DNA of 64,000 nt, from assembly GCA_039799905.1 (NCBI GenBank), contig JBDLRP010000045.1:1-64000 (forward strand), read 5' to 3'. Both the position numbers and the translations under genes were made by a program. Numbering within the stretch: position 1 is the first letter of the stretch; each line of letters begins with the position of its first letter. The notes under the pieces are model-generated. The model ran no database searches. It saw only the letters and a list, made by a program, of their open reading frames with translations, and was not told the origin of the DNA. Positions 1 to 64,000 of the stretch are shown in pieces. The stretch is from Pseudomonadota bacterium (lineage in GTDB: Bacteria > Bdellovibrionota_B > Oligoflexia > Silvanigrellales > Silvanigrellaceae).

Positions 1-30
1 TGATGCTCTAGCCAATTGAGCTATTCCCGC
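1..30 (-). tRNA. tRNA, probably tRNA-Gly (5' part only; truncated by window edge)
   Basis: Reverse complement reads GCGGGAATAGCTCAATTGGCTAGAGCATCA (acceptor 5' strand plus D-arm), typical of tRNA-Gly(TCC). It follows tRNA-Tyr as in tufB-type clusters. The anticodon lies outside the window. Confidence 0.8.
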
Positions 31-35
31 TCTCG

Positions 36-121
36 TGGTGGGGAGAAGTGGATTCGAACCACTGAAGACTAAAGTCAGCAGATTTACAGTCTGCCCCGGT
101 TGGCCACTTCGGTATCTCCCC
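36..121 (-). tRNA. tRNA-Tyr (GTA)
   Basis: Reverse complement GGGGAGATACCGAAGTGGCCAACCGGGGCAGACTGTAAATCTGCTGAC...GGTTCGAATCCACTTCTCCCCACCA: 7-bp acceptor stem, GCAGA/TCTGC anticodon stem with GTA, long variable arm, TTCGAAT T-loop, encoded CCA. Confidence 0.97.
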
Positions 122-133
122 CGACGCCGGCCA

Positions 134-162
134 GTGATAATCAGCTGGCGGGGTCATGTCAA
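134..162 (-). promoter_or_regulatory. sigma70-type promoter for the tRNA cluster
   Basis: Minus strand TTGACA (162-157), 17 nt, TATCAC (139-134), then a GC-rich discriminator TGGCCGGCG just before tRNA-Tyr. Confidence 0.7.
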
Positions 163-416
163 GCGATCAGGAACTCACAGTGATTCCCGTGATCTGATGG
201 GCAAGTCGGAGGACATTGTGCAGATGACACAAAGACGCCGCGTGTGCGGATTTTGTTAATTTGAATATAAAATCCATAAAACCAAGCAATAATGATTATT
301 TATATTAATCTTACGGACTGGTAATCTTTTTTTTCGAAGGGGAATTTGCGCCCAGCGATGGGGCGTTGCAAATGGCGGCTTACTTTGTTCGGAATATTGG
401 AGGTTTGTTCGGAGTT

Positions 417-1337
417 ATGATCGCGCGGTCGATGAAAATTGGCACATCAGGTTGTGTCGACTTGAGTCTCTTGGCTCTTATTTCAGCCCATGAGAATGGC
501 GGCACCGGCTGTCCGCCGCACGAGAGCCGTTTAGAGGTGGATACTGAACTTGCGCCCGATGAGCTCCTATTCAGAGTTGAAGACAATCGCCTGCAGCTTG
601 CCGTTGTCAGTTTGGACCATCTGTTCGACCATGCGCTCCACCACCCAGAGTCGCGAGTCAGAATCCTCGGTCCTCTGCTGGGCGGCGATTGCCGCGCTCT
701 GGTCACACTAACCAACCGCACTCAAAGAACGCTGGGTGCTGCACATCCGACCGCGGCCTACGCCCGATGGGAAGACATTAGCTGCGCTCTTGATCTTGAA
801 TGTCGCTACGACCGTGTCGAGCAGGTTCCCCTGTCTGCAATGACGGATGCGATGATGACGAGCCGTCACTCGATGCTCGAAATGAATCTCTTTTGGGAAG
901 GGGTAATAGGCCATCGCCGCGGCCTCATCAGGTCGACGGCCCGCCCGTCCGAATTCGGAATTCCGGAAGGTCTTTCGCACGTCCTTATCTCAAACAGCAT
1001 TTGCGTCAAAAATCATGCGACAGAACTGCGCGGATTGCGTGATGAGATTTCCGAAGTTTATCGGGTTTTTCTCGAAGAACCCGATCGAATCTGCGAAATG
1101 TGGAGCTCGTGTGGCATTTTCCCCAAGCATGCGGACAATTCCTTTTTGTCGGCAAGTGCCCGCGTCCTTGGTCCGCACTGCGAGCAGTTTCTCCGTTGCG
1201 GCGGCAAATTCCAACCTGCCCAAATCGAGTCGCACCAGCGCTGGTTCAATTCACGTGTCGCCTTACGTTCACCTAAAGACAATATCTGTCGCGCCGGTGC
1301 CGACATTCATCGCCTGCTTTGCGACCTTTGGCAGTAG
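417..1337 (+). CDS. NMT1/THI5-like (SsuA/ThiY-type) substrate-binding-fold protein, divergent
   Basis: Motifs FWEGV...G and EFGIPEGLSHVL resemble NMT1/THI5-family WEGV..yGiP. Start uncertain (ATG at 417 or 432). No signal peptide evident. Confidence 0.5.
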   Translation: MIARSMKIGTSGCVDLSLLALISAHENGGTGCPPHESRLEVDTELAPDELLFRVEDNRLQLAVVSLDHLFDHALHHPESRVRILGPLLGGDCRALVTLTNRTQRTLGAAHPTAAYARWEDISCALDLECRYDRVEQVPLSAMTDAMMTSRHSMLEMNLFWEGVIGHRRGLIRSTARPSEFGIPEGLSHVLISNSICVKNHATELRGLRDEISEVYRVFLEEPDRICEMWSSCGIFPKHADNSFLSASARVLGPHCEQFLRCGGKFQPAQIESHQRWFNSRVALRSPKDNICRAGADIHRLLCDLWQ

Positions 1338-1382
1338 ATGTTAGGCTCCAGACATTGTTGAGCGCCACAATGGTGTTAGAAA

Positions 1383-1751
1383 ATGCCTATTTTTGTTTAC
1401 GAGCCTGTTTTTGCCGAGGGAGCCGCCGCCGATGCTCAGGAGCGGCAGTGCTGCTTTTTTGAAACTCTTCAGTGGTCGAATGAAGCCGTACTCACGCAAT
1501 GTCCTGAATGCGGCGGAGAGATTCGCAGAGCGGTGACGAGTTTTGCTTTGGCAGCGCAGGCACCGGCAGATCCGCTTAAGGGTGTTGCTAAAAAACTGGG
1601 TGACGGACTTTCAGCCGCTCAAGATTCATCTTCGACCGAAGAAAAGGCGCAGGGCCGCCAGCTTATATCTGGAAGTTCAGCAGACACCCCAGCAGGACGG
1701 GCTGCGCGGATGGCCTATCGGCATGTCTGCAGCGGAAACTGTCGACATTAA
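1383..1751 (+). CDS. FmdB-family zinc-ribbon protein
   Basis: Pattern MPIFVYE...C..FETLQ...LTQCPECGGEIRR; Cys/His-rich C-terminus HVCSGNCRH. Confidence 0.8.
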   Translation: MPIFVYEPVFAEGAAADAQERQCCFFETLQWSNEAVLTQCPECGGEIRRAVTSFALAAQAPADPLKGVAKKLGDGLSAAQDSSSTEEKAQGRQLISGSSADTPAGRAARMAYRHVCSGNCRH

Positions 1752-1833
1752 ATAATTGCCTTATCGCAATCTTCTGAAAATTAATGAACATCGACCCGAA
1801 TTGAATCCTTGGAATTGGCGAGGGCGGGGTGCG

Positions 1834-2754
1834 ATGGAGCAAATTATATCTTTGAATTCGAAGCGTCTGATCAAAATTTTTCAAATTATTGCTGTTCTGC
1901 TCGTCTTGTTGCAGCCGAACTTTTCGCACGCACAAATTGATCCTCTGGCAATCGTCAGAGCCGATGCCCACGAATTGGACGTGCAAAGTGGACGCGGCAA
2001 TCATCCTGCGAGGGTGACCGCTCTTTGGGCGTCTGGAATGCACAGGAACCAGCCCTTTCGTGTGCGAGTTCCTCAAAATTCATTCGCCGCAAGTAAGCTG
2101 TTGGTTCACTACCAGTGGAGCACAGGGACAGCCTGGGCGGGATTGAGTGAGCGGGTCGAGGTACATTGGAAATTGAGGGGTGGTGGCTGGCAGCGCGAGC
2201 TTCTAGGCGAGGGATTCCGTGATCCGGTCAGCGGTCAGCTCCTGCTTTTTCCGGCAGAGTTGCGCTTTCCGGAAGGCTATTCCGGTGCTCTCGAGCTGAA
2301 ATTTGTTCTCTATTTGCAAAATGGCGATGTTGTCGAGGATCGCGTCGATTCCAATCAGCTGAACATGTACGTCCATGCGAAGTCGACCGGCGGTCTACTG
2401 TCATTTAAAAACGATTGGAAAATATCACTGAGCGGCAAGCTCGTCGCCGGAGATTCCTTCGAACTCAGTTACGATCCACAGAGAATCATCCGGCAAATGA
2501 ACTTGCAGAGCAACGATCCTGCTCCGTGGTGTGTGGTTGCCCATGTTCGCTTTGACGATGGTCCTGTCGAAGAATATCCGTTGGTCGCCGTCGTGAGCGG
2601 ACTATCCACCGGTGTGGTGTCATTTGTTCCGACGGTTGTCATACCCGCCGAAGCGCAGACCATGTCAATTTGGTTCTTGGCATTTTACAATTCACAGAGC
2701 TACTTTGACTCAAATTTCGGAATGAATTTCAATTTTGAAATCTCCCCGTTGTGA
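1834..2754 (+). CDS. Secreted hypothetical protein, C-terminal domain DUF6209-like
   Basis: Signal peptide (..VLLVLLQPNFSHA). C-terminal F..DW....GKL.AG....LSYDP.R...IWF.....YFDSNFGMNFNF resembles DUF6209 beta-sandwich proteins. Start moved to ATG 1834. Confidence 0.6.
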   Translation: MEQIISLNSKRLIKIFQIIAVLLVLLQPNFSHAQIDPLAIVRADAHELDVQSGRGNHPARVTALWASGMHRNQPFRVRVPQNSFAASKLLVHYQWSTGTAWAGLSERVEVHWKLRGGGWQRELLGEGFRDPVSGQLLLFPAELRFPEGYSGALELKFVLYLQNGDVVEDRVDSNQLNMYVHAKSTGGLLSFKNDWKISLSGKLVAGDSFELSYDPQRIIRQMNLQSNDPAPWCVVAHVRFDDGPVEEYPLVAVVSGLSTGVVSFVPTVVIPAEAQTMSIWFLAFYNSQSYFDSNFGMNFNFEISPL

Positions 2755-2797
2755 CCGTCGAATCGACATCAGACCGAGTGAAAGGAGTTCTGCACGG

Positions 2798-3517
2798 ATG
2801 CGTCTGCCTTTTCTTTGCTGTTTGGGTGCATTTCTGTGTCCCTCTGACTTTGCAATTGCCGCGGGACAACCGCAGCTGGGTCTGTCTTTCAATACGTTTC
2901 GTGTCGGGCGCTCCGCATTGCAGCTGAAGTCGCCATCCGCCCCGTCATCCCGTGAGACAGTTTTTTACGCAGACACGCTCGGTTTGAGTGGCTCCGAACA
3001 GGGGCTTCCGTGGATGGAACTGGCACTGCGCTTTCGTCGTTTTGTCGGATATGCTTATCCTTTTCCGCAGGATGGAAGGCGTGAAGTGTGGTTGGGAGCC
3101 ACCCTCGAAGACTACACAGAAGCGGGCTTCGTGGTTGCTCAAAGACGTCAATCGTTCTCGGAGGCACGCGACTTTGGCAACGACTCACCCACAAAGAAAA
3201 TCGAAGCAACGGCCTTTGGTCTGTTTTACCGGCAAAAATTTCTCTTGCTGAGTCAGACAATTGAAGCCAAGCTGCGCGGGAGCCTGAACATTTCGGAAAC
3301 GGCGTTCGTAGACCCCTCGCAGGACACTCGCGGACAGGGTTTTGCACTGTCGGCGGAAACGTCATGGATTTGGGAATTGTCGCAACACTTTGAAGTCGCC
3401 TCCGGAATTGCGGTCGATTATGAAAAAGTGAATCGGCGGCGGGGCAGTGTTTCGGCGGGTGCACAGACGGGTTTTGAAATTTCAGCCCACCTTCTGCGCG
3501 CTGTTGTGACACTCTGA
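2798..3517 (+). CDS. Hypothetical exported protein, probable outer-membrane beta-barrel
   Basis: Signal-like N-terminus (MRLPFLCCLGAFL..AIA) and alternating amphipathic beta-strand pattern. Confidence 0.5.
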   Translation: MRLPFLCCLGAFLCPSDFAIAAGQPQLGLSFNTFRVGRSALQLKSPSAPSSRETVFYADTLGLSGSEQGLPWMELALRFRRFVGYAYPFPQDGRREVWLGATLEDYTEAGFVVAQRRQSFSEARDFGNDSPTKKIEATAFGLFYRQKFLLLSQTIEAKLRGSLNISETAFVDPSQDTRGQGFALSAETSWIWELSQHFEVASGIAVDYEKVNRRRGSVSAGAQTGFEISAHLLRAVVTL

Positions 3518-3641
3518 ACTCACCGTGCGACGATGAACATTTTAGTCGGTACGTCGGCTGATTGGCGCACGGACAGCTTTACCACTCAAGTTGTGTAAAA
3601 GCAGTGTTAGTGTGCAAGTTGAACTCACAGGAGGGTTTCGC

Positions 3642-4022
3642 ATGGCAGTCAGTAATATCAAGCAGCCGCAGACAGCACCCTCGAACACTCTCCCGCTCGG
3701 CCAGAATGCCACGGTTGAGGGTAAAAAAGCAGAGGGCGTGCAGGCAACCAAATCAGTGGCCAACGCGTATGCAAAGGTCGCACAGCCGGCTGCCCAGCAG
3801 GCTGCCGCCAACGTGCAAATTTCACCACGGGCGCGTGAACTGAATCTCGCCCGCCAGGTGGTTGAATCAACTCCTGACGTCCGCGAAGACAAAGTAGCCA
3901 AGTTCAAAGCGATGATTGAGCGCGGTGAGTACAAGCCGGATGCCGGAAAAATAGCCGACGGTATTCTTTCGGAAGCCATCCGTGATGAGCTTTCCAAGGA
4001 ACCGGAGGTTGCTCTGACCTAG
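3642..4022 (+). CDS. flgM: Anti-sigma28 factor FlgM
   Basis: VQISPRAREL...TPDVREDKVAKFKAMIERGEYKPDAGKIAD signature; GGAGG RBS before ATG 3642; lies upstream of flgN/K/L. Confidence 0.93.
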   Translation: MAVSNIKQPQTAPSNTLPLGQNATVEGKKAEGVQATKSVANAYAKVAQPAAQQAAANVQISPRARELNLARQVVESTPDVREDKVAKFKAMIERGEYKPDAGKIADGILSEAIRDELSKEPEVALT

Positions 4023-4039
4023 AGGATTGAGGTGGGCCA

Positions 4040-4618
4040 ATGAGCGAGCTCCTGAAAATCCTGGCCCAGTTTTTTCAATGCCTGCAGATTCAAATGACAC
4101 TCCTTGAGGAATTGCTCGTGGTGATTTCCCGCGAGGAAGAACTTGTCGTGTCGTTTTCACTGCCGGAGTTCGAGAAGCTGGTGACCGAAAAAGATCAAAT
4201 TGTCCGGCGTATACAATCGGCCGAAGAGCGTCGGTTGTCGTACCTGAAAAAACTCTGCTTCCTGATGGCGTACGATGCGCGCGGGCAGCTGCCCAGTTTA
4301 AACGAATTCCTCACCGTTGCGAACTCTTATCAAAAAAATGTGGAACGCCTCATCGATTCTGAAACGAGTCAGCAGCTGTCGACTTCACTCGAAGCACTCC
4401 GGGAATTTGCCAAGACCTATCGCGATGCATTTCTTTCGGCGCAGCCGCGTATTGATCAGAATAAAATCATCCTGCAGGCGCTTGCCAAAAACTTCAAACG
4501 ATCGATTGCGGTGCTTGAGCAGGCTGCCGGACAAAACAAGCGCTACAACGAGCGTGGTCGCAGCGAAGCACCGAGCCTGTCGAAGGACGGTGTTTCGTTT
4601 GTTCGAGTGAGGGCCTGA
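4040..4618 (+). CDS. flgN: Flagellar export chaperone FlgN
   Basis: Helical protein with EK..IV..I...EERR and C-terminal Y...G motif, located between flgM and flgK. Confidence 0.8.
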   Translation: MSELLKILAQFFQCLQIQMTLLEELLVVISREEELVVSFSLPEFEKLVTEKDQIVRRIQSAEERRLSYLKKLCFLMAYDARGQLPSLNEFLTVANSYQKNVERLIDSETSQQLSTSLEALREFAKTYRDAFLSAQPRIDQNKIILQALAKNFKRSIAVLEQAAGQNKRYNERGRSEAPSLSKDGVSFVRVRA

Positions 4619-4621
4619 CGT

Positions 4622-6049
4622 ATGCCAACGGGCTTACAACATCTACTCAACGTTGGTGGAGAATCGCTCGGTAACTCCCGTTTGGGAATTGAAATCACCG
4701 GCCACAACATCTCAAATGCGCAAACCCCCGGCTTCAGCCGCCAGCGGCCGGACATGGAACCCAACAACCCAATCGGGTACGGCAACATCATCCTCGGTCA
4801 GGGTGCCAAAGTTGCGCGTGTTGCGCGCGCGCACAACGAGTATCTCGAGGAAGCGCTGCGGCGCGAAACCCAAAACCACGGAAAAGCTGAATCGTTTGAA
4901 CACAACATGTCCCGCCTGCAGGGCTACTTCAATCCGGACCTGACCTCCACCGTTCGTACGCGCATGGATTCATTCATGAACTCGTTGCGCGACTTTGCGA
5001 ATATGCCCGAAGAGCCTGCAGCACGAATCAATTTGTTGGAGACTGCCAACTCTTTTACCGCGTCCATCAACCTTGCACACAGCAATGTCGTGGGTCTGCA
5101 GAATGATATTTCACAGGAGCTTGGTGTTGATTGTGAAGTAGCTACACAAAAGCTCCGGGAAATTGCCGGACTCAATCGTGAAATCCTCGCCTTGCAGATG
5201 GGCGACAACACCCGTCCGCATGACCTTGAGGACAAGCGTGACCTCGCTCTTGCAGAGTTGTCGAATCTGATGGACGTGCAAATGTATAAGGATGACCGTG
5301 GTCTTTATACGGTCCGCGGCGCGGGAGGACAGCTGCTCGTCGAGGGGATTTTCAATGCGGAAATCCGGCTCGAGTATAGCTCAAAAGGAGATCAGCCGCA
5401 GGTCGTATGTACAGACTTCGCCAACACAAAGGCCAATTTCATCACCGACAAAATCGTCGGCGGAAAAATAGCCGGAATGATCACAGTGCGTGATAAATAC
5501 TCTCAAACTGTGCGAAATAATCTAAATGAAATCGCTCATAAATTCGGCAGTAAATTCAACGAAATCCATCGCATGGGTTTTGGCCGTGCGGAATTCTCCG
5601 AATCAAACGGCCGCAACTTTTTTGAAGGCATCGACAATCCAGAATTGGAACCTGCCCAGCAAATCACGGTCGCCACTTTAATTCGGCAGGACACAAACTC
5701 AATTGCGTCGGCCATGACACCGAAGACTCCGGGCGACAACGTTGTCATCAATGAATTGTTGCGAATTACAAGCGAGCCGATGTTTTCCAACGGATCGGCA
5801 ACCACGTCGATGTTCTACGATAATTTTGTCGCCTCAATCGGTTCGGCGACGATGACTGCCAAAAATGAACTGAAGGCCTCCGCCGTGGTAAAGGCGAACG
5901 TGCAGACGCAAAAAGAACAGATTTCCGGTGTGTCGCTCGACGAGGAAGCTGCGAACATGCTCAAGTATCAGCATTTGTTCACGGCGAGTTCGAAGATCAT
6001 CACCACTGTCGATGAAATGTTCAAGACGGTTCTTGATTTGAAACGTTGA
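4622..6049 (+). CDS. flgK: Flagellar hook-associated protein FlgK
   Basis: GHNISNA.TPGFSRQR N-terminus; SGVSLDEEAANMLKYQ..F.ASSKII C-terminus. Confidence 0.97.
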   Translation: MPTGLQHLLNVGGESLGNSRLGIEITGHNISNAQTPGFSRQRPDMEPNNPIGYGNIILGQGAKVARVARAHNEYLEEALRRETQNHGKAESFEHNMSRLQGYFNPDLTSTVRTRMDSFMNSLRDFANMPEEPAARINLLETANSFTASINLAHSNVVGLQNDISQELGVDCEVATQKLREIAGLNREILALQMGDNTRPHDLEDKRDLALAELSNLMDVQMYKDDRGLYTVRGAGGQLLVEGIFNAEIRLEYSSKGDQPQVVCTDFANTKANFITDKIVGGKIAGMITVRDKYSQTVRNNLNEIAHKFGSKFNEIHRMGFGRAEFSESNGRNFFEGIDNPELEPAQQITVATLIRQDTNSIASAMTPKTPGDNVVINELLRITSEPMFSNGSATTSMFYDNFVASIGSATMTAKNELKASAVVKANVQTQKEQISGVSLDEEAANMLKYQHLFTASSKIITTVDEMFKTVLDLKR

Positions 6050-6070
6050 GATTTGTGAGGGTGTGTTCAC

Positions 6071-6967
6071 ATGCGCGTTTCTGAGCGAATGAAATTCGAT
6101 GCCACACGGAATCGCGTCAACGAGGCGCGTTCTTTCGCTGTGGACACACAGGATCAGGCGGCATCCGGACGAAAGCTGCGCCAGGTGAGTGATGATCCGA
6201 GCGGAACGGTGCGTGTTTTCCGCAACCGAACAAGGCTCGAAAATATCAATCAGTTTCGCAGAACAAACGATTACGTTGAAGGATTCCTTGGCAAGACTGA
6301 AGATTCATTGCGCAGTATTACAGAAACCGTGATGCGAGCAAAAGAACTTGCGGTCCAGCAATCCAACGGTGTCTGGGATGCCGGTTCGCGCAACACCGTC
6401 TCATATGAGATTCAGCAGCTGGCTGAACAAATCGTCCAGCTTGGCAACTCGACCTATGGCGACCGGTATATATTCGGCGGCTTTCAGACCCAGCAGCCAC
6501 CCGTTGCCGGTGATGGTCATTACGGCGGTGATGATGGTCTGATATACGTGCAATTGGACGAAGACTCATTCAGACCCATCAATATCCCAGGCAGGCGGAT
6601 TTTTGAAATTTCGGTCAAAGATCAGGGTGGCGATGTTCCGCTTTTGAAAATTGTCCAAGACTTTAAAGATTCTCTTCAAAAAAATGATGTGCAGGGAATT
6701 TATAAGGCTTCTTCAAGGCTCGACGGTGCCCTCACGCAGCTGGCAGAGATGACGGCATCTCTTGGCGCGCGCAGGGCAGGAGTTCGTGATGCAGCCGAGC
6801 GGCTTGATACGCTCGAAGAGTTTTCATTGAAAGACAACGTCAATCTTGAATCGGCCGACCCCGTGACAACTGCGCTCGATATGAAGAGAGCGGAAACCGC
6901 ATTGTCCTACACCATGAATGCATCTGCAAAAGTTCTTGGTCCAACGCTGATGGAATTTCTCAAATAG
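6071..6967 (+). CDS. flgL: Flagellar hook-associated protein FlgL
   Basis: MRVS..., ASGRKL..VSDDP, N...DRYIFGG flagellin-like motifs; C-terminal TLMEFLK; follows flgK. Confidence 0.95.
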   Translation: MRVSERMKFDATRNRVNEARSFAVDTQDQAASGRKLRQVSDDPSGTVRVFRNRTRLENINQFRRTNDYVEGFLGKTEDSLRSITETVMRAKELAVQQSNGVWDAGSRNTVSYEIQQLAEQIVQLGNSTYGDRYIFGGFQTQQPPVAGDGHYGGDDGLIYVQLDEDSFRPINIPGRRIFEISVKDQGGDVPLLKIVQDFKDSLQKNDVQGIYKASSRLDGALTQLAEMTASLGARRAGVRDAAERLDTLEEFSLKDNVNLESADPVTTALDMKRAETALSYTMNASAKVLGPTLMEFLK

Positions 6968-6970
6968 CGT

Positions 6971-7822
6971 TTATTTTTGAAATTGCGGATGCGCGCGCAA
7001 CGCGGCCGTGATGGCTTTTTTGCTGTCTTCCGTTTCGGCGTTACAAAAGGGTTTTCCGGAGCGTTCGAAGGTTGCAAGAAAACCGGCAGGCAACGGGTCA
7101 CTCAGTTCATCCATACTGCCCGCAGCCATAATGGATTTGGCTTTTTTTCCGCTCGCAATCGTATGGCCGACAAACCATCCTGCCGCGGCAAGAGCCGCCT
7201 TGACGCATGTGGCGCTGGAATGTGTGATGAGGCGGGTTTGATTGTGGCTGCAGCTGCGGATTATTGTGAACAGGTCGAAGGTCCAAAGCCATGGATGACT
7301 GGCCGGAGAAAAGAAATCGAAAAAAATTGCATCAGCCTTTGGGTACGTGTTGTTTTTGCTGAAGCCGGAAATGGTTGAGCGGAAGTCCCCGCCGATGAAA
7401 TTCCATTCGAGAGATTTTCCCCGCACGCTCGGTGCGAGAACTTTATCCTCGCTGCAGGCTTGCTCGATAAAACTCTTATATCTGCGCGCACCGTCGAAAT
7501 ACTGCGAGGCCGAGAGCAGTGCGTGGAGTCCTTCTTTTTCAAGATCAAAACTGAATATCTGCAATTTTTTAAAGTTTGAGTCGGGTGAATGGAAGAAGTC
7601 GAGAAGTGCCAGCAATTGGGCGCCACAGCCCATTCCCACGTCAAAAACAACAAGTGATTCCTTGCCGCTCTCCTGCAGGCCGCTGTGGGCCATGTAGAGG
7701 TCTCGCGCCTCTTTTTCCGGACCAACGCTGCCGTGGAGAAGTTCTCCCGTCTGAAGGTGCCTGAAAGAGGCGACTCCGCTGTCCAGTACTTCAAGCACGT
7801 ATGCATTCCCGTCGCCGCTCAT
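6971..7822 (-). CDS. mnmD: MnmC N-terminal-like (MnmD) SAM-dependent methyltransferase
   Basis: GE..HGSVGPEKEARDLY, FDVGMGCG SAM motif, FFDFFSP..HP.LW, L.T.S.AT.V..AL..AG..V. Confidence 0.75.
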   Translation of the reverse strand: MSGDGNAYVLEVLDSGVASFRHLQTGELLHGSVGPEKEARDLYMAHSGLQESGKESLVVFDVGMGCGAQLLALLDFFHSPDSNFKKLQIFSFDLEKEGLHALLSASQYFDGARRYKSFIEQACSEDKVLAPSVRGKSLEWNFIGGDFRSTISGFSKNNTYPKADAIFFDFFSPASHPWLWTFDLFTIIRSCSHNQTRLITHSSATCVKAALAAAGWFVGHTIASGKKAKSIMAAGSMDELSDPLPAGFLATFERSGKPFCNAETEDSKKAITAALRAHPQFQK

Positions 7823-7986
7823 AAAACCTCGTTTGCACTTCTAGGTTTCCGCTGCGCCGTGATGGCACGAAAATCGGAGATTTTAAAGAGTTTTCAGAGA
7901 ATTGAGCTTGTGCTAGCCTGCCTGAACTGCAACGCTGGCCCGATTCGGAGCCCGCTTGCCCCTCAAAGAATGGAGTTCGTTGGAAA

Positions 7987-8694
7987 ATGAATTCGTCCGG
8001 TGCAGTTTTGGAAATTCAGAATCTCACGCATGCCTATCAGACGGGCACACCGATTTTGAACGTGGAAGAGTTCAAAGTCGCCAAGGGTGAAATGCTCTTC
8101 CTGCATGGGCCCAGCGGGAGCGGAAAGACAACCTTGCTGAGTTTGGTGACGGGAGTGTTGCCTGTGCAGGCAGGTCACGTTTCGGTTCTTGGGCAGCCGA
8201 TGAGCGGTGTTTCCGCCGCCCAGCGAGATGCTCTGCGCGCTTCGCGCATGGGTTACATTTTTCAGGTGTTCAATCTGCTGCCGTTCATGAGTGTTTTGGA
8301 AAATATTTTGCTGCCGCTGCAGATGAGTCGCGTCAAGGCTGCGCGTTTCGCCGATTCCGAAGCAGCCAAGATTGGCGCAAGAACACTTGCAGAGCGGCTG
8401 GGTATCGCTCATCTGCTGAACCGCCGCGCCGACGAACTGAGTGTCGGACAGCAGCAGCGAGTTGCAGCGGCGCGTGCCCTGATTGGCAGTCCTGAGTTGA
8501 TTGTTGCCGACGAACCGACGTCCGCGCTGGACGCCGACCTGCGTGAATCGTTTGTAAAAGTTCTGTTTGAACAGGCGCGCAGTCAAAACTGCGGTGTTCT
8601 GTTTGTCAGTCACGACAAATCACTGATGCCGTTGTTTGACCGGAGCGTCGCGCTGGCCGAAATCAATAAGGTTATGAAAGGAAAAGAGGCATGA
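7987..8694 (+). CDS. ABC transporter ATP-binding protein (LolD/MacB-type; ZrgB/PA4064-like)
   Basis: GPSGSGKTT, GYIFQVFNLLPF, LSVGQQQRVAAARALIGSP.LIVADEPTSALD, FVSHD. Confidence 0.93.
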   Translation: MNSSGAVLEIQNLTHAYQTGTPILNVEEFKVAKGEMLFLHGPSGSGKTTLLSLVTGVLPVQAGHVSVLGQPMSGVSAAQRDALRASRMGYIFQVFNLLPFMSVLENILLPLQMSRVKAARFADSEAAKIGARTLAERLGIAHLLNRRADELSVGQQQRVAAARALIGSPELIVADEPTSALDADLRESFVKVLFEQARSQNCGVLFVSHDKSLMPLFDRSVALAEINKVMKGKEA

Positions 8695-10880
8695 CTCTTC
8701 TTAAAATACTTTGGAAGAGCCTGTGGAACCGCAGGGTCACAACCCTGCTGACAATCGCGTCGATTGCGCTGAGTGTGACGCTTTTGCTCGGTATCGAGCG
8801 CATCCGAATGGGGGCGCGCGAGAGCTTTTCAAACACGATCTCACAGACGGATTTGATTGTCGGCGGAAAGGGCGGAACGGTTCAGCTGCTGCTCTACACT
8901 GTGTTTCGCATGGGCAGTGCAACGGGGAATATCTCCCACGAGACCTTCGAAAAATTCAGCCGCCATGGTGCAGTGCAATGGGTCATTCCCTACTCGTTGG
9001 GCGACAGTCACCGAGGTTTCCGTGTCGTTGGCACCAACGAAAAATTTTATGAGCATTATCGTTTCCGTCAGGACAAACGGGTGACTTTTTCAGATGGTCA
9101 GGCACCGGCTGATGTTCTTGAAGTTGCACTCGGAGCAGAAGTTGCCGAGAAGCTCTCTTACAAATTAGGACAAAGTATTGCCGTCACGCATGGTGTGACA
9201 GACGGTATCGGGCTTCTCAATCACGATGACAAACCCTTCAAGATTGTCGGTATCCTCGCCAAAACAGGCACTCCCATCGACCGTTCGCTTTATGTGACAC
9301 TCGAAGGACTGGAAGCCATCCATATGGATTGGAAGGATGGCGCACCGCCGCGCAAGGGTGAGGAGATTCCCGCAGCCAGTTTGCGCAAAGAGGAAATCAA
9401 GATTGGCCAAATCACAGCATTTCTTGTGCGAACAAAGAACCGTTTTGAGACCCTGAGCCTGCAGCGCGAAATAAATACTTATCCTGATGAGCCGTTGATG
9501 GCGATTATACCTGGTGTCGCATTGAGCGAGTTGTGGTCTGTGGTTTCCTATGCCGAAGACGGACTCAGGATTGTTTCTTGGAGTGTTCTGATCGTCGGAC
9601 TGTTGGCCATGCTGATTGCGATCTACACGTCATTGCAAGAACGCCGGCGTGAGATGGCTATCCTGCGCAGTGTCGGTGCAGGGCTTGGAAAAATTGTTTT
9701 ATTGCTTGTCTCGGAAGCCGTTCTTCTCACTGTTCTCGGGATTGGTTTTGGAATTGCATTCACCTATTCGGTTCTTTTCGTTTTGCAGCCGTTGATTGAA
9801 GCCAAGTTTGGCCTGCTGATTCCGGTGCGTGCGCTCAGCCAGCTCGAGTGGGTGTTTTTGCTCGCCGTGCTTGTCTCTGGGTTTTTTATTGGCTTGGTTC
9901 CGGCGCTGCGGGCCTACCGCAATTCACTCGCAGACGGACTCGCCGTTCGCTTTGCAATCCCGTTTTTGATTTTGCTTCTTCCTGACGTGTCACAGGCCGC
10001 AGATAAGAGACCGCAGGTCGCGGCGAGTGTCGCTTGGCTGCGTGAACTTGCCCGCGAGGTGACCTGCGACGGTCAGGGGATCGAGTTGCTTCCCGCACTT
10101 GCCGCTGCCGGCAGTGATCCTCACAGCTATCAGTTGACTCCGCGCGGTCGGATGCAGTGGTCAAAGGCTGACCTGCGTTTGGTTATCGGAGAAGGTTTTG
10201 AATCGTGGAACGAGAAATCTGCAGGTCCTGCGCAGAAATTATTCACGGCGACAAAAGGACTCAACCTGCGCAAAGTAGACGAGTCTGGTGAAGCTCCAGC
10301 ACTCGAGGCAGAGGCACACGGCCATGCTCACGAACATGCGAAGGGGGTCAGCAGGTTTGACCCGCACATCTGGCACTCGCCCCGCCTCACGCGTGAGGTT
10401 GCGCTCAATTTATACAATTTTCTTGTGCAAAAAGTCCCTGCAAAGCGCATGGAGTGGGATGCCTGCATGCGGCAATTTGTTCAAAAAACCAAAGCAGCAG
10501 AGAGCGAAATCCATAAAAAAATTTCGACCATCCCCTCTTCGCGGCGGGTGCTGGCGACCAACCACGACTCACTCGGATATTTTGCCGATGCATTCGGGCT
10601 GAAGGTCATCACGATTGCCGGGGTGTCCACCGAAGCTGTCGTGACCCCCGGACGGTTCAGGCGTGCCATTGAGTCAATCAAGAAAGAAGGAGTGCGGACG
10701 ATTTTTGTAGAGTCGTCCTCGTCTCCCGAAACGGTTCAGAAAGTTGCTGCCGAACTAGGCATTAAGGTGGGTGGTGAACTCCATACGGATGGGTTATCAG
10801 CTCCGGACAAGCCTGCTGGTACTATCTTGGGCTTGTGGCAAACCAACGCGGAAACCATTGTTTCCGGACTAAAACCCTGA
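8691..10880 (+). CDS. Fusion: MacB/FtsX-type ABC permease (ZrgC/PA4065-like, aa ~1-421) + internal signal-like linker + ZnuA/TroA-type metal-binding protein
   Basis: N-terminal SLWNRR.T.LLT..SIALSV.LLLG.ER...SF..TIS.TDLIVG and ERRREMAILRSVGA, ending YRNSLADGL.VR. Then FAIPFLILLLPDVSQA-A. Then DPHSY, a His-rich loop, DPHIW, NHDSLGYF and LHTDGL. Confidence 0.88.
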   Translation: MTLLKILWKSLWNRRVTTLLTIASIALSVTLLLGIERIRMGARESFSNTISQTDLIVGGKGGTVQLLLYTVFRMGSATGNISHETFEKFSRHGAVQWVIPYSLGDSHRGFRVVGTNEKFYEHYRFRQDKRVTFSDGQAPADVLEVALGAEVAEKLSYKLGQSIAVTHGVTDGIGLLNHDDKPFKIVGILAKTGTPIDRSLYVTLEGLEAIHMDWKDGAPPRKGEEIPAASLRKEEIKIGQITAFLVRTKNRFETLSLQREINTYPDEPLMAIIPGVALSELWSVVSYAEDGLRIVSWSVLIVGLLAMLIAIYTSLQERRREMAILRSVGAGLGKIVLLLVSEAVLLTVLGIGFGIAFTYSVLFVLQPLIEAKFGLLIPVRALSQLEWVFLLAVLVSGFFIGLVPALRAYRNSLADGLAVRFAIPFLILLLPDVSQAADKRPQVAASVAWLRELAREVTCDGQGIELLPALAAAGSDPHSYQLTPRGRMQWSKADLRLVIGEGFESWNEKSAGPAQKLFTATKGLNLRKVDESGEAPALEAEAHGHAHEHAKGVSRFDPHIWHSPRLTREVALNLYNFLVQKVPAKRMEWDACMRQFVQKTKAAESEIHKKISTIPSSRRVLATNHDSLGYFADAFGLKVITIAGVSTEAVVTPGRFRRAIESIKKEGVRTIFVESSSSPETVQKVAAELGIKVGGELHTDGLSAPDKPAGTILGLWQTNAETIVSGLKP

Positions 10881-10896
10881 GCGGATGTTGTACTGA

Positions 10897-11589
10897 ATGA
10901 GTTTAAGCTGGGAAAATCTGGTTGTTGGCTACGCGGGGCGGGAGGCGCTCAACCGGCCGTTTTCCGGCACACTCGAAGACGGCGGCATCTATGCCATTGT
11001 AGGGCCCAATGGATGCGGCAAATCGACTCTGCTAAAGACGTGGCTTGGCCTTATGCAACCACACTCGGGGATGGTCAGTCTCAATGGACAGCCGGTTGGT
11101 CCGCGCGAGGGCGTCCTCACCTACGTCCCGCAAACTCACAAGGTCAACCGCTACTTTCAGATCAGCATTTTTGATTTTGTCATGCAAGGGTTCGGCCGAC
11201 GGCCGCCTGAGCGAAGCGATGCTCTGCAGCAAGTGCGCGAGGCTCTGGTGCAGTGGGAGCTCAGCGCCGATGCCGATCAGTCGTTCCACTTGCTGAGCGG
11301 CGGGCAAAAAACACGCGCTTTAGTCGCGCGCGCTATACTCTCCAAGCCGAAGATGATCTTTCTCGATGAGCCTCTCGCCAATCTTGACCAATGCTGTCAG
11401 GAAAAACTCATGAACACTCTGCACGTTCTGGCTCACCGGCAGAACATCTGTGTGGTGATGGTGGACCATCATTTTGAGGCGTACGAGAAATTTCTTTCTG
11501 CCAAATTTGTCTTCGAGCGCTCGCACAACGAGGAGATCTGCTCGATTCGCTACGAACCCAAGGACGACACATGCTGCAGGACTCCCTGA
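10897..11589 (+). CDS. znuC: Metal ABC transporter ATP-binding protein (ZnuC-like)
   Basis: GPNGCGKST, TYVPQ, LSGGQ, FLDEP, VDHH; lies between the ZnuA-like domain and a ZnuB-like permease. Confidence 0.8.
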   Translation: MSLSWENLVVGYAGREALNRPFSGTLEDGGIYAIVGPNGCGKSTLLKTWLGLMQPHSGMVSLNGQPVGPREGVLTYVPQTHKVNRYFQISIFDFVMQGFGRRPPERSDALQQVREALVQWELSADADQSFHLLSGGQKTRALVARAILSKPKMIFLDEPLANLDQCCQEKLMNTLHVLAHRQNICVVMVDHHFEAYEKFLSAKFVFERSHNEEICSIRYEPKDDTCCRTP

Positions 11590-12452
11590 TCGATTTGACC
11601 ACTCTGGCGGCATTCTGGGATGCGGACTTCGCACGGATGGCATTGCTGTGCACGCTTTTGGTTGGTCTGATGTGCGGTTTGTTGAGTCCGACGATCGTCC
11701 TCAAGCAGCGGGCCTATACCGGCGATACGCTGGCACATTTGGTCTTTCCAGGAATTGTCGCAGGGTACTTCATGTCACTGGGTTTCGAGCTTCCGCTCTG
11801 GGCGTCGCTGATCATCGGTGCCTCTGTGACCGGCTTGCTGGGCAGTGTGCTGGTGGAAAAGCTCGAGAGAATTTTGTCGCTTCCTCCAGATTCAGCCGCG
11901 GTTGTGACTCTGACGGGATTCTTTGCCAGCGGGGTGGTTGCGGTCTCAAAGGTGCGCGGGACGCGCATTGATCTGGAACGATTTTTATTCGGTGATGTGC
12001 TCACTTTATCAGTTTCTGAAGCCGTCTTGATAGCTGTTGCGCTTGGCTGCGTGGCGCTGACTCTGGGGCTTCTGCGAAGGGATTGGGACGCTTGGCTTTC
12101 GGATGGTGAGTTCGCGCTGCTCGTGGGTTTCCGCGTTCGGCTGATTGAACGGCTGTTTCCGATACTGGTCACTGCGGCGGTGCTGACAGGTTTGTTTGCA
12201 GTTGGTGGATTGATGATGTCGGCCCTGATGGCACTCCCTGCTGTGATATTGCCTCCAAAGTCGGCACTTTCATGGAGAACCGTCGTGCTGAGCGTCTCTT
12301 TAGCCCTTCTTGGACTGATCTTTGCCTTTGCGCTCGATTGGCCCGTCGGCAGCACGATCGTCTTGCTCGGCTTCATCCTTGTTTTGATAAAAGCCATCGT
12401 GGTAAGCCTTCGCCATCGTGCGGTTGTGCAAAAGATTCAAAGAGTTTCCTAG
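11571..12452 (+). CDS. znuB: Metal ABC transporter permease (ZnuB / ABC-3 family)
   Basis: GDTLAHLVFPG, DLERFLFGDVL, DWPVGSTIV; multiple transmembrane segments. Confidence 0.85.
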   Translation: MLQDSLIDLTTLAAFWDADFARMALLCTLLVGLMCGLLSPTIVLKQRAYTGDTLAHLVFPGIVAGYFMSLGFELPLWASLIIGASVTGLLGSVLVEKLERILSLPPDSAAVVTLTGFFASGVVAVSKVRGTRIDLERFLFGDVLTLSVSEAVLIAVALGCVALTLGLLRRDWDAWLSDGEFALLVGFRVRLIERLFPILVTAAVLTGLFAVGGLMMSALMALPAVILPPKSALSWRTVVLSVSLALLGLIFAFALDWPVGSTIVLLGFILVLIKAIVVSLRHRAVVQKIQRVS

Positions 12453-12466
12453 CGGGAGTGCTTCCC

Positions 12467-13954
12467 ATGTCTGATTCTGTATTCGAGATCAAAAGAAATA
12501 AATTTTTGGAGCAACGTGAGCGTGGCAACTTGGCCGACAGCTACGCCAAGACTCACACCGTTGAACAGGCGCTCGCCGTTCCTGAGGGCACCCGCGATGT
12601 CGCTGTTGCAGGGCGAGTGGTCGGACTGCGCACGATGGGGAAAATCCTGTTCGCACACATCTTCGACCTCAGCGGCCGCATGCAAATCTGTGTGCGCAAA
12701 ACTGAGGAATCGCCAGAGATGTTCGACTCCTTTGTGGCTGATGTGGCGGTTGGCGATTTCGTCGGAGTCACCGGCGAAATCTTCCGTACGAAAACCAATG
12801 AAATTACCGTGCGTGTTGAGCAATATCAGCTGCTCAACAAATGCCTGCGCACGCTGCCAGAAAAATATCATGGCGTCGAGGACATCGAGACCCGCTACCG
12901 TCAGCGCTATCTCGACATCATCATGAACACTGAATCGCGCGAAGTGTTTCGCAAGCGTGTCGAGATTGTCCGTTCATTGCGTCGATCGCTGGAAGACGCG
13001 GGATTTCTTGAAGTCGACACTCCGGTTCTGCAGACGCAGCCATCAGGCGCGCTTGCACGACCATTTCATACTCATCACAACGCACTCGACATCGCCTGCA
13101 CACTGCGTATCGCGCCAGAAACCTACTTGAAGCGCTGCATCGGAGCGGGATTCGACAAAGTTTATGAATTTGCGCGCTGTTTTCGCAACGAAGGAATTTC
13201 TGCGACACACCTGCAGGATTTCAGCATGCTGGAGTTCTACGCTGCGTATTGGAATGCTGATGTCATGCGCAACTTTGTTGCCGACATGATTCACAACCTC
13301 ATCAACCGGGTTTTCGGCACCGCGCAGGTCAAATTGCATGGCCATGACGTCGATTTCGCCGGACAGTGGCCGGTGTACGACTACAGCGATCTCGTGCTGC
13401 AGGACTGCGGCATCGACATCCGCGTCGAGTCCAGCAAGGAAAAACTGCTGGCCGCACTCAAGAAAAAGAACATTCACCTTGATGACCTTGATTCCATGAA
13501 CTGGGCCAATACGGTCGATGCATTGTATAAAAAAGTGACCCGACCCAAGTTGATTCAGCCGTGCTTCATTGAGCGGTATCCGGCCGACATGGCACCGCTT
13601 GCGCGGCGCAACGCCAAAGACCCGCGCTATGTGGATATGTGGCAGTTTGTTGTTGCAGGCGTAGAAATCGTCAAAGCTTATTCCGAGTTGGTTGATCCGC
13701 TCGATCAGCGTGAGCGGTTCGAAGAGCAAATGCGCGCGCGTGCTGCTGGCGATGAAGAGACCATGCCGATGGATGAAGATTACCTGACTGCCATGGAACA
13801 CGGGTTTCCGCCGATTGCCGGTGTGGGCATTGGCATCGACCGGCTCACCATGGTGTTGTGCGGATGTGACAACATCAAGGACACAGTGCTGTTCCCGTTG
13901 ATGCGGCCGGCACCTGCCGCAACCGCTTCCCAGGCAGAAGCAGAGCAAAAATAA
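12467..13954 (+). CDS. lysS: Lysine--tRNA ligase (class II)
   Basis: RYRQRYLD, LRIAPETYLKR, FRNEGIS..H..DF.MLEFY, AYSEL.DP..QRERF, GIGIDRL. Start moved to ATG 12467. Confidence 0.97.
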   Translation: MSDSVFEIKRNKFLEQRERGNLADSYAKTHTVEQALAVPEGTRDVAVAGRVVGLRTMGKILFAHIFDLSGRMQICVRKTEESPEMFDSFVADVAVGDFVGVTGEIFRTKTNEITVRVEQYQLLNKCLRTLPEKYHGVEDIETRYRQRYLDIIMNTESREVFRKRVEIVRSLRRSLEDAGFLEVDTPVLQTQPSGALARPFHTHHNALDIACTLRIAPETYLKRCIGAGFDKVYEFARCFRNEGISATHLQDFSMLEFYAAYWNADVMRNFVADMIHNLINRVFGTAQVKLHGHDVDFAGQWPVYDYSDLVLQDCGIDIRVESSKEKLLAALKKKNIHLDDLDSMNWANTVDALYKKVTRPKLIQPCFIERYPADMAPLARRNAKDPRYVDMWQFVVAGVEIVKAYSELVDPLDQRERFEEQMRARAAGDEETMPMDEDYLTAMEHGFPPIAGVGIGIDRLTMVLCGCDNIKDTVLFPLMRPAPAATASQAEAEQK

Positions 13955-13985
13955 TTCATCCGGAAGGCAGGGAGGCCTGTTCCTC

Positions 13986-16916
13986 ATGAGTGATTCACAG
14001 CACCCCGGAACCGAGCGGCCGCGTCTCTTTGTTTTCGATGGAATGGCGCTTTTATTCCGCTCTTTTTATGCGATGGGCCGGGCCGGACTCACGTCGCCCG
14101 ATGGAATGCCGACCGGCGCAATTTATGGCTTTCTCAAAATTCTGCAGAAGGTCGTCAAAGAGCAAAATCCGACACATGTCGCCGTAACCTGGGACCGTAA
14201 AGAAAAAACCTTCCGGCATGAATCTTTCGCTGAATACAAGGCAAACCGATCTGAAACTCCGCCCGAATTGCTGACGCAGATTCCGGTCATCAAAGAGCTG
14301 ATTGAACGCTCGGGAATTCCGACGTTCTCGCTCGCCGGTTACGAAGGCGATGACGTGATTGGCACCATTGCCAGACGTTTCGAGCAAAACGGTGACGTGT
14401 TTATTGTCTCGGCCGACAAGGATTTCATGCAGCTGGTCAACGACCACATCAAGCTCTTTTCACTCAAGGCCGGTGACGATTACGAAGTTCTCGGCCGCGG
14501 TCACGTTTTTGACTACTTTGGTGTTCCGCCTGAACAGGTCTGCGAAGTTCTGGCAATTACCGGCGACAAGGTCGACAACATTCCGGGTGTCAAAGGCATC
14601 GGTGACAAAGGTGCGGCCAAGCTGATTCAGGAGTTTGGTTCTGTTGAAAATATCTATGCCAACCTCGACAAAATCAGCAATCCGCGGCTGCGAGGACTGC
14701 TTGAAACGAGCCGCGACAATGCTTTGCTCTCGCGCCGTCTTGTTGAAATTCACACGTCTGTTCCTCTCGATGTCGATGAATCTCTGATGCGCTATTCTTG
14801 GGAACAACTCTCCCACAATCAGCAGCTGCGGCACGAGATTGAAGCGCTCGGAATGAATTCGCTGCTCAAGGGGTTTGCTGCGGCCGCAACGGGGCCTGTT
14901 GCAAAAAAGGTAAGTAAATCTGCGACGCGAAAGTCCGCTGCCGAACCTGCTGATGGGTTGTTCGCACAGCCGTCGGATGCGATAGCGGGTGAATTGTTTC
15001 CCTCGGCTGACGATAAGCCTGCAGCAGCAACACAAGCCGCCGACGCTGACTGGAACCGGCGCGATTATGTTTGCATCTTGACCAGAAGCGAACTCAACGA
15101 CCTGGTTGAAAAAATTGCGTCAGCAGACACTTCTTGTATTGCATTCGACACAGAAACCACCGGACTCGACTTCATCGAGCACAAGCCGATTGGCTGCAGT
15201 TTCTGCTTTGCCGAAGGAGTTGCCTATTACGTTCCGCTCGCCGAAGTGCATCTTGAGGGAGGAGATTTGTGCGCGGGCCTGCCGCGTGCGGAGTTCTCGG
15301 CCCGCCACGCAATCGATCAGATTTCCGATGCGCTGAAAAAACGCTCGGCAACGCTGGTTGCGCACAATCTCAAATTTGATTTGCACCAGATGAAGAACCT
15401 GGGTGTCGACTTGGGTGACGCTCCGATTGCCGACACCATGATAGCCGCTTGGATGCTCAACCCCTCGGGTGGCGGCTACGGACTCGATGCACAGACGTTG
15501 AAGGTTCTTGGTCTCAAAAAGATTCCAACAACGGCACTGATTGGCAAAGAAGCCGGACGACAGTCAATGACTCAAGTGCCGCTCACGCAGCTCAGTGAAT
15601 ACGCCTGCGAAGATGTCGATGCCACCCTGCGCCTGTGGAATGTGTTGAGCAAAAAACTCGCGGAACAAGACAAACTTTTGCAGCTGTTCCGTGAAATGGA
15701 AATGCCGCTCTTGCGTGTTCTGGCAAAAATGGAACGGACCGGGGTGCATATCGATTCAGATTATCTCGCAGATCTTGCCGGCGATGTGCAGCAGAAAATT
15801 AGCGAAATTGAGCGTCAGATTCATGCACTCGCCGGACAGGAATTCAACATCGGCAGTCCCAAGCAGCTCGGCGGCATCCTTTTTGACGTCTTGAAAGTCC
15901 ATGAGGCGCTTGGATTCAAGGGAAAACTCGCCAAGACCACCTTGGGCTATAAAACTGATGCCGCGGTGCTCGAGCAGTTTCAGGCGCATCCGGTTGTGGC
16001 TCTCGTTCAGGAATATCGTGAGCTTTCCAAACTCTTAAGCACCTATATCCTGGTGTTGCCGCAATTGGTGAAATCTTCCACGGGCAGAATCCACACCAGT
16101 TTTCATCAAATCGGCACCGCAACAGGCCGTCTATCGAGCAGCGATCCCAACTTGCAGAATATTCCTGTCCGCACGGAACTTGGTAAAAAGGTACGGCAGG
16201 CCTTTTGCTCCTCCGATCCTTCGAAAGTCATCGTATCGATCGACTATTCGCAGGTGGAATTGCGCGTGATGGCGCATTTGGCTCACGATGAGGCGATGAT
16301 TGCCGCATTCAAATCCGGAGCAGATATTCACAGGCAAACCGCGGCAAAAATTCTCGGTAAAAATCCGGAGCAGGTGACGGCCGAAGAGCGCGGCAACGCA
16401 AAGACTATCAACTTCGGGATTATCTATGGGATGGGTGCGCAGAGGCTTTCGCGTGAGCAAAAAATCCCGCTCTCTGAAGCCAAGTCGTTTATCGAACGTT
16501 ACTTCCTGAACTTTGCAGGGGTGTACCGCTACCTTGAGTCGCAGCGGCAAAAGGCGCGCGACATGGGAGTCGTTCATACCTTTTTCGGACGGCCGAGGCC
16601 GGTGGACTTGTCGCGGGCGTTTAACCCGGGAGAGGTCAAAGCCCTCGAAAACATCGCCATCAACTCGCCGATTCAAGGCACCGCTGCCGATATCATGAAG
16701 TTCGGTATGCTGCGCGTGGCAGCGGCACTCGCACAAAGCGACCTCAAGGCCGAGATGCTTTTGCAGGTGCACGACGAACTGGTGTTGGAATGTCCACGCG
16801 AAGAGGTGGACGCAACTGCTGCACTGTTGAAGAATGCCTTGGAAGGCGCAGTGGAGTTTTCGATTCCGCTGGTTGCCGAGGTCGGCTTTGGCCGGACGTG
16901 GTTGGAGGCAAAATAA
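13986..16916 (+). CDS. polA: DNA polymerase I
   Basis: 5'-3' exonuclease (EYKANR, EGDDVIG, GDKVDNIPGV.GIG), 3'-5' exonuclease FDTET, polymerase motifs TGRLSSSDPNLQNIP, DYSQVELR, KTINFGIIYG, QVHDEL. Confidence 0.98.
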   Translation: MSDSQHPGTERPRLFVFDGMALLFRSFYAMGRAGLTSPDGMPTGAIYGFLKILQKVVKEQNPTHVAVTWDRKEKTFRHESFAEYKANRSETPPELLTQIPVIKELIERSGIPTFSLAGYEGDDVIGTIARRFEQNGDVFIVSADKDFMQLVNDHIKLFSLKAGDDYEVLGRGHVFDYFGVPPEQVCEVLAITGDKVDNIPGVKGIGDKGAAKLIQEFGSVENIYANLDKISNPRLRGLLETSRDNALLSRRLVEIHTSVPLDVDESLMRYSWEQLSHNQQLRHEIEALGMNSLLKGFAAAATGPVAKKVSKSATRKSAAEPADGLFAQPSDAIAGELFPSADDKPAAATQAADADWNRRDYVCILTRSELNDLVEKIASADTSCIAFDTETTGLDFIEHKPIGCSFCFAEGVAYYVPLAEVHLEGGDLCAGLPRAEFSARHAIDQISDALKKRSATLVAHNLKFDLHQMKNLGVDLGDAPIADTMIAAWMLNPSGGGYGLDAQTLKVLGLKKIPTTALIGKEAGRQSMTQVPLTQLSEYACEDVDATLRLWNVLSKKLAEQDKLLQLFREMEMPLLRVLAKMERTGVHIDSDYLADLAGDVQQKISEIERQIHALAGQEFNIGSPKQLGGILFDVLKVHEALGFKGKLAKTTLGYKTDAAVLEQFQAHPVVALVQEYRELSKLLSTYILVLPQLVKSSTGRIHTSFHQIGTATGRLSSSDPNLQNIPVRTELGKKVRQAFCSSDPSKVIVSIDYSQVELRVMAHLAHDEAMIAAFKSGADIHRQTAAKILGKNPEQVTAEERGNAKTINFGIIYGMGAQRLSREQKIPLSEAKSFIERYFLNFAGVYRYLESQRQKARDMGVVHTFFGRPRPVDLSRAFNPGEVKALENIAINSPIQGTAADIMKFGMLRVAAALAQSDLKAEMLLQVHDELVLECPREEVDATAALLKNALEGAVEFSIPLVAEVGFGRTWLEAK

Positions 16917-16919
16917 AGC

Positions 16920-17918
16920 ATGGCTCTGTTTGGCAAGCTCTCAAGCCTGTTCAGTAAAGGTATGGAACGCAAGCTCGAGAGGCAGCGGACAATACAACAA
17001 GAGAAAACCAAAGCTGACGGCGAACAGCTTCTGCCGGGTGCGGAGATGAGTCTTGTTGGCCACGTCTCGGAATTGCGCAAGCATGTGGTGCGTTCGCTGT
17101 ACTGGTATGTCGGGCTTGTCTGCATCGGTTTTGTTTTTATGAAGCCTTTGATGCGCTTTTTGCAGTTGCCCTACACCTGCTACGGATACCTCGTTTCGGA
17201 GGCCAACAGGGCGGGTGAGAGTCTGCAGGTTGCCTTCGAGAAGTTCAGTAACTTCATGGTTTGGCCGCGTGAATGTCTGTCGGTGACGGCTGCCAGCGAA
17301 TCGGCTGCAAAAATGCTCAAGACCATTGGTCTCATCGAAGTCATGTGGGTCAATTTCAAAATGGTGATGATTGCCGCTGCGGTCGTCGGAGCACCGATGA
17401 TCTTGCGGGAGATCTGGTTGTTTATTGCCCCCGCGCTGTATGACCGTGAGCGTAAAATCGCCTCGGCGTTGATTGTTGCGAGTCTTGCCCTGTTTTATAC
17501 TGGCCTCTTTTTTGGTTTCTTTCTGATCGTTCCCGCATTTCTTTCGCAAACCCTGCAGTGGGCCGCCGAATACGCTTCGGTGGAGATGACCTACGAGAAT
17601 TATTTCGGTTCGCTGACGACGCTGGTGATGATGTTCGGGGTGATCTTTGAGGTGCCGGTGGTGTTTTCGCTGCTCGGACTAGTGGGAATCGTCAAACCCG
17701 AGCACATTACCAAAAACCGCAAAATCATCCTGCTGCTTTCGTTTATTGTTGGCGCACTCATCAGTCCGCCCGACGTCTTTAGTCAGACCTTGGTTTCGGT
17801 TCCGCTCTATTTGATGTGCGAGGTTTCGGTGTTTGCGCTGAGGCTTATCCAGCGCAACCGAATGGCCGCTGCGCAGGAAGAGGCTGGCGGTCCGCCTACA
17901 GCAGCGGGCAATCCGTAA
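16920..17918 (+). CDS. tatC: Twin-arginine translocase subunit TatC
   Basis: MSLVGHVSELRK, W.FIAPALY..ER, FGVIFEVP, ISPPDVFSQ...PLY..E. Confidence 0.93.
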   Translation: MALFGKLSSLFSKGMERKLERQRTIQQEKTKADGEQLLPGAEMSLVGHVSELRKHVVRSLYWYVGLVCIGFVFMKPLMRFLQLPYTCYGYLVSEANRAGESLQVAFEKFSNFMVWPRECLSVTAASESAAKMLKTIGLIEVMWVNFKMVMIAAAVVGAPMILREIWLFIAPALYDRERKIASALIVASLALFYTGLFFGFFLIVPAFLSQTLQWAAEYASVEMTYENYFGSLTTLVMMFGVIFEVPVVFSLLGLVGIVKPEHITKNRKIILLLSFIVGALISPPDVFSQTLVSVPLYLMCEVSVFALRLIQRNRMAAAQEEAGGPPTAAGNP

Positions 17919-19776
17919 CACCCGTGCCCAGTGACCTGCACTTGCGTTCATAGGCGGCAAGGTCTTTTTTGTCGTCTTCGCTGAGCATGCCAAGGTCAAT
18001 CAAGTCCCAGTCGTAGCCGACAAACACGACGTTCTCAAAGCCGTGAGTGTGTTGCTGTTCTTGTTCCGCGTTTGCAGCAACGATGGCGACGTTTTCGATG
18101 CGCACGCCACCCTTTCCGGCCAGATAAATTCCTGGTTCCACGCTGACGACAGCGCTTTCAGTGAACTGGTACTGCGAAACTGGAGAAATGCGGATTCCGC
18201 TCTCGTGCACGTGGATGCCGATGCCGTGACCCGTTCCGTGTGCGTAGTCGAATCCTTTGTCGCGGATCGGACCGCGGGCAAGCGTGTCGACATCCTTGCA
18301 CAAAGAATCAAGCCTGAACTTGGCACGCAGTCCGGCGAGGCAAGACTTCAGCGTGAGCGTGTAAATTTCCTTTTGCCAGTCTGCAGCTTTCTCGCTGCCG
18401 TCGGTGAAAAGGACGACCCGCGTGCAGTCGGTCGCAAAACCTTCGGCGTAGTAAGCTCCGCTGTCCAATAGCAGCAGGTCGCCACTCTTGGCTGTTTTGT
18501 TTTTGTCAGGTGTCGAATAGTGGATCACCGCGCCGTTTGCTGCAAATCCGGAGATTGTTTTGAAGCTGAGCTCCAATGCGCCTTCACTTGCGTATTCGGC
18601 TTTGATTTTTTCGGCGAGATCAGTTTCCGAAAGCCTGACGTTTTTGCGGCCACAATCCTTGGCGAAGCGCAGTGTGCGGGCAATCGCCTTGCTCGAACGC
18701 AGGAAGCTCGCGCGAATCGCGTTCAATTCCTCGGTCGTTTTGGTGGCACGGAGTTCTTCGATGACGTGAACATCGTCACGCAGATCAGCATCTTTGCAAA
18801 TTTCTTTGAGCAATTTCGGCAGCGCTGCGTTCATCGCTCTGCCGCTGAATGCGATGGTCGCCGGTGGCTTTCCGGCAACTGCACTCTGCAAAAGGTTGAG
18901 TGCATTTTCGAGAGGGCCGCGGGTGATTTCGAATTGCTTGAGCCCAGCTGGCAGCTGCAATTCACATGCTTGTGATTCCTCGGGTAGGTGAATCAGGCAC
19001 AGGTCGTTTGTGAGAAAAGTGTAGGCAAGAACAGAAGACAGCTGCGGCAGGTGATATCCGCGTGCATTGAGCAGCCATGCAGCGTCATCGCTCATGCAGG
19101 TCGCGTAAATGAAGCTTGAATGACCGAGCTTTGCTTCGATGGCAGCACGGACGCCGCGCAGATTTTTTGTTGTTGTGCGGCCGGTGATCTGTTCGTCGAG
19201 GAATCGGACCGGACGATCTGTGCGCCAACCTTTCATGTCAGGCAGGGCGGATGCCAGTCCACCTCCGGCGATGCCGACCAGTGTAAGCGCACTTTCCTGA
19301 GTCAAAACTTCAAGCGCACGCCAGCGGTTCCAACTCACACGCTGCAAATCAACGGCAATTCTGCATCCGGCCGGCAATGCCGAGCGCATCCAAGAATACA
19401 AAGACTCATCGAGGCCGCTGGCGAGGCCGAATTTGTGCACCAAAACTTCATCTTGCTTTGTCTCCTGATCGGCCTGCAGGTGATAGCGGCCGTCCACGAA
19501 CAATTGAAAACGGGCGGGTGCTGAAATTTTTTCTGCGAGCTTGCTGCTGACAAAGATTCCATCGCCCGTGGAACCCGAAAACCCTGACAGTGCATGGCGG
19601 AAGTTTGCCGACAGCGGAGTGTATTCGCTGAGGAAGGCATCTTGCGCGGTCACGAGAACGGCATCAATTTTATTTTCGTCGCACCAGCCCTCAAGAATGT
19701 TTTGCATCTGTCGCACAGACGGTGATGCAATTTCTGGCAGTGTGTGAGCGAGTGGCAGTAGTGACGGCGTGTTCAT
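17896..19776 (-). CDS. Xaa-Pro aminopeptidase (M24 family)
   Basis: SGFSGSTG, FVDGRY..QA, LDSGA.Y..G.ATDCTR, HGTGHGIG..VHE, EPG.Y..G..GVRIEN. Confidence 0.93.
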   Translation of the reverse strand: MNTPSLLPLAHTLPEIASPSVRQMQNILEGWCDENKIDAVLVTAQDAFLSEYTPLSANFRHALSGFSGSTGDGIFVSSKLAEKISAPARFQLFVDGRYHLQADQETKQDEVLVHKFGLASGLDESLYSWMRSALPAGCRIAVDLQRVSWNRWRALEVLTQESALTLVGIAGGGLASALPDMKGWRTDRPVRFLDEQITGRTTTKNLRGVRAAIEAKLGHSSFIYATCMSDDAAWLLNARGYHLPQLSSVLAYTFLTNDLCLIHLPEESQACELQLPAGLKQFEITRGPLENALNLLQSAVAGKPPATIAFSGRAMNAALPKLLKEICKDADLRDDVHVIEELRATKTTEELNAIRASFLRSSKAIARTLRFAKDCGRKNVRLSETDLAEKIKAEYASEGALELSFKTISGFAANGAVIHYSTPDKNKTAKSGDLLLLDSGAYYAEGFATDCTRVVLFTDGSEKAADWQKEIYTLTLKSCLAGLRAKFRLDSLCKDVDTLARGPIRDKGFDYAHGTGHGIGIHVHESGIRISPVSQYQFTESAVVSVEPGIYLAGKGGVRIENVAIVAANAEQEQQHTHGFENVVFVGYDWDLIDLGMLSEDDKKDLAAYERKCRSLGTGVTDCPLL

Positions 19777-19813
19777 GGAGCGGATCCTTCCCTCTCGGTT
19801 GCAAACTTCAGTC

Positions 19814-19842
19814 TTGACGCTACCGGCGAATCAATTTAGTTT
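19814..19842 (+). promoter_or_regulatory. sigma70-type promoter of the porin gene
   Basis: TTGACG-N17-TAGTTT, about 40 nt upstream of the GGAGG RBS / ATG 19884. Confidence 0.55.
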
Positions 19843-19883
19843 GTGGCCGGTTTACACATACTCTCGTGCGGAGGCACCACACA

Positions 19884-21161
19884 ATGATTTCCCATCGTAA
19901 AATTGCTCTCCTTGCTGTTATCGCTGCGCAGTCAAATGCTTTCGCAGAAGAAAAAGCTGAAAAAGAAATCCAGAAGGCCGTAGTACCATATGGACTTATT
20001 CAGGCCTATTCAAACGTCGCAGATTCGCAGTACAGCAGCGCACCCGACTTCACGATGGCAATCCTCCGTTTTGGCGTAAAAGTCAGCGAGGGAATCACCC
20101 GCGGACAATTTGAAACTGCAATCTTCGGCAACGTCGGAGAAACTGGTCCGGTGCCAGCCGCTGCTGTCGGTTTGAACGGTGTCGGAATCCGCCGCGCTGA
20201 CCTCGGACTTGCACTGTCTTCAGGCACAAACGTATCGTTGGGCCGTATCCGCATGGGCGGTTCCGATGCTTGGGGTGTCGACGCAACGGCAGCTCCCGAA
20301 CAATTCGGTTCAATTGACGGCGCGGCTGTCGTGCAAAAGTTGAACCTTGGCGAGAAAAAAGACGTGACACTGTCATTGGGTGTCGGTAACTCGATGGGCA
20401 ACCCAGGCGGTCGCGATTCGCATACCTTCGGCCGTTCATCTAAAAGTGATCGCGGCGTGATTGTCGGCACACGTTTGTCGTTCGACGGAATCGTCGCCAC
20501 TGCGTTTTACGGAATGGAAAAGAACCAAATCCAGCAGGAAGTCTCGTCTGAGCAACTTGTTCTGGGTGCGGATGGACAACCAATCAAGGACGCCAACGGC
20601 AACTCCAGCTATGTCAAACTTAAGAAGGTCATGACTGCGCGCGACGCGTCACACTTTGAAAGTTCGCTCGGTTACAACGCCGACAACTATGCAGTCGGCG
20701 GCTGGTACCAGTCGATTGTTCGTGAGGACCTGAAGCTTGCCAAGTATGTGAACAACAAGCTCACCACAGCTCCAATCACGGCAGACGACGGCAAATTCGG
20801 CGCCAAGGCATCACCCAAAGTGACCTCGACCATTGTCGGCTTGGGTTTCAACACCGACTCCTCTCTGCTTGGCGTGACTGATGTTTTGCAGAAAGGCGCG
20901 CTGCTCACCTTGGGCGGTTCAATCGCACAAATTGCCGATCGTGATGCCGTCGGCTCAAACGACGCAGAAGAAGCCAAAAAAGACCAAACTCAGTATGCTC
21001 TTGGCTTTGGTTACCAATCCGGCGGTTTCAACCTCGAATTCGGCCACGAACTGGTGACCTCCACGGGTGAGAACTTCAACGACAAGAACACCGAACAAGG
21101 TGCTGCTCCTACTAAGAAGATCTCCAACCGCACGTATATCGTCGGAATTTACTCGTTCTAA
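19884..21161 (+). CDS. Outer-membrane porin-like beta-barrel protein
   Basis: Signal peptide (..AAQSNAFA), amphipathic strands, C-terminal BAM-type signal YIVGIYSF, strong RBS. Confidence 0.75.
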   Translation: MISHRKIALLAVIAAQSNAFAEEKAEKEIQKAVVPYGLIQAYSNVADSQYSSAPDFTMAILRFGVKVSEGITRGQFETAIFGNVGETGPVPAAAVGLNGVGIRRADLGLALSSGTNVSLGRIRMGGSDAWGVDATAAPEQFGSIDGAAVVQKLNLGEKKDVTLSLGVGNSMGNPGGRDSHTFGRSSKSDRGVIVGTRLSFDGIVATAFYGMEKNQIQQEVSSEQLVLGADGQPIKDANGNSSYVKLKKVMTARDASHFESSLGYNADNYAVGGWYQSIVREDLKLAKYVNNKLTTAPITADDGKFGAKASPKVTSTIVGLGFNTDSSLLGVTDVLQKGALLTLGGSIAQIADRDAVGSNDAEEAKKDQTQYALGFGYQSGGFNLEFGHELVTSTGENFNDKNTEQGAAPTKKISNRTYIVGIYSF

Positions 21162-21162
21162 T

Positions 21163-22584
21163 ATGAAACGCAGGCTGTCGTTCTGCGTCCGTCTTCCTGT
21201 GAAGGCAGAGGTTGCTTATGCTTGGCATGAGCACACCTCTGCCTTCAATCGTTTGAGTCCGGCATGGGACCGCACCGAAATGCTTTCCACGCAGGGCATC
21301 CGCGAGGGTGGAAGAGCGGTGATTGCGTTGCCGGCTCCGTGGGGCCGTTTGCTTTGGACAGCCGAGCACTTTGATGTGAGGCACGGGCAGGAGTTTTCAG
21401 ACAGACAACTGAGCGGCCCGTTCCACTCTTGGCATCATCGCCATTCCTTTGTTGCACTCGGTGAACATGCCTGTGAATTGCACGATGATCTCGAATACGA
21501 ATTGCCCTTGTCTCCACTTTCGGATGTCGTCGCCGGCTGGTTTGCCCGCCGCCAGCTTTCGAGAATGTTTGCATATCGTCAGAGAATTTTGTGCAACGAT
21601 CTCTCCTTCTGGCAATCTCTGACTGCATTGAAGGTAAGTGCCTCGCAGACTGAGGAAGGGAATCGACCCATGCGAATTTTGCTGACAGGCAGCGGCGGAT
21701 TGATTGGCAAAGAGCTGGCGGCATTTTTGTCGATGGGCGGTCATCAGGTGATTGGCCTTTCGCGGCAGGAGCGCGACCCAAAGACGAACGTGCAATGGGA
21801 CCTCACCGAGAGCAGCCCGCGCAATGCGTCGGTGTTGTTGGATGGTCGTCCGCTCGATGCGGTGATTCACCTCGCGGGCGAGGGGATCGCCGACAGGCGT
21901 TGGTCTGCAGCGCAAAAGCAGAGGCTTGAAAAATCGCGTGTGCAAGCCACGGAGAACCTTATCGCCGGACTCGCGGCGATGAAACTCGCTCCGCGTGTGT
22001 TTATTTCTGCATCCGGAATCGGATACTACGGCGATGCCGGTGACACTGTCCTCAATGAAGCCTCACCGCGTGGTGAAGGTTTTCTTGCAGAGTTAGCCGA
22101 GCGATGGGAGCTGTCCGCACAAAAAGCCGGAGCGCAGCTTTCTGCCCGCTGCGTGCAATTGCGCATGGGCGCAGTCCTGACTGCACGCGGAGGGGCTCTG
22201 CAGAAAATGCTTTTGCCCTTTCAGCTCGGGCTCGGAGGTCGCTTGGGCGACGGCCGACAGTGGATGAGCTGGGTGGCACTCGATGATGTTCTATACGCAA
22301 TCGCGTTTGCATTACAGAATGAAAATGTCGCGGGGCCAGTGAATTTGGTGTCGCCAGAGCTGGTGACAAACGCTGAATTCAGCAAAATTCTTGGTCGGGT
22401 TCTGCAGCGTCCTGCGGTCTTGCCGGCACCTTCGTTCGCGCTCAGGCTGGCGCTGGGAGAAATGGCTCAAGACCTTCTGCTTGCGAGCCAACGTGCCATG
22501 CCACAGGCCTTGCTCGATGCTGGGTTTGCATTCCGTTTTGCTCGCCTTGAAGATGCATTGCGTCACACGCTCGGGCGTGGCTGA
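21163..22584 (+). CDS. SRPBCC domain + TIGR01777 (YfcH-like) NAD-dependent epimerase fusion
   Basis: F.DRQLSGPF.SWHHRH SRPBCC motif; TGSGGLIG, HLAGE.I...RW, G.GRQWMSW..LDD, GPVNLVSP. Start ATG 21163. Confidence 0.9.
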   Translation: MKRRLSFCVRLPVKAEVAYAWHEHTSAFNRLSPAWDRTEMLSTQGIREGGRAVIALPAPWGRLLWTAEHFDVRHGQEFSDRQLSGPFHSWHHRHSFVALGEHACELHDDLEYELPLSPLSDVVAGWFARRQLSRMFAYRQRILCNDLSFWQSLTALKVSASQTEEGNRPMRILLTGSGGLIGKELAAFLSMGGHQVIGLSRQERDPKTNVQWDLTESSPRNASVLLDGRPLDAVIHLAGEGIADRRWSAAQKQRLEKSRVQATENLIAGLAAMKLAPRVFISASGIGYYGDAGDTVLNEASPRGEGFLAELAERWELSAQKAGAQLSARCVQLRMGAVLTARGGALQKMLLPFQLGLGGRLGDGRQWMSWVALDDVLYAIAFALQNENVAGPVNLVSPELVTNAEFSKILGRVLQRPAVLPAPSFALRLALGEMAQDLLLASQRAMPQALLDAGFAFRFARLEDALRHTLGRG

Positions 22585-22618
22585 AATTCAAAACTGAGTT
22601 GCGTTGATAGCTCAACAA

Positions 22619-24274
22619 TCAAAACCACAGTTCAATTCCGCTTTGCATGGTGCTCAATGTTCGCTTGAATGAGCCGTCGAGCTGTTTTTTGAAGTCCAAG
22701 TCATATCTGCCGTATGTAAACGACGTGTAAAATTGCGGTGAGCCGAGCGGGTTCGCTGCCAGCGAATAGCGGAAAATCGGTGTGACAAGCAGCGCGTTGC
22801 TCTGGTTTTTTTGTAGTTTTTTATCTCGGAACGAATAACTGACATCCATTCCGAGATGCAGTGTCTTGGTTATATAAAGGACGGGCTGCACCCCCAAGGC
22901 TATGGTCCTTTGATTCTTGGATGTTTCACCGGAGGGAATGATCGCGCCGTCGGTCGTTACCAGATAGCGCTTTTGCTCGTTCTTAAAAAACATCTGCTCA
23001 ACCGAGAGCGCCGTGATTAATCCCCAGCCTTCCATGTTTAGAATGTTCGCATCTTCGATAAAAACGCGAACGTCATAACCTTTGTTGTCTCCGCGCAATG
23101 ATGCCTCGGTGCCATCAGGTGGACGCAGATTGACTCCCATCGTCGAGTGGCCGCTGTTGGTGGTCTCGTTGTCAAACCTCGACATGATGGCTCCGGCATA
23201 CAGCTCTTGAGAGCCACGGATGGCTTGCCGTCTACCGCCCGTGGTCGCATCTGCCTGAGTTGCGCCGTGGATGATGAGCTTGAAGATAGGAATAATGGAG
23301 TAATTGGCTTCGAGAGGAACTTCTCTGCGAAAGAGAAAGGTCGCATCCTTTGTGTCGACAAGAACTTCCTGCCGTGAAGCCGATGCGCGGCCGCGCGTTG
23401 GCCTGCCGGCAACAACAGCCTCCCGCTTTGCTTTTGCATAGCCCATCGCAAACAGTGTTCTGTCGGATTCCAGTCCGATTCCCAGCGCGCTCGTATCAAA
23501 CGGGTTGCCAGAATCAAACAGACGCAGATCTTCGAATTCGAACTGCCTCGAACCACCCCACACGCGCAGATTCGACGAAGTCGGCAGGCTTGTGTAGAGA
23601 TCGCGAATCCGCAGATTGTTAGAAATTCTGATGGACGATGATTGGTTGTTCGAGTTGATCGGATTCGTTGAGGTTTCGTGAACCGGAGCATTTTTTGAGT
23701 CGATAGAGAATGAAATTCTGACGTCGTTCGGGAATTTTTTACTGAGCTGGAGTTTTAAATAATTCGGATCGCGCGCATGCCGAGATGTTTTAAGATTAGG
23801 GGCTCCTTGAACATCGGGCGCCTCGCTGGTCAGGCGCTCAACGAAGTTATAGAACGAATTTCCACCAGTGCCGTCAACGAATTCGCGACCTGTGAAAGGT
23901 GATGCTGTGTCGAATCCGGCTCGCCAGTATCCCGAAAATTGAAATTCTTCTTCTGCCTGTGAGACTGAGTTTGAAATGACCGGTTGAGGAGGCGGCACTT
24001 GCAGCGGAGGCTGCGCTGGAGTTTCGGGTGCGGGCATCACTTGCTGCGGCGGCTGCGGAGGAGTTTCGGGTGCGGGCGGCACTTGCAGCGGAGGCTGCGC
24101 TGGAGTTTCGGGTGCGGGCAGCACTTGCTGCGGCGGCTGCGGTGGAGTTTCGGGGGCGGGATTTGCAGACGCATCAGCCGGAGTTTGCGCAATAGCTTTA
24201 CGACCGCAGAGGAACGCCGTCCATGTGCAGGCTATGAGCAGTGTTGTGCGCCGGTGAGGCCTTCTTCTTTGCAC
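22619..24274 (-). CDS. LamB/maltoporin-like carbohydrate porin with Pro-rich N-terminal repeat
   Basis: FQFSGYWRAG, LRIRDLY, WGGSR...D..LFD, GIGLE, C-terminal GIELWF. Confidence 0.7.
   Translation of the reverse strand: MQRRRPHRRTTLLIACTWTAFLCGRKAIAQTPADASANPAPETPPQPPQQVLPAPETPAQPPLQVPPAPETPPQPPQQVMPAPETPAQPPLQVPPPQPVISNSVSQAEEEFQFSGYWRAGFDTASPFTGREFVDGTGGNSFYNFVERLTSEAPDVQGAPNLKTSRHARDPNYLKLQLSKKFPNDVRISFSIDSKNAPVHETSTNPINSNNQSSSIRISNNLRIRDLYTSLPTSSNLRVWGGSRQFEFEDLRLFDSGNPFDTSALGIGLESDRTLFAMGYAKAKREAVVAGRPTRGRASASRQEVLVDTKDATFLFRREVPLEANYSIIPIFKLIIHGATQADATTGGRRQAIRGSQELYAGAIMSRFDNETTNSGHSTMGVNLRPPDGTEASLRGDNKGYDVRVFIEDANILNMEGWGLITALSVEQMFFKNEQKRYLVTTDGAIIPSGETSKNQRTIALGVQPVLYITKTLHLGMDVSYSFRDKKLQKNQSNALLVTPIFRYSLAANPLGSPQFYTSFTYGRYDLDFKKQLDGSFKRTLSTMQSGIELWF
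23991..24160 (-). repeat. Intragenic tandem repeat, 4 x 42 bp (2 x 84 bp higher order), encoding PAPETP(P/A)QP(P)(Q/L)QV
   Basis: GGAGTTTCGGGTGCGGGC recurs every 42 bp with alternating A/B variants. Confidence 0.92.
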
Positions 24275-24299
24275 TCATCAACCCTGTTTGCGAGAAGCG

Positions 24300-25793
24300 T
24301 TAGAACCAGATTTCGAAGCCAGTTTGCGTTGTCAGTAGAGTCGTCTTGAACGAACCGTCCGGTTGTCGCTTTGTTTCCGCGTCGTAGCGGCCGTAGGAGA
24401 AAGAAGTGTAAATTTGCGGCGTGCCGAGTGCGGATTTGTTCATTGCGTAGCGGAGAATCGGTGTGACGAAGATCGCATTTGCATCGGTATTTGAAAGTCG
24501 CTTTGTGCGACCTGCGTAATTGAGATCCAGCGCGGCGTGGACCTGATCGCTGATAAAGTAAACCGGTTGAATGCCGACTGAATAGCGCGTGGATTGTTTG
24601 GTGGTTGCCTCGCCGTCTCTGACAATCGTTGCGCCCGAGAGCTTCCAGAGTGGTCGTGCGCTGTTATAAATATCGTGCTCCAGCCAGATGCCGGAGAGCA
24701 TCGCCCAGCGGGAGAAATCCATATTCGCCGTGTCGGTCAGTATGAACGTGGAGTCGTAATTGTTTCCGTCGCCACGCAGTGCGGCATTGCGCGCAGCCGC
24801 ATTTTCCGAATTGATTTGCTGAGCCGACTTCTTGTAGTTTTCGTCGCCTTTGTTTTCATCCTGATCGGTTCGACCGATCAGGCCGGCCGGAGTCACACGC
24901 ATGGCCAGCACGGTGTTTCCCCAATAACCAGTACCACCGCTGCGCGCGATCACAGCACCTGCGGTTGCCTCGACAGAGCCATTGATGGCTTTTCTTTTAA
25001 TGGCGCTGACGTTGTCTGCCGGAGCGCCCGAGTGGTTGGTCATTTTGAACATCGGCCTGACGTGAAAGCTCTTCCACGGTTTGAGATCGAACCGCGCCAG
25101 CAGTGTTACGTCCTTGGTGTCGACAATCGCGTTTTGCTGCGGGTTGGGAATCGGCTGTCCGTTGGCTCCAAGGACGACTGCCGTGCGTGATGCTTTGTTG
25201 TAGCTGAGCACTGCCTCAAACTTTTGTCCTTCCACCCCGACGCCGTATGCATTGAGGTCAAACGGGTTGCCGCCGTCAAATAAGCGCAAATCTTCAAACT
25301 CAAGCATTCGTGAACCGGCCCAGAGGCGCGTGTTTTCGAGGCCCAGCGGTACGCTCAGATAGAGGTCGCGGACACGCAGATTGGCAGCGTTTTTTGCGGA
25401 TGTGTCGGCCGTTGATTCGGAGACCTCATGCGCCATGGGGCCGAAGCTGTCCAAACGGAAACGAGCTTCCACGCCATTGGAAAACCGCTGCCCCAGTTTC
25501 AGCAAAAAGTAAGTCGGATTGTGCGCATGTCGGGTGGTTTTGATTCCGGCAAGGTCTTGTGTGTCGGATGCCTCGCCTGTGAGTCCCTGAAGCGTATCAA
25601 CAAAATCTTTGAAACTTATTTTGCGGGTGACGAGGTCGCTGCCGCTGACGGCAGACGCCGTATTGTAGCCGGCACGCCAATATCCGCCGAATTCAAAGCC
25701 GTCCGATGCCTGCGCCCAAACAGGGAAGAGAACGGATGCGAACAGGCAGGGTCCGCACAGGGCATTCAATGGTCGCAAAACCAAACGGGTCAT
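24300..25793 (-). CDS. LamB/maltoporin-like carbohydrate porin (paralog)
   Basis: FEFGGYWRAG, LRVRDLY, WAGSR...FEDLRLFD.GNPFD, C-terminal GFEIWF; GGAGAG RBS before ATG 25793. Confidence 0.72.
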   Translation of the reverse strand: MTRLVLRPLNALCGPCLFASVLFPVWAQASDGFEFGGYWRAGYNTASAVSGSDLVTRKISFKDFVDTLQGLTGEASDTQDLAGIKTTRHAHNPTYFLLKLGQRFSNGVEARFRLDSFGPMAHEVSESTADTSAKNAANLRVRDLYLSVPLGLENTRLWAGSRMLEFEDLRLFDGGNPFDLNAYGVGVEGQKFEAVLSYNKASRTAVVLGANGQPIPNPQQNAIVDTKDVTLLARFDLKPWKSFHVRPMFKMTNHSGAPADNVSAIKRKAINGSVEATAGAVIARSGGTGYWGNTVLAMRVTPAGLIGRTDQDENKGDENYKKSAQQINSENAAARNAALRGDGNNYDSTFILTDTANMDFSRWAMLSGIWLEHDIYNSARPLWKLSGATIVRDGEATTKQSTRYSVGIQPVYFISDQVHAALDLNYAGRTKRLSNTDANAIFVTPILRYAMNKSALGTPQIYTSFSYGRYDAETKRQPDGSFKTTLLTTQTGFEIWF

Positions 25794-25899
25794 AGTCTCT
25801 CCGAGTGGCACAAGTCTGGGCATTTCAAGCCGTTGTTTCTTTGAGGTTAACATGCCGGAACATGGCCACAAAGCAGGTGACCCCACAAAAAATTCAGTC

Positions 25900-25927
25900 T
25901 TGACCCATGGTTTCTGACGATTATGTT
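25900..25927 (+). promoter_or_regulatory. sigma70-type promoter of nifU-mrp
   Basis: TTGACC-N16-TATGTT upstream of the GGAGG RBS. Confidence 0.45.
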
Positions 25928-25983
25928 GGTACAAGTGAGTGAGCTGCAGATTTGCGGCACTGCAAAAATCGGGTGGAGGCCCT

Positions 25984-26208
25984 ATGATCGCCAAAATTCA
26001 GGACATCATCGAAACCAAAGTGCGTCCGGCTCTGCAAGCCGACGGAGGTGACATTGAGCTCGTCGACGTCGAAGACGGCATCGTCAAAGTACGTCTGGTT
26101 GGAGCTTGCGCCCATTGCCCGTCGAGCGCGCTGACTCTGTATGAAGGAGTCGAAAAAATGCTGATGGATTTGGTTCCCGAGGTCAAAGGCATCGAGCAGG
26201 TTTGGTGA
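25984..26208 (+). CDS. nifU: NifU C-terminal (Nfu) Fe-S carrier
   Basis: VRPALQADGGDIELVDV...VRLVGACAHCPSS..TL..GVE. Confidence 0.93.
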   Translation: MIAKIQDIIETKVRPALQADGGDIELVDVEDGIVKVRLVGACAHCPSSALTLYEGVEKMLMDLVPEVKGIEQVW

Positions 26209-26213
26209 ATAAA

Positions 26214-27383
26214 ATGGAACAACTTGTAACTTCTCTGCGCGGGCTGCAGTCCGATCTCCCCGACTCCCTGCGTTCACAGCTTGGAACATTCAGTTGGAGC
26301 GAGAGGGTCAGTGCCGCCGAGCAATCCGACGGCAAAATTCTTGTTCGCTTCTTCAGCGACGGACTGACACTGCAAAGTAAAATTGCCGTGGAGAATTTTA
26401 TCCGTGCATCCATTCCGGCACTGACAAAGGGTAGCGCCCAGCTGGAAATCAACGTCTACATGGAGCGACGCGACAAAACTCAGCCAGCCGCGAGCGGTTC
26501 GACGGGCGGTACGGCAGCAGCGCGTCCGGCGGGTGCTCCGGCACATTCGCATTCCCATTCCCATTCGCACCAGCACGCTGATACGAGCAAACAGGCCGGC
26601 AGCAAGCGCGCCATTGCCGGTGTCCGCCGTGTGATTGCCGTAGCGAGCGGAAAGGGCGGCGTCGGAAAGAGCACTGTCAGTGTCAATTTGGCCATGGCCC
26701 TTCACAATCAGGGCTACAAAGTCGGAATCCTTGATGCAGATATCTATGGCCCGAGTATCCCAATGATGTTGGGGGTTCAGCAGGACCCTCAGGTCAACGA
26801 GGCAAACAAAATCGTTCCCCCTGAAAAATTCGGTCTTAAAGTCATGTCATTTGGCTTTTTTGCCCCCGAAGAAAGTGCTGTGATTTGGCGTGGTCCCATG
26901 GTCATGAAGGCCCTGCAGCAGTTCTTCTACGACGTGGATTGGGGTGAACTAGACTTTTTGGTCATCGATTTGCCGCCAGGAACGGGCGACGCACAGTTAA
27001 CTTTGGTTCAGAGTCTGCCGATAGCCGGAGCGGTGATTGTCACCACTCCGCAGAATGTGGCGCTTCTCGATGCGGTCAAGGGAATCGTCATGTTCCGCAA
27101 AACCGAGGTACCTATCTTGGGTGTCGTGGAAAACATGGCTTCGTTCCATTGCCCTGCGTGCGGCGTTGAGTCCGATATTTTCGGCCACGGCGGCGCCGAC
27201 AAAGTGTCGCAAAAGTTCGAAGTTCCGGTTTTGGGTCAGGTACCCCTGATGGGCGAATTGCGACGGGCAGGCGATGCCGGCGAGCCGCTGACATCAGTCA
27301 ACGGACATCCGGTGCGGATGCGTTTTGCGGACATCGCGGAAAAAACTGTGAAGAGGCTGGTCGAACTCGAAAAAGGAGTTTGA
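26214..27383 (+). CDS. mrp: Mrp/NBP35 (ApbC) Fe-S scaffold ATPase with His-rich linker
   Basis: VASGKGGVGKST, DADIYGPS, WRGPM, DLPPGTGD, VTTPQ, ENM...CPAC. Confidence 0.95.
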   Translation: MEQLVTSLRGLQSDLPDSLRSQLGTFSWSERVSAAEQSDGKILVRFFSDGLTLQSKIAVENFIRASIPALTKGSAQLEINVYMERRDKTQPAASGSTGGTAAARPAGAPAHSHSHSHSHQHADTSKQAGSKRAIAGVRRVIAVASGKGGVGKSTVSVNLAMALHNQGYKVGILDADIYGPSIPMMLGVQQDPQVNEANKIVPPEKFGLKVMSFGFFAPEESAVIWRGPMVMKALQQFFYDVDWGELDFLVIDLPPGTGDAQLTLVQSLPIAGAVIVTTPQNVALLDAVKGIVMFRKTEVPILGVVENMASFHCPACGVESDIFGHGGADKVSQKFEVPVLGQVPLMGELRRAGDAGEPLTSVNGHPVRMRFADIAEKTVKRLVELEKGV

Positions 27384-27389
27384 TTTAGA

Positions 27390-28832
27390 ATGCGGAAAAA
27401 TTCTCTGCAGAGGCTGTTTGGAGGTCTGCTGACGGCAGTCCCGCTGGTCGGGATCGCCTTAGCCGGTGCCCCTAATGCAACTGCTGAGAATTCCACTTCG
27501 CACTCCTCCGCGGGCAATGCTGTTGCGGGCGGTGAACTCGAGACCCGCGCGGCCGCCGGCGACCCGAAGGCTTCTTATCTTCTCGGATTACGTTATTTCT
27601 TGGGCGATCAAATCGCCCGCAACAGGAACATGGCCAAACATTATCTGACGCGTGCTGCCGAAGCCGGTGAAGTGCGCGCGATGAACATGTTGGGACTCAT
27701 GTCTGACCCACTTTGGTCAGATGATGCCGCCGCAAAAGACCTGCCTACTGCGGTCGCCTGGTATCGCCGTGCAGCCGCACTTGGATACGATCCTGCGCTC
27801 AACAATCTCACAGAACTCAAAAAGCGCGGTTACATCAAGAGTGAGCTTGAAAACGGTCTGCCACTCGCTTTGGGCAGCGGGCAGATTCAACCGGTCGTGA
27901 CAGCTCAGCCTCCACAGCCTGACGCGAGTAAAATCCAGCAAGCCGTCCCGACACCGGCATCCGCCGGACCTGCTGCAGTCGCGGGGGCTGCGGAAATTCA
28001 ACCGACAGGACATACGACTTCAACATCTGTGAGCATCGATTTACCTGCGCTCAAGGAGATGGACGGCCGAGAGATGTTCAAGGCACGCAGTTCAGCATTG
28101 GTCGAAATTCTTGGCGACGGAAATTACGGCTCAGGTGTCATACTGGGCAGTTTGTGGAATCGTTCCGAGGACGCAATTTTGCGCACTCACCTGCAGGATC
28201 TGCAAGTCAGCTATCCTTTTGTCGCAGGTGGAAACGGCTCGTCTGACGACACTTCCCTGCCGCTCGGCTCTTATCTTGTTGTCGTTTCGAACGCGCACGT
28301 CATGGAAGGGATACGCGTGATGGAGATTGGCTATGGAGTCGATCAGCGCGGACAAACCCTGTTCAAAAAGCCGCTGGCTGGAGTCTGTTTCCCAACTGAA
28401 AGCAACGTCGATCTGGCTGTTTATTTTGTTCCCATCGACCCATCTGAACTTACTTTGAATGGAGCAATCAGCTTTGCCCCACTGCCGGCGGCTGCAACGA
28501 TTCCCGAAACGGGAAGCCGCGTTTTTGCGATTGCAAATCCTGAGCGCATGGCTCGTAGCATCGCGCAGGGTCTGTTGAGCGGACTGCGGCCTGATTTGAT
28601 CCAATTCGACGCGCCCATTTCAAAGGGCAGCAGCGGAGGGGCCGTATTCGATGAGCGTGGAAATCTGCTCGGAATCATTTTTGGTTATCTGAATGAAGCC
28701 GGCGCACAAAATCTGAATTTCGCCATTCCCGCCGACAGAATCCGACCACTGATGATGGGCTCGGGGGCGTTGTGCTACCGTGCGTCCCAGTCAGGGGAGC
28801 CGATACCAGCCGCTGAAAAAAAGCCGCAGTGA
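27390..28832 (+). CDS. Secreted Sel1-repeat + trypsin-like serine protease
   Basis: Signal peptide; Sel1 repeats (AAAGDPKA.Y.LG, WYRRAA.LG); catalytic SNAHV / DLA / GSSGG and QNLNFAIP. Confidence 0.85.
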   Translation: MRKNSLQRLFGGLLTAVPLVGIALAGAPNATAENSTSHSSAGNAVAGGELETRAAAGDPKASYLLGLRYFLGDQIARNRNMAKHYLTRAAEAGEVRAMNMLGLMSDPLWSDDAAAKDLPTAVAWYRRAAALGYDPALNNLTELKKRGYIKSELENGLPLALGSGQIQPVVTAQPPQPDASKIQQAVPTPASAGPAAVAGAAEIQPTGHTTSTSVSIDLPALKEMDGREMFKARSSALVEILGDGNYGSGVILGSLWNRSEDAILRTHLQDLQVSYPFVAGGNGSSDDTSLPLGSYLVVVSNAHVMEGIRVMEIGYGVDQRGQTLFKKPLAGVCFPTESNVDLAVYFVPIDPSELTLNGAISFAPLPAAATIPETGSRVFAIANPERMARSIAQGLLSGLRPDLIQFDAPISKGSSGGAVFDERGNLLGIIFGYLNEAGAQNLNFAIPADRIRPLMMGSGALCYRASQSGEPIPAAEKKPQ

Positions 28833-29413
28833 ACCCGATGATTGTGACCACTTATCGATTGTTGCAAGCTTGAAAAAGAGTTCGCTTTTTCAAGCAACTG
28901 CAGCCACTGCTTGAGTGTTTCAGGAATATCCAGCCACCAGTCCTTTTGCAGTGCGATGCAGAAATTCAGGAACGTGTGCATGGCGATTTGACCATGTGTC
29001 GGGGCTGGGGCCATTCCGCTCATCAGGCGTTCGAGCGCAGTCAGATTGGTTTTCCATCTGTCGCGCAGCCGCTCGGCTGAAACTCCGTCATAGAGTGAAT
29101 ACATGATTCGGCCGAGTTGACCCTCGCAAAAACGGTAAAGAGCACCATCTGCGGAGACCAGCCAAGTCTGAAAAGACGGTCCGTTCAAAAATGCAAGAAT
29201 CCGCAAGCTGTCGGCGAGCGGAGGTTGTCCGCCGAGGCACGGGACAGTCCGCTCGCAGGCAAGAATTTCGCTGCATGCGTCCGAGCGAAGTTCCTCCCAA
29301 CTCAGATGAAGGTCGTCTGGAGGAGGAACGGCAGATTCGGCCCAAGCCCACAAAATTATGCGGCAGAAGGGTGAGTCTGCAGTCCAGTAGAGTTTTTTAT
29401 CCTGATGCATCAT
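28775..29413 (-). CDS. Glutathione S-transferase-like protein (divergent)
   Basis: LY....SPFCR, TVPCL, LADSLRILAFL GST N-domain motifs. Start approximate. Confidence 0.6.
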   Translation of the reverse strand: MMHQDKKLYWTADSPFCRIILWAWAESAVPPPDDLHLSWEELRSDACSEILACERTVPCLGGQPPLADSLRILAFLNGPSFQTWLVSADGALYRFCEGQLGRIMYSLYDGVSAERLRDRWKTNLTALERLMSGMAPAPTHGQIAMHTFLNFCIALQKDWWLDIPETLKQWLQLLEKANSFSSLQQSISGHNHRVHCGFFSAAGIGSPDWDAR

Positions 29414-29514
29414 GCTGAACCCAAAGGGCAAGAGGGACTTCGCCGTGTTGCTCTGCTTGTTGTATGGTAAGGCAGTGGGAGTGTCCACAGCAGGAGTTGG
29501 AGGCGAGTTTCATC

Positions 29515-30336
29515 ATGTCCTATGCTGCAAACAGCGAAAAATCAGCCCAGCGGAAAAAGCGGCGGGTACCCGATATCCTCGCCCGCAAGGGTAGCACCCC
29601 CATCAGCGCACTCACTTGTTATGACGCCACCTTTGCGCGGCTGTTGGAAAAATCAGACTTGGACGTCGTTCTTGTCGGCGATAGCCTCGGACACGTCATG
29701 CAGGGTGGTGATTCAACCGTGGGCGTCACGGCCGCAGACATCGCCTACCATACCCGCTGTGTTGCCAGCTCGCTGCACACCCCGCTGCTGGTTGCAGACG
29801 TTCCTTTTGCAAGTGCTGGTTTCAGTGACGAACGCTTGTTCGCGGATGTCGAACTACTCATGCGCGCCGGCGCAGAGGCGGTTAAAATTGAGGGAGCCAG
29901 TGCTGACATCTGCAGGCAAATACAAAGACTCACGACGCACGGTATTCCCGTGATGGGTCACATCGGTCTGATTCCGCAGAGTGTTCACGCGCTGGGTGGT
30001 TATAAAATTCAAGGCAAGTCAGCCGACTCACGCAATCGACTTTTGGATGAGGCGGCCCGACTCACTCAGGCAGGTTGTTTTGCAATTGTGCTTGAGCTGG
30101 TTGAGGAAGAAACTGCTGCAGCAGTCACCGCGCAATGTGCTGTTCCGACCATCGGCATCGGATCGGGCAACCGTTGTGATGGACAAATTCTCGTTTTGCA
30201 GGACATGCTGGGCATGAATCTTGACTTCAGGCCCAAGTTTCTCAAACACTTTGCCGAGCTCGAAAATACGATTGGTGCTGCCCTGCAGAACTACTGCAAA
30301 GAGGTTGGCAGTCGATCATTCCCTGCGGGAAAATGA
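29515..30336 (+). CDS. panB: 3-methyl-2-oxobutanoate hydroxymethyltransferase
   Basis: LTCYD, LVGDSLG, AVKIEG, MGHIGL.PQS, TIGIGSG..CDGQILV..D.LG. Confidence 0.97.
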   Translation: MSYAANSEKSAQRKKRRVPDILARKGSTPISALTCYDATFARLLEKSDLDVVLVGDSLGHVMQGGDSTVGVTAADIAYHTRCVASSLHTPLLVADVPFASAGFSDERLFADVELLMRAGAEAVKIEGASADICRQIQRLTTHGIPVMGHIGLIPQSVHALGGYKIQGKSADSRNRLLDEAARLTQAGCFAIVLELVEEETAAAVTAQCAVPTIGIGSGNRCDGQILVLQDMLGMNLDFRPKFLKHFAELENTIGAALQNYCKEVGSRSFPAGK

Positions 30337-30612
30337 ATGACAGACAGTAAAAAACTGACTCTCGACGAAATCAAAGCGCGCGTGCGTGTTGTTTGCATCT
30401 GCAAGGGGATCAAGATGTCGCGCATCTGCGATGCTGTGCAAAGCGGATGTACAACGGTGGAAGAGGTCAACAAGGCCACCGGCAGCGGCAATGGCGGCTG
30501 CGGTGCGACACGTTGCCGTCCGGTCATTGAGCAAATTATTAAAAATGGCGGACGACCGCTGGTACTGAATGCTCCGCCTACGGATGATGGCGGTTCGGAT
30601 GATTCTTTTTGA
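30337..30612 (+). CDS. BFD-like [2Fe-2S]-binding protein
   Basis: VCICKGI...I..A...G....V...TGSG.GGCG..RC. Confidence 0.85.
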   Translation: MTDSKKLTLDEIKARVRVVCICKGIKMSRICDAVQSGCTTVEEVNKATGSGNGGCGATRCRPVIEQIIKNGGRPLVLNAPPTDDGGSDDSF

Positions 30613-31024
30613 ATCCGTGCCGGTGATTTTCCCCGGAAGCACTCGGCCTGCGCTGGTTTTCGTTGGTTGAGTGGGGCGAATCAGACTGCTGTGATTCAGA
30701 ATCGCCAGCGGTTTTGTCTGAATCTTTGCGCACGCGGATAGAGATATCGAGTCTGTGTTCACGCACTGCAGTGAAGACTTTTTCGACTGCCAGCGAAACG
30801 AGGTTCTGCGCAAATTCGCGCGAGATTCCCTTGAGGACCTCCTCACGGCTTTTTGTGATAATTTGCTGCGCATCCTTGGGCAGATTGTCTGTGACGTCTT
30901 TGATGACGTCGAATCCCGAGGTCACAGTCCGTTTGAGCAGATCACCGCCAATTTTGGCTATGTCCTGAAGGTCCTCGCGGGAGAGCCAAGTTTGGTCGGT
31001 GGTGTTTTTTTGATTGCGTGACAT
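30578..31024 (-). CDS. Hypothetical helical protein
   Basis: 148-aa ORF filling the gap downstream of the REC-TPR gene; amphipathic helices; family not recognised. Confidence 0.6.
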   Translation of the reverse strand: MSRNQKNTTDQTWLSREDLQDIAKIGGDLLKRTVTSGFDVIKDVTDNLPKDAQQIITKSREEVLKGISREFAQNLVSLAVEKVFTAVREHRLDISIRVRKDSDKTAGDSESQQSDSPHSTNENQRRPSASGENHRHGFKKNHPNRHHP

Positions 31025-31088
31025 GATTGAGTCCCCGTCAGTGGTGTGCCGGAGTTTCGCACGAAAATCCTCGGAACTTCAACAACAG

Positions 31089-32708
31089 TCAGCCTGCTTG
31101 TGGAAGAGTATTGTGTCCGGCAGCTTTCTTGCCCGACAATTCTCCAAGAAGTTCCTTGAACTCTTTTGCATCCGGCAGAAGTGCAAGAGCCTGCTGGCAA
31201 ATCGATTTTGCCTTGCCCGTCTGATTGAGTTTTTTGTAGCAGAGCGCCAGATGATAAAGCGATTTGCGGTGATTTGTTTCGGCGAAAACAGCTCTTTCGA
31301 AGTAAAGTGCGGCCTGCGCTATATCGCCGGCTGCATAATTTATAAGGCCAATTTGAGCCATGTTTTCAGCACTGGGTTCGATGCGAGTGAGCGACGCCCA
31401 AACCATCCGCGCAGGCATCTCCTGCCCAGTTTTTTTAAGTAGACGGCCTTTGGTCGTCATCGATTCGATTTGATCAGGTTCGGCGATGATGCACGCCTCA
31501 ATGTCAGCCAGCGCTTCGGCGAATTGCTGCAGTTTTTCGTGCACGAGGGCGCGAGCATGCAGGACGTCGGGCTGATTTGCCTTTTGATTGAGATAATCAG
31601 TGAAAATCTGGATTGCTTTTTTGCTGTTGCCCAACTTGAGGCAGACGTCTGAAATTCCCTTGAGAGCCATAACCGAGCGCGGGACATTGCGGCGTGTTTT
31701 CATGAAATAATGCAAGGCTTTTTCATGGTCGCCGCAATCGGATTGCAATTGCGCAGTCTTCAGCAGCAGAGCCTCGTCGTTAGGAAAATCAATAAGTGCC
31801 AGCCGCATTTGCTCAAGTCCGGCACGGTAGTCATGCAACTCAAAATAGAGGTCTGCGAGTTGTACCCGTCTGCCGACGCGTTTGCCGTTCAAACTGAGTT
31901 CACGCAAGAGGAACTCGATGGCCTCATGTTTTTTGCCTTCTTGGATCAACAAATCCGCCATAAGTGCATACGCCGGAAAACACATGTCGCTGATACGGAT
32001 GGCTTTCTCGATCAGCTCCTTGGCTGTCGTCGTCTGGCCCAATTTGCTCTCTGCCTGTGCCAGCCCCACAATGACCCGCGGCGACTCAGGGTCTTCCTGA
32101 TGAAGTGCCACGAACTCTCGGTGGGCTTCATCTATTTTTCCACGGATCAGATTGGCCTCTGCACCGCGCAGCCGTCTCAGTTGCTCCGGCGGGTCAATGT
32201 AGCGGCTCAGAACTTGTTTTATTTTGAGCAACAAATCCTGAGGCTCGAAGGGCTTTATGATGTAATCGTTCACACCCAGTTCGATGGCGTGGACGATATC
32301 GTCTCGAGACGCTTCCCCGGTCACGAAGATCACCGGAATGTCGTTGGCGATGGGCCGTGAGCGGATGTAATTGAGCACTTCAAGACCGCTTCCCTTGCTG
32401 AGATATAAATCAAGAATCACCAGATCGATGGCGTGGTTTCGCAAATACTGGATGGCGTCCTTGGGGCTTTGTGTCTCCTGAATGGTAAAAAGATGCGTTG
32501 GTTCGAGGATTCGTTTGAATGCTTTGCGCATCAGCGCCTGATCTTCCACGAGGAGGGCGGGAATGCGCGGGACGTCCTGTTGCGCAGGGTTGAACATTGA
32601 AGCGTTATGCTGCGGCAAGAGCCGATCTAGTCCGGCTGTGATGGCCTGCGCATCGGACGCTTTGTCACGGGCCAATATTCTGGCCGGCTTCCTGGGCCCC
32701 TGACTCAT
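31089..32708 (-). CDS. Response regulator receiver + TPR-repeat protein
   Basis: LLVED, VILDLYL..GSG, FVTG, DYIIKPF, followed by many TPR helices; AGGAG RBS before ATG 32708. Confidence 0.9.
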   Translation of the reverse strand: MSQGPRKPARILARDKASDAQAITAGLDRLLPQHNASMFNPAQQDVPRIPALLVEDQALMRKAFKRILEPTHLFTIQETQSPKDAIQYLRNHAIDLVILDLYLSKGSGLEVLNYIRSRPIANDIPVIFVTGEASRDDIVHAIELGVNDYIIKPFEPQDLLLKIKQVLSRYIDPPEQLRRLRGAEANLIRGKIDEAHREFVALHQEDPESPRVIVGLAQAESKLGQTTTAKELIEKAIRISDMCFPAYALMADLLIQEGKKHEAIEFLLRELSLNGKRVGRRVQLADLYFELHDYRAGLEQMRLALIDFPNDEALLLKTAQLQSDCGDHEKALHYFMKTRRNVPRSVMALKGISDVCLKLGNSKKAIQIFTDYLNQKANQPDVLHARALVHEKLQQFAEALADIEACIIAEPDQIESMTTKGRLLKKTGQEMPARMVWASLTRIEPSAENMAQIGLINYAAGDIAQAALYFERAVFAETNHRKSLYHLALCYKKLNQTGKAKSICQQALALLPDAKEFKELLGELSGKKAAGHNTLPQAG

Positions 32709-32809
32709 CAACTTGTCTCCTCTAAGTGTCAAAGTCTTTTCAGGTTCTTCCGCCTGCTTCAGCGTGTATCGGATGGTTCCGTGTAAAACTGAGAGCGGGG
32801 AGGGTTTTT

Positions 32810-33811
32810 GTGGCCGGGCAAGTCCGAATTCTAAAAGAGGGTGAAATTCTTTTTCGCAGCGGAGAGCGGGCGGATTCCATGTATATCGTCCGCCGCGGGT
32901 CCCTGAAAGTTTATTTTCTGAAGGGAAACGAGGAGGTTCAGCTCGCGCTTTTGAACGATGGCTCCATCGTCGGCGAAATGGCCTTCTTTGATCAGAAGCC
33001 GCGAAGTGCGCATGTCAAAGCGCTGACTCAAACTGAAATTACGGAAATCACCCGGGCAGATTTCGACAAGCTGCTGACGCAAATCCCAAAGTGGCTGGTC
33101 ACGATGCTGCAAAGCCTGAGCGGCCGCTTGCGTACGACGAACGAAAAGCTGGCGGCACTGGAAAAATCACAAGAGGGTGCATCACAAGGCTCCGTGAGTG
33201 ACTACCCCTTCGTGCCTCTCGTCCGCACGCTGCGTATTTTGCAACTTGTGATTCCGCAGCTGGGACAGAAAGACGGCACAAATATCGTTGTTGATTACCA
33301 GTCGGCACTTGAATGGTGGATGAGTCTGACCGGCTGGTCGCGCGATTATTTTTCGCAGTTCATAAACGTTTTGGAAAAGCAGGGGCTGCTTGGCAAAAAA
33401 GCCGAAGAGGGCAAAGCGCCGCGGCTCGTCATTTCTGCACGCGCTCGTCTTCAGCTGTTCAGCGACTTTGTCATTGCAGTTCAGTCGCGCGCGACTTTCG
33501 AGTCGGCAGAGGCTTTCGGATTGCACTGGGTTTCCCTGCTCGAGGCAGCACTCGCCGAGGCTGCTTCATCGGGATATGAAACCTACAACGTTGCCATCTC
33601 AACAATTCCGGCAAGCGCCTCGGGAGTTCCTGCGGACATCAAAGTGCGCCTTCAGACGGCTGAATGGCTTGCACAGTGGCTGCAGCTTAAAATGACAAAA
33701 TCAAATGTGGAGATTCTTCTCCGCCTGTCGCCCAAGGAACATAAGAACTTGCCCGTGCTGCTGCGCATGCTGCATGTTTTTTTGAGCGAGAGACTGGATA
33801 GAATTGGCTGA
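32810..33811 (+). CDS. Cyclic-nucleotide-binding (Crp/Fnr-type cNMP domain) protein
   Basis: GEILFRSGE....MYIVRRG, GEMAFFDQKPRSAHVKA; GTG start with GGGAGG RBS; C-terminal region not recognised. Confidence 0.85.
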   Translation: MAGQVRILKEGEILFRSGERADSMYIVRRGSLKVYFLKGNEEVQLALLNDGSIVGEMAFFDQKPRSAHVKALTQTEITEITRADFDKLLTQIPKWLVTMLQSLSGRLRTTNEKLAALEKSQEGASQGSVSDYPFVPLVRTLRILQLVIPQLGQKDGTNIVVDYQSALEWWMSLTGWSRDYFSQFINVLEKQGLLGKKAEEGKAPRLVISARARLQLFSDFVIAVQSRATFESAEAFGLHWVSLLEAALAEAASSGYETYNVAISTIPASASGVPADIKVRLQTAEWLAQWLQLKMTKSNVEILLRLSPKEHKNLPVLLRMLHVFLSERLDRIG

Positions 33812-33847
33812 ATATTCGGGCTGCGTCTATTGGGCGTGCCAGTCCGC

Positions 33848-36800
33848 TCACCAGAACTGATCAAATTTAATTTGCGTGAACAATTGCCAGAGCGGTACAT
33901 CCAGCCCCTGTCCATAAAGGATTGCCGGATTGAGCTGGTATCCTTTGACGTCGATTTTAAGGCGCAGTGAGGCGGTCAGGGTGGTGATGCTCGCAGTCTT
34001 GCGGAGCATGAAATCATTGGATGCCCCGCCGCGGCTCAGAACAATCTCGCCATCAAGCTTTTCCAGGTATGCAAGTGCGATACGCGTGTCCAGCTGGTTC
34101 ACAAGAGGAAAAGTATAGCTGAGGCTATTTCTGTATTGAGAGCGTCCAAGCAGATTGTAGTTGAGCAAACCGTTGCCTGCGATGGCAGTGCTGATGTCCT
34201 GCAGGCCGTCGTTTGCGCCGATGATGTAAGTTTTGAACGGACGGAAAAACTCACGCGCATTGAGTGGAGAGCCACCTCCGGTGGCCGAAAATGTGTTTCG
34301 CATCGTCAGTGAATGCTGCCGAAATGAAGCTGAGTTCGAAAGTTCAACCGAGTAGTTCTGGAACGACACGGGGCCGAGCAGAGAGTCGTCACCGGCCTTC
34401 GCTGTGCCGATGCTGTGCGTTGAATCAACCCCCATTCTGATGTCGCCGGCAAAAACAAGTTTTCGCTTGGAGAGGTCGGAGACGGGCTTGTCAAAAATAA
34501 CTTTCTTCCATGTGTCAAAAGACAGCGAGCCGCCCACAGTCCCGAGCAAAGCTTTCTGTGCACCCAGATTGGGTGAACCCAAGGCGTTGCCGCGTGAAGA
34601 GGGTTCGATGGTAAAAAGTCTGGCGTGAATATCCGAGAGGCCGTCGAGGGCGAGGATCTTGCGGTTCCATTGCAAGTCGCTGCCAGCTTCGCGCAGATAC
34701 AGCTGACAGACGTACGTCTTTGGGTCACCCTTGAACTTGCATCCGGTGAGGCCATTGAAGCGCGGCCTCATGAAGAAGTTGCTCTTCCAACCGTCAAACA
34801 ACCGGTTGCCGATGAGGTTCGCCTCGAGTGCGATTCGGTCGATCTGGTCAATTCCAGCTTCGGAATAATAATTACCAAAAAGTTGAATGTAGAAGCGTTC
34901 AAGTTCATCGACGATGGGCCGTGAGAAAAAACCAAAGGTCCACTCACCTGCAAGGATGGGTGGAAGAAAGTTGGGGTAGGTCATCCAATGCCGGTAGCGG
35001 TAGGGCGCCGGAATGACGATAGTCGAATTGGCATCCGCGTCTGCATCGTTGAGATCTTCGGCCGCGCCGTTTTCAGAGGGTGTATTCTGCTTTTTTTCTT
35101 CTTCTATTCCGCGGGAAACATCGGGAAGTTTGGGAAGGTATTGCGGTGCAGGAACCTCAACCGTAGGAACGGTGTCATTCATGCCTCCTTCGTCTGATTC
35201 CGATTCGTTTTCGATTTGTGCAACTCTGAGCGGGCCGTTGCTGGTCGGCGAAATCTGAGTGCGTAACGTCAGTTCCTTGGGTTTATAGGTTCCCGCAGAT
35301 TTTCTAATCGCATCGGCATAGCGGGCAAACGGAGGAAGGTAGGGGATGTATTTTGGCGGCACCCACCATTTTGAAGTCTCGGGGCGCGTGATGATCCAGC
35401 TCAGGTGGGTTTTCTTGAGTTCCTTAAGTCCAGCCTGCCAGAGCTCAGTATTTCCGTTGTTGTAAACGCGCAGCATGATGGTTTCAGGCAGATGTGCCGG
35501 TTCGATGCTTGTCACATAGTCCGGCAGACCAGTGACGAGCTCAATTCTGTTTTTATTCCAATGAACGAGAGCCTGAACGTCATTCCAGCCGGTCAGGAGG
35601 ATGAAGTCATCGGGTGCGAGCATGATGGCGTCGCGAATGTAGAGCTGACCTTCCGGTATGACGATTTGTGGCGATTGTCCGTGACACATCCTCTGCACAG
35701 ACGTGAGCTCTTCGCCGGCATCGACAACCACGTGCGCGCACAGAGAAGATTCACTTTCGGCATGCGCATGATGCGGACGCACCAACTCAACCCGGTGCGG
35801 TGCACGCCATTGTCCGAGCAGTGTGTGCTGGCGCAGCTTGTTGTTCAACAGATAAACTTTCGATTCTGTGTTCAGGTTTGTGATTGCGGCAGCATGTTCC
35901 GGCGCGAGCGGAACGATGCGCGACACCTGCGGCGGTTTGTTCACGTCGCCAATTGGAAAGTCGGTTCGGCCAAGTGCATCGCTGTCCTTGAGGGTATCAA
36001 GGCGACCGTTGAAGGCCTGGTAGGAGATGAGCTGTCCTGTGGTGCGATTGCTTGCCTTGACCTCTGATGTTGTCCAGAAACCACCGTCCGTCCACTCCTT
36101 GGGATGAAGGTAGATTCTGTCATCGTACTTGAATTCAAGTGGCAGCATCGCACTCTGAACGGACTCTTCTTTGCTTTCGTCTTTGTATTTATACACGACA
36201 AGACCGCCTTGTTGGCTGTCGGTCGAAAAGTCGGCATGGATGATGGTTTTAGCGTCAGAAACAAAATTGAATCGGCTGAAGTTTGAAAAAATTTTTGAAA
36301 TTCCTGGTGCCTCTTTGAGTCTTGGCATGCCCTCCAGATCTGCCTGAACTTCTTTGACGAGATCTTTTTTGAATGATTCATACAGGTCCCCCGGCCACTC
36401 ACCCGTCAGTCCGCGGACGACAAAATAGGCACCTGTAAAAAATGGTGGAATGAGTTGCTTCCACGTCAGTTCAGAATGGAGCTCGCGCAGATTTTTGTGC
36501 TCGGTTCGCTCAAAGAAGTATTTGAAAAAACGGCCTGACAACGCATAACCGCGTGCGGCTGTATCTCCGGATGCCTTGTAGAGTGCATGCAGCCTGTCCC
36601 AGCTCAGGAAATTTCCGTTCAGGGCCATCGATCTGAGCAGTGCATTGGTTTGTATCCTGCCGAGTGATTCTGTCAGATACTCAGGCAAACCTTCTGTCCA
36701 CCATGAAGGCAACATGGCGAGCATGAATGTGCGTCCTGCCGGTCCGACGTTGAGGTCCATGTGCTCATACATGACACGGTGCGCGAGCTCGTGCTGAAAA

Positions 36801-37231
36801 AGCGCTGCCGATGGTAATTCGCTGGATTGGATTTCGAGCGATTGGGAAATGAAATTGGCAAACGATGGCCCGTCGGAGCGAGCACTAATGACCACAGGGA
36901 TTTTTTCGAAATTCGAACTCAGCACTTGTTTGGGCTGCAGCTCGGGCGGTTTGGGCTGACCCTTCAGAGTTGCGCCCAGTAGCAGAGTAAAGTCTGGATA
37001 CGCTCTTTCGACCGCTTTCAGCGCGTATTGTGCAAGTGCCTTTTGGGAGGAGTCGTAATAGATGATGAAGCGGTCGTTTTCCAATCTTCCCCACTGCACA
37101 TCGGCCTGAGTACCGCTGGGTTGAAGCAGAATGTTGGTTGGTACGGCATGCGCCTGCCGCGAGCGCTGCAGGACTGCCAGCAAAACGCTGCAAAAAGCCA
37201 CTCGAAGTTTTTTTGTGTGCCTGAATTTCAT
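33848..37231 (-). CDS. Large exported protein: zincin-like (HExxH) domain + putative beta-propeller + probable Omp85/BamA-like barrel
   Basis: Signal peptide (..QAHA), W..LE..RF.IYY, HELAH, PSWWTEGLPEY, beta-rich middle region, C-terminal amphipathic strands ending in F-W. Confidence 0.6.
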   Translation of the reverse strand: MKFRHTKKLRVAFCSVLLAVLQRSRQAHAVPTNILLQPSGTQADVQWGRLENDRFIIYYDSSQKALAQYALKAVERAYPDFTLLLGATLKGQPKPPELQPKQVLSSNFEKIPVVISARSDGPSFANFISQSLEIQSSELPSAALFQHELAHRVMYEHMDLNVGPAGRTFMLAMLPSWWTEGLPEYLTESLGRIQTNALLRSMALNGNFLSWDRLHALYKASGDTAARGYALSGRFFKYFFERTEHKNLRELHSELTWKQLIPPFFTGAYFVVRGLTGEWPGDLYESFKKDLVKEVQADLEGMPRLKEAPGISKIFSNFSRFNFVSDAKTIIHADFSTDSQQGGLVVYKYKDESKEESVQSAMLPLEFKYDDRIYLHPKEWTDGGFWTTSEVKASNRTTGQLISYQAFNGRLDTLKDSDALGRTDFPIGDVNKPPQVSRIVPLAPEHAAAITNLNTESKVYLLNNKLRQHTLLGQWRAPHRVELVRPHHAHAESESSLCAHVVVDAGEELTSVQRMCHGQSPQIVIPEGQLYIRDAIMLAPDDFILLTGWNDVQALVHWNKNRIELVTGLPDYVTSIEPAHLPETIMLRVYNNGNTELWQAGLKELKKTHLSWIITRPETSKWWVPPKYIPYLPPFARYADAIRKSAGTYKPKELTLRTQISPTSNGPLRVAQIENESESDEGGMNDTVPTVEVPAPQYLPKLPDVSRGIEEEKKQNTPSENGAAEDLNDADADANSTIVIPAPYRYRHWMTYPNFLPPILAGEWTFGFFSRPIVDELERFYIQLFGNYYSEAGIDQIDRIALEANLIGNRLFDGWKSNFFMRPRFNGLTGCKFKGDPKTYVCQLYLREAGSDLQWNRKILALDGLSDIHARLFTIEPSSRGNALGSPNLGAQKALLGTVGGSLSFDTWKKVIFDKPVSDLSKRKLVFAGDIRMGVDSTHSIGTAKAGDDSLLGPVSFQNYSVELSNSASFRQHSLTMRNTFSATGGGSPLNAREFFRPFKTYIIGANDGLQDISTAIAGNGLLNYNLLGRSQYRNSLSYTFPLVNQLDTRIALAYLEKLDGEIVLSRGGASNDFMLRKTASITTLTASLRLKIDVKGYQLNPAILYGQGLDVPLWQLFTQIKFDQFW

Positions 37232-38124
37232 CGTTGCTGTCCTTGCAAGTTGAAGCGCTTTTCTGCCCTGAGAAGGTCATCCGGAGTGTCGATTCCAAAT
37301 GGCGCCTCGTGAGCTTGTACAACTCGGATCGACCATCCGTTTTCAATTGCCCTGAGTTGCTCAAGTCCCTCTGTCAGCTCCAGCTTGGAAGGGGCCATAC
37401 TGGTAAATTGCTCGAGTGCCGCAAAGCGGAAGGCATAGACTCCGACGTGCTGCAGAAATGGAATTGAGTTTATTGTCTGTACCTTTTTTTGAAGTTCGGT
37501 GATCTGCTCCGCGGCTCCCAGCAACTCACGCGGCCATGGCAGCGGACTGCGCGAAAAATAGATGGCGTTGCCGAATTGATTGCAGACCACTTTGACCACT
37601 GAGGTGCGCATAAAAAGGAACGGATCGGATTGCGGAAAAGCGAGTGTCCCCATCGGCAGGTTGGCATCCGCAAACATCGCACTCGCCAAAGTGAGAATAT
37701 CTTGGTCATGAAAAAATGGCTCATCGCCCTGCAGATTGATGACCAATGTCGAAGGTTGCAGGCGTTTTTGATCGTCCGCGGGAAGGTTGGCAAGCGCCGC
37801 ACGGATGCGATCTGTGCCGGAGGGAAGCTCGGCGGCAGTCATAACTGTGCGCACGCCGGTACCCTCGACAGCCGACGCAACTTCTTTGCTGTCGGTGGCA
37901 ACCAAGGTGAGAATCTCATCGGTTTGCATGGACAGCTGACGGCCCAACTCCAGAGAGCATTCCGTGACCCTTTCGGCAACCCGCGTGACAAGCGGTTTTC
38001 CGCTCAGGAGAGCCAATGGTTTGCGCGGCAGACGCGTCGAACCTAGACGCGCAGGCACTGCAATCACCAGTTTCAGAGGAGATCGGCGACTGTCTCCAGC
38101 AGATGCAATTGAAATCGAGTTCAT
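37228..38124 (-). CDS. kdsB: 3-deoxy-manno-octulosonate cytidylyltransferase
   Basis: PARLGSTRLPRKPL, SGTDR, INLQGDEP, YFSRSP, HVGVYAF, LE..EGLEQLR, IDTPDDL. Confidence 0.95.
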   Translation of the reverse strand: MNSISIASAGDSRRSPLKLVIAVPARLGSTRLPRKPLALLSGKPLVTRVAERVTECSLELGRQLSMQTDEILTLVATDSKEVASAVEGTGVRTVMTAAELPSGTDRIRAALANLPADDQKRLQPSTLVINLQGDEPFFHDQDILTLASAMFADANLPMGTLAFPQSDPFLFMRTSVVKVVCNQFGNAIYFSRSPLPWPRELLGAAEQITELQKKVQTINSIPFLQHVGVYAFRFAALEQFTSMAPSKLELTEGLEQLRAIENGWSIRVVQAHEAPFGIDTPDDLLRAEKRFNLQGQQR

Positions 38125-38196
38125 TGTTTACGTCCTTGAGCGTTGTCGGAATAGTCTACCAGCTGTATTCTGTGGACCCAACAGACCTGTGCTGTT

Positions 38197-39468
38197 TTGT
38201 ATTTGCTCAAGAGGAGGATTTCTTCGGTGCCAAGACCAGTCTCGGATGCTGTTGCTGATGGTCTGCCGCTTTGGGACACCTACGAGGCCCTCTTTTTTCT
38301 TCTCACCGGAATTTTCTTGGGGATTGTTCTAGGTTTTTTATTTCCTTCCGTCTGGAGATCATTCCGACGCAGATTTCGGCGGATCGACAAATACAAGCCT
38401 GATAAGCTCATGCTTGCAAGTCAGCTGAAATTTTCTGCAAAAAATCGTTTATTGGCATTGGGAAATGACGACGAAACGGATCAGCAGCCAGCAGACGTCG
38501 ACCTGATCGCAATCTTTGTTGCGGCGCGCTATGCCGTTCAGGAAAACGCGCTCCGTGATGCAGCGAACCTGTATTTGCAGATCTTGGGTTCAGAGAAGGT
38601 ATCGCGTGTTCAGACAAACAAAGCCATGTTCGAATTGACCCAAGTCTACAGCATGAGCGGACTTGCCGAAAAGGCCATCGAAACCGGACTCGAGCTGTTG
38701 CACCGCAAGCCTGCACAGTCAGAAGTGTTCCGTTTGTTGTTGACCCTCTGTTTCGAGCGTCCCGATTTTGCCGCGCTGATGAAAGTGCTCGAAACTTACA
38801 CTGGTCCGAAGTCTGGCGAATTGGCCCGCGAGGTTTCTCACACACTGAGTGCGTTTGCCATGCAGCTGCTCAAGGCGGGAGCGCAGCAGGATGCTGTTGC
38901 ACTCGCCAAAATAGCTGTGCGCTGGAGTCCCTCTTCACTCGAACCCAAGCTTGCGCTTGTCGACGTGACAAGTGTTGTTCATCAGCTCTCCGGTGAGTAT
39001 CCGGCCGATCAGCTTGTCTTGGGTTTTTGTGTCGATCTTGCCGAGCTCGTGCGTCTGTTTCGCGCCTACCCCAACTCCTCTCCGTTTTTGAATGTTGCGT
39101 TGATTCGTCTGTGGGCAGATTATTTCGATCGCCACGACGCATCTGTGGAGCAGAACCTTGACCGCCTGCGCAATGAATTTCTGACCCAGTTGAATTGGGA
39201 TGCGCAAAGTCACGATGACGGCTATCGGGACGCGCTCAAATTTTTGTTGGGAGTGCTGATCCGTCAGTCGTCCGCGGGTTTGCCAGCCAGAGCTTGGCAC
39301 GGGGCTGTCGGGAGATTGATTCCATTGCAGCACGAGCCTGCTGACCTTCAGACCATTTTTGTCTGTCCAGCTTGTACTGAACTGCATGGGCGATTCCGTT
39401 GGAAATGCTCGTCCTGCCAGCGCTGGGACACCCTCACTCCTTGGAAACCCATGCCGCAGACTCTCTGA
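38197..39468 (+). CDS. lapB: LapB/YciM-like TPR protein with C-terminal rubredoxin-like Zn motif
   Basis: N-terminal TM helix, TPR-like helices, C-terminal CPAC...WKCSSCQRWDTL.P. Start uncertain. Confidence 0.65.
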   Translation: MYLLKRRISSVPRPVSDAVADGLPLWDTYEALFFLLTGIFLGIVLGFLFPSVWRSFRRRFRRIDKYKPDKLMLASQLKFSAKNRLLALGNDDETDQQPADVDLIAIFVAARYAVQENALRDAANLYLQILGSEKVSRVQTNKAMFELTQVYSMSGLAEKAIETGLELLHRKPAQSEVFRLLLTLCFERPDFAALMKVLETYTGPKSGELAREVSHTLSAFAMQLLKAGAQQDAVALAKIAVRWSPSSLEPKLALVDVTSVVHQLSGEYPADQLVLGFCVDLAELVRLFRAYPNSSPFLNVALIRLWADYFDRHDASVEQNLDRLRNEFLTQLNWDAQSHDDGYRDALKFLLGVLIRQSSAGLPARAWHGAVGRLIPLQHEPADLQTIFVCPACTELHGRFRWKCSSCQRWDTLTPWKPMPQTL

Positions 39469-39578
39469 CGGGGCCCTTCGTGGACGTCCGGCCAGTCAGT
39501 AGCCAAAGCACTTTTTTATTTGAATGTCCTGAAGCTTTGACGTACGACCCGCCGGTCAGCGCTGGGAGGCGCAATAAA

Positions 39579-40955
39579 ATGTCGACCCGAATCGGGACTT
39601 TATCCAGAGCCATAGCTATCGATGCACTCAACCACGTCCTGACCCGCAGGCAGCATGCGGACGTTGTGCTGGAACGTTTGTTTGCCCATCACGCATCCGA
39701 GCTGCGAGCGCTCGACCGCGCGTTCATTTTTGAAATCGTCTACGGTTCGCTGCGCTGGCTTGCCAAGATGGATTGGATCATGTCGCATATGGTCGACCGT
39801 CCGTTTGCCAGTTTGGATCCGCGTGTCGCCTGCGCGCTGAGAGTCGGGGCATATCAAATTTTTTACATGGATCGCGTGCCCGATCGTGCGGCTGTTTCTG
39901 AAACGGTCGAAGCGATTAAAAAAGTGGGTGCTGGCAATGCGGCATCTTTCGTCAATGCCATTTTGCGTAGAGTGGCCCGCAAGGCAGAGTACTATCCCAA
40001 GCCCGATCGCGAGTCGGATACGGCACGTTATTTGTCTGTGCAGTTTTCTCATCCGCAGTGGATGGTCGAGCGCTGGCTGAGGCACATTCCAATCGAAAGA
40101 CTCGAGCATTTGTTGGCTGGAAACAACAAAGCGCCACCCATCGTTCTGCGCCGGTTGTTAAAAAAGCCGCTGCCGAATGATGAGGACTTGGCGTCGTACC
40201 TTCTTCGCACCCAAGGGATTCAAAGCGAGTGGTTGCCGCTCAAAACAGCTCTCAAAGTTGAACGGCTGCCTGATTTTTCTGCCTGTGAGGCATTCCGTGC
40301 GGGATGCTACATTGTTCAGGATGCCGCTGCTCAACTTGCCGTGCGGTTGGTAAGCACGGGAGGCGTGCAGGGTTCTGTGCTTGATGCATGTTCCGCTCCG
40401 GGCGGAAAATCCATCGCCCTCTGGGATCAGGGAGTTGATGCCGACAACTTGGTACTCGCTGAAAGCAGTCAAAAACGAATCGGCCTATTGCGCGAAAATC
40501 TCGGACGAATCTGCATCACTCCCGCGGAGGTACTGCAGGGCGACGTACTGTCTGCCGTCAGTGGTCGTACTTTTGCGACCGTCTTGTTGGACGCTCCATG
40601 CTCGGCAATGGGCGTTGTGCGTCGGCACCCCGAAATTAAATGGCACCGTGCTCCGCAAGACGTCGAACATTGTGCAGCTGAACAACGTCGCCTGCTTGAC
40701 GGTCTGGCTGGTGCAGTGCGCGAGGGTGGTGAGCTCGTATATATTGTCTGTAGCGTCGAGATCGAAGAGACCTCAAAGCAAATTGGCGAATTCCTCGACC
40801 GTCATCCAGAGTTTGAGTTGTCTTCGTTGGAGCAGCGTGTTCATGAGTACTACAGAAAGTACGTCATTCGTGAAAAAGAGTTGCTCATTCTTCCGGGCAA
40901 CGCTGATGATCTCGATGGCTTTTACGCCGTCGTTCTCCGCCGGCGCAACGCCTGA
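39579..40955 (+). CDS. rsmB: 16S rRNA m5C967 methyltransferase RsmB/Sun
   Basis: NusB-like domain (FVNAILR), SHP.W....W, VQD, DACSAPGGK, LDAPCS..G..RRHPEIKW, Y.VCS, DGFY. Confidence 0.93.
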   Translation: MSTRIGTLSRAIAIDALNHVLTRRQHADVVLERLFAHHASELRALDRAFIFEIVYGSLRWLAKMDWIMSHMVDRPFASLDPRVACALRVGAYQIFYMDRVPDRAAVSETVEAIKKVGAGNAASFVNAILRRVARKAEYYPKPDRESDTARYLSVQFSHPQWMVERWLRHIPIERLEHLLAGNNKAPPIVLRRLLKKPLPNDEDLASYLLRTQGIQSEWLPLKTALKVERLPDFSACEAFRAGCYIVQDAAAQLAVRLVSTGGVQGSVLDACSAPGGKSIALWDQGVDADNLVLAESSQKRIGLLRENLGRICITPAEVLQGDVLSAVSGRTFATVLLDAPCSAMGVVRRHPEIKWHRAPQDVEHCAAEQRRLLDGLAGAVREGGELVYIVCSVEIEETSKQIGEFLDRHPEFELSSLEQRVHEYYRKYVIREKELLILPGNADDLDGFYAVVLRRRNA

Positions 40956-41436
40956 GCGGACGACGCAACCCGAGCGCGCCGCACTTTCAGCTTCGCAAGA
41001 CACGCTTTTCCCATCTTATCTTGTTTTTCGAGATGCCCTGAATGCCCAAATACTTTCTGGGCAGAGCAGGGTTTGCATTTTGAGCGATGTTTTTGAAGAT
41101 CGTGAAATCGGATTGATGGTTTACGGTGCGTCCCGGCGTGCCCTGACAACCGCCGTTCGCATGAATCCACGTTCGGGACTGCTCACTGGACGGCTGGCGC
41201 GTTTGGCCGATGAGCTGCGAAACTTGGGTGTCTCTATCTCAGAATTGCCTTTGAAACCGCTTAAGATTGCCACTCCGACATTGGTCGCTGTCGACCGTAG
41301 GGCATGGTCGATTGACGCCCCTCTCAGCGAGACGCACCGGGGGGCAGTTGCCGTAGAACCTGCAGCTTGGACTGCTGGTGAGGTATGTCAGTGGGCACAA
41401 GATCCTCAGTCCGCCAAAGCCGCGACAGTCCGTTAA
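40843..41436 (+). CDS. Hypothetical exported protein overlapping the rsmB 3' end
   Basis: Only open frame covering the 480-bp gap after rsmB. ATG 40843 gives a signal-peptide-like N-terminus (KKSCSFFRATLMISMAFTPSFSAGA). Confidence 0.5.
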   Translation: MSTTESTSFVKKSCSFFRATLMISMAFTPSFSAGATPERTTQPERAALSASQDTLFPSYLVFRDALNAQILSGQSRVCILSDVFEDREIGLMVYGASRRALTTAVRMNPRSGLLTGRLARLADELRNLGVSISELPLKPLKIATPTLVAVDRRAWSIDAPLSETHRGAVAVEPAAWTAGEVCQWAQDPQSAKAATVR

Positions 41437-41498
41437 CCCCTGTTCACCTCCGCTTTTGATAACCTTTCTCCGTGAGGGCGAATTTTCCGGAGAAACGA

Positions 41499-42134
41499 AT
41501 GTCGATCAAACTCAAAGCTGATTTTTCGTGGTCACGCCTGCTTATTTTATTGGGTGCCGTGTTTTTTGTGGGATGCATGCCGGTCAGGTGCGGCAAGCGT
41601 GAAGATGTTGCTGCAGAGGAGCAGCTGCGCAACTACATCGACCTCGCGGTCAACATCACGCGCATGGATCAGCGTGAGGAGTTGGAAAGCTACACGACCG
41701 GCGAGTTCCGTGATCAGCTGACCTCCTCATCGGTTGAGTCCTTCAAGAGGTCATACCTCGAGCGGCGCTATGAATTTGAGGTGTTCGAAGTCACCAACAA
41801 AACCGAGGTCGAGGCTGGTCGTGAAGTGCAGCTCGAGTACAGGGTCAAATTCAAGAGCTGGCTGACGGGTGAAGACAAGGCGCGCGCGCCTGTTCAGGAA
41901 GTCAGCAGTGTTGCAATTATGAAGTACACCAATGGGCATTGGGCAATTGCCTCGATTAAGCCGCTCAATAGCGAGTACAATTGGGATGTCGGACTTCCGC
42001 TTGAAGGTATTTCAACTCAGGGCGTGAACGAAAACTCCCCCGTCGTTGACCCGTATGCGGAGTCAGAAAACTCCGAGACTCCTGCAAACCAGCCAGTTGA
42101 CGCAACCGCACCGGTCCCGGCGCAACAGCAATGA
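41499..42134 (+). CDS. Hypothetical lipoprotein
   Basis: Lipobox FFVGC after a hydrophobic stretch; NTF2-like strand pattern ending W.I..I. Confidence 0.7.
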   Translation: MSIKLKADFSWSRLLILLGAVFFVGCMPVRCGKREDVAAEEQLRNYIDLAVNITRMDQREELESYTTGEFRDQLTSSSVESFKRSYLERRYEFEVFEVTNKTEVEAGREVQLEYRVKFKSWLTGEDKARAPVQEVSSVAIMKYTNGHWAIASIKPLNSEYNWDVGLPLEGISTQGVNENSPVVDPYAESENSETPANQPVDATAPVPAQQQ

Positions 42135-42194
42135 GTTTGAAGCAAAAGAGTTTTTCTTGGGCACGAAGACAGCAGGTTCTGAAGGGAGTCCGAC

Positions 42195-43562
42195 ATGAAG
42201 CGCATTCTGATAGCTGATGCAAGCAAAGCAAGTCTGGTCATGACGAGTGAAGTCTTCAAGGATCATTTCCCGGGGGTTCAGGTTGTAGTTGCCCGCAACT
42301 CTGCAGATGCCATAGAGCTGGCGAAATCGGCAGGCGAATTGGATGCCTTCATTATCGACTATGACCTACCCGACCGTGATGGAGCCTATACTGCGGCAAG
42401 GCTTAAAAAAATGTTCAGTCAGCCGATTTTGATTACCGCCTTTGACAGGCCCGACGTGCAGCAATCGATTGACCGCGACTTGTCCGCATTCGATGATTGC
42501 CTAAGCTGGCTTAAGAAACCGGTTAAGCCCGAGCTGGTCGTCTCACTTGCGCAGCGTTTCATTGAAGGAAAGCATCGCTGTCAGCGTCGGTTGTCTTGCA
42601 GCATTCCAGCATTTCTTGAGGTTGAATTCAGTGCCGCGGAAGTTGCCGCGATGCTGTCCCGCAGCGCGTCTGTGAAGACTGTTCAGGTAGCCAAGGCGAA
42701 AGTTAAAGTTGCTGCCAAGCCGGCTGCCAAAGGTAAGGGTGCGGTGGCATTCAAAGCAGCCGGTAAACCTGCCAAAGCGGCTCCGCAGGCAAAAAACAAG
42801 ACGACTGAAAAACCTGCAGCTAAGAACGCTGTCAAGACCGCCGCAAAAGTTACGGCCAAAACAACGACGAAGCCTTTGGCTAAAACGACTGCGAAGCCCG
42901 CAGTCAGTAAAAGCTCAACTTCAGTTGCTGCGAAAGCAAATCCGGCCGCGCAAAAAACAAAGACTCCGGCCAAAAAAGAGGCTGCCGTTCAGGTTCAGGC
43001 TGTGCGTAAAATCATCCCAGTGTTGATTGATGATGTGAGTCTGGGTGGGGCTAAGCTCAGAATCAACAATCAGGACCTGATTGTTATGTCGTCGGCAAAG
43101 GGCAAGGATAGCGGGGCTATTCTCGATTTTCGGGAAGGACAGATTCTGCAGATTCATGTTCCGCCCTCCCATTTGGTTGAGGCCGGCTCTGAGGCGCTCG
43201 AAAAGTGGCAAAAGTCACAGGCAAAGGAACTTGCTGCGCAACTTGCAGCCCGCACTGCCGGCGAGGGAGCGAAAGCCAAGAAATCTTCGACGCTCAATCC
43301 GCTCGTTGGACGCGCCCGCAGCGGTCTGACAAGCACGCCTGACAACGGCGCGGTGGTGGAAAATCCAATCAAGGTGCTCAAGGGCGAAATTCGCTGGGTT
43401 GCCTCGAGCGAGGTATTTACCTTCTGCGGCTTGCGTTCCGAGACGGTCAATGTTTCCAAGGGACTGTTCGAGTCGATGATCGAAATCGAGTCGCGTAGCC
43501 GGAATCATTTAAGCCCAATCGTATCTCCCAGCTCGGCGCGCGGTAGCAAACTCAACGCGTGA
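42195..43562 (+). CDS. Receiver + split PilZ-domain protein with Lys/Ala-rich insertion
   Basis: REC (ILIAD, IIDYDLPD, ITA, KP); RxxxR (RCQRR); DxSxxG (DVSLGG); GEIRWV..CGLR; K/A/P/T-rich insert between the PilZ motifs. Confidence 0.75.
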   Translation: MKRILIADASKASLVMTSEVFKDHFPGVQVVVARNSADAIELAKSAGELDAFIIDYDLPDRDGAYTAARLKKMFSQPILITAFDRPDVQQSIDRDLSAFDDCLSWLKKPVKPELVVSLAQRFIEGKHRCQRRLSCSIPAFLEVEFSAAEVAAMLSRSASVKTVQVAKAKVKVAAKPAAKGKGAVAFKAAGKPAKAAPQAKNKTTEKPAAKNAVKTAAKVTAKTTTKPLAKTTAKPAVSKSSTSVAAKANPAAQKTKTPAKKEAAVQVQAVRKIIPVLIDDVSLGGAKLRINNQDLIVMSSAKGKDSGAILDFREGQILQIHVPPSHLVEAGSEALEKWQKSQAKELAAQLAARTAGEGAKAKKSSTLNPLVGRARSGLTSTPDNGAVVENPIKVLKGEIRWVASSEVFTFCGLRSETVNVSKGLFESMIEIESRSRNHLSPIVSPSSARGSKLNA

Positions 43563-43563
43563 T

Positions 43564-43592
43564 TTGACAGATTTCGGGATGGTCGCTAATCT
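43564..43592 (+). promoter_or_regulatory. sigma70 promoter of the HU gene
   Basis: TTGACA-N17-TAATCT, then AAGGAG RBS. Confidence 0.7.
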
Positions 43593-43642
43593 CCTGTGTA
43601 AATCGCATCTGCAAGCAAACGGTTCATCACAAGGAGCGTGTT

Positions 43643-43963
43643 ATGAAAAAGTCGACCGTCTCGACATCTCAGCTTATCTCAACTGTTGCAGCCAACCATA
43701 CTGAACTCCCCAAGAAGGTTACCAAGGAAGTTCTGCAAGAGTTCCTCTCTTTGATTGAGCAGGAAGTTGTTGGCAACCACGCAAAAGTTCGTATCGACAA
43801 AGTCGGTATCCTTCAGGTCAAGGAGCGCGCAGCTCGCATGGGCCGCAATCCTCAGACGGGCGAAGAAATTCGCATTCCAGCATCCAAGAAAGTTACATTC
43901 CGCGCTGCTAAGTCCCTCAAGGATGCAGTCGGCGTGAAGCGTGCGGCTAAAAAGAAGAAGTAA
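43643..43963 (+). CDS. hup: HU/IHF-family DNA-binding protein
   Basis: ERAARMGRNPQTGEEIRIPASKKVTFRAAKSLKDAV; basic C-terminal tail. Confidence 0.95.
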   Translation: MKKSTVSTSQLISTVAANHTELPKKVTKEVLQEFLSLIEQEVVGNHAKVRIDKVGILQVKERAARMGRNPQTGEEIRIPASKKVTFRAAKSLKDAVGVKRAAKKKK

Positions 43964-44002
43964 TCAGACCTAGGACTTTCCGAACTCTTTAAAGCAGATG
44001 CG

Positions 44003-44028
44003 AACTCCCCATTCGGGGAGTTTTTTTT
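44003..44028 (+). terminator. Rho-independent terminator after hup
   Basis: AACTCCCC-ATTC-GGGGAGTT followed by a T run. Confidence 0.88.
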
Positions 44029-45562
44029 ATTGGTGGCGAATGATTTCCTCGACAAGGTAGATTTCCTGCTCTCCCTTGCCCTTAAGGCTTATTTTTCCAA
44101 GGTTCTGGCCTTTGATTTTGTCTTTGACGGTATCAAAAACAGTCCTCGAAATGGCGACCCGCTGAGGTTTGGACGCGCCCTCAACCCGCGCTGCGGTGTT
44201 GACGGTGTCCCCCCAGATATCAAAGAGGAATTGTTTGTTGCCGACCAGTCCACTGACAACCGGACCTGTGTGCAATCCAACCCGCAGCTGCCAACCCGAC
44301 TCGTGCCGTCTTGCACAGTCAATCATGTTGAGTCCGGCTTGGATGGCGCGCAGCTCGAGCTCTTCTTCATTGACGTCTTGATTAAGGCCGATTGCGGCCA
44401 TAAAGCTGTCGCCGATGGTTTTAATCTTCTGCAAACCCTGCAATTCGGTGATTGCTTCAAATTCAGAAAAAAGGCTCTGAAGCAGCGCGAGAATCTTTAC
44501 AGGGTCCTCGCGGTCGCAGCTCTCGGTAAAGTTGACGATGTCACAAAACAAAACGCAGACCCGTTCATGCCTCTTTGGCTGAACCTCTCCGGTTGACTGC
44601 AGTTCATCTATAATGTCGCGCGGAAGAATGACCGACAGCAGCTCCTCAATTCTTCCTTTTTGATAAACCAGTTCACGGGCAATTGCTCGTTCGCGTCTCT
44701 TGGCAGCCTGCAAATCGAGAGAGGTCAGAACACGGGCTTTCAGAAATGACGATTGAAACGGCTTCGGCAGCGAGTCGACCGCACCCGCCTCGATGCACTC
44801 GGCAAGTTCGTCGGCATCGTCGGATGCTGTCACGACCAAAACCGGGATTTCTTGATATTCTTTTTTGCTCTTGATTTGTCGCAGAAACTCAAGCCCGCTC
44901 ATTTGCGGCATATGCAAATCCAAGAGAATCAGGTCGACGCCACCGTTGGCCAGCTCGGCAAGTGCATCCTCACCGCGTGTGAAAGTGGAAACGGAAAGGT
45001 TGAGGCGTCCGAGAAATGTCCCGATGAGGTGAAGGTTGTGCGGCTCGTCGTCGATCACCATCACGTGGCCGCGGGTTGGTGCATCAGATGATTCGTTGAC
45101 GGTGTTGACCTGAAAGTTGATTTCCTGAGTGCGCAGTTCCAGGCGTTGGTCAAACGGAGAGTGGCAACGCAGCGTCAGTTGCCGGACCGCTTCGAGCATG
45201 TTGTCGACGAGCTCCTGTTCGTCCTGATTGAGGACGAGCTTGGCAAGCATTTCGTTGACCTCCCGCAAATTCGACAGTGTGCCCTTGCGCAAGCCGGCAC
45301 GAACCTCGGTCTTGAATGCGGAAATAGAGCTCAGTGAGCAGCGGTTGATCATCGCGATCGTGTCGTCGAGCGCCATGCGACCTGCGTCGAGTGCGGCATC
45401 GAGGGTTGCAAGCGACTCGCTGTTCGTTCTGGACAGGTCTTCGCGCAGAACTTCTCCAAATCCGATTAAAACGGAAAAATTGGATCGCAGGTCGTGACGG
45501 AAATTCGACCTGAACTTTTCAATCGATACTTCTTCTTTATTCGATTGAGGCTTGCTGCTCAT
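44027..45562 (-). CDS. HisKA-like + receiver + class III adenylate cyclase
   Basis: RHDLRS...LIGFGE; REC (VIDDE, LLDLHMP, VTA, KPF); FCDIVNFT, KIKTIGD, FDIWGDTVNTAAR (adenylyl-type K/D residues). Confidence 0.9.
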   Translation of the reverse strand: MSSKPQSNKEEVSIEKFRSNFRHDLRSNFSVLIGFGEVLREDLSRTNSESLATLDAALDAGRMALDDTIAMINRCSLSSISAFKTEVRAGLRKGTLSNLREVNEMLAKLVLNQDEQELVDNMLEAVRQLTLRCHSPFDQRLELRTQEINFQVNTVNESSDAPTRGHVMVIDDEPHNLHLIGTFLGRLNLSVSTFTRGEDALAELANGGVDLILLDLHMPQMSGLEFLRQIKSKKEYQEIPVLVVTASDDADELAECIEAGAVDSLPKPFQSSFLKARVLTSLDLQAAKRRERAIARELVYQKGRIEELLSVILPRDIIDELQSTGEVQPKRHERVCVLFCDIVNFTESCDREDPVKILALLQSLFSEFEAITELQGLQKIKTIGDSFMAAIGLNQDVNEEELELRAIQAGLNMIDCARRHESGWQLRVGLHTGPVVSGLVGNKQFLFDIWGDTVNTAARVEGASKPQRVAISRTVFDTVKDKIKGQNLGKISLKGKGEQEIYLVEEIIRHQ

Positions 45563-45731
45563 AAGTTTTCCAAACAGAAGTTCTGCATTGAGTTACGAAA
45601 ACATGATAACGAATGAACGTTTCTGCACGCGAGTCGACGCGTTGACGGAATTAAAAATTGAAAAGATGTGTTCGGTGTCTTTACTTATGAAACGGACGAA
45701 GTTACATTTTCAGAAAATGGAGGTCACAAAT

Positions 45732-46598
45732 ATGGTTACGAAGAAGGGTGCGAAAAAGTCTGCTGCTAAGAAACCTGCTGCCAAGAAGGCTGCTCCTAAG
45801 AAAGCTGCCAAGAAGGCAGTTGCCAAGAAGAAGCCAGCTGCAAAGAAGAAGCCTGCCGCTAAGAAAACGGTAGCCAAGAAAACTGCAGTGAAGAAAACTG
45901 CAGCCAAGAAGACTGCCGCTAAGAAGGCAGCTCCGAAAAAGGCTGCAGCAAAGAAAACTGCGGTGAAGAAAACTGCAACCAAGAAGACTGCCGCTAAGAA
46001 GGCAGCTCCGAAGAAGGCTGCAGCAAAGAAGACTGTTCGCAAGGCTGGCGCTCGTCGCGCTAAGGCAGCTCCTGCTGCAACGCCTGCAGCGAGCGAAGGC
46101 GGAGAGCCTTCCGAGCCCGACGGCGAATCCGGTTTACTGTCCTCTCCCTATCCAGCACCAAGGATTTCGGGGCTGGTTGGAGGAGAGGAGTTCGATGCGG
46201 TCTCAGTCAGAAGCAAGTGGGTTGTTCTTTATTTCTATCCGAAAGACATGACTCCCGGTTGTACGATTGAGGCTCGCGACTTTCAGGCTCTCAAAGATGA
46301 CTTCAAGCGGCAGGACGCCGTTGTCATCGGAGTGAGCAAGGACTCCTGCCAGAGTCACGGCAAGTTTGCGCAAAAGGAAGGACTTTCCTTCATGCTTCTC
46401 TCTGACGAGAAGAGTGATTTGTGTGAGCGCTACGGTGTCTGGAAGCAAAAGAGCATGTACGGTAAGACGTTCATGGGAATTGAGCGCAGTACATTTCTCT
46501 TGAGTCCAGCGGGTCAAGTGGTTGCACACTGGCCCAAAGTCAAGGTCGACGGGCACGCTGCTGCAGTTCTTGCAGCACTCCGGAAACTCAATCAATAG
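45732..46598 (+). CDS. bcp: Histone-H1-like Lys/Ala repeat domain fused to BCP/PrxQ peroxiredoxin
   Basis: GGAGG RBS and ATG 45732; about 110 aa of KKxAx pentapeptides, an acidic linker, then VVLYFYPKDMTPGCTIEA..F, GVSKD..SH.KF, GIERSTF, KV.GHA. Confidence 0.88.
   Translation: MVTKKGAKKSAAKKPAAKKAAPKKAAKKAVAKKKPAAKKKPAAKKTVAKKTAVKKTAAKKTAAKKAAPKKAAAKKTAVKKTATKKTAAKKAAPKKAAAKKTVRKAGARRAKAAPAATPAASEGGEPSEPDGESGLLSSPYPAPRISGLVGGEEFDAVSVRSKWVVLYFYPKDMTPGCTIEARDFQALKDDFKRQDAVVIGVSKDSCQSHGKFAQKEGLSFMLLSDEKSDLCERYGVWKQKSMYGKTFMGIERSTFLLSPAGQVVAHWPKVKVDGHAAAVLAALRKLNQ
45876..46025 (+). repeat. Intragenic 75-bp tandem duplication (KKTAVKKTAxKKTAAKKAAPKKAAA x2)
   Basis: Near-identical units starting at 45876 and 45951. 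Confidence 0.85.
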
Positions 46599-46624
46599 AT
46601 GAGTGACCGTGCCTGATTGAACTT

Positions 46625-46663
46625 AAAACCCCGCGGAGACGGTCCGCGGGGTTTTTGTTTTTT
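46625..46663. terminator. Bidirectional Rho-independent terminator
   Basis: AAAACCCCGCGGA-GACGG-TCCGCGGGGTTTT(T) between convergent genes. Confidence 0.9.
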
Positions 46664-46731
46664 GCTGAAGACAGAGCGTTTTAGCGAGTGTCTGATTTCC
46701 CTTTTGAACACTTCCCGCGCGAACGATGGTT

Positions 46732-48645
46732 TCAATTGCAGCTTGCATTCCAGCGGCTGCTGAGGAGTGTTTCCATCGTCGCGCCGAGCCTGATGACCTT
46801 CAAGCCTGACTTGGACACACTCATCATTTCACCGTCAATTTTGAAGAATCTTTGCACGTTCATGAAGTTCGAGTCGTTGCGCCACATTCCCCAGCGATGG
46901 GATTGCTCACGGCAGCCGCTCGGCAAGAGGTCTGAGTGTGTCAGGAATTGTGGCTCAGAGAAGCCATCGTCCTGAATACGTGTGACAACAGCTCCTGTGA
47001 ATCCGACTGAGAGTCCAGTCTGCGGTGGAAATGAAACAGGAGTTTTCTGGCAACCGGTGTTTCCAGAGCCGCACTCACCGTAAAGCGAGATGGGAAACGC
47101 CACTACACCTTCGCTTTGATCGAGATAAAACGCACGATGGTCGGCAGTTGCTGCGGACGAAGAGCCGCTGCTTCCGAAAATTTTAACATCCTTGCGCGAC
47201 ATCTCGAGCGGGTTGGCTGTGTCGAACAAAGACAACTGCAGACCTTCGATGCGACCAAAGTCACCCTGTTCAACAGCGTCGAAGCCAAGTCCAACAAGCC
47301 GGTCGCTGCTTAGGGGATGCATATAGGTCGAAAAGCCGGGAATCTTGAGTTCGCCGATAATCTTTGGTTGCTGTGGTTGGCTAAAGTTAATTGCAAAGAG
47401 CGGATCGGTGTTTCTGAATGTAACGACATATGCAACGTCGCCGACAAAGCGAACCGATCGAATGTTTTCGTTGGGTGCGAATTCCGGTGTCGCTCCAGTG
47501 ATTGTGAGTCGTCCTTGTTGTTCACTAAGCACAGAGAAGTGATTTCTTGCCGAACCGTCCCGCAGGTTCCCACTCGAGGAAGCTGCTGCAAGTTCTCCTG
47601 AGGGAAGTTCTGCCAATGCCCAGACATCTTTGATCCTGCCTTTGACTTCTCCAACTGCCGACAAGGTCAAATCATCGGCATCCGCAAGAGAGACTTTGCG
47701 CAATAGTGTCTTTTCTTTTCCCCTGAAACTGTTCTCGAACAGATAGAGATTTTTATCTGTCATGTAGAGCTTGTTGTAGCCCATGAAGCCGAGGGTTGTG
47801 GACTTATGAATGTCGTCGACAGAAGTCATCTCGACTTTTGTGAACCAGTCGCTATACCCGCCATCGACGCTGGGGTACATGGTTTTGCACGAGAGCTGCG
47901 AAAGGTCCAACACAGAGCGGCCGCTCATGCTTTGTGTGTTTTGTTGGTAGGGGATGGCTTCAGCTGAAACCATGACAATCCGGTTCTTAAGGACACGCAA
48001 CTCGTACGGTTGGTTTTTCAATGTCTTTTGCTGTCTCAAGGATGGCAGGGCTTGGTTTTGCAGTTCGAAGATGCTGAGTTGCTCTTGCCACAAGGCAATC
48101 AGCCTGTTCCCGGAAAGAAGCAGTGATGCGTTTTTGCTCGACTGTTGAATCGGCTTGTCGTTCAGATGAATCGTACCGATATGCTTTTTGCTTTTACGGT
48201 CGATGACGTTGATTTTATCGCCGTCGCTGACAAAGATTTGCCCCGCCGAAATTTTTACAAAGTCGCCTTCGTCAACACCTTCATGCCGGACGTTGGTCAG
48301 AACATCCGCCCCACTTCCGCTATTTTTCGCACTCTCTGGGGTACCGGCGGCACCGTCGCTCGTGGGCATTGCTCTTGGATGAAAGCGATCATTGTGGGAG
48401 GCCCATTTGAGGTGGGCTTCATTGATACATTGATTATATGAAACTGAGAGCTGTTGGGTGTTTTCGATCGCTTGGCATGAGTCGAATGGAAGGCCGGGTG
48501 AGCTCGTCCTTGAGGCGCTGAATTGTTGCTCACAATGCTCCAGAGCCTCGGAAAGTTCGCTTTGTCTGTCATTTGCCTTCCTGCCACATGCCCCGAGCGC
48601 GGGTGTCAGCAACAGAACCAGAGTTGTCATTTGATAGAGTTTCAC
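46732..48645 (-). CDS. Beta-propeller domain lipoprotein (Beta_propel / secreted-protein family)
   Basis: GAGGAGG RBS, GTG start, lipobox LGAC; TNV...GVDEGDFVK, ENIRSVRF.GD.AYVVTFR.TDPLF, GELKIPGFS.YMHP. Confidence 0.88.
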   Translation of the reverse strand: MKLYQMTTLVLLLTPALGACGRKANDRQSELSEALEHCEQQFSASRTSSPGLPFDSCQAIENTQQLSVSYNQCINEAHLKWASHNDRFHPRAMPTSDGAAGTPESAKNSGSGADVLTNVRHEGVDEGDFVKISAGQIFVSDGDKINVIDRKSKKHIGTIHLNDKPIQQSSKNASLLLSGNRLIALWQEQLSIFELQNQALPSLRQQKTLKNQPYELRVLKNRIVMVSAEAIPYQQNTQSMSGRSVLDLSQLSCKTMYPSVDGGYSDWFTKVEMTSVDDIHKSTTLGFMGYNKLYMTDKNLYLFENSFRGKEKTLLRKVSLADADDLTLSAVGEVKGRIKDVWALAELPSGELAAASSSGNLRDGSARNHFSVLSEQQGRLTITGATPEFAPNENIRSVRFVGDVAYVVTFRNTDPLFAINFSQPQQPKIIGELKIPGFSTYMHPLSSDRLVGLGFDAVEQGDFGRIEGLQLSLFDTANPLEMSRKDVKIFGSSGSSSAATADHRAFYLDQSEGVVAFPISLYGECGSGNTGCQKTPVSFPPQTGLSVGFTGAVVTRIQDDGFSEPQFLTHSDLLPSGCREQSHRWGMWRNDSNFMNVQRFFKIDGEMMSVSKSGLKVIRLGATMETLLSSRWNASCN

Positions 48646-48682
48646 GGCACCTCCTCATTGAATCATTCAATCGATGTCTAAT

Positions 48683-48709
48683 GAATCGGCGTTTTTTATA
48701 TTTTCTTTA
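48683..48709 (-). promoter_or_regulatory. sigma28 (FliA)-type promoter
   Basis: Minus strand TAAA-N15-GCCGATTC, ending 38 nt upstream of the beta-propeller start. Confidence 0.7.
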
Positions 48710-48780
48710 GTTTTTTATATTAATTATTTCAGATAGTTGAAAAAATACTTCGGTAGACTCAATCTGTATATTTGTATACG

Positions 48781-48823
48781 AAAAACCCGCCGCACTGAAA
48801 GCCTCAGTTATTGCGGCGGGTTC
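48781..48823 (-). terminator. Rho-independent terminator after sdhB
   Basis: Minus strand AACCCGCCGCA...CTGA/TCAG...TGCGGCGGGTT followed by a T run. Confidence 0.8.
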
Positions 48824-48844
48824 AAATCGGAACGATGAATTTAA

Positions 48845-49642
48845 TCAGTCTTCGCTGACTTGTTCGCGCACGCGGCCAAACAGCATCGCTTTGCCGTACT
48901 CACGGTTCATGCGAGCGATATTTTCAACCTTGATTTCCTTCGGACAAGCTGCGGCGCATGAACCCATGTTGGTGCAGCTGCCAAAGTCTTCCTCGTCCAT
49001 CTGCCAGACCATCCGCGACACACGCCGCTCACGTTCAGCCTGACCTTGTGGCAGCAGGGCCAACTGCGAAACCTTGGCCGAGACAAACAACATGGCAGAG
49101 CCATTGCGGCAGGCTGCCACACACGCGCCACATTGAATGCAGGCTGCTGCATCCATGGCAAGGTCAGCAATCTGCTTGGAGATTGGAATCGCATTGCCGT
49201 CGGGTGCGTTGCCTGTGCTGACGGTCACATATCCACCGGCCGCCTGAATGCGATCGAGAGCGGTTCTATTTGTGACCAAATCTTTTACAATCGGGAACGC
49301 TTTGGCGCGGAAGGGTTCAACGACAATGGTGTCGCCGTCGCTGAAGCTGCGCATGTGCAGTTGGCAGGTTGTTGTGCCGGTCTGCGGACCATGGGGTTCG
49401 CCGTCGATGACCATCGCACAAGAACCGCAGATTCCCTCGCGGCAATCGTGCGCAAAAGCAACCGGCTCTTCGCCCTTCTTTACAAGCTGTTCATTGAGAA
49501 CGTCAAACATTTCCAAAAACGACATATCCGGACTGACTGTGTCGAGCGAATAATCAACCAGCTGTCCTTCTGCGTTCTGATTTTTCTGCCGCCATACCTT
49601 CAGATTGATGCGCATGGTGCGTGCGTTGTTGTTTCCAGCCAT
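48845..49642 (-). CDS. sdhB: Succinate dehydrogenase/fumarate reductase Fe-S subunit
   Basis: [48 protein letters not shown] before ATG 49642. Confidence 0.96.
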
Positions 49643-49658
49643 GAGATCTCTCCTTGGT

Positions 49659-51572
49659 TTATTTGTAGCTGCGTGTTGCAAGCTTCACATATTCAAAATT
49701 GAGCGCCTCTGTGTGCCGCTTGGCGGGTTTGCCCTGACCTTGGTATTCCCAGGCAGCCACATGACAGAATTTTTCGTCGTCGCGCTGAGCTTCGTTGTCG
49801 GGTGTTTGGAATTCGGTGCGGAAATGTCCGCCGCACGATTCGCGCCGCTCCAAGGCATCGCGCGCCATCAGTTCACCCAGCTCAATGAAATCCGCCACAC
49901 GTCCTGCCCGCTCGAGTTCCTGATTCAGCGAGGCGGCATCGCCCGGAATTCGCAGGTCACTCCAAAACTCATCACGCAGTTTGGGAATTTCTTCGAGCAG
50001 CTTTTTCAGTGATTCCTCGCTGCGTGCCATGCCGCAATTATCCCACATCAGTTTGCCCAGCTTGCGATGCAGTTCGTCTGCGGTCTTCGTGCCCTTGATG
50101 CCCATCAGACGTGTGATGTCGCCTTCGACTTCCGCCCGTGCGTCTTTGAATGCCGGATGATTGGTGTCAACTTTGTCAAGCTTGGTCGAGCCCAGATAGT
50201 TTGCGAGTGTCGTCGGAATCACAAAATAGCCGTCCGACAATCCTTGCATCAATGCAGATGCACCGAGCCTGTTGGCGCCGTGGTCTGAGAAGTTTGCTTC
50301 ACCCAGCACGTGCAAGCCAGGGATTGTCGACTGCAGGTTGTAGTCGACCCAGAGTCCTCCCATCGTGTAGTGGACTGCCGGATAGATGCGCATCGGCACT
50401 TTGTAGGGATTTTCTCCGGTGATCTTTTCGTACATCTGGAAGAGGTTTCCGTATCTGCCTTCAATCACGGACCGGCCATCACGTTTGATGGCTGCGCCGA
50501 AGTCCAGATACACCGCGAGTTTGGTATTTCCGACACCGCGTCCTTCGTCGCAGACGAACTTTGCCGCACGTGAGGCAATGTCGCGTGGAGCAAGGTTGCC
50601 GAAACTCGGGTAAATGCGCTCAAGGTAATAATCGCGCTCGCTTTCAGGAATTTGGTCGGGTGAGCGTTTGTCATCTGCATTCTTGGGAACCCAGACGCGA
50701 CCGTCGTTGCGCAGTGATTCGGACATCAGTGTCAGCTTGCTTTGATAATCACCGGACATCGGGATGCAGGTCGGGTGAATTTGCGTAAAGCATGGGTTTC
50801 CGAAGGCGGCCCCACGTTTGTGCGCGCGCCAGATGGCAGTCGCATTCGACCACTTGGCGTTCGTAGAGAGATAAAACACGTTGCCGTATCCGCCGGTCGC
50901 GAGAATGACCGCATCGGCTGCGTGCGATTCGATTTCGCCGGTCAGAACGTTGCGGCAAATGACCCCGCGTGCCTTGCCGTCTATCAACACCAGGTCGAGC
51001 ATTTCGCGGAAGGTCAGCAGCTCGACCTTCTTGGCGTCGACCTGACGCATCATCGCTGAATATGCGCCGAGCAAAAGTTGCTGGCCTGTCTGGCCGCGCG
51101 CATAGAATGTGCGCGAAACCTGCGCGCCGCCAAAGCTGCGGTTGGCAAGAAGTCCACCGTATTCACGTGCGAACGGCACACCCAGAGCGACACAGTGGTC
51201 GATGATCTTGACGGAGTTTTCCGCCAGACGATGAACGTTGGCCTCGCGCGCGCGGAAATCGCCGCCCTTGATGGTGTCGTAAAACAAGCGGTACACCGAG
51301 TCGCCGTCGTTTTGATAGTTCTTTGCAGCGTTGATTCCGCCCTGCGCTGCAATCGAATGTGCACGGCGAGGCGAATCATGAATGCAGAGGGTTTTGACGT
51401 TGTAACCGAGTTCTGCCAGCGAGGCAGATGCCGAAGCGCCGGCAAGTCCCGTGCCGACCACGATGACATTGTACTTGCGGCGGTTGGCCGGATTCACCAG
51501 CTTCGATTCAAACTGGTGGTTGGTCCACTTTTCCGAAATCGGTCCGTTCGGGATTTTTGAGTCGAGATTCAT
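49659..51572 (-). CDS. sdhA: Succinate dehydrogenase/fumarate reductase flavoprotein subunit
   Basis: [50 protein letters not shown]. Confidence 0.97.
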
Positions 51573-51583
51573 TCTTCACCCCT

Positions 51584-52279
51584 TCAGAAAATAAAAACGT
51601 AAAGTGGGACAGCAAGGAAACCAAGGGCGACAACAATCGCGTAGATCCAGCCAAAGGCCTTCACTGCGTTGTTGAATTTGGGATGGTTCAGTCCCAGAGT
51701 TTGAAAGCTGGAGGCGACGCCGTGATAAAGATGGAGACCCACCAGCACAAGACAGAATGAGTACCAGATGACGTATCCAGGTTTTTCAAAACTTTCGACG
51801 ACCAGCTGGTGAATGTCGCGCACCTTGATTCCGTCGACGAAAACCTCCACTCCGTCTTTCATGTAGGTGTAGTTGGCGCCATATTTGAATGAAATGAGAT
51901 GGAGTATCAGAAAGACCAAAGTGATGCTGCCGGACCAAATCATCGTTTTGGAAGCCAGCGACGCTCCCTTGGCGCTCGTCGGCGTAACGGCATACAGCGT
52001 GGGCTTGGCTCGGTTGTTGCGCAGGCGCAGGCTTATTCCTGTGTACGCGTGTGCGCCGATGAAGATCACCAGCGCTGCTTCGGCAAGATAAATCAGCGGA
52101 TTGTTGATGAGCTTGTGACTGTAAACGTTGTAGGCTTCCTTGCCGGCGAAAATAAGCAGGTTGCCTATCATGTGGGCCAAAACAAAACCCACCCAGACCA
52201 GTCCGCTCAGTGCCATCACATATTTCCGGCCTATCGAGCTGTTCAGGTATTTCAGAATCCCGTGACTCATGTGGGACAT
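51584..52279 (-). CDS. sdhC: Succinate dehydrogenase cytochrome b subunit (single five-TM type)
   Basis: SSIGRK..MALSG...F...HM.GN, heme-ligand His residues, HLYHG..S.FQTLG; AAGGAG RBS. Confidence 0.93.
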   Translation of the reverse strand: MSHMSHGILKYLNSSIGRKYVMALSGLVWVGFVLAHMIGNLLIFAGKEAYNVYSHKLINNPLIYLAEAALVIFIGAHAYTGISLRLRNNRAKPTLYAVTPTSAKGASLASKTMIWSGSITLVFLILHLISFKYGANYTYMKDGVEVFVDGIKVRDIHQLVVESFEKPGYVIWYSFCLVLVGLHLYHGVASSFQTLGLNHPKFNNAVKAFGWIYAIVVALGFLAVPLYVFIF

Positions 52280-52431
52280 CTCCTTGTCGAGCAATCAAAA
52301 GCAATAGTTGGGATGAACCGATAGTGTACGCTGAAACGCGCTTGTGCAAACCATCCCCATGAACTTTCACGGATTTGTCTTAGTTCGCCTGCATCAAACG
52401 GCATCCGTATCGAGCGTGAACAAATTTGTGT

Positions 52432-52445
52432 TTGATGAAAATCAA
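52432..52445. promoter_or_regulatory. FNR-type binding site
   Basis: Perfect TTGAT-GAAA-ATCAA in the divergent sdhC intergenic region. Confidence 0.6.
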
Positions 52446-52546
52446 CCAATATGGTTCTTTTGGTCAATATATTCGTGTTTGGCTGGTTTTGCCGTCGAAA
52501 AAGTACAAGCCAGCCGCGCACTCCGACTGGAAGGGTCAAATTTTCC

Positions 52547-52573
52547 TAAACGTGGCCCAAGAAATGACGATCC
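52547..52573 (+). promoter_or_regulatory. Candidate sigma28-type promoter
   Basis: TAAA-N15-GACGATCC, about 30 nt upstream of the TTG 52605 start. Confidence 0.45.
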
Positions 52574-52604
52574 ATCCACAGGTTGTTGCCGCGGGGAGAA
52601 TCGG

Positions 52605-53924
52605 TTGAATTCGCAGTTTTTCGATATGCTCTTGACCCACATGGGCGGACTTTTGGTCGTGGTGATGCATTTTGCGATTCTCCGCGGTCTCTTGGGGCGC
52701 AAGGTCAAACAGGTATCTGCGACACTCTTGAACATGTCGCAGCTCGATCCGTCGTGGCGGCAGGAGTCTCTTGAGTTTGGCATCCGCGACGCAGCGCTGC
52801 GCATCCTCAGGGGCTTTTGGAGCGGTGACCTTGCGCAGATCCATCATTTTCTCCACCCCGAACTCGCATCCCAATGGCAAATCGACGTGGATGAAAGGAC
52901 CTCACGGCAGGCGCTGATGAGTTCTGTTGAGATCAAGTTCAACGATCTCCGGATTGTGGACGTCTATAAGTCAGCCGCTACTGATGGAGATCATTTGACC
53001 GTTTGTCTTTCCGCCGTTTGTCGCGGAATCGACAGCTCAGGTGTGTCTGTGGGTGCATATAGAGAGCGTTTTTGGACATTCCGAAGAATTCAAGGTCGCT
53101 GGTTGCTCTGGCGCGAGAGTGAATATTCCCCTTGGCAGCGTTTTATCAATGCTTCTGTCGTCAATGCTGTCTCGCCAAACACGGCCGGCAATCCGCAGCA
53201 CGCAGGGACGCATGAGGCCTCTTCCGTGAAAAGAGGAAGCAAGCTTTTTCTCTTTTTTGCCGCGCTGATACTTGCCATTTCTATTTCATCATCCGTATCG
53301 GCGTTTATGAGTGGGTTTGTGCGGCACGAGCGAACCCTTGATACAGCAGGACTTGTTTTGCCGCTGGGACTATTTTTTTATCTGCTTGTGAGGCGTTCCG
53401 TTTTGCGGATTCTTGAGCAGAATGATGCCCAGAAACCCCTTTATATGCTGAGTGTGTATCTCGTCGGTATATTGTGTTTTCAGATCGCCTTGACGTCGGT
53501 GTCCTACTTGAGCCTGAAGGATGAAATCTCTGCGAAGATTGCAATGCATGCGAGAGTTGTTGACAAGGATACCCAAGGCGCAGCCGTCGCATGGAACCCG
53601 CCACCCCCTCAACGAATCGGAAATGAACGTAAAATCACAAAGTGGCCCGACGGCTCGATAAAATCAGTCGAGCCTGTACACAGCGGAAAAGTTCATGGAG
53701 TTGCGGTGCTGACGTTTCCGAGCGGGCAGCTTTACGGAAAAATTCCTTTCATAAACGGCAAAAAACACGGTCGGTTTGAGTTGTTCAGAGAGGACGGCAG
53801 CCGCGATCAAATTTTGTCTTACAAAGACGGCAGGCTACATGGCATGTGCGAATGGTTTAACGCCGATGGAAGCCTGAAGACGAAAGCGCTGTATGTTGAA
53901 GGTGAGCTTGTCGAATCGAAATAA
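52605..53924 (+). CDS. Tim44-like domain + TM helices + MORN-variant repeat membrane protein
   Basis: GGGGAG RBS and TTG; W.GDL......HPEL...., FWTFRR..GRWLL (Tim44-like); three TMs; C-terminal ..G.KHG....F..DG repeats. Confidence 0.65.
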   Translation: MNSQFFDMLLTHMGGLLVVVMHFAILRGLLGRKVKQVSATLLNMSQLDPSWRQESLEFGIRDAALRILRGFWSGDLAQIHHFLHPELASQWQIDVDERTSRQALMSSVEIKFNDLRIVDVYKSAATDGDHLTVCLSAVCRGIDSSGVSVGAYRERFWTFRRIQGRWLLWRESEYSPWQRFINASVVNAVSPNTAGNPQHAGTHEASSVKRGSKLFLFFAALILAISISSSVSAFMSGFVRHERTLDTAGLVLPLGLFFYLLVRRSVLRILEQNDAQKPLYMLSVYLVGILCFQIALTSVSYLSLKDEISAKIAMHARVVDKDTQGAAVAWNPPPPQRIGNERKITKWPDGSIKSVEPVHSGKVHGVAVLTFPSGQLYGKIPFINGKKHGRFELFREDGSRDQILSYKDGRLHGMCEWFNADGSLKTKALYVEGELVESK

Positions 53925-53976
53925 ACCGATTGAACACTTCAGACCGAGCAGATGAGACCCGCCGAGCCAAGGGCAA

Positions 53977-54279
53977 TCACAGTGTGCACTTGGCACCTTC
54001 ACGTTCCATCACGCGGGCCAATCGTGCGGTAATGTCAGCTTTGAGGGGGCGGTGAGTCAGAGCGACTTTCTCGCTCACAAGCTCAGCGCGGAAGCCCTCG
54101 CTGCGATTTTCAATTTTGTATTTGAGCTCTGTGGTTCCCAACTTGGAAAAGATTACCTTCAGTTCCAAACCGCTGAGAGAGAACTTGGTAATTTCGCCAA
54201 GGTCTCGTCCTTGCAGTGAGGTCTCAACGCGTTTCACAAATTCTGCAACAGTGCCCGTGGAGCTTTCAAACGCCTTCAC
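53977..54279 (-). CDS. Hypothetical protein
   Basis: GGAGGA RBS; GTG start overlaps the upstream TGA stop; 100 aa. Confidence 0.7.
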   Translation of the reverse strand: MKAFESSTGTVAEFVKRVETSLQGRDLGEITKFSLSGLELKVIFSKLGTTELKYKIENRSEGFRAELVSEKVALTHRPLKADITARLARVMEREGAKCTL

Positions 54280-55928
54280 TTGGGTCCTCCTCCGACCAGT
54301 TCTTTAACGAGATCTTCAAAAGAGACAATTTTTTCGACCTCAACAGAGTTGAGTTTGCGCAATTTTGCAACGACGGCGTCAGTCGGATTGCCAAACATGA
54401 CCAACACCGGTGCCATGCCGGATTTGACCTGCGAAAAGAGAAGGTCGTTGATGACGCCGACGTCTTTTTCTTGTTCCAGTCTGACAAGTGCGCCTTCGAC
54501 GGAAAGGGGATTCGGCAGAGTGCGTGACTGCAGATCGTCGAGGAATTCCTCCACTTTGTCGAATACAGTCAGCTCGGCCGCAAGTGTCGTATTGATTCTG
54601 GAGATGCGCGCGTTTTCAAGTTCCTCTTGAGTAATGCCCTGCGAGGTAAACTCGTTCCATGTTTTGGTTGCCAGCTTGACCGCCTCCACAAGGCGGTCGT
54701 TGGGACTTTGAAAGTTGAGTCGCCAGTAGGCGGTGTTTGTGTTGGGTTCAACCGCTTCCGGATCAAAGGTTGCGTTTGGGCTGTACGACAGCCCCGAGTC
54801 TGCACGCATGGCCTTTGAAAAACGGTCGTTGCCGATCACTCCTCCGGAGGCGCTGAACACTTCACGGAGCAGCGTCATGCGTGTCCGTTCAATGCGGTTG
54901 AGTTTGCCGATGTTTGGCAAATAATAGCGCAATGTGAGCGTCGCCTGTGTGAGGTCGGGCTTGCGGATAATTGTCATCCGCAGCTTTTCGTTGGCAGGGC
55001 GCTTCAGTCGCTCTGGCAGCCAAGTATAGGTGACCGGTGTGAGACGAGGAATTTTACGCATCAGTTCGAGGACACTTTTTTCCTGCTTTGCGGTTATGTT
55101 GCCTGAAAGAACCACGTTCAGTCCGGCACGGTTGATAAGCTGACTTGCAATGTTGCGAAGTTTGTCCTGCGAAACCTTATCAAGTTCGGGTTTGGACATA
55201 CGCGCGAGCGACTGCGCAAAATAGTGCTCCGAGCCAAATGCAAGGCGGATCGCCTCCTGCTCAATGAAGCGTCCTTGCTTGCGCGAGTTGCCGCCGTCAA
55301 GCATCGACTGAAACACGTCGCCCTGTTCCATTTTCCAAATTTCCAGCGCGTCCCTGTCGAAGCGGGGTCTGAGCAGCATGTCTTCAAGAGCAGTGATGGC
55401 AAGTGGAAAATCACCCGAGAGCATTTCAACAGTAATAAAGAACTGACCCAGCTGGCTTGTTCCGGTGTTGACCTGAATTCCATTGTCAGCGAGGAATTTT
55501 TGCAGTTCCTCGTAATTTCTTGAACCCGCGCCGCCTTGCAGAAACATATCAACTGTCGCGCTGAGATTAGTCCGCATATTGCGCGGCAGCGAATAGACCC
55601 CCGTCTCAAACAAAAAATCGAGCCTGATCTTTTTTCCTGTTTCGCCATAAATTGAATACAGCGATGCACCGCCGTCGACGGGAGTGCGTTCGTAGTTCAG
55701 CGAAGGCCAGACTATGCTTCGCCAGTTGAGTGGAACTGGTTTGCTGATGACCGCCGGCCGTTGGTTGTTGAGAGCTCCACCCGCACCCGATTGCGCGGTG
55801 GCCGCCAGCGGATCGGCAGAGGTTGCCAGCAATGAAACAAAAGTCATTCCGCTCTGGCGTAGGAAATTTTTCATCCGCCCCTTCAGAGGGGATGGTTCAC
55901 GGTGAGGGTTGTTCATAGAGTCTCTCAT
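54276..55928 (-). CDS. M16 peptidase family, non-catalytic subunit
   Basis: GGAGSR, L.RPRFD, RF...MRA..GLSY, GITQEELENA; lacks HxxEH. Confidence 0.8.
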   Translation of the reverse strand: MRDSMNNPHREPSPLKGRMKNFLRQSGMTFVSLLATSADPLAATAQSGAGGALNNQRPAVISKPVPLNWRSIVWPSLNYERTPVDGGASLYSIYGETGKKIRLDFLFETGVYSLPRNMRTNLSATVDMFLQGGAGSRNYEELQKFLADNGIQVNTGTSQLGQFFITVEMLSGDFPLAITALEDMLLRPRFDRDALEIWKMEQGDVFQSMLDGGNSRKQGRFIEQEAIRLAFGSEHYFAQSLARMSKPELDKVSQDKLRNIASQLINRAGLNVVLSGNITAKQEKSVLELMRKIPRLTPVTYTWLPERLKRPANEKLRMTIIRKPDLTQATLTLRYYLPNIGKLNRIERTRMTLLREVFSASGGVIGNDRFSKAMRADSGLSYSPNATFDPEAVEPNTNTAYWRLNFQSPNDRLVEAVKLATKTWNEFTSQGITQEELENARISRINTTLAAELTVFDKVEEFLDDLQSRTLPNPLSVEGALVRLEQEKDVGVINDLLFSQVKSGMAPVLVMFGNPTDAVVAKLRKLNSVEVEKIVSFEDLVKELVGGGPK

Positions 55929-57385
55929 TTCAGTGCCGCAGTTTTTTCGAATTCAGCACACGCGACCGATTTGCCGGGAGCAGTCACGCCTGTATGAAAG
56001 GCCTTTTTGGCGGAAAATGCCTCTTTGCCCCATGCCTGAAATTCTTTGGTTGTCAGTGCTTCCACGATTTTTTTCATCTGTGTGGAGACTTTAAAATCAC
56101 TATAAAAATATTCATTCCATTCATAGAACTCTACAAGACTTGTCATCTTCTGGGCGACTTCAGCCTCTTCGACTTCTTGTTGCTTGAGAATGACTTTTTT
56201 CAGCTCCGGGGTCAGCGGACGAGCAAGTGCCGCGTTGAGCTCTTTGTAAAAGAAATCGCGTGCCGCTTCAAACGACTGTTGTTTGTTTGTCTTGAACCAG
56301 GCCACATAAGGCTGCGACGATTTCTGCCAGGTTGTTTTGAACACAGCGAACGATGTGGCGAGTTTCAGTTTTGTCATCCGGCGCTGGATCGTGCCTTCGG
56401 GGTTGTCATTCAGCAACTGCATGAGAATCTGCGCAAGGATCGCCGAGCGGTAGGAGTTGTCGACTGACGGAAAGGTGATTGTGTGCTGTTCTTCGAAGAC
56501 ACTTTCACCGCAGGTGAAGGATTTGCCGGCGATTTCGCTCTCCGGCCTTTCGGCCCGACGGGGCGCCTGATTTTTAACCTTACCGTTCCAGTCTCCGAAT
56601 GCATCATTCACTTTCTTGAGTGCGGTTTCTACCTTGAATGGTCCGCCAATGATCAGCTGCGCGTTGTCGGGTGTGTAGAAGTCCCGATAAAAGGTGCGCG
56701 CATCCTCGATTGTCATGTTCTCGACATCGCGTTTAGCACCAATGGTAAACCACTCATAGGGCGTACCCTTGTAGGCCGTGCGGCGGAGAATTTCCTGCCC
56801 TCGCTGGAGCGGATCATTTTCATAACGGAGCCGCCGTTCTGAAATGACCGCACCTTTTTCAGTGGTGAAGTAGGGATCCTGCAGGTCGAGAAGTTTAAAT
56901 CTTTGCGCTTCGAGCTCGAGCATTCTATCCAAAGCCGGCCCGGGAAATGTCGACTCATAAACAACATAGTCAGTGCTGGTACCGGCATTTCCGCGTCCGC
57001 CGACGCCCGCAAGAATTCTGTCGTAGTGGCCTTCGGGCGAAACCTGCGTTTTGCGGAACATCATGTGTTCAAAGAAGTGCGCCAGTCCCGTTGTTCCAAG
57101 TTTTTCACGGTTGCTTCCGGCATCGAGTTTGATGCGCAGTGTGGCCAGAGGATTACGGTTGTCCGGCAAAATGAGCACTTTCATGCCGTTTGCCAGCTTG
57201 AATTTGTAAAGTTCGGGAGTTCCCTCGATAGCCTTGCCAGCAGTAACGAAAGTCACTCCGTCGGGCATCGATGAAATGGTTCTGGCGCTTTGGCTGTTCT
57301 TGGCCGCCGCCGTGTTGCCCTGAGCGGCCGGGTGCGTACAGATGGCTAAAATAACGATGCTCAGCTTGCAGCTGCTGGTCTTCAT
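55925..57385 (-). CDS. M16 zinc peptidase, catalytic subunit
   Basis: LANGMKV, GS..E..G.TGLAHFFEHMMF, NAGTS.D, E...V.SERR, FY..FY.PDNA; signal peptide. Confidence 0.92.
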   Translation of the reverse strand: MKTSSCKLSIVILAICTHPAAQGNTAAAKNSQSARTISSMPDGVTFVTAGKAIEGTPELYKFKLANGMKVLILPDNRNPLATLRIKLDAGSNREKLGTTGLAHFFEHMMFRKTQVSPEGHYDRILAGVGGRGNAGTSTDYVVYESTFPGPALDRMLELEAQRFKLLDLQDPYFTTEKGAVISERRLRYENDPLQRGQEILRRTAYKGTPYEWFTIGAKRDVENMTIEDARTFYRDFYTPDNAQLIIGGPFKVETALKKVNDAFGDWNGKVKNQAPRRAERPESEIAGKSFTCGESVFEEQHTITFPSVDNSYRSAILAQILMQLLNDNPEGTIQRRMTKLKLATSFAVFKTTWQKSSQPYVAWFKTNKQQSFEAARDFFYKELNAALARPLTPELKKVILKQQEVEEAEVAQKMTSLVEFYEWNEYFYSDFKVSTQMKKIVEALTTKEFQAWGKEAFSAKKAFHTGVTAPGKSVACAEFEKTAALK

Positions 57386-57417
57386 TTTTTGAGTCTCCAA
57401 ACGACGGGGGCGTTTGA

Positions 57418-58857
57418 TTATTTTTGCTGAGTCAGGCCGATGCTGCGCAGTCGCTGACCACGTTCGAGACGCGCTCGGATTTGCACCGTCTGCTCTGCCA
57501 TGTCAGGTTTGCCGAGCAAGGCAAACATGTTGGTTTTGTAGTTTTCAACTCCGGGCTGATCAAAAGGATTGATTCCGCGCGCCAGTCCGCCGACGCCACA
57601 GGCGAACATATTGGTGTACATCCAGTAGCCCATCCAAAATGCCGACAGCTCGGGAATGTCCCAGATGAGCGTCGGTACACCGCCGTCAGCGTGTGCGAGA
57701 CTGGTGCCCGAGATTGCTTCGGATTGCACTTGTTCGAAGTTTTGTCCGTTCAGGTAGTCGAAACCATCAGCCAGTCCGGCCTGCGGAATACGCACTTTCC
57801 GTTTTTGTGCTCCGCGGCTCAGTGAAGATTCATCGAGCACGCGCATGTGGGTGGCGAACAGGTGGCGCTCGCCCTCTTGAAAATACTGCCCCATCGAATG
57901 CAGGTCGGTTGTAAACTGGGCGCTCGCCGGAAAGAGTCCGGTGTTGCCCTTGCCATCGCTTTCGCCGAACAACTGTTTCCACCATTCCGAAATCGATCGG
58001 AGTTTTGGTGTCCAGTGACACAGGGCCTCGATTTTGAATCCCTCTTTATACAGGCTGTTGCGGATTGCAGCGTAGCAGAGTGCAGGGTTTGTCTCGATCG
58101 CTTCATTTTTTTCGCTTGTGCAGTCGGCACGAGCCTGCCGGGCTCCTTCAACGAACTGTTGCACGTCGATACCGGCGACTGCGAGCGGCAACAGTCCGAC
58201 AGCTGTGAAAATTGAATAGCGGCCACCGATGTTGCGCGGGATAGTGAGCGTTGGATAATTGTGTGTCTTTGCCAGCCTGAGCAGCGTACCGCTTTCGGGA
58301 TCGGTGATGGCAAAGATGCGCGCTGAGGCCTCGCGGGCTCCGAAACGGTCATCGAGATATTGCTTCAATACGCGGAAAGCCAGAGCGGGCTCGGTTGTTG
58401 TTCCTGATTTTGAAACAACCAAAATGCTCGGTGAAAATTGATCGAGCAAATCGAGCAATTCACTCAGCTCGTCTGTGGCGACGTGGTGTCCTGCCCAAAG
58501 CAAGAGTGGGCGGCGCTGAAATTGCGCTGGGTTTGCGAGCGCAAATGAGTGCGACAGTGCCTCGTAAACCGCCTTCGTTCCCAGAAGACTGCCACCGATT
58601 CCAATGACCACGAGTGCATCCGAGTGCGATGCAATGCGCTCGGAGAGCGTTTTGACTTCGGTCAGCAATTTTGGTGCGTGATCTTCAACCCAGTGAACCC
58701 AACCCATGAAGTCGGAACCCTTGCCGCTGCCTCCGGCAAGCGATTTTTTTGCGCTTACAATCTGCGGCATAGATTCGTTCAGTTGTCTTTCAAGCGGAAC
58801 GACATCGTGGGCTTTTGTCCAATCAAGAGCAATTCGTTTGCTATCTGCCGCAGGCAT
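57418..58857 (-). CDS. pgi: Glucose-6-phosphate isomerase
   Basis: IGIGGSLLG, SKSGTTTEP, GGRYS, QLFGESDGK, DLHSMGQ, NPFDQPGVENYK. Confidence 0.97.
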   Translation of the reverse strand: MPAADSKRIALDWTKAHDVVPLERQLNESMPQIVSAKKSLAGGSGKGSDFMGWVHWVEDHAPKLLTEVKTLSERIASHSDALVVIGIGGSLLGTKAVYEALSHSFALANPAQFQRRPLLLWAGHHVATDELSELLDLLDQFSPSILVVSKSGTTTEPALAFRVLKQYLDDRFGAREASARIFAITDPESGTLLRLAKTHNYPTLTIPRNIGGRYSIFTAVGLLPLAVAGIDVQQFVEGARQARADCTSEKNEAIETNPALCYAAIRNSLYKEGFKIEALCHWTPKLRSISEWWKQLFGESDGKGNTGLFPASAQFTTDLHSMGQYFQEGERHLFATHMRVLDESSLSRGAQKRKVRIPQAGLADGFDYLNGQNFEQVQSEAISGTSLAHADGGVPTLIWDIPELSAFWMGYWMYTNMFACGVGGLARGINPFDQPGVENYKTNMFALLGKPDMAEQTVQIRARLERGQRLRSIGLTQQK

Positions 58858-58947
58858 CGTCTATGACCTCATGCTGGAAAAGAGGGTTGGAAACAGATAG
58901 AAAGTTCTAACAGCCCCTTTTACGGTAGGCAATCGAAAGGACCTGAG

Positions 58948-60261
58948 ATGAATGCGTTCGGGCAGAGGCGATTTAGGAACATTCTGATGACCGGACTGCC
59001 CGGTGTGGGAAAATCCACTTTCGGCAAAGCCTATGCACAAATGTCGCGCACAGAGTTCGTTGAATTGGACACGTATGTGGAAAAGCTTGCGGGAAAGTCG
59101 GTGAGCGAGATTTTTCAACAGGATGGCGAACAGGCCTTCAGGGAGCTGGAGGCTCAATGTCTTGAACGTCTTTTACGCAGGCAACGCTGCACAATCGCTC
59201 TCGGCGGCGGCACTTTGACCAGCCCCCGCTCGATGGCGCTTGCACGCGAGCTTGGTTGTATTGTGTTTCTGAGTGCACCCGTAGAGATCATCGCAGAGCG
59301 TCTCTGGCCTCAAAAAGACAGTCGGCCGTTGCTCGCGGACTGTGAAACAAAAGAACAAATTGTTGAGCGGCTTAAAAAACTCTTTGAAGATCGCCATACC
59401 AGCTACGAAGCTGCAGACCTGATCTTGGAAACAACCCACAGTTCAGTGGACACACTCAAAGTGGAGTTGGGCTGGCTTGAACGAAATGTTCTAAATACGG
59501 AAACGAAGTTGGGCTTGGAGAATGAAAATGCGGTCGCGAGTGTGCAAGCGCAAAGCCGGCAAATTCCGCTTGCAGATCCAAATTATAGGTCACCGCGCGA
59601 ACAAAAACCTGGCCGTGACTCAGGTGAAAAAATTGAGCGGTTGTTGAAGGCACAGCGTCACAAAGAGCGCAGCGAAAAGCGCGAGCGATCCGACAAAAAA
59701 GACAGGCGTCCTGCGGGCACACCGCCACCACAGAGCGGGGGCGATCAGCGTCCGCGCAACGAAGCCCAGGGTGGCGGCGGTCCACGCCCGCGCAATGAAG
59801 TTCAAGGTGGTGAACAACGTTCGCGCAACGAAGCGCAAAGTGGCAGCGGACCTCGCCCTCGCAATGAGGTTCAAGGCGCTGGTGAACAGCGTCCGCGCAA
59901 CGAAGCTCAAGGTGGCGGCGGGCCTCGTCCGCGCAACGAAGCTCAAGGTGGCGGCGGGCCTCGTCCGCGCAACGAAGCTCAAGGTGGCGGCGGACCTCGT
60001 CCGCGCAACGAAGCTCAAGGTGGCGGCGGACCTCGTCCGCGTAACGAAGCTCAAGGTGGCAGCGGACCTCGTCCGCGCGACGAAGCTCAAGGTGGCGGCG
60101 GACCTCGACCGCGTAACGAAGCTCAAGGTGGCGGCGGACCTCGACCGCGTAACGAAGCGCAGGGCAGCGGACCCCGTCCGCGCAACGAATCAAAGTCCGT
60201 CGTCAGCGAGGGAGGAGCCAACTCCTCATCTGATGAATCCGGTACGGCGACACGCGATTAA
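58948..60261 (+). CDS. aroK: Shikimate kinase with long disordered repeat C-terminal tail
   Basis: GLPGVGKST, IF..DGE.AFRELE, ALGGG, RPLL, R...YE; about 250 additional low-complexity residues. Confidence 0.88.
   Translation: MNAFGQRRFRNILMTGLPGVGKSTFGKAYAQMSRTEFVELDTYVEKLAGKSVSEIFQQDGEQAFRELEAQCLERLLRRQRCTIALGGGTLTSPRSMALARELGCIVFLSAPVEIIAERLWPQKDSRPLLADCETKEQIVERLKKLFEDRHTSYEAADLILETTHSSVDTLKVELGWLERNVLNTETKLGLENENAVASVQAQSRQIPLADPNYRSPREQKPGRDSGEKIERLLKAQRHKERSEKRERSDKKDRRPAGTPPPQSGGDQRPRNEAQGGGGPRPRNEVQGGEQRSRNEAQSGSGPRPRNEVQGAGEQRPRNEAQGGGGPRPRNEAQGGGGPRPRNEAQGGGGPRPRNEAQGGGGPRPRNEAQGGSGPRPRDEAQGGGGPRPRNEAQGGGGPRPRNEAQGSGPRPRNESKSVVSEGGANSSSDESGTATRD
59749..60189 (+). repeat. Intragenic tandem repeat, ~13 units of 33-36 bp (RPRNEAQGGGGP)
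   Basis: CGTCCGCGCAACGAAGCTCAAGGTGGCGGCGG(A/G)CCT units at 59890, 59926, 59962, 59998, 60034, 60070, 60106 and 60142, with degenerate flanking units; no spacers. Confidence 0.95.
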
Positions 60262-61736
60262 TTTTGCGCGAACCGCGCCCAGCTGCGCAGATAAGTGTAG
60301 CCCATCTTCAATTGATAATCGTTCTTAAGATTAGCAGGCCACTTGTCGATGTCGGTCGAAAATCCAAAATTCTGCTGAGTCGTCGATAAGTCGGTTCCCT
60401 CGATATGACCCTCAAGATCAACCTCCTTACGTCCCCCTTTCGATGAAACCTGCGGGGCATCTTCGTCCTTGAGGACATCACTTGTCGATGATGGGTTGGC
60501 CTTGGCGGCAGTGCGAGCACTCGGATTTGCGGGAAGAGTGACGTCGGGAGTGATTCCTTTTGCCTGAATACTTCTACCACTGGGAGTGTAATAACGCGCG
60601 ACTGTCATTTTGAGTCCCGCACCATTGGGCAAGGGAATAATCGACTGCACGCTACCTTTGCCGAAGGTTGGCATGCCAACAATCAATGCTCGGTTGTGAT
60701 CCTGAAGCGCACCGGCAACAATCTCAGATGCACTCGCGGAAGCCTCGTTCACCAAAACAACCATCGGCATATAGGGGTGAGTTTGTCGCTTGCTGGCATA
60801 CTCAACTTCCTGCCGAGCGCGGTCACGACCAACCGTGGAAACAATGATTCCGGAGTCCAAAAACAAATCGGTCAGACGCACTGCCTGATCAAGCAGCCCG
60901 CCGGGATTGCTGCGCAGGTCAAGAATTAGCCCCTGCAGTTTTCCTTTGTTTTCGGCTTCGTACTGGCGGAGAATTTTATCAACCTGATCGCTTGTGTCTT
61001 CCTGAAATACACCAACCCTGATGTACGCGTATCCACCGAACAGGTTGTGGTGTGCAACGCTCGTGCTCTTGATGATTTCGCGCACGATTTGCAGCGACCG
61101 TGGTTTTGGGCGCACAGTTTTGCCGGCGGTGATTTCCGCCGCAGGCTGAACCTCGAGTCGAACACTCGAACCAGGCAGACCACGCAGTTTGTTGAGAACT
61201 TCTTCGATGTTGTTTTTGGTGATGGTCACGCCGTCGACCGAAAGAATCGTGTCGCCGGCCTGAAGTTTTGCCTTCGCTGCAGGTGTATCCGGAACGACCT
61301 CAATGATTTCGAGCCGGCCGTTCTGCTGGGTGAGCACCACGCCGATGCCACCGAACTTTCCGGATGTGTCGTTCGTCAGTTCGCGCAGCTGCTGTGCGGG
61401 CAAGTAGGATGTATGAGGGTCAAGCGATGCAACCATGCCCTTGAGAGCCCGCTCAACCAGAGCTTCGCTGGAAACCGCTTTTTCGTCGACGTACATGGTC
61501 TCAAGGTGGTTGAGAACACGGCTGAACGACTCCAGCGCCTGAAATTTCTTGTTGCGCAATTCGAGAGTCTCGGCCGGAGATTCCGTTTTTGATGGTGCGG
61601 GAGACTTGTTGGGCTCGCCTTTCGAAGGCGTCTGGTTTTGTGTGTTTGCCAGTGCTAAATTTCCGGTAATATTCGGAAAAAGAGTGCTTCCGAGGAGAAG
61701 TGGCAGGACGATCTTCTGCAACAGGCACTGGCTCAT
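60258..61736 (-). CDS. ctpA: Carboxyl-terminal processing protease (S41)
   Basis: LDPHT.Y, FGGIG PDZ, DLRSNPGGLL, SASASEIVAGALQD, TFGKGSVQ, ARYYTPSG.SIQ..GI.PD. Confidence 0.95.
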   Translation of the reverse strand: MSQCLLQKIVLPLLLGSTLFPNITGNLALANTQNQTPSKGEPNKSPAPSKTESPAETLELRNKKFQALESFSRVLNHLETMYVDEKAVSSEALVERALKGMVASLDPHTSYLPAQQLRELTNDTSGKFGGIGVVLTQQNGRLEIIEVVPDTPAAKAKLQAGDTILSVDGVTITKNNIEEVLNKLRGLPGSSVRLEVQPAAEITAGKTVRPKPRSLQIVREIIKSTSVAHHNLFGGYAYIRVGVFQEDTSDQVDKILRQYEAENKGKLQGLILDLRSNPGGLLDQAVRLTDLFLDSGIIVSTVGRDRARQEVEYASKRQTHPYMPMVVLVNEASASASEIVAGALQDHNRALIVGMPTFGKGSVQSIIPLPNGAGLKMTVARYYTPSGRSIQAKGITPDVTLPANPSARTAAKANPSSTSDVLKDEDAPQVSSKGGRKEVDLEGHIEGTDLSTTQQNFGFSTDIDKWPANLKNDYQLKMGYTYLRSWARFAQN

Positions 61737-61877
61737 AGTGTATTCTCCGAATTTTTCCCAATTGTGACTGTATGTTGAGCTGAGGTCAAGCGGAAGTCTG
61801 GGGTTGGTAATTCAATTATTCTAAACTATTTTTTTCATTATTCCGATGCGATGCATACATTAGGGAGGACCAGCCGG

Positions 61878-62384
61878 ATGCATGTTGTTCGGAGTCTGAT
61901 ACTTGTTGCACGCACGGCGGGCTTTGTGGGGCTGTCGACCTTCGCGCTGATTGCGTGTGGTCAACAACAGCAGGGTCCTGTGCTTGCCGGCGAGCGGCAG
62001 TCACAATCGGTGCGCGCGGAGTCCGAATCACTCACGGCTCGTCCACTCGCTGCTGCACGTTCCTCCGACGAAGGCGGGAACGCTCAGGCGGCTATCAAGA
62101 TCGAAGTCTTTTCGAAACAAATTGAACCACTCACACTGCAGCGCGGTGGAAATGTCAAAGTTTCCGTTCCGCTCTCTGATTCTATTTCGGCGACCGGCCG
62201 TGTCCGAAGCATTGAGTTCCAGTCGCCCAGTGAAGCTTTGCGCACGTCTGTGGTCGCTGGTCGAACGCTGAATCTCGTGGTTGCTGAAGATGCTCCAGAG
62301 GGGCACCACAGTGGTCGCGTCGTCATTCGCTTGGATAATGGCAGTGTAGCATCACAACCGGTCAGCGTTACAGTAATCCCTTAA
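61878..62384 (+). CDS. Hypothetical lipoprotein with Ig-like C-terminal domain
   Basis: GGGAGG RBS, lipobox LIAC, V..DAP.G.H.G.V.I....G......V.VTV beta pattern. Confidence 0.7.
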   Translation: MHVVRSLILVARTAGFVGLSTFALIACGQQQQGPVLAGERQSQSVRAESESLTARPLAAARSSDEGGNAQAAIKIEVFSKQIEPLTLQRGGNVKVSVPLSDSISATGRVRSIEFQSPSEALRTSVVAGRTLNLVVAEDAPEGHHSGRVVIRLDNGSVASQPVSVTVIP

Positions 62385-63261
62385 TCATTCTGAAAACTGA
62401 CAACAATTTATGCGGCGAAAGTTCTTCCGGGCGTTGTGTGAAATGAACACCCAACTCCTCGGAAGCTTTGCGTTCCAGCAGTGCCGCCGCGTCGTCGTTG
62501 AATTTGGCGCCGTGCATTTCATTGGCGATATGCGAAAGGGTCTTGCGAAGCATTTTTCGTCTGGCACTAAAAAGGGTTGCAGTGAATCGGCCGAATGTTT
62601 CGTTTTCTGTTTCGAGCAGCGACGGCTTTTCCAGAGGTACCAGCTCGACCACCGCAGAATCTACCTTTGGTGGCGGAACGAACGCCTTTGCCGGGGCGAT
62701 GAGAACTTGCTCGACGTCACAACTGAGTTGAGCCCTGACTGTCAAACGCCCATAACTGCTGTCGCCGGGTGCTGAAGACAGCCGCTCGCACACCTCTTTC
62801 TGCACCATCAACAATGCAGCCGAAAAGTTCTTTTGCCTTGCCAAAAACCAAAACAAAATGTCGCTGGTGATGTAGTAGGGGATGTTTCCAATGCACAGTG
62901 GAGTGTTCGCTTTGAGGTGAGCGAACTGATGCGTATCTGTCCGGAGGATGTCGGCCTCGAGAACAGAAAAGCGGTCTTTGAATTCTTCACCCAGACTGAG
63001 CTTCAGCCCCTGCACTGCGCGCGGATCTTTCTCAATTGCGCAAACGGTCCAGCCCGCCTCGAGCAGTTTTCGCGTGAGTGCGCCCGAGCCGGGACCTATC
63101 TCAATGCAGGCACGGGCTGACCTGTCCGCATGTCTTTCTGCACGGGCGACAATGGCGGCAAGAATTGATTGATCGGCGAGAAAATTTTGGCCGAGATTTT
63201 TTTTTGTCTCGAGTTCAAAGGAAAATCCATCGCCGCGTGCAATGCGCTTATTCTGTTTCAT
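62368..63261 (-). CDS. rsmA: 16S rRNA m6,2A dimethyltransferase RsmA/KsgA
   Basis: KKNLGQNFL, EIGPG.GALT, GNIPYYIT, MVQKEV, F.PPPKVDS. Confidence 0.96.
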   Translation of the reverse strand: MKQNKRIARGDGFSFELETKKNLGQNFLADQSILAAIVARAERHADRSARACIEIGPGSGALTRKLLEAGWTVCAIEKDPRAVQGLKLSLGEEFKDRFSVLEADILRTDTHQFAHLKANTPLCIGNIPYYITSDILFWFLARQKNFSAALLMVQKEVCERLSSAPGDSSYGRLTVRAQLSCDVEQVLIAPAKAFVPPPKVDSAVVELVPLEKPSLLETENETFGRFTATLFSARRKMLRKTLSHIANEMHGAKFNDDAAALLERKASEELGVHFTQRPEELSPHKLLSVFRMIKGLL

Positions 63262-63271
63262 TATCGAACTT

Positions 63272-64000
63272 TCATACCGGTTCGCCGTAGCGTGAAAAAG
63301 GATGCGGTGAACGCAACGCGCTTTCTGGCAGCAACGCCTGTAAGCCAATCATGGTCGCATTGTCCGAACACAGACTGAGCGGAGCAAAGCGGACTTCAAG
63401 AGAGGTGGCTTGTGCCATTTTTTCTCTGAATTGCTGATTGGCAGCAACACCTCCCGCAACAAGAATCGAGCGGACTTCGGGATATTCCCGCAGAGCATTT
63501 TTCAATCTATCGATCAGCTGTCCAAGCGCGGCCTCTTGAAAGGCTGCGGCAATATTGGCTTTGACTTCGTCAGGCAGACCAGCTCCTTGGATGCGGCCTT
63601 GCGGATGTCCCAGCAGGCGGCGGACGGAATCGAGAACCTGAGTTTTCAATCCGCTGTAGCTGAATCCAAAGCGGTTGCTCTTGTCGGACAAAGTTGATGC
63701 AAATTTGAACGCAGGCGCCGCCGCATTTGCCTGCTTTGCAAGTGTCTCGATGTGCGGTCCACCTGGGTAGGGCAGGCCCAGCAGCTTGCCGACCTTGTCA
63801 AACGCTTCTCCGCATGCGTCATCGGCCGTCTGGCCCAACAACGTTCTTTGATGTGGCAGAGTCAGATAACTCAAATGGCAGTGTCCGCCGCTGACAGTCA
63901 GAGCCAATGCGGGAAATTCAGGTAACTCTGCGTCGAGCCATGCGCCAACGTCGTGTGCGGGAGTGAAGTGCCGCAGGAGTATTGCGGGTGCAAGATGCGC
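63272..64000 (-). CDS. tsaD: t6A tRNA threonylcarbamoyltransferase TsaD (5' end outside window)
   Basis: L.VSGGH, T.DDACGEAFDKV..LLG.PYPGGP, FSYSGLKT, AGGVAAN, CSDNA.MI. Confidence 0.96.
   Translation of the reverse strand, partial: AHLAPAILLRHFTPAHDVGAWLDAELPEFPALALTVSGGHCHLSYLTLPHQRTLLGQTADDACGEAFDKVGKLLGLPYPGGPHIETLAKQANAAAPAFKFASTLSDKSNRFGFSYSGLKTQVLDSVRRLLGHPQGRIQGAGLPDEVKANIAAAFQEAALGQLIDRLKNALREYPEVRSILVAGGVAANQQFREKMAQATSLEVRFAPLSLCSDNATMIGLQALLPESALRSPHPFSRYGEPV

Follow-up and report, generated by a model that had tools for sequence, protein, structure and literature searches.

Does the open reading frame that joins, in one chain, the membrane permease of one ABC system and the metal-binding protein of another encode a genuine fusion and, if so, what would become of the chain after its synthesis? 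The frame lies in a window of 64,000 nucleotides, i.e. the whole stretch of DNA analysed here, and is stop-free throughout (Table 1). Pfam assigns MacB_PCD to residues 18-209, FtsX to residues 294-411, and ZnuA to residues 443-725 of the 729-residue product. The permease ends in its family's C-terminal motif SLADGLAVR (YRNSLADGLAVRF at 9915-9953) and, as the initial annotation had stated, the chain runs on into ZnuA without a stop codon; the coordinates and motifs given there for the junction were all confirmed when the sequence was re-read. The codon of R420 occupies 9948-9950 and that of the predicted -1 residue, Ala436, 9996-9998. In-frame TTG (9966, 9972) and GTG (9987) codons are located within or past the hydrophobic core of the junction. 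Downstream of the ZnuB/AztB-type permease gene follow two genes which, by their sequence, we take to be lysS and polA. A scan of positions 7700-14100 for promoters and terminators gave counts not above those of shuffled sequence.

Table 1. Location of the fused gene, its parts, and the adjoining transporter genes in the window
Feature	Position	Strand	Basis or remark
Fused gene, 729 aa: Zrg/PA4065-type MacB permease, internal signal, cluster A-I metal-binding protein	8691..10880	+	
Permease moiety, residues 1-420	8691..9950	+	Pfam, hydropathy, homologues
Internal signal peptide R420-A436, predicted	9948..9998	+	26 distinct junctions; predicted cut after nt 9998
ZnuA/TroA/AztC-type binding domain, residues 437-729	9999..10877	+	Pfam, motifs
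LolD/DevA-like ATPase of Zrg-type MacB system	7987..8694	+	overlaps fused gene by 4 nt
ZnuC/AztA-type ATPase of metal importer	10897..11589	+	
ZnuB/AztB-type ABC-3 permease, likely partner of the binding protein	11571..12452	+	

The permease-ZnuA fusion is genuine and conserved within a genus of freshwater bacteria. When 40 relatives were compared, a full-length, stop-free ORF was found in 10 of 12 same-genus genomes (68-78% identity), and a junction query across the whole genus found the junction stop-free in 11 of the 12. The latter count includes G009, whose junction lies in an open frame cut by the contig end; in the twelfth genome (G003) the contig stops inside znuC, before reaching the fused gene. 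A protein collection contributed 27 full-length fused clusters with 60-96% identity, several of them near-identical to each other, and two partial clusters crossing the junction. All 16 loci with at least 55% identity (7 from metagenomes, 9 from genomes, overlapping partly with the same-genus set) have an uninterrupted frame connecting the binding domain with the permease. The initial annotation had named a stop or an indel at the junction as a possible objection; neither occurs in independent contigs from two other studies, which are assembled contigs, not raw reads: X4 bridges the junction with four other letters and no gaps (9620-10466), X6 with one other letter and no gaps (9850-10089). 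The matches of X9 and of the RNA run X19 end short of bridging it; X19 yielded a single 244-nt contig, inside the permease part only. The other objection, that close relatives might carry separate genes, does not apply to the genus, in which the fusion is shared by 11 of 12 genomes and the linker pattern is kept; the sister genera are unfused. That an error in sequencing or assembly, or a mutation that damaged the gene recently, accounts for the fusion thus deserves practically no credence: we found no point in its support, the fusion is common to independent contigs and to genomes down to 60% identity, and the metal-site motifs are conserved.

Reversion to two genes was seen nowhere inside the fused clade; the short proteins found there look like fragments. 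Three short matches (67-71% identity) and three short cluster members start, at the protein level, at an internal Met inside the domain and are signal-less. Note that annotation pipelines name the fused proteins permease or hypothetical and miss the predicted released protein.

By its sequence, the permease is of the Zrg/PA4065 type, i.e. a four-helix protein with a MacB periplasmic core and an ATPase gene upstream. Hydrophobic peaks were found at residues 17-35, 294-312, 335-353, and 388-406, with the periplasmic core domain between the first two, and it is 49.9% identical over its full length to a P. aeruginosa permease in an operon of the order DUF2796-ATPase-permease-DUF3299. The initial annotation had likened it to ZrgC and PA4065; the type holds, the name does not, as ZrgB is the permease in the nomenclature of the Vibrio papers and ZrgC the ATPase (PMC9820375, PMC9817125). 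ZrgB and MacB have been described as four-helix permeases (PMC9820375, PMC11481552), and one proposal regards ZrgA as the binding protein that belongs to the Zrg system itself (PMC9820375). The function of the family is disputed: zinc import was put forward for Vibrio (PMC9820375, PMC9817125), export of pyochelin-cobalt for Pseudomonas (PMC11481552).

The remaining zrg genes are present but scattered. The gene zrgA (PF10986) is kept in the fused-gene genome and in 11 of 12 same-genus genomes, the DUF3299 gene in 12 of 12; both are situated outside the fused operon, on other contigs, and zrgA is inside the operon in sister genera. A replacement of a lost ZrgA by ZnuA was considered and is ruled out, ZrgA and DUF3299 being retained. 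A Fur-family gene flanks the operon in some sister genera; here it adjoins zrgA on another contig, and a gene beside zrgA begins like what we take to be a COG0523 GTPase. Nine aligned upstream regions were inspected by eye for a possible Zur box, and no conserved palindrome stood out.

The C-terminal half is a PF01297 domain with metal-site motifs and fold intact, the exception being G001 with a His-to-Tyr exchange in the second motif. The likely metal ligands are H478, H559, H625, and D700, roles which are assigned from family knowledge, and the domain has a short His-rich loop. Cys459 and Cys592 are invariant in all 19 aligned fused and free ZnuA domains; such a pair would fit a periplasmic location. 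The best NCBIfam matches are AztC (153.7 bits) and MntC (136.5 bits); since all scores are below the curated cut-offs, they do not fix the transported metal. Of the 11 relatives carrying the fusion, 5 have no PF01297 match besides it; in the genome described here, a different operon encodes a further PF01297 protein.

How the fusion came about can be read from the other genera of the Silvanigrellaceae, where permease and znuA are two genes. There the permease ends right after the motif G-L-x-x-R/K-x, and at most unfused loci the stop codon lies 1-2 residues past the same arginine. In 9 of the 11 sister-genus genomes having the permease, znuA is next to it on the same contig, with an ATGA overlap in four; the gene order is Fur-family regulator (divergent), zrgA, ATPase, permease, znuA, znuC, znuB, lysS, polA. 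The fused permease halves are monophyletic with an SH-aLRT support of 99 (39 rows) and form a clade with 100/100 in a 26-row tree from which long branches and near-copies were left out; the fused ZnuA halves also form one clade (support 100). Both halves agree: the fusion arose once, between genes that were already neighbours. A second lineage combining FtsX/MacB and ZnuA was found neither among 39 matches of 400-1276 residues covering the ZnuA region nor, with the same architecture, among the best 120 of 6844 full-length matches; in both searches, scoring was confined to 8000 word-sharing candidates, so that more distant examples may have escaped notice. The stem branch of the ZnuA half is comparatively long, with a stem/within ratio of 1.11 versus 0.53-0.76 in six neighbouring genes or gene parts. 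This is a modest hint of a changed function or adaptation, and it may also reflect missing intermediate taxa.

Might the fusion exist on paper only, with ZnuA made independently of the permease from a start codon within the open frame? Leu417 is encoded by TTG in 6 of 16 DNA junctions and Leu413 in 4 of 16, which is all that speaks for this alternative. No ATG, GTG or TTG is conserved at residues 407-421, any position having such a codon in at most 6 of the 16 junctions and none in this gene, and the motifs GGAG, AGGA and GAGG are absent from codons 412-420 in all 16. The earlier remark that ZnuA has no separate start with a ribosome binding site is in agreement with these findings. Moreover, the permease would remain without a stop codon. 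We consider an internal start highly improbable.

What characterizes the junction is a pattern common to 26 distinct sequences: Arg, Phe or Leu, two hydrophobic residues, an invariant proline, five to six hydrophobic residues, Pro or Ser at -6, a small residue at -3, and Ala at -1. In the protein described here, the predicted internal signal consists of the invariant R420, a hydrophobic core of about 10 residues (421-430) with the invariant Pro424, Pro431 (-6), Ser434 (-3), and Ala436 (-1). Alanine occupies -1 in 26 of 26 junctions, exactly at R+16 in 23 and at R+17 in three, a count that is partly guided by the rule applied, as the site was chosen as the Ala at R+16, or at R+17 if absent there. 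Position -3 is small in 24 of 26 (Ser 17, Ala 6, Gly 1; the others are one Val and one Leu), position -6 is Pro in 19 and Ser in five (24/26), and +1 is Lys, Ala, Ser or Gly, with Pro in none of the 26. By comparison, 7 to 11 different residues each were found at -2, -4, and -5. On a tree of 25 fused proteins, Ala436 underwent no change, as against 10, 13, and 11 changes at -2, -4, and -5; the stretch 421-440 is the fastest of the parts compared, with 6-7 changes per site versus 2.3 in the permease and 3.5 in ZnuA. Pro424, too, has no change on this tree despite its fast-changing surroundings. Because all four Ala codons are in use at the position of Ala436 among the 16 DNA junctions, selection acts on the residue. 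The internal signal proposed in the initial annotation, made up of a basic residue, a short core and a signal peptidase I site, has thus found its counterpart in 26 junctions and in the tree.

This distribution of drift and conservation matches the pockets of LepB: a small S1 and a slightly larger S3 pocket fix -1 and -3, leaving -2, -4, and -5 free (PMC9360617, section 2.4.1). Selection on the -1/-3/-6 signature would favour release of ZnuA over tethering. A type I signal peptidase is encoded in the genome. The internal signal is less hydrophobic than the fourth helix of the permease (best 19-residue mean 1.75 versus 2.41), and the first ZnuA strand begins four residues past the -1 Ala in 18 of 26 junctions. 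In five junctions, the predicted site is followed by an insertion of 35 residues. The free orthologues of sister genera possess signal peptides which, by eye, end in Ala at a similar distance from the first strand. As a genome-wide control, 1972 long ORFs were screened with a strict signal pattern modelled on the junction. It was found at 18 N-termini and, internally behind a polytopic domain, only at the fused-gene junction (46 ORFs have at least three helices and a long soluble tail); having been built from the fused junction itself, the pattern provides a weak control. The AlphaFold model, in which residues 384-428 form one helix, has a pLDDT below 50 at 415-438, a pTM of 0.48, and no domain orientation; given these values, it decides nothing on cleavage.

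The chain is probably a polyprotein which is cut after Ala436 by signal peptidase I, freeing ZnuA for the ZnuCB importer encoded downstream. According to this model, which starts from adjacent and often ATGA-overlapping permease and znuA genes, the ancestor of the genus lost stop and start codon once, a step that the comparison of genera shows, and the last arginine of the permease became the positive n-region of the former ZnuA signal. Given four hydrophobic segments and the MacB fold, the C-terminus of the permease is expected in the cytoplasm; the fifth, short segment would consequently point outward, entering the Sec machinery N-in/C-out and carrying ZnuA to the periplasm. There LepB would cut, leaving a 16-residue stub on the permease, as the selection on -1, -3, and -6 suggests. 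Judging from gene order and family knowledge, the freed ZnuA may deliver zinc, or possibly manganese or iron, to ZnuB/ZnuC. The permease, for its part, would cooperate with ZrgA, DUF3299, and the ATPase encoded upstream of it. In sum, parts of two separate transporters would be synthesized 1:1. As the first strand follows within four residues of the -1 Ala in 18 of 26 junctions, no tether is available for docking to ZnuB unless the chain is cut. That LepB-type cleavage behind a polytopic domain is feasible is indicated by an engineered signal peptidase site which released AmiA in E. coli via the Tat route (10.1101/111781). The weak segment, the missing tether, this precedent and the encoded signal peptidase together favour cleavage with release. 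On the other side, the conserved alanine could be structural, the invariance of Pro424 is unexplained by cleavage alone, and the 35-residue insertion in five junctions could serve as a tether; the longer ZnuA stem branch and the second PF01297 protein of the genome may be noted here as well. As a speculation, Pro424 may help the short core to insert or allow trimming of the stub by an intramembrane protease.

If the signal stayed uncut, or were cut in part, it would be a fifth membrane anchor, with ZnuA tethered to the MacB-type permease and still feeding ZnuCB. There is precedent in OpuA, whose binding domain is tethered and accompanied by an anchoring helix (PMC7673798). Moreover, the 17 residues from R420 to A436 just span a membrane, the best 19-residue hydropathy rises to 2.2 in some members, and the insertion in five junctions is long and flexible. 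An anchor, however, gives no reason for positions -1, -3 and -6 to be kept as Ala, a small residue and Pro, respectively, amid drifting residues; the uncharged run comprises just 11 residues in 11 of 26 junctions, and a linker is absent in 18 of 26. Tethering therefore appears rather unlikely to us. The fusion partner not being its own permease, the protein is in any case not a tethered importer of the OpuA type.

A further alternative concerns function: tethered, or released but bound, ZnuA might exchange metal with the periplasmic domain of the Zrg-type permease. The fusion is kept without reversion in the 16 loci, the operon combines zrg with znu genes throughout the family, the ZnuA half was faster on the stem branch, and an encounter of ZrgB's periplasmic domain with a metal-binding protein has been suggested (PMC9820375). 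These points have to be weighed against the retained ZrgA and DUF3299, against the cognate znuCB genes directly downstream, and against the single origin between neighbours, with no second such lineage in the two word-based searches. Such coupling is unlikely in our estimate, and so, to the same extent, is its extended form, in which ZnuA would shuttle metal between that periplasmic domain and the ZnuCB importer and tie the two ABC systems together. The initial annotation had seen in the fusion a physical link between the Zrg transporter and zinc uptake: the fusion has proved genuine, the link appears doubtful in view of the binding protein's own ZnuCB, the prior adjacency of the genes, and the retention of ZrgA and DUF3299. 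If the shuttle existed, this would suggest that the Zrg/PA4065 systems serve Znu by loading or unloading metal in the periplasm and do not act as stand-alone importers or exporters; any interaction of the two halves would bear on the disputed function of these transporters.

If release by cleavage is true, one gene gives rise to two proteins, which is rare in bacteria, and the gene boundary of an operon may be replaced by a protease cut, with the consequence that parts of two transporters are made at a fixed ratio of 1:1. This ratio is itself odd, since binding proteins are normally produced in larger amounts than their permeases. To our knowledge, natural bacterial polyproteins cut at an internal signal have rarely been described, FbcH being the case we are aware of; this family, in which one internal signal occurs in 26 natural versions and its cleavage pattern is clearly under selection, is thus an unusually strong comparative case. 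We found no open-access paper that joins substrate-binding, MacB, ZnuA and fusion. A 2026 review counts the internal Tat signals found in membrane proteins among those that are not cleaved (PMC13673990).

With ZrgABCDE of Vibrio and PA4063-PA4066, the locus shares the ATPase, the four-helix MacB-type permease, and genes for ZrgA and DUF3299 in the genome; here, however, the permease chain continues into a cluster A-I protein, and zrgA and the DUF3299 gene are on other contigs. Common with ZnuABC, AztABC and TroABCD are the His-His-His-Asp motifs and the AztC/YfeA/PsaA fold, followed by an ATPase and an ABC-3 permease, whereas the binding protein here lacks its own gene start and is the tail of an unrelated permease. 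GlnPQ is an ABC importer in which a binding domain is fused to the permease. As in GlnPQ and OpuA (PMC7673798), a binding domain and a permease are combined in one chain; those systems, however, tether the domain to their own importer via an anchoring helix. Here, the partner is of the FtsX/MacB type, the cognate ABC-3 permease is a separate gene, and the junction carries a selected pattern of the kind expected of cleavage. The FbcH protein of Bradyrhizobium japonicum is a cytochrome b-c1 precursor which is cut at an internal signal into two subunits of one complex, both membrane-bound. As in FbcH, a polytopic membrane protein, a retained in-frame signal and an exported protein follow each other, with two predicted products from one gene. 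Unlike in FbcH, the parts belong to two different ABC systems, the second product would be soluble in the periplasm, and cleavage is predicted. With its conserved open frame, the lack of a second start, and a predicted N-in/C-out signal, the fused gene has those features of an internal-signal polyprotein that can be examined at the level of sequence.

The region upstream of the operon contains a conserved element, TTTCAAAGAGTTTTCAG ... TGTG-N-TAG, which is shared by the matching upstream regions of loci L003-L011. Judged from its sequence, this element resembles a promoter more than the palindrome of a repressor. Elsewhere in the window's own genome (G000), three genes are grouped: zrgA, one whose beginning resembles that of a COG0523 GTPase, and one of the Fur family. 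This group lies apart from the permease that these genes accompany in sister genera. In a further operon of G000, a second PF01297 protein is accompanied by an ATPase, a permease, and two proteins that resemble an outer-membrane protein and a lipoprotein, respectively. Upstream lies the palindrome TGAGAATTAATTATCA, which resembles a Fur-type box.

Conserved upstream element and related genes in G000
Feature	Position	Locus	Remark
TTTCAAAGAGTTTTCAG ... TGTG-N-TAG	window 7860-7925		between operon and divergent gene 6971-7822 (minus strand)
zrgA, gene with COG0523-GTPase-like beginning and Fur-family gene, clustered	G000:C21 87530-90067	L032, L155	
Second PF01297 protein, in operon	G000:C29 35000-39500	L031	

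The fused binding domain itself varies. In the relative G001 (locus L009, G001:C1:213073-215247; protein P0019), the second metal-site histidine is replaced by tyrosine and the asparagine of the NHD motif by arginine. Because this genome carries two PF01297 proteins besides the fused one, its fused domain may be relaxing. In one subclade (L023, P0025-P0028), about 35 residues of low complexity are inserted directly after the predicted cleavage site; the insertion starts with a conserved S-N-[IV]-D-V-A-V-S.

In the sister-genus genome G020 (L016 / L035:5431-6354), no hydrophobic signal precedes the first strand of the separate znuA, and the reading frame of this gene, in +1, overlaps the stop of the permease; the gene may be damaged or mis-assembled. 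At L027 (G018:C923), lysS directly follows the permease, the znu genes being absent between them, and at L039 (genome G019) permease and znuA have a short ATPase-like remnant between them.

In another protein family, about 583 residues long and forming a cluster of nine members (P0127 and P0173-P0180), a ZnuA domain is fused to a permease of the ABC-3 (ZnuB) type. Its junction consists of a hydrophobic run ending in L-A-A-G-C and, by sequence, looks like an internal lipoprotein signal. Distinct from the MacB permease fusion, this family unites cognate parts and is a candidate for either a polyprotein or a lipid-tethered fusion.
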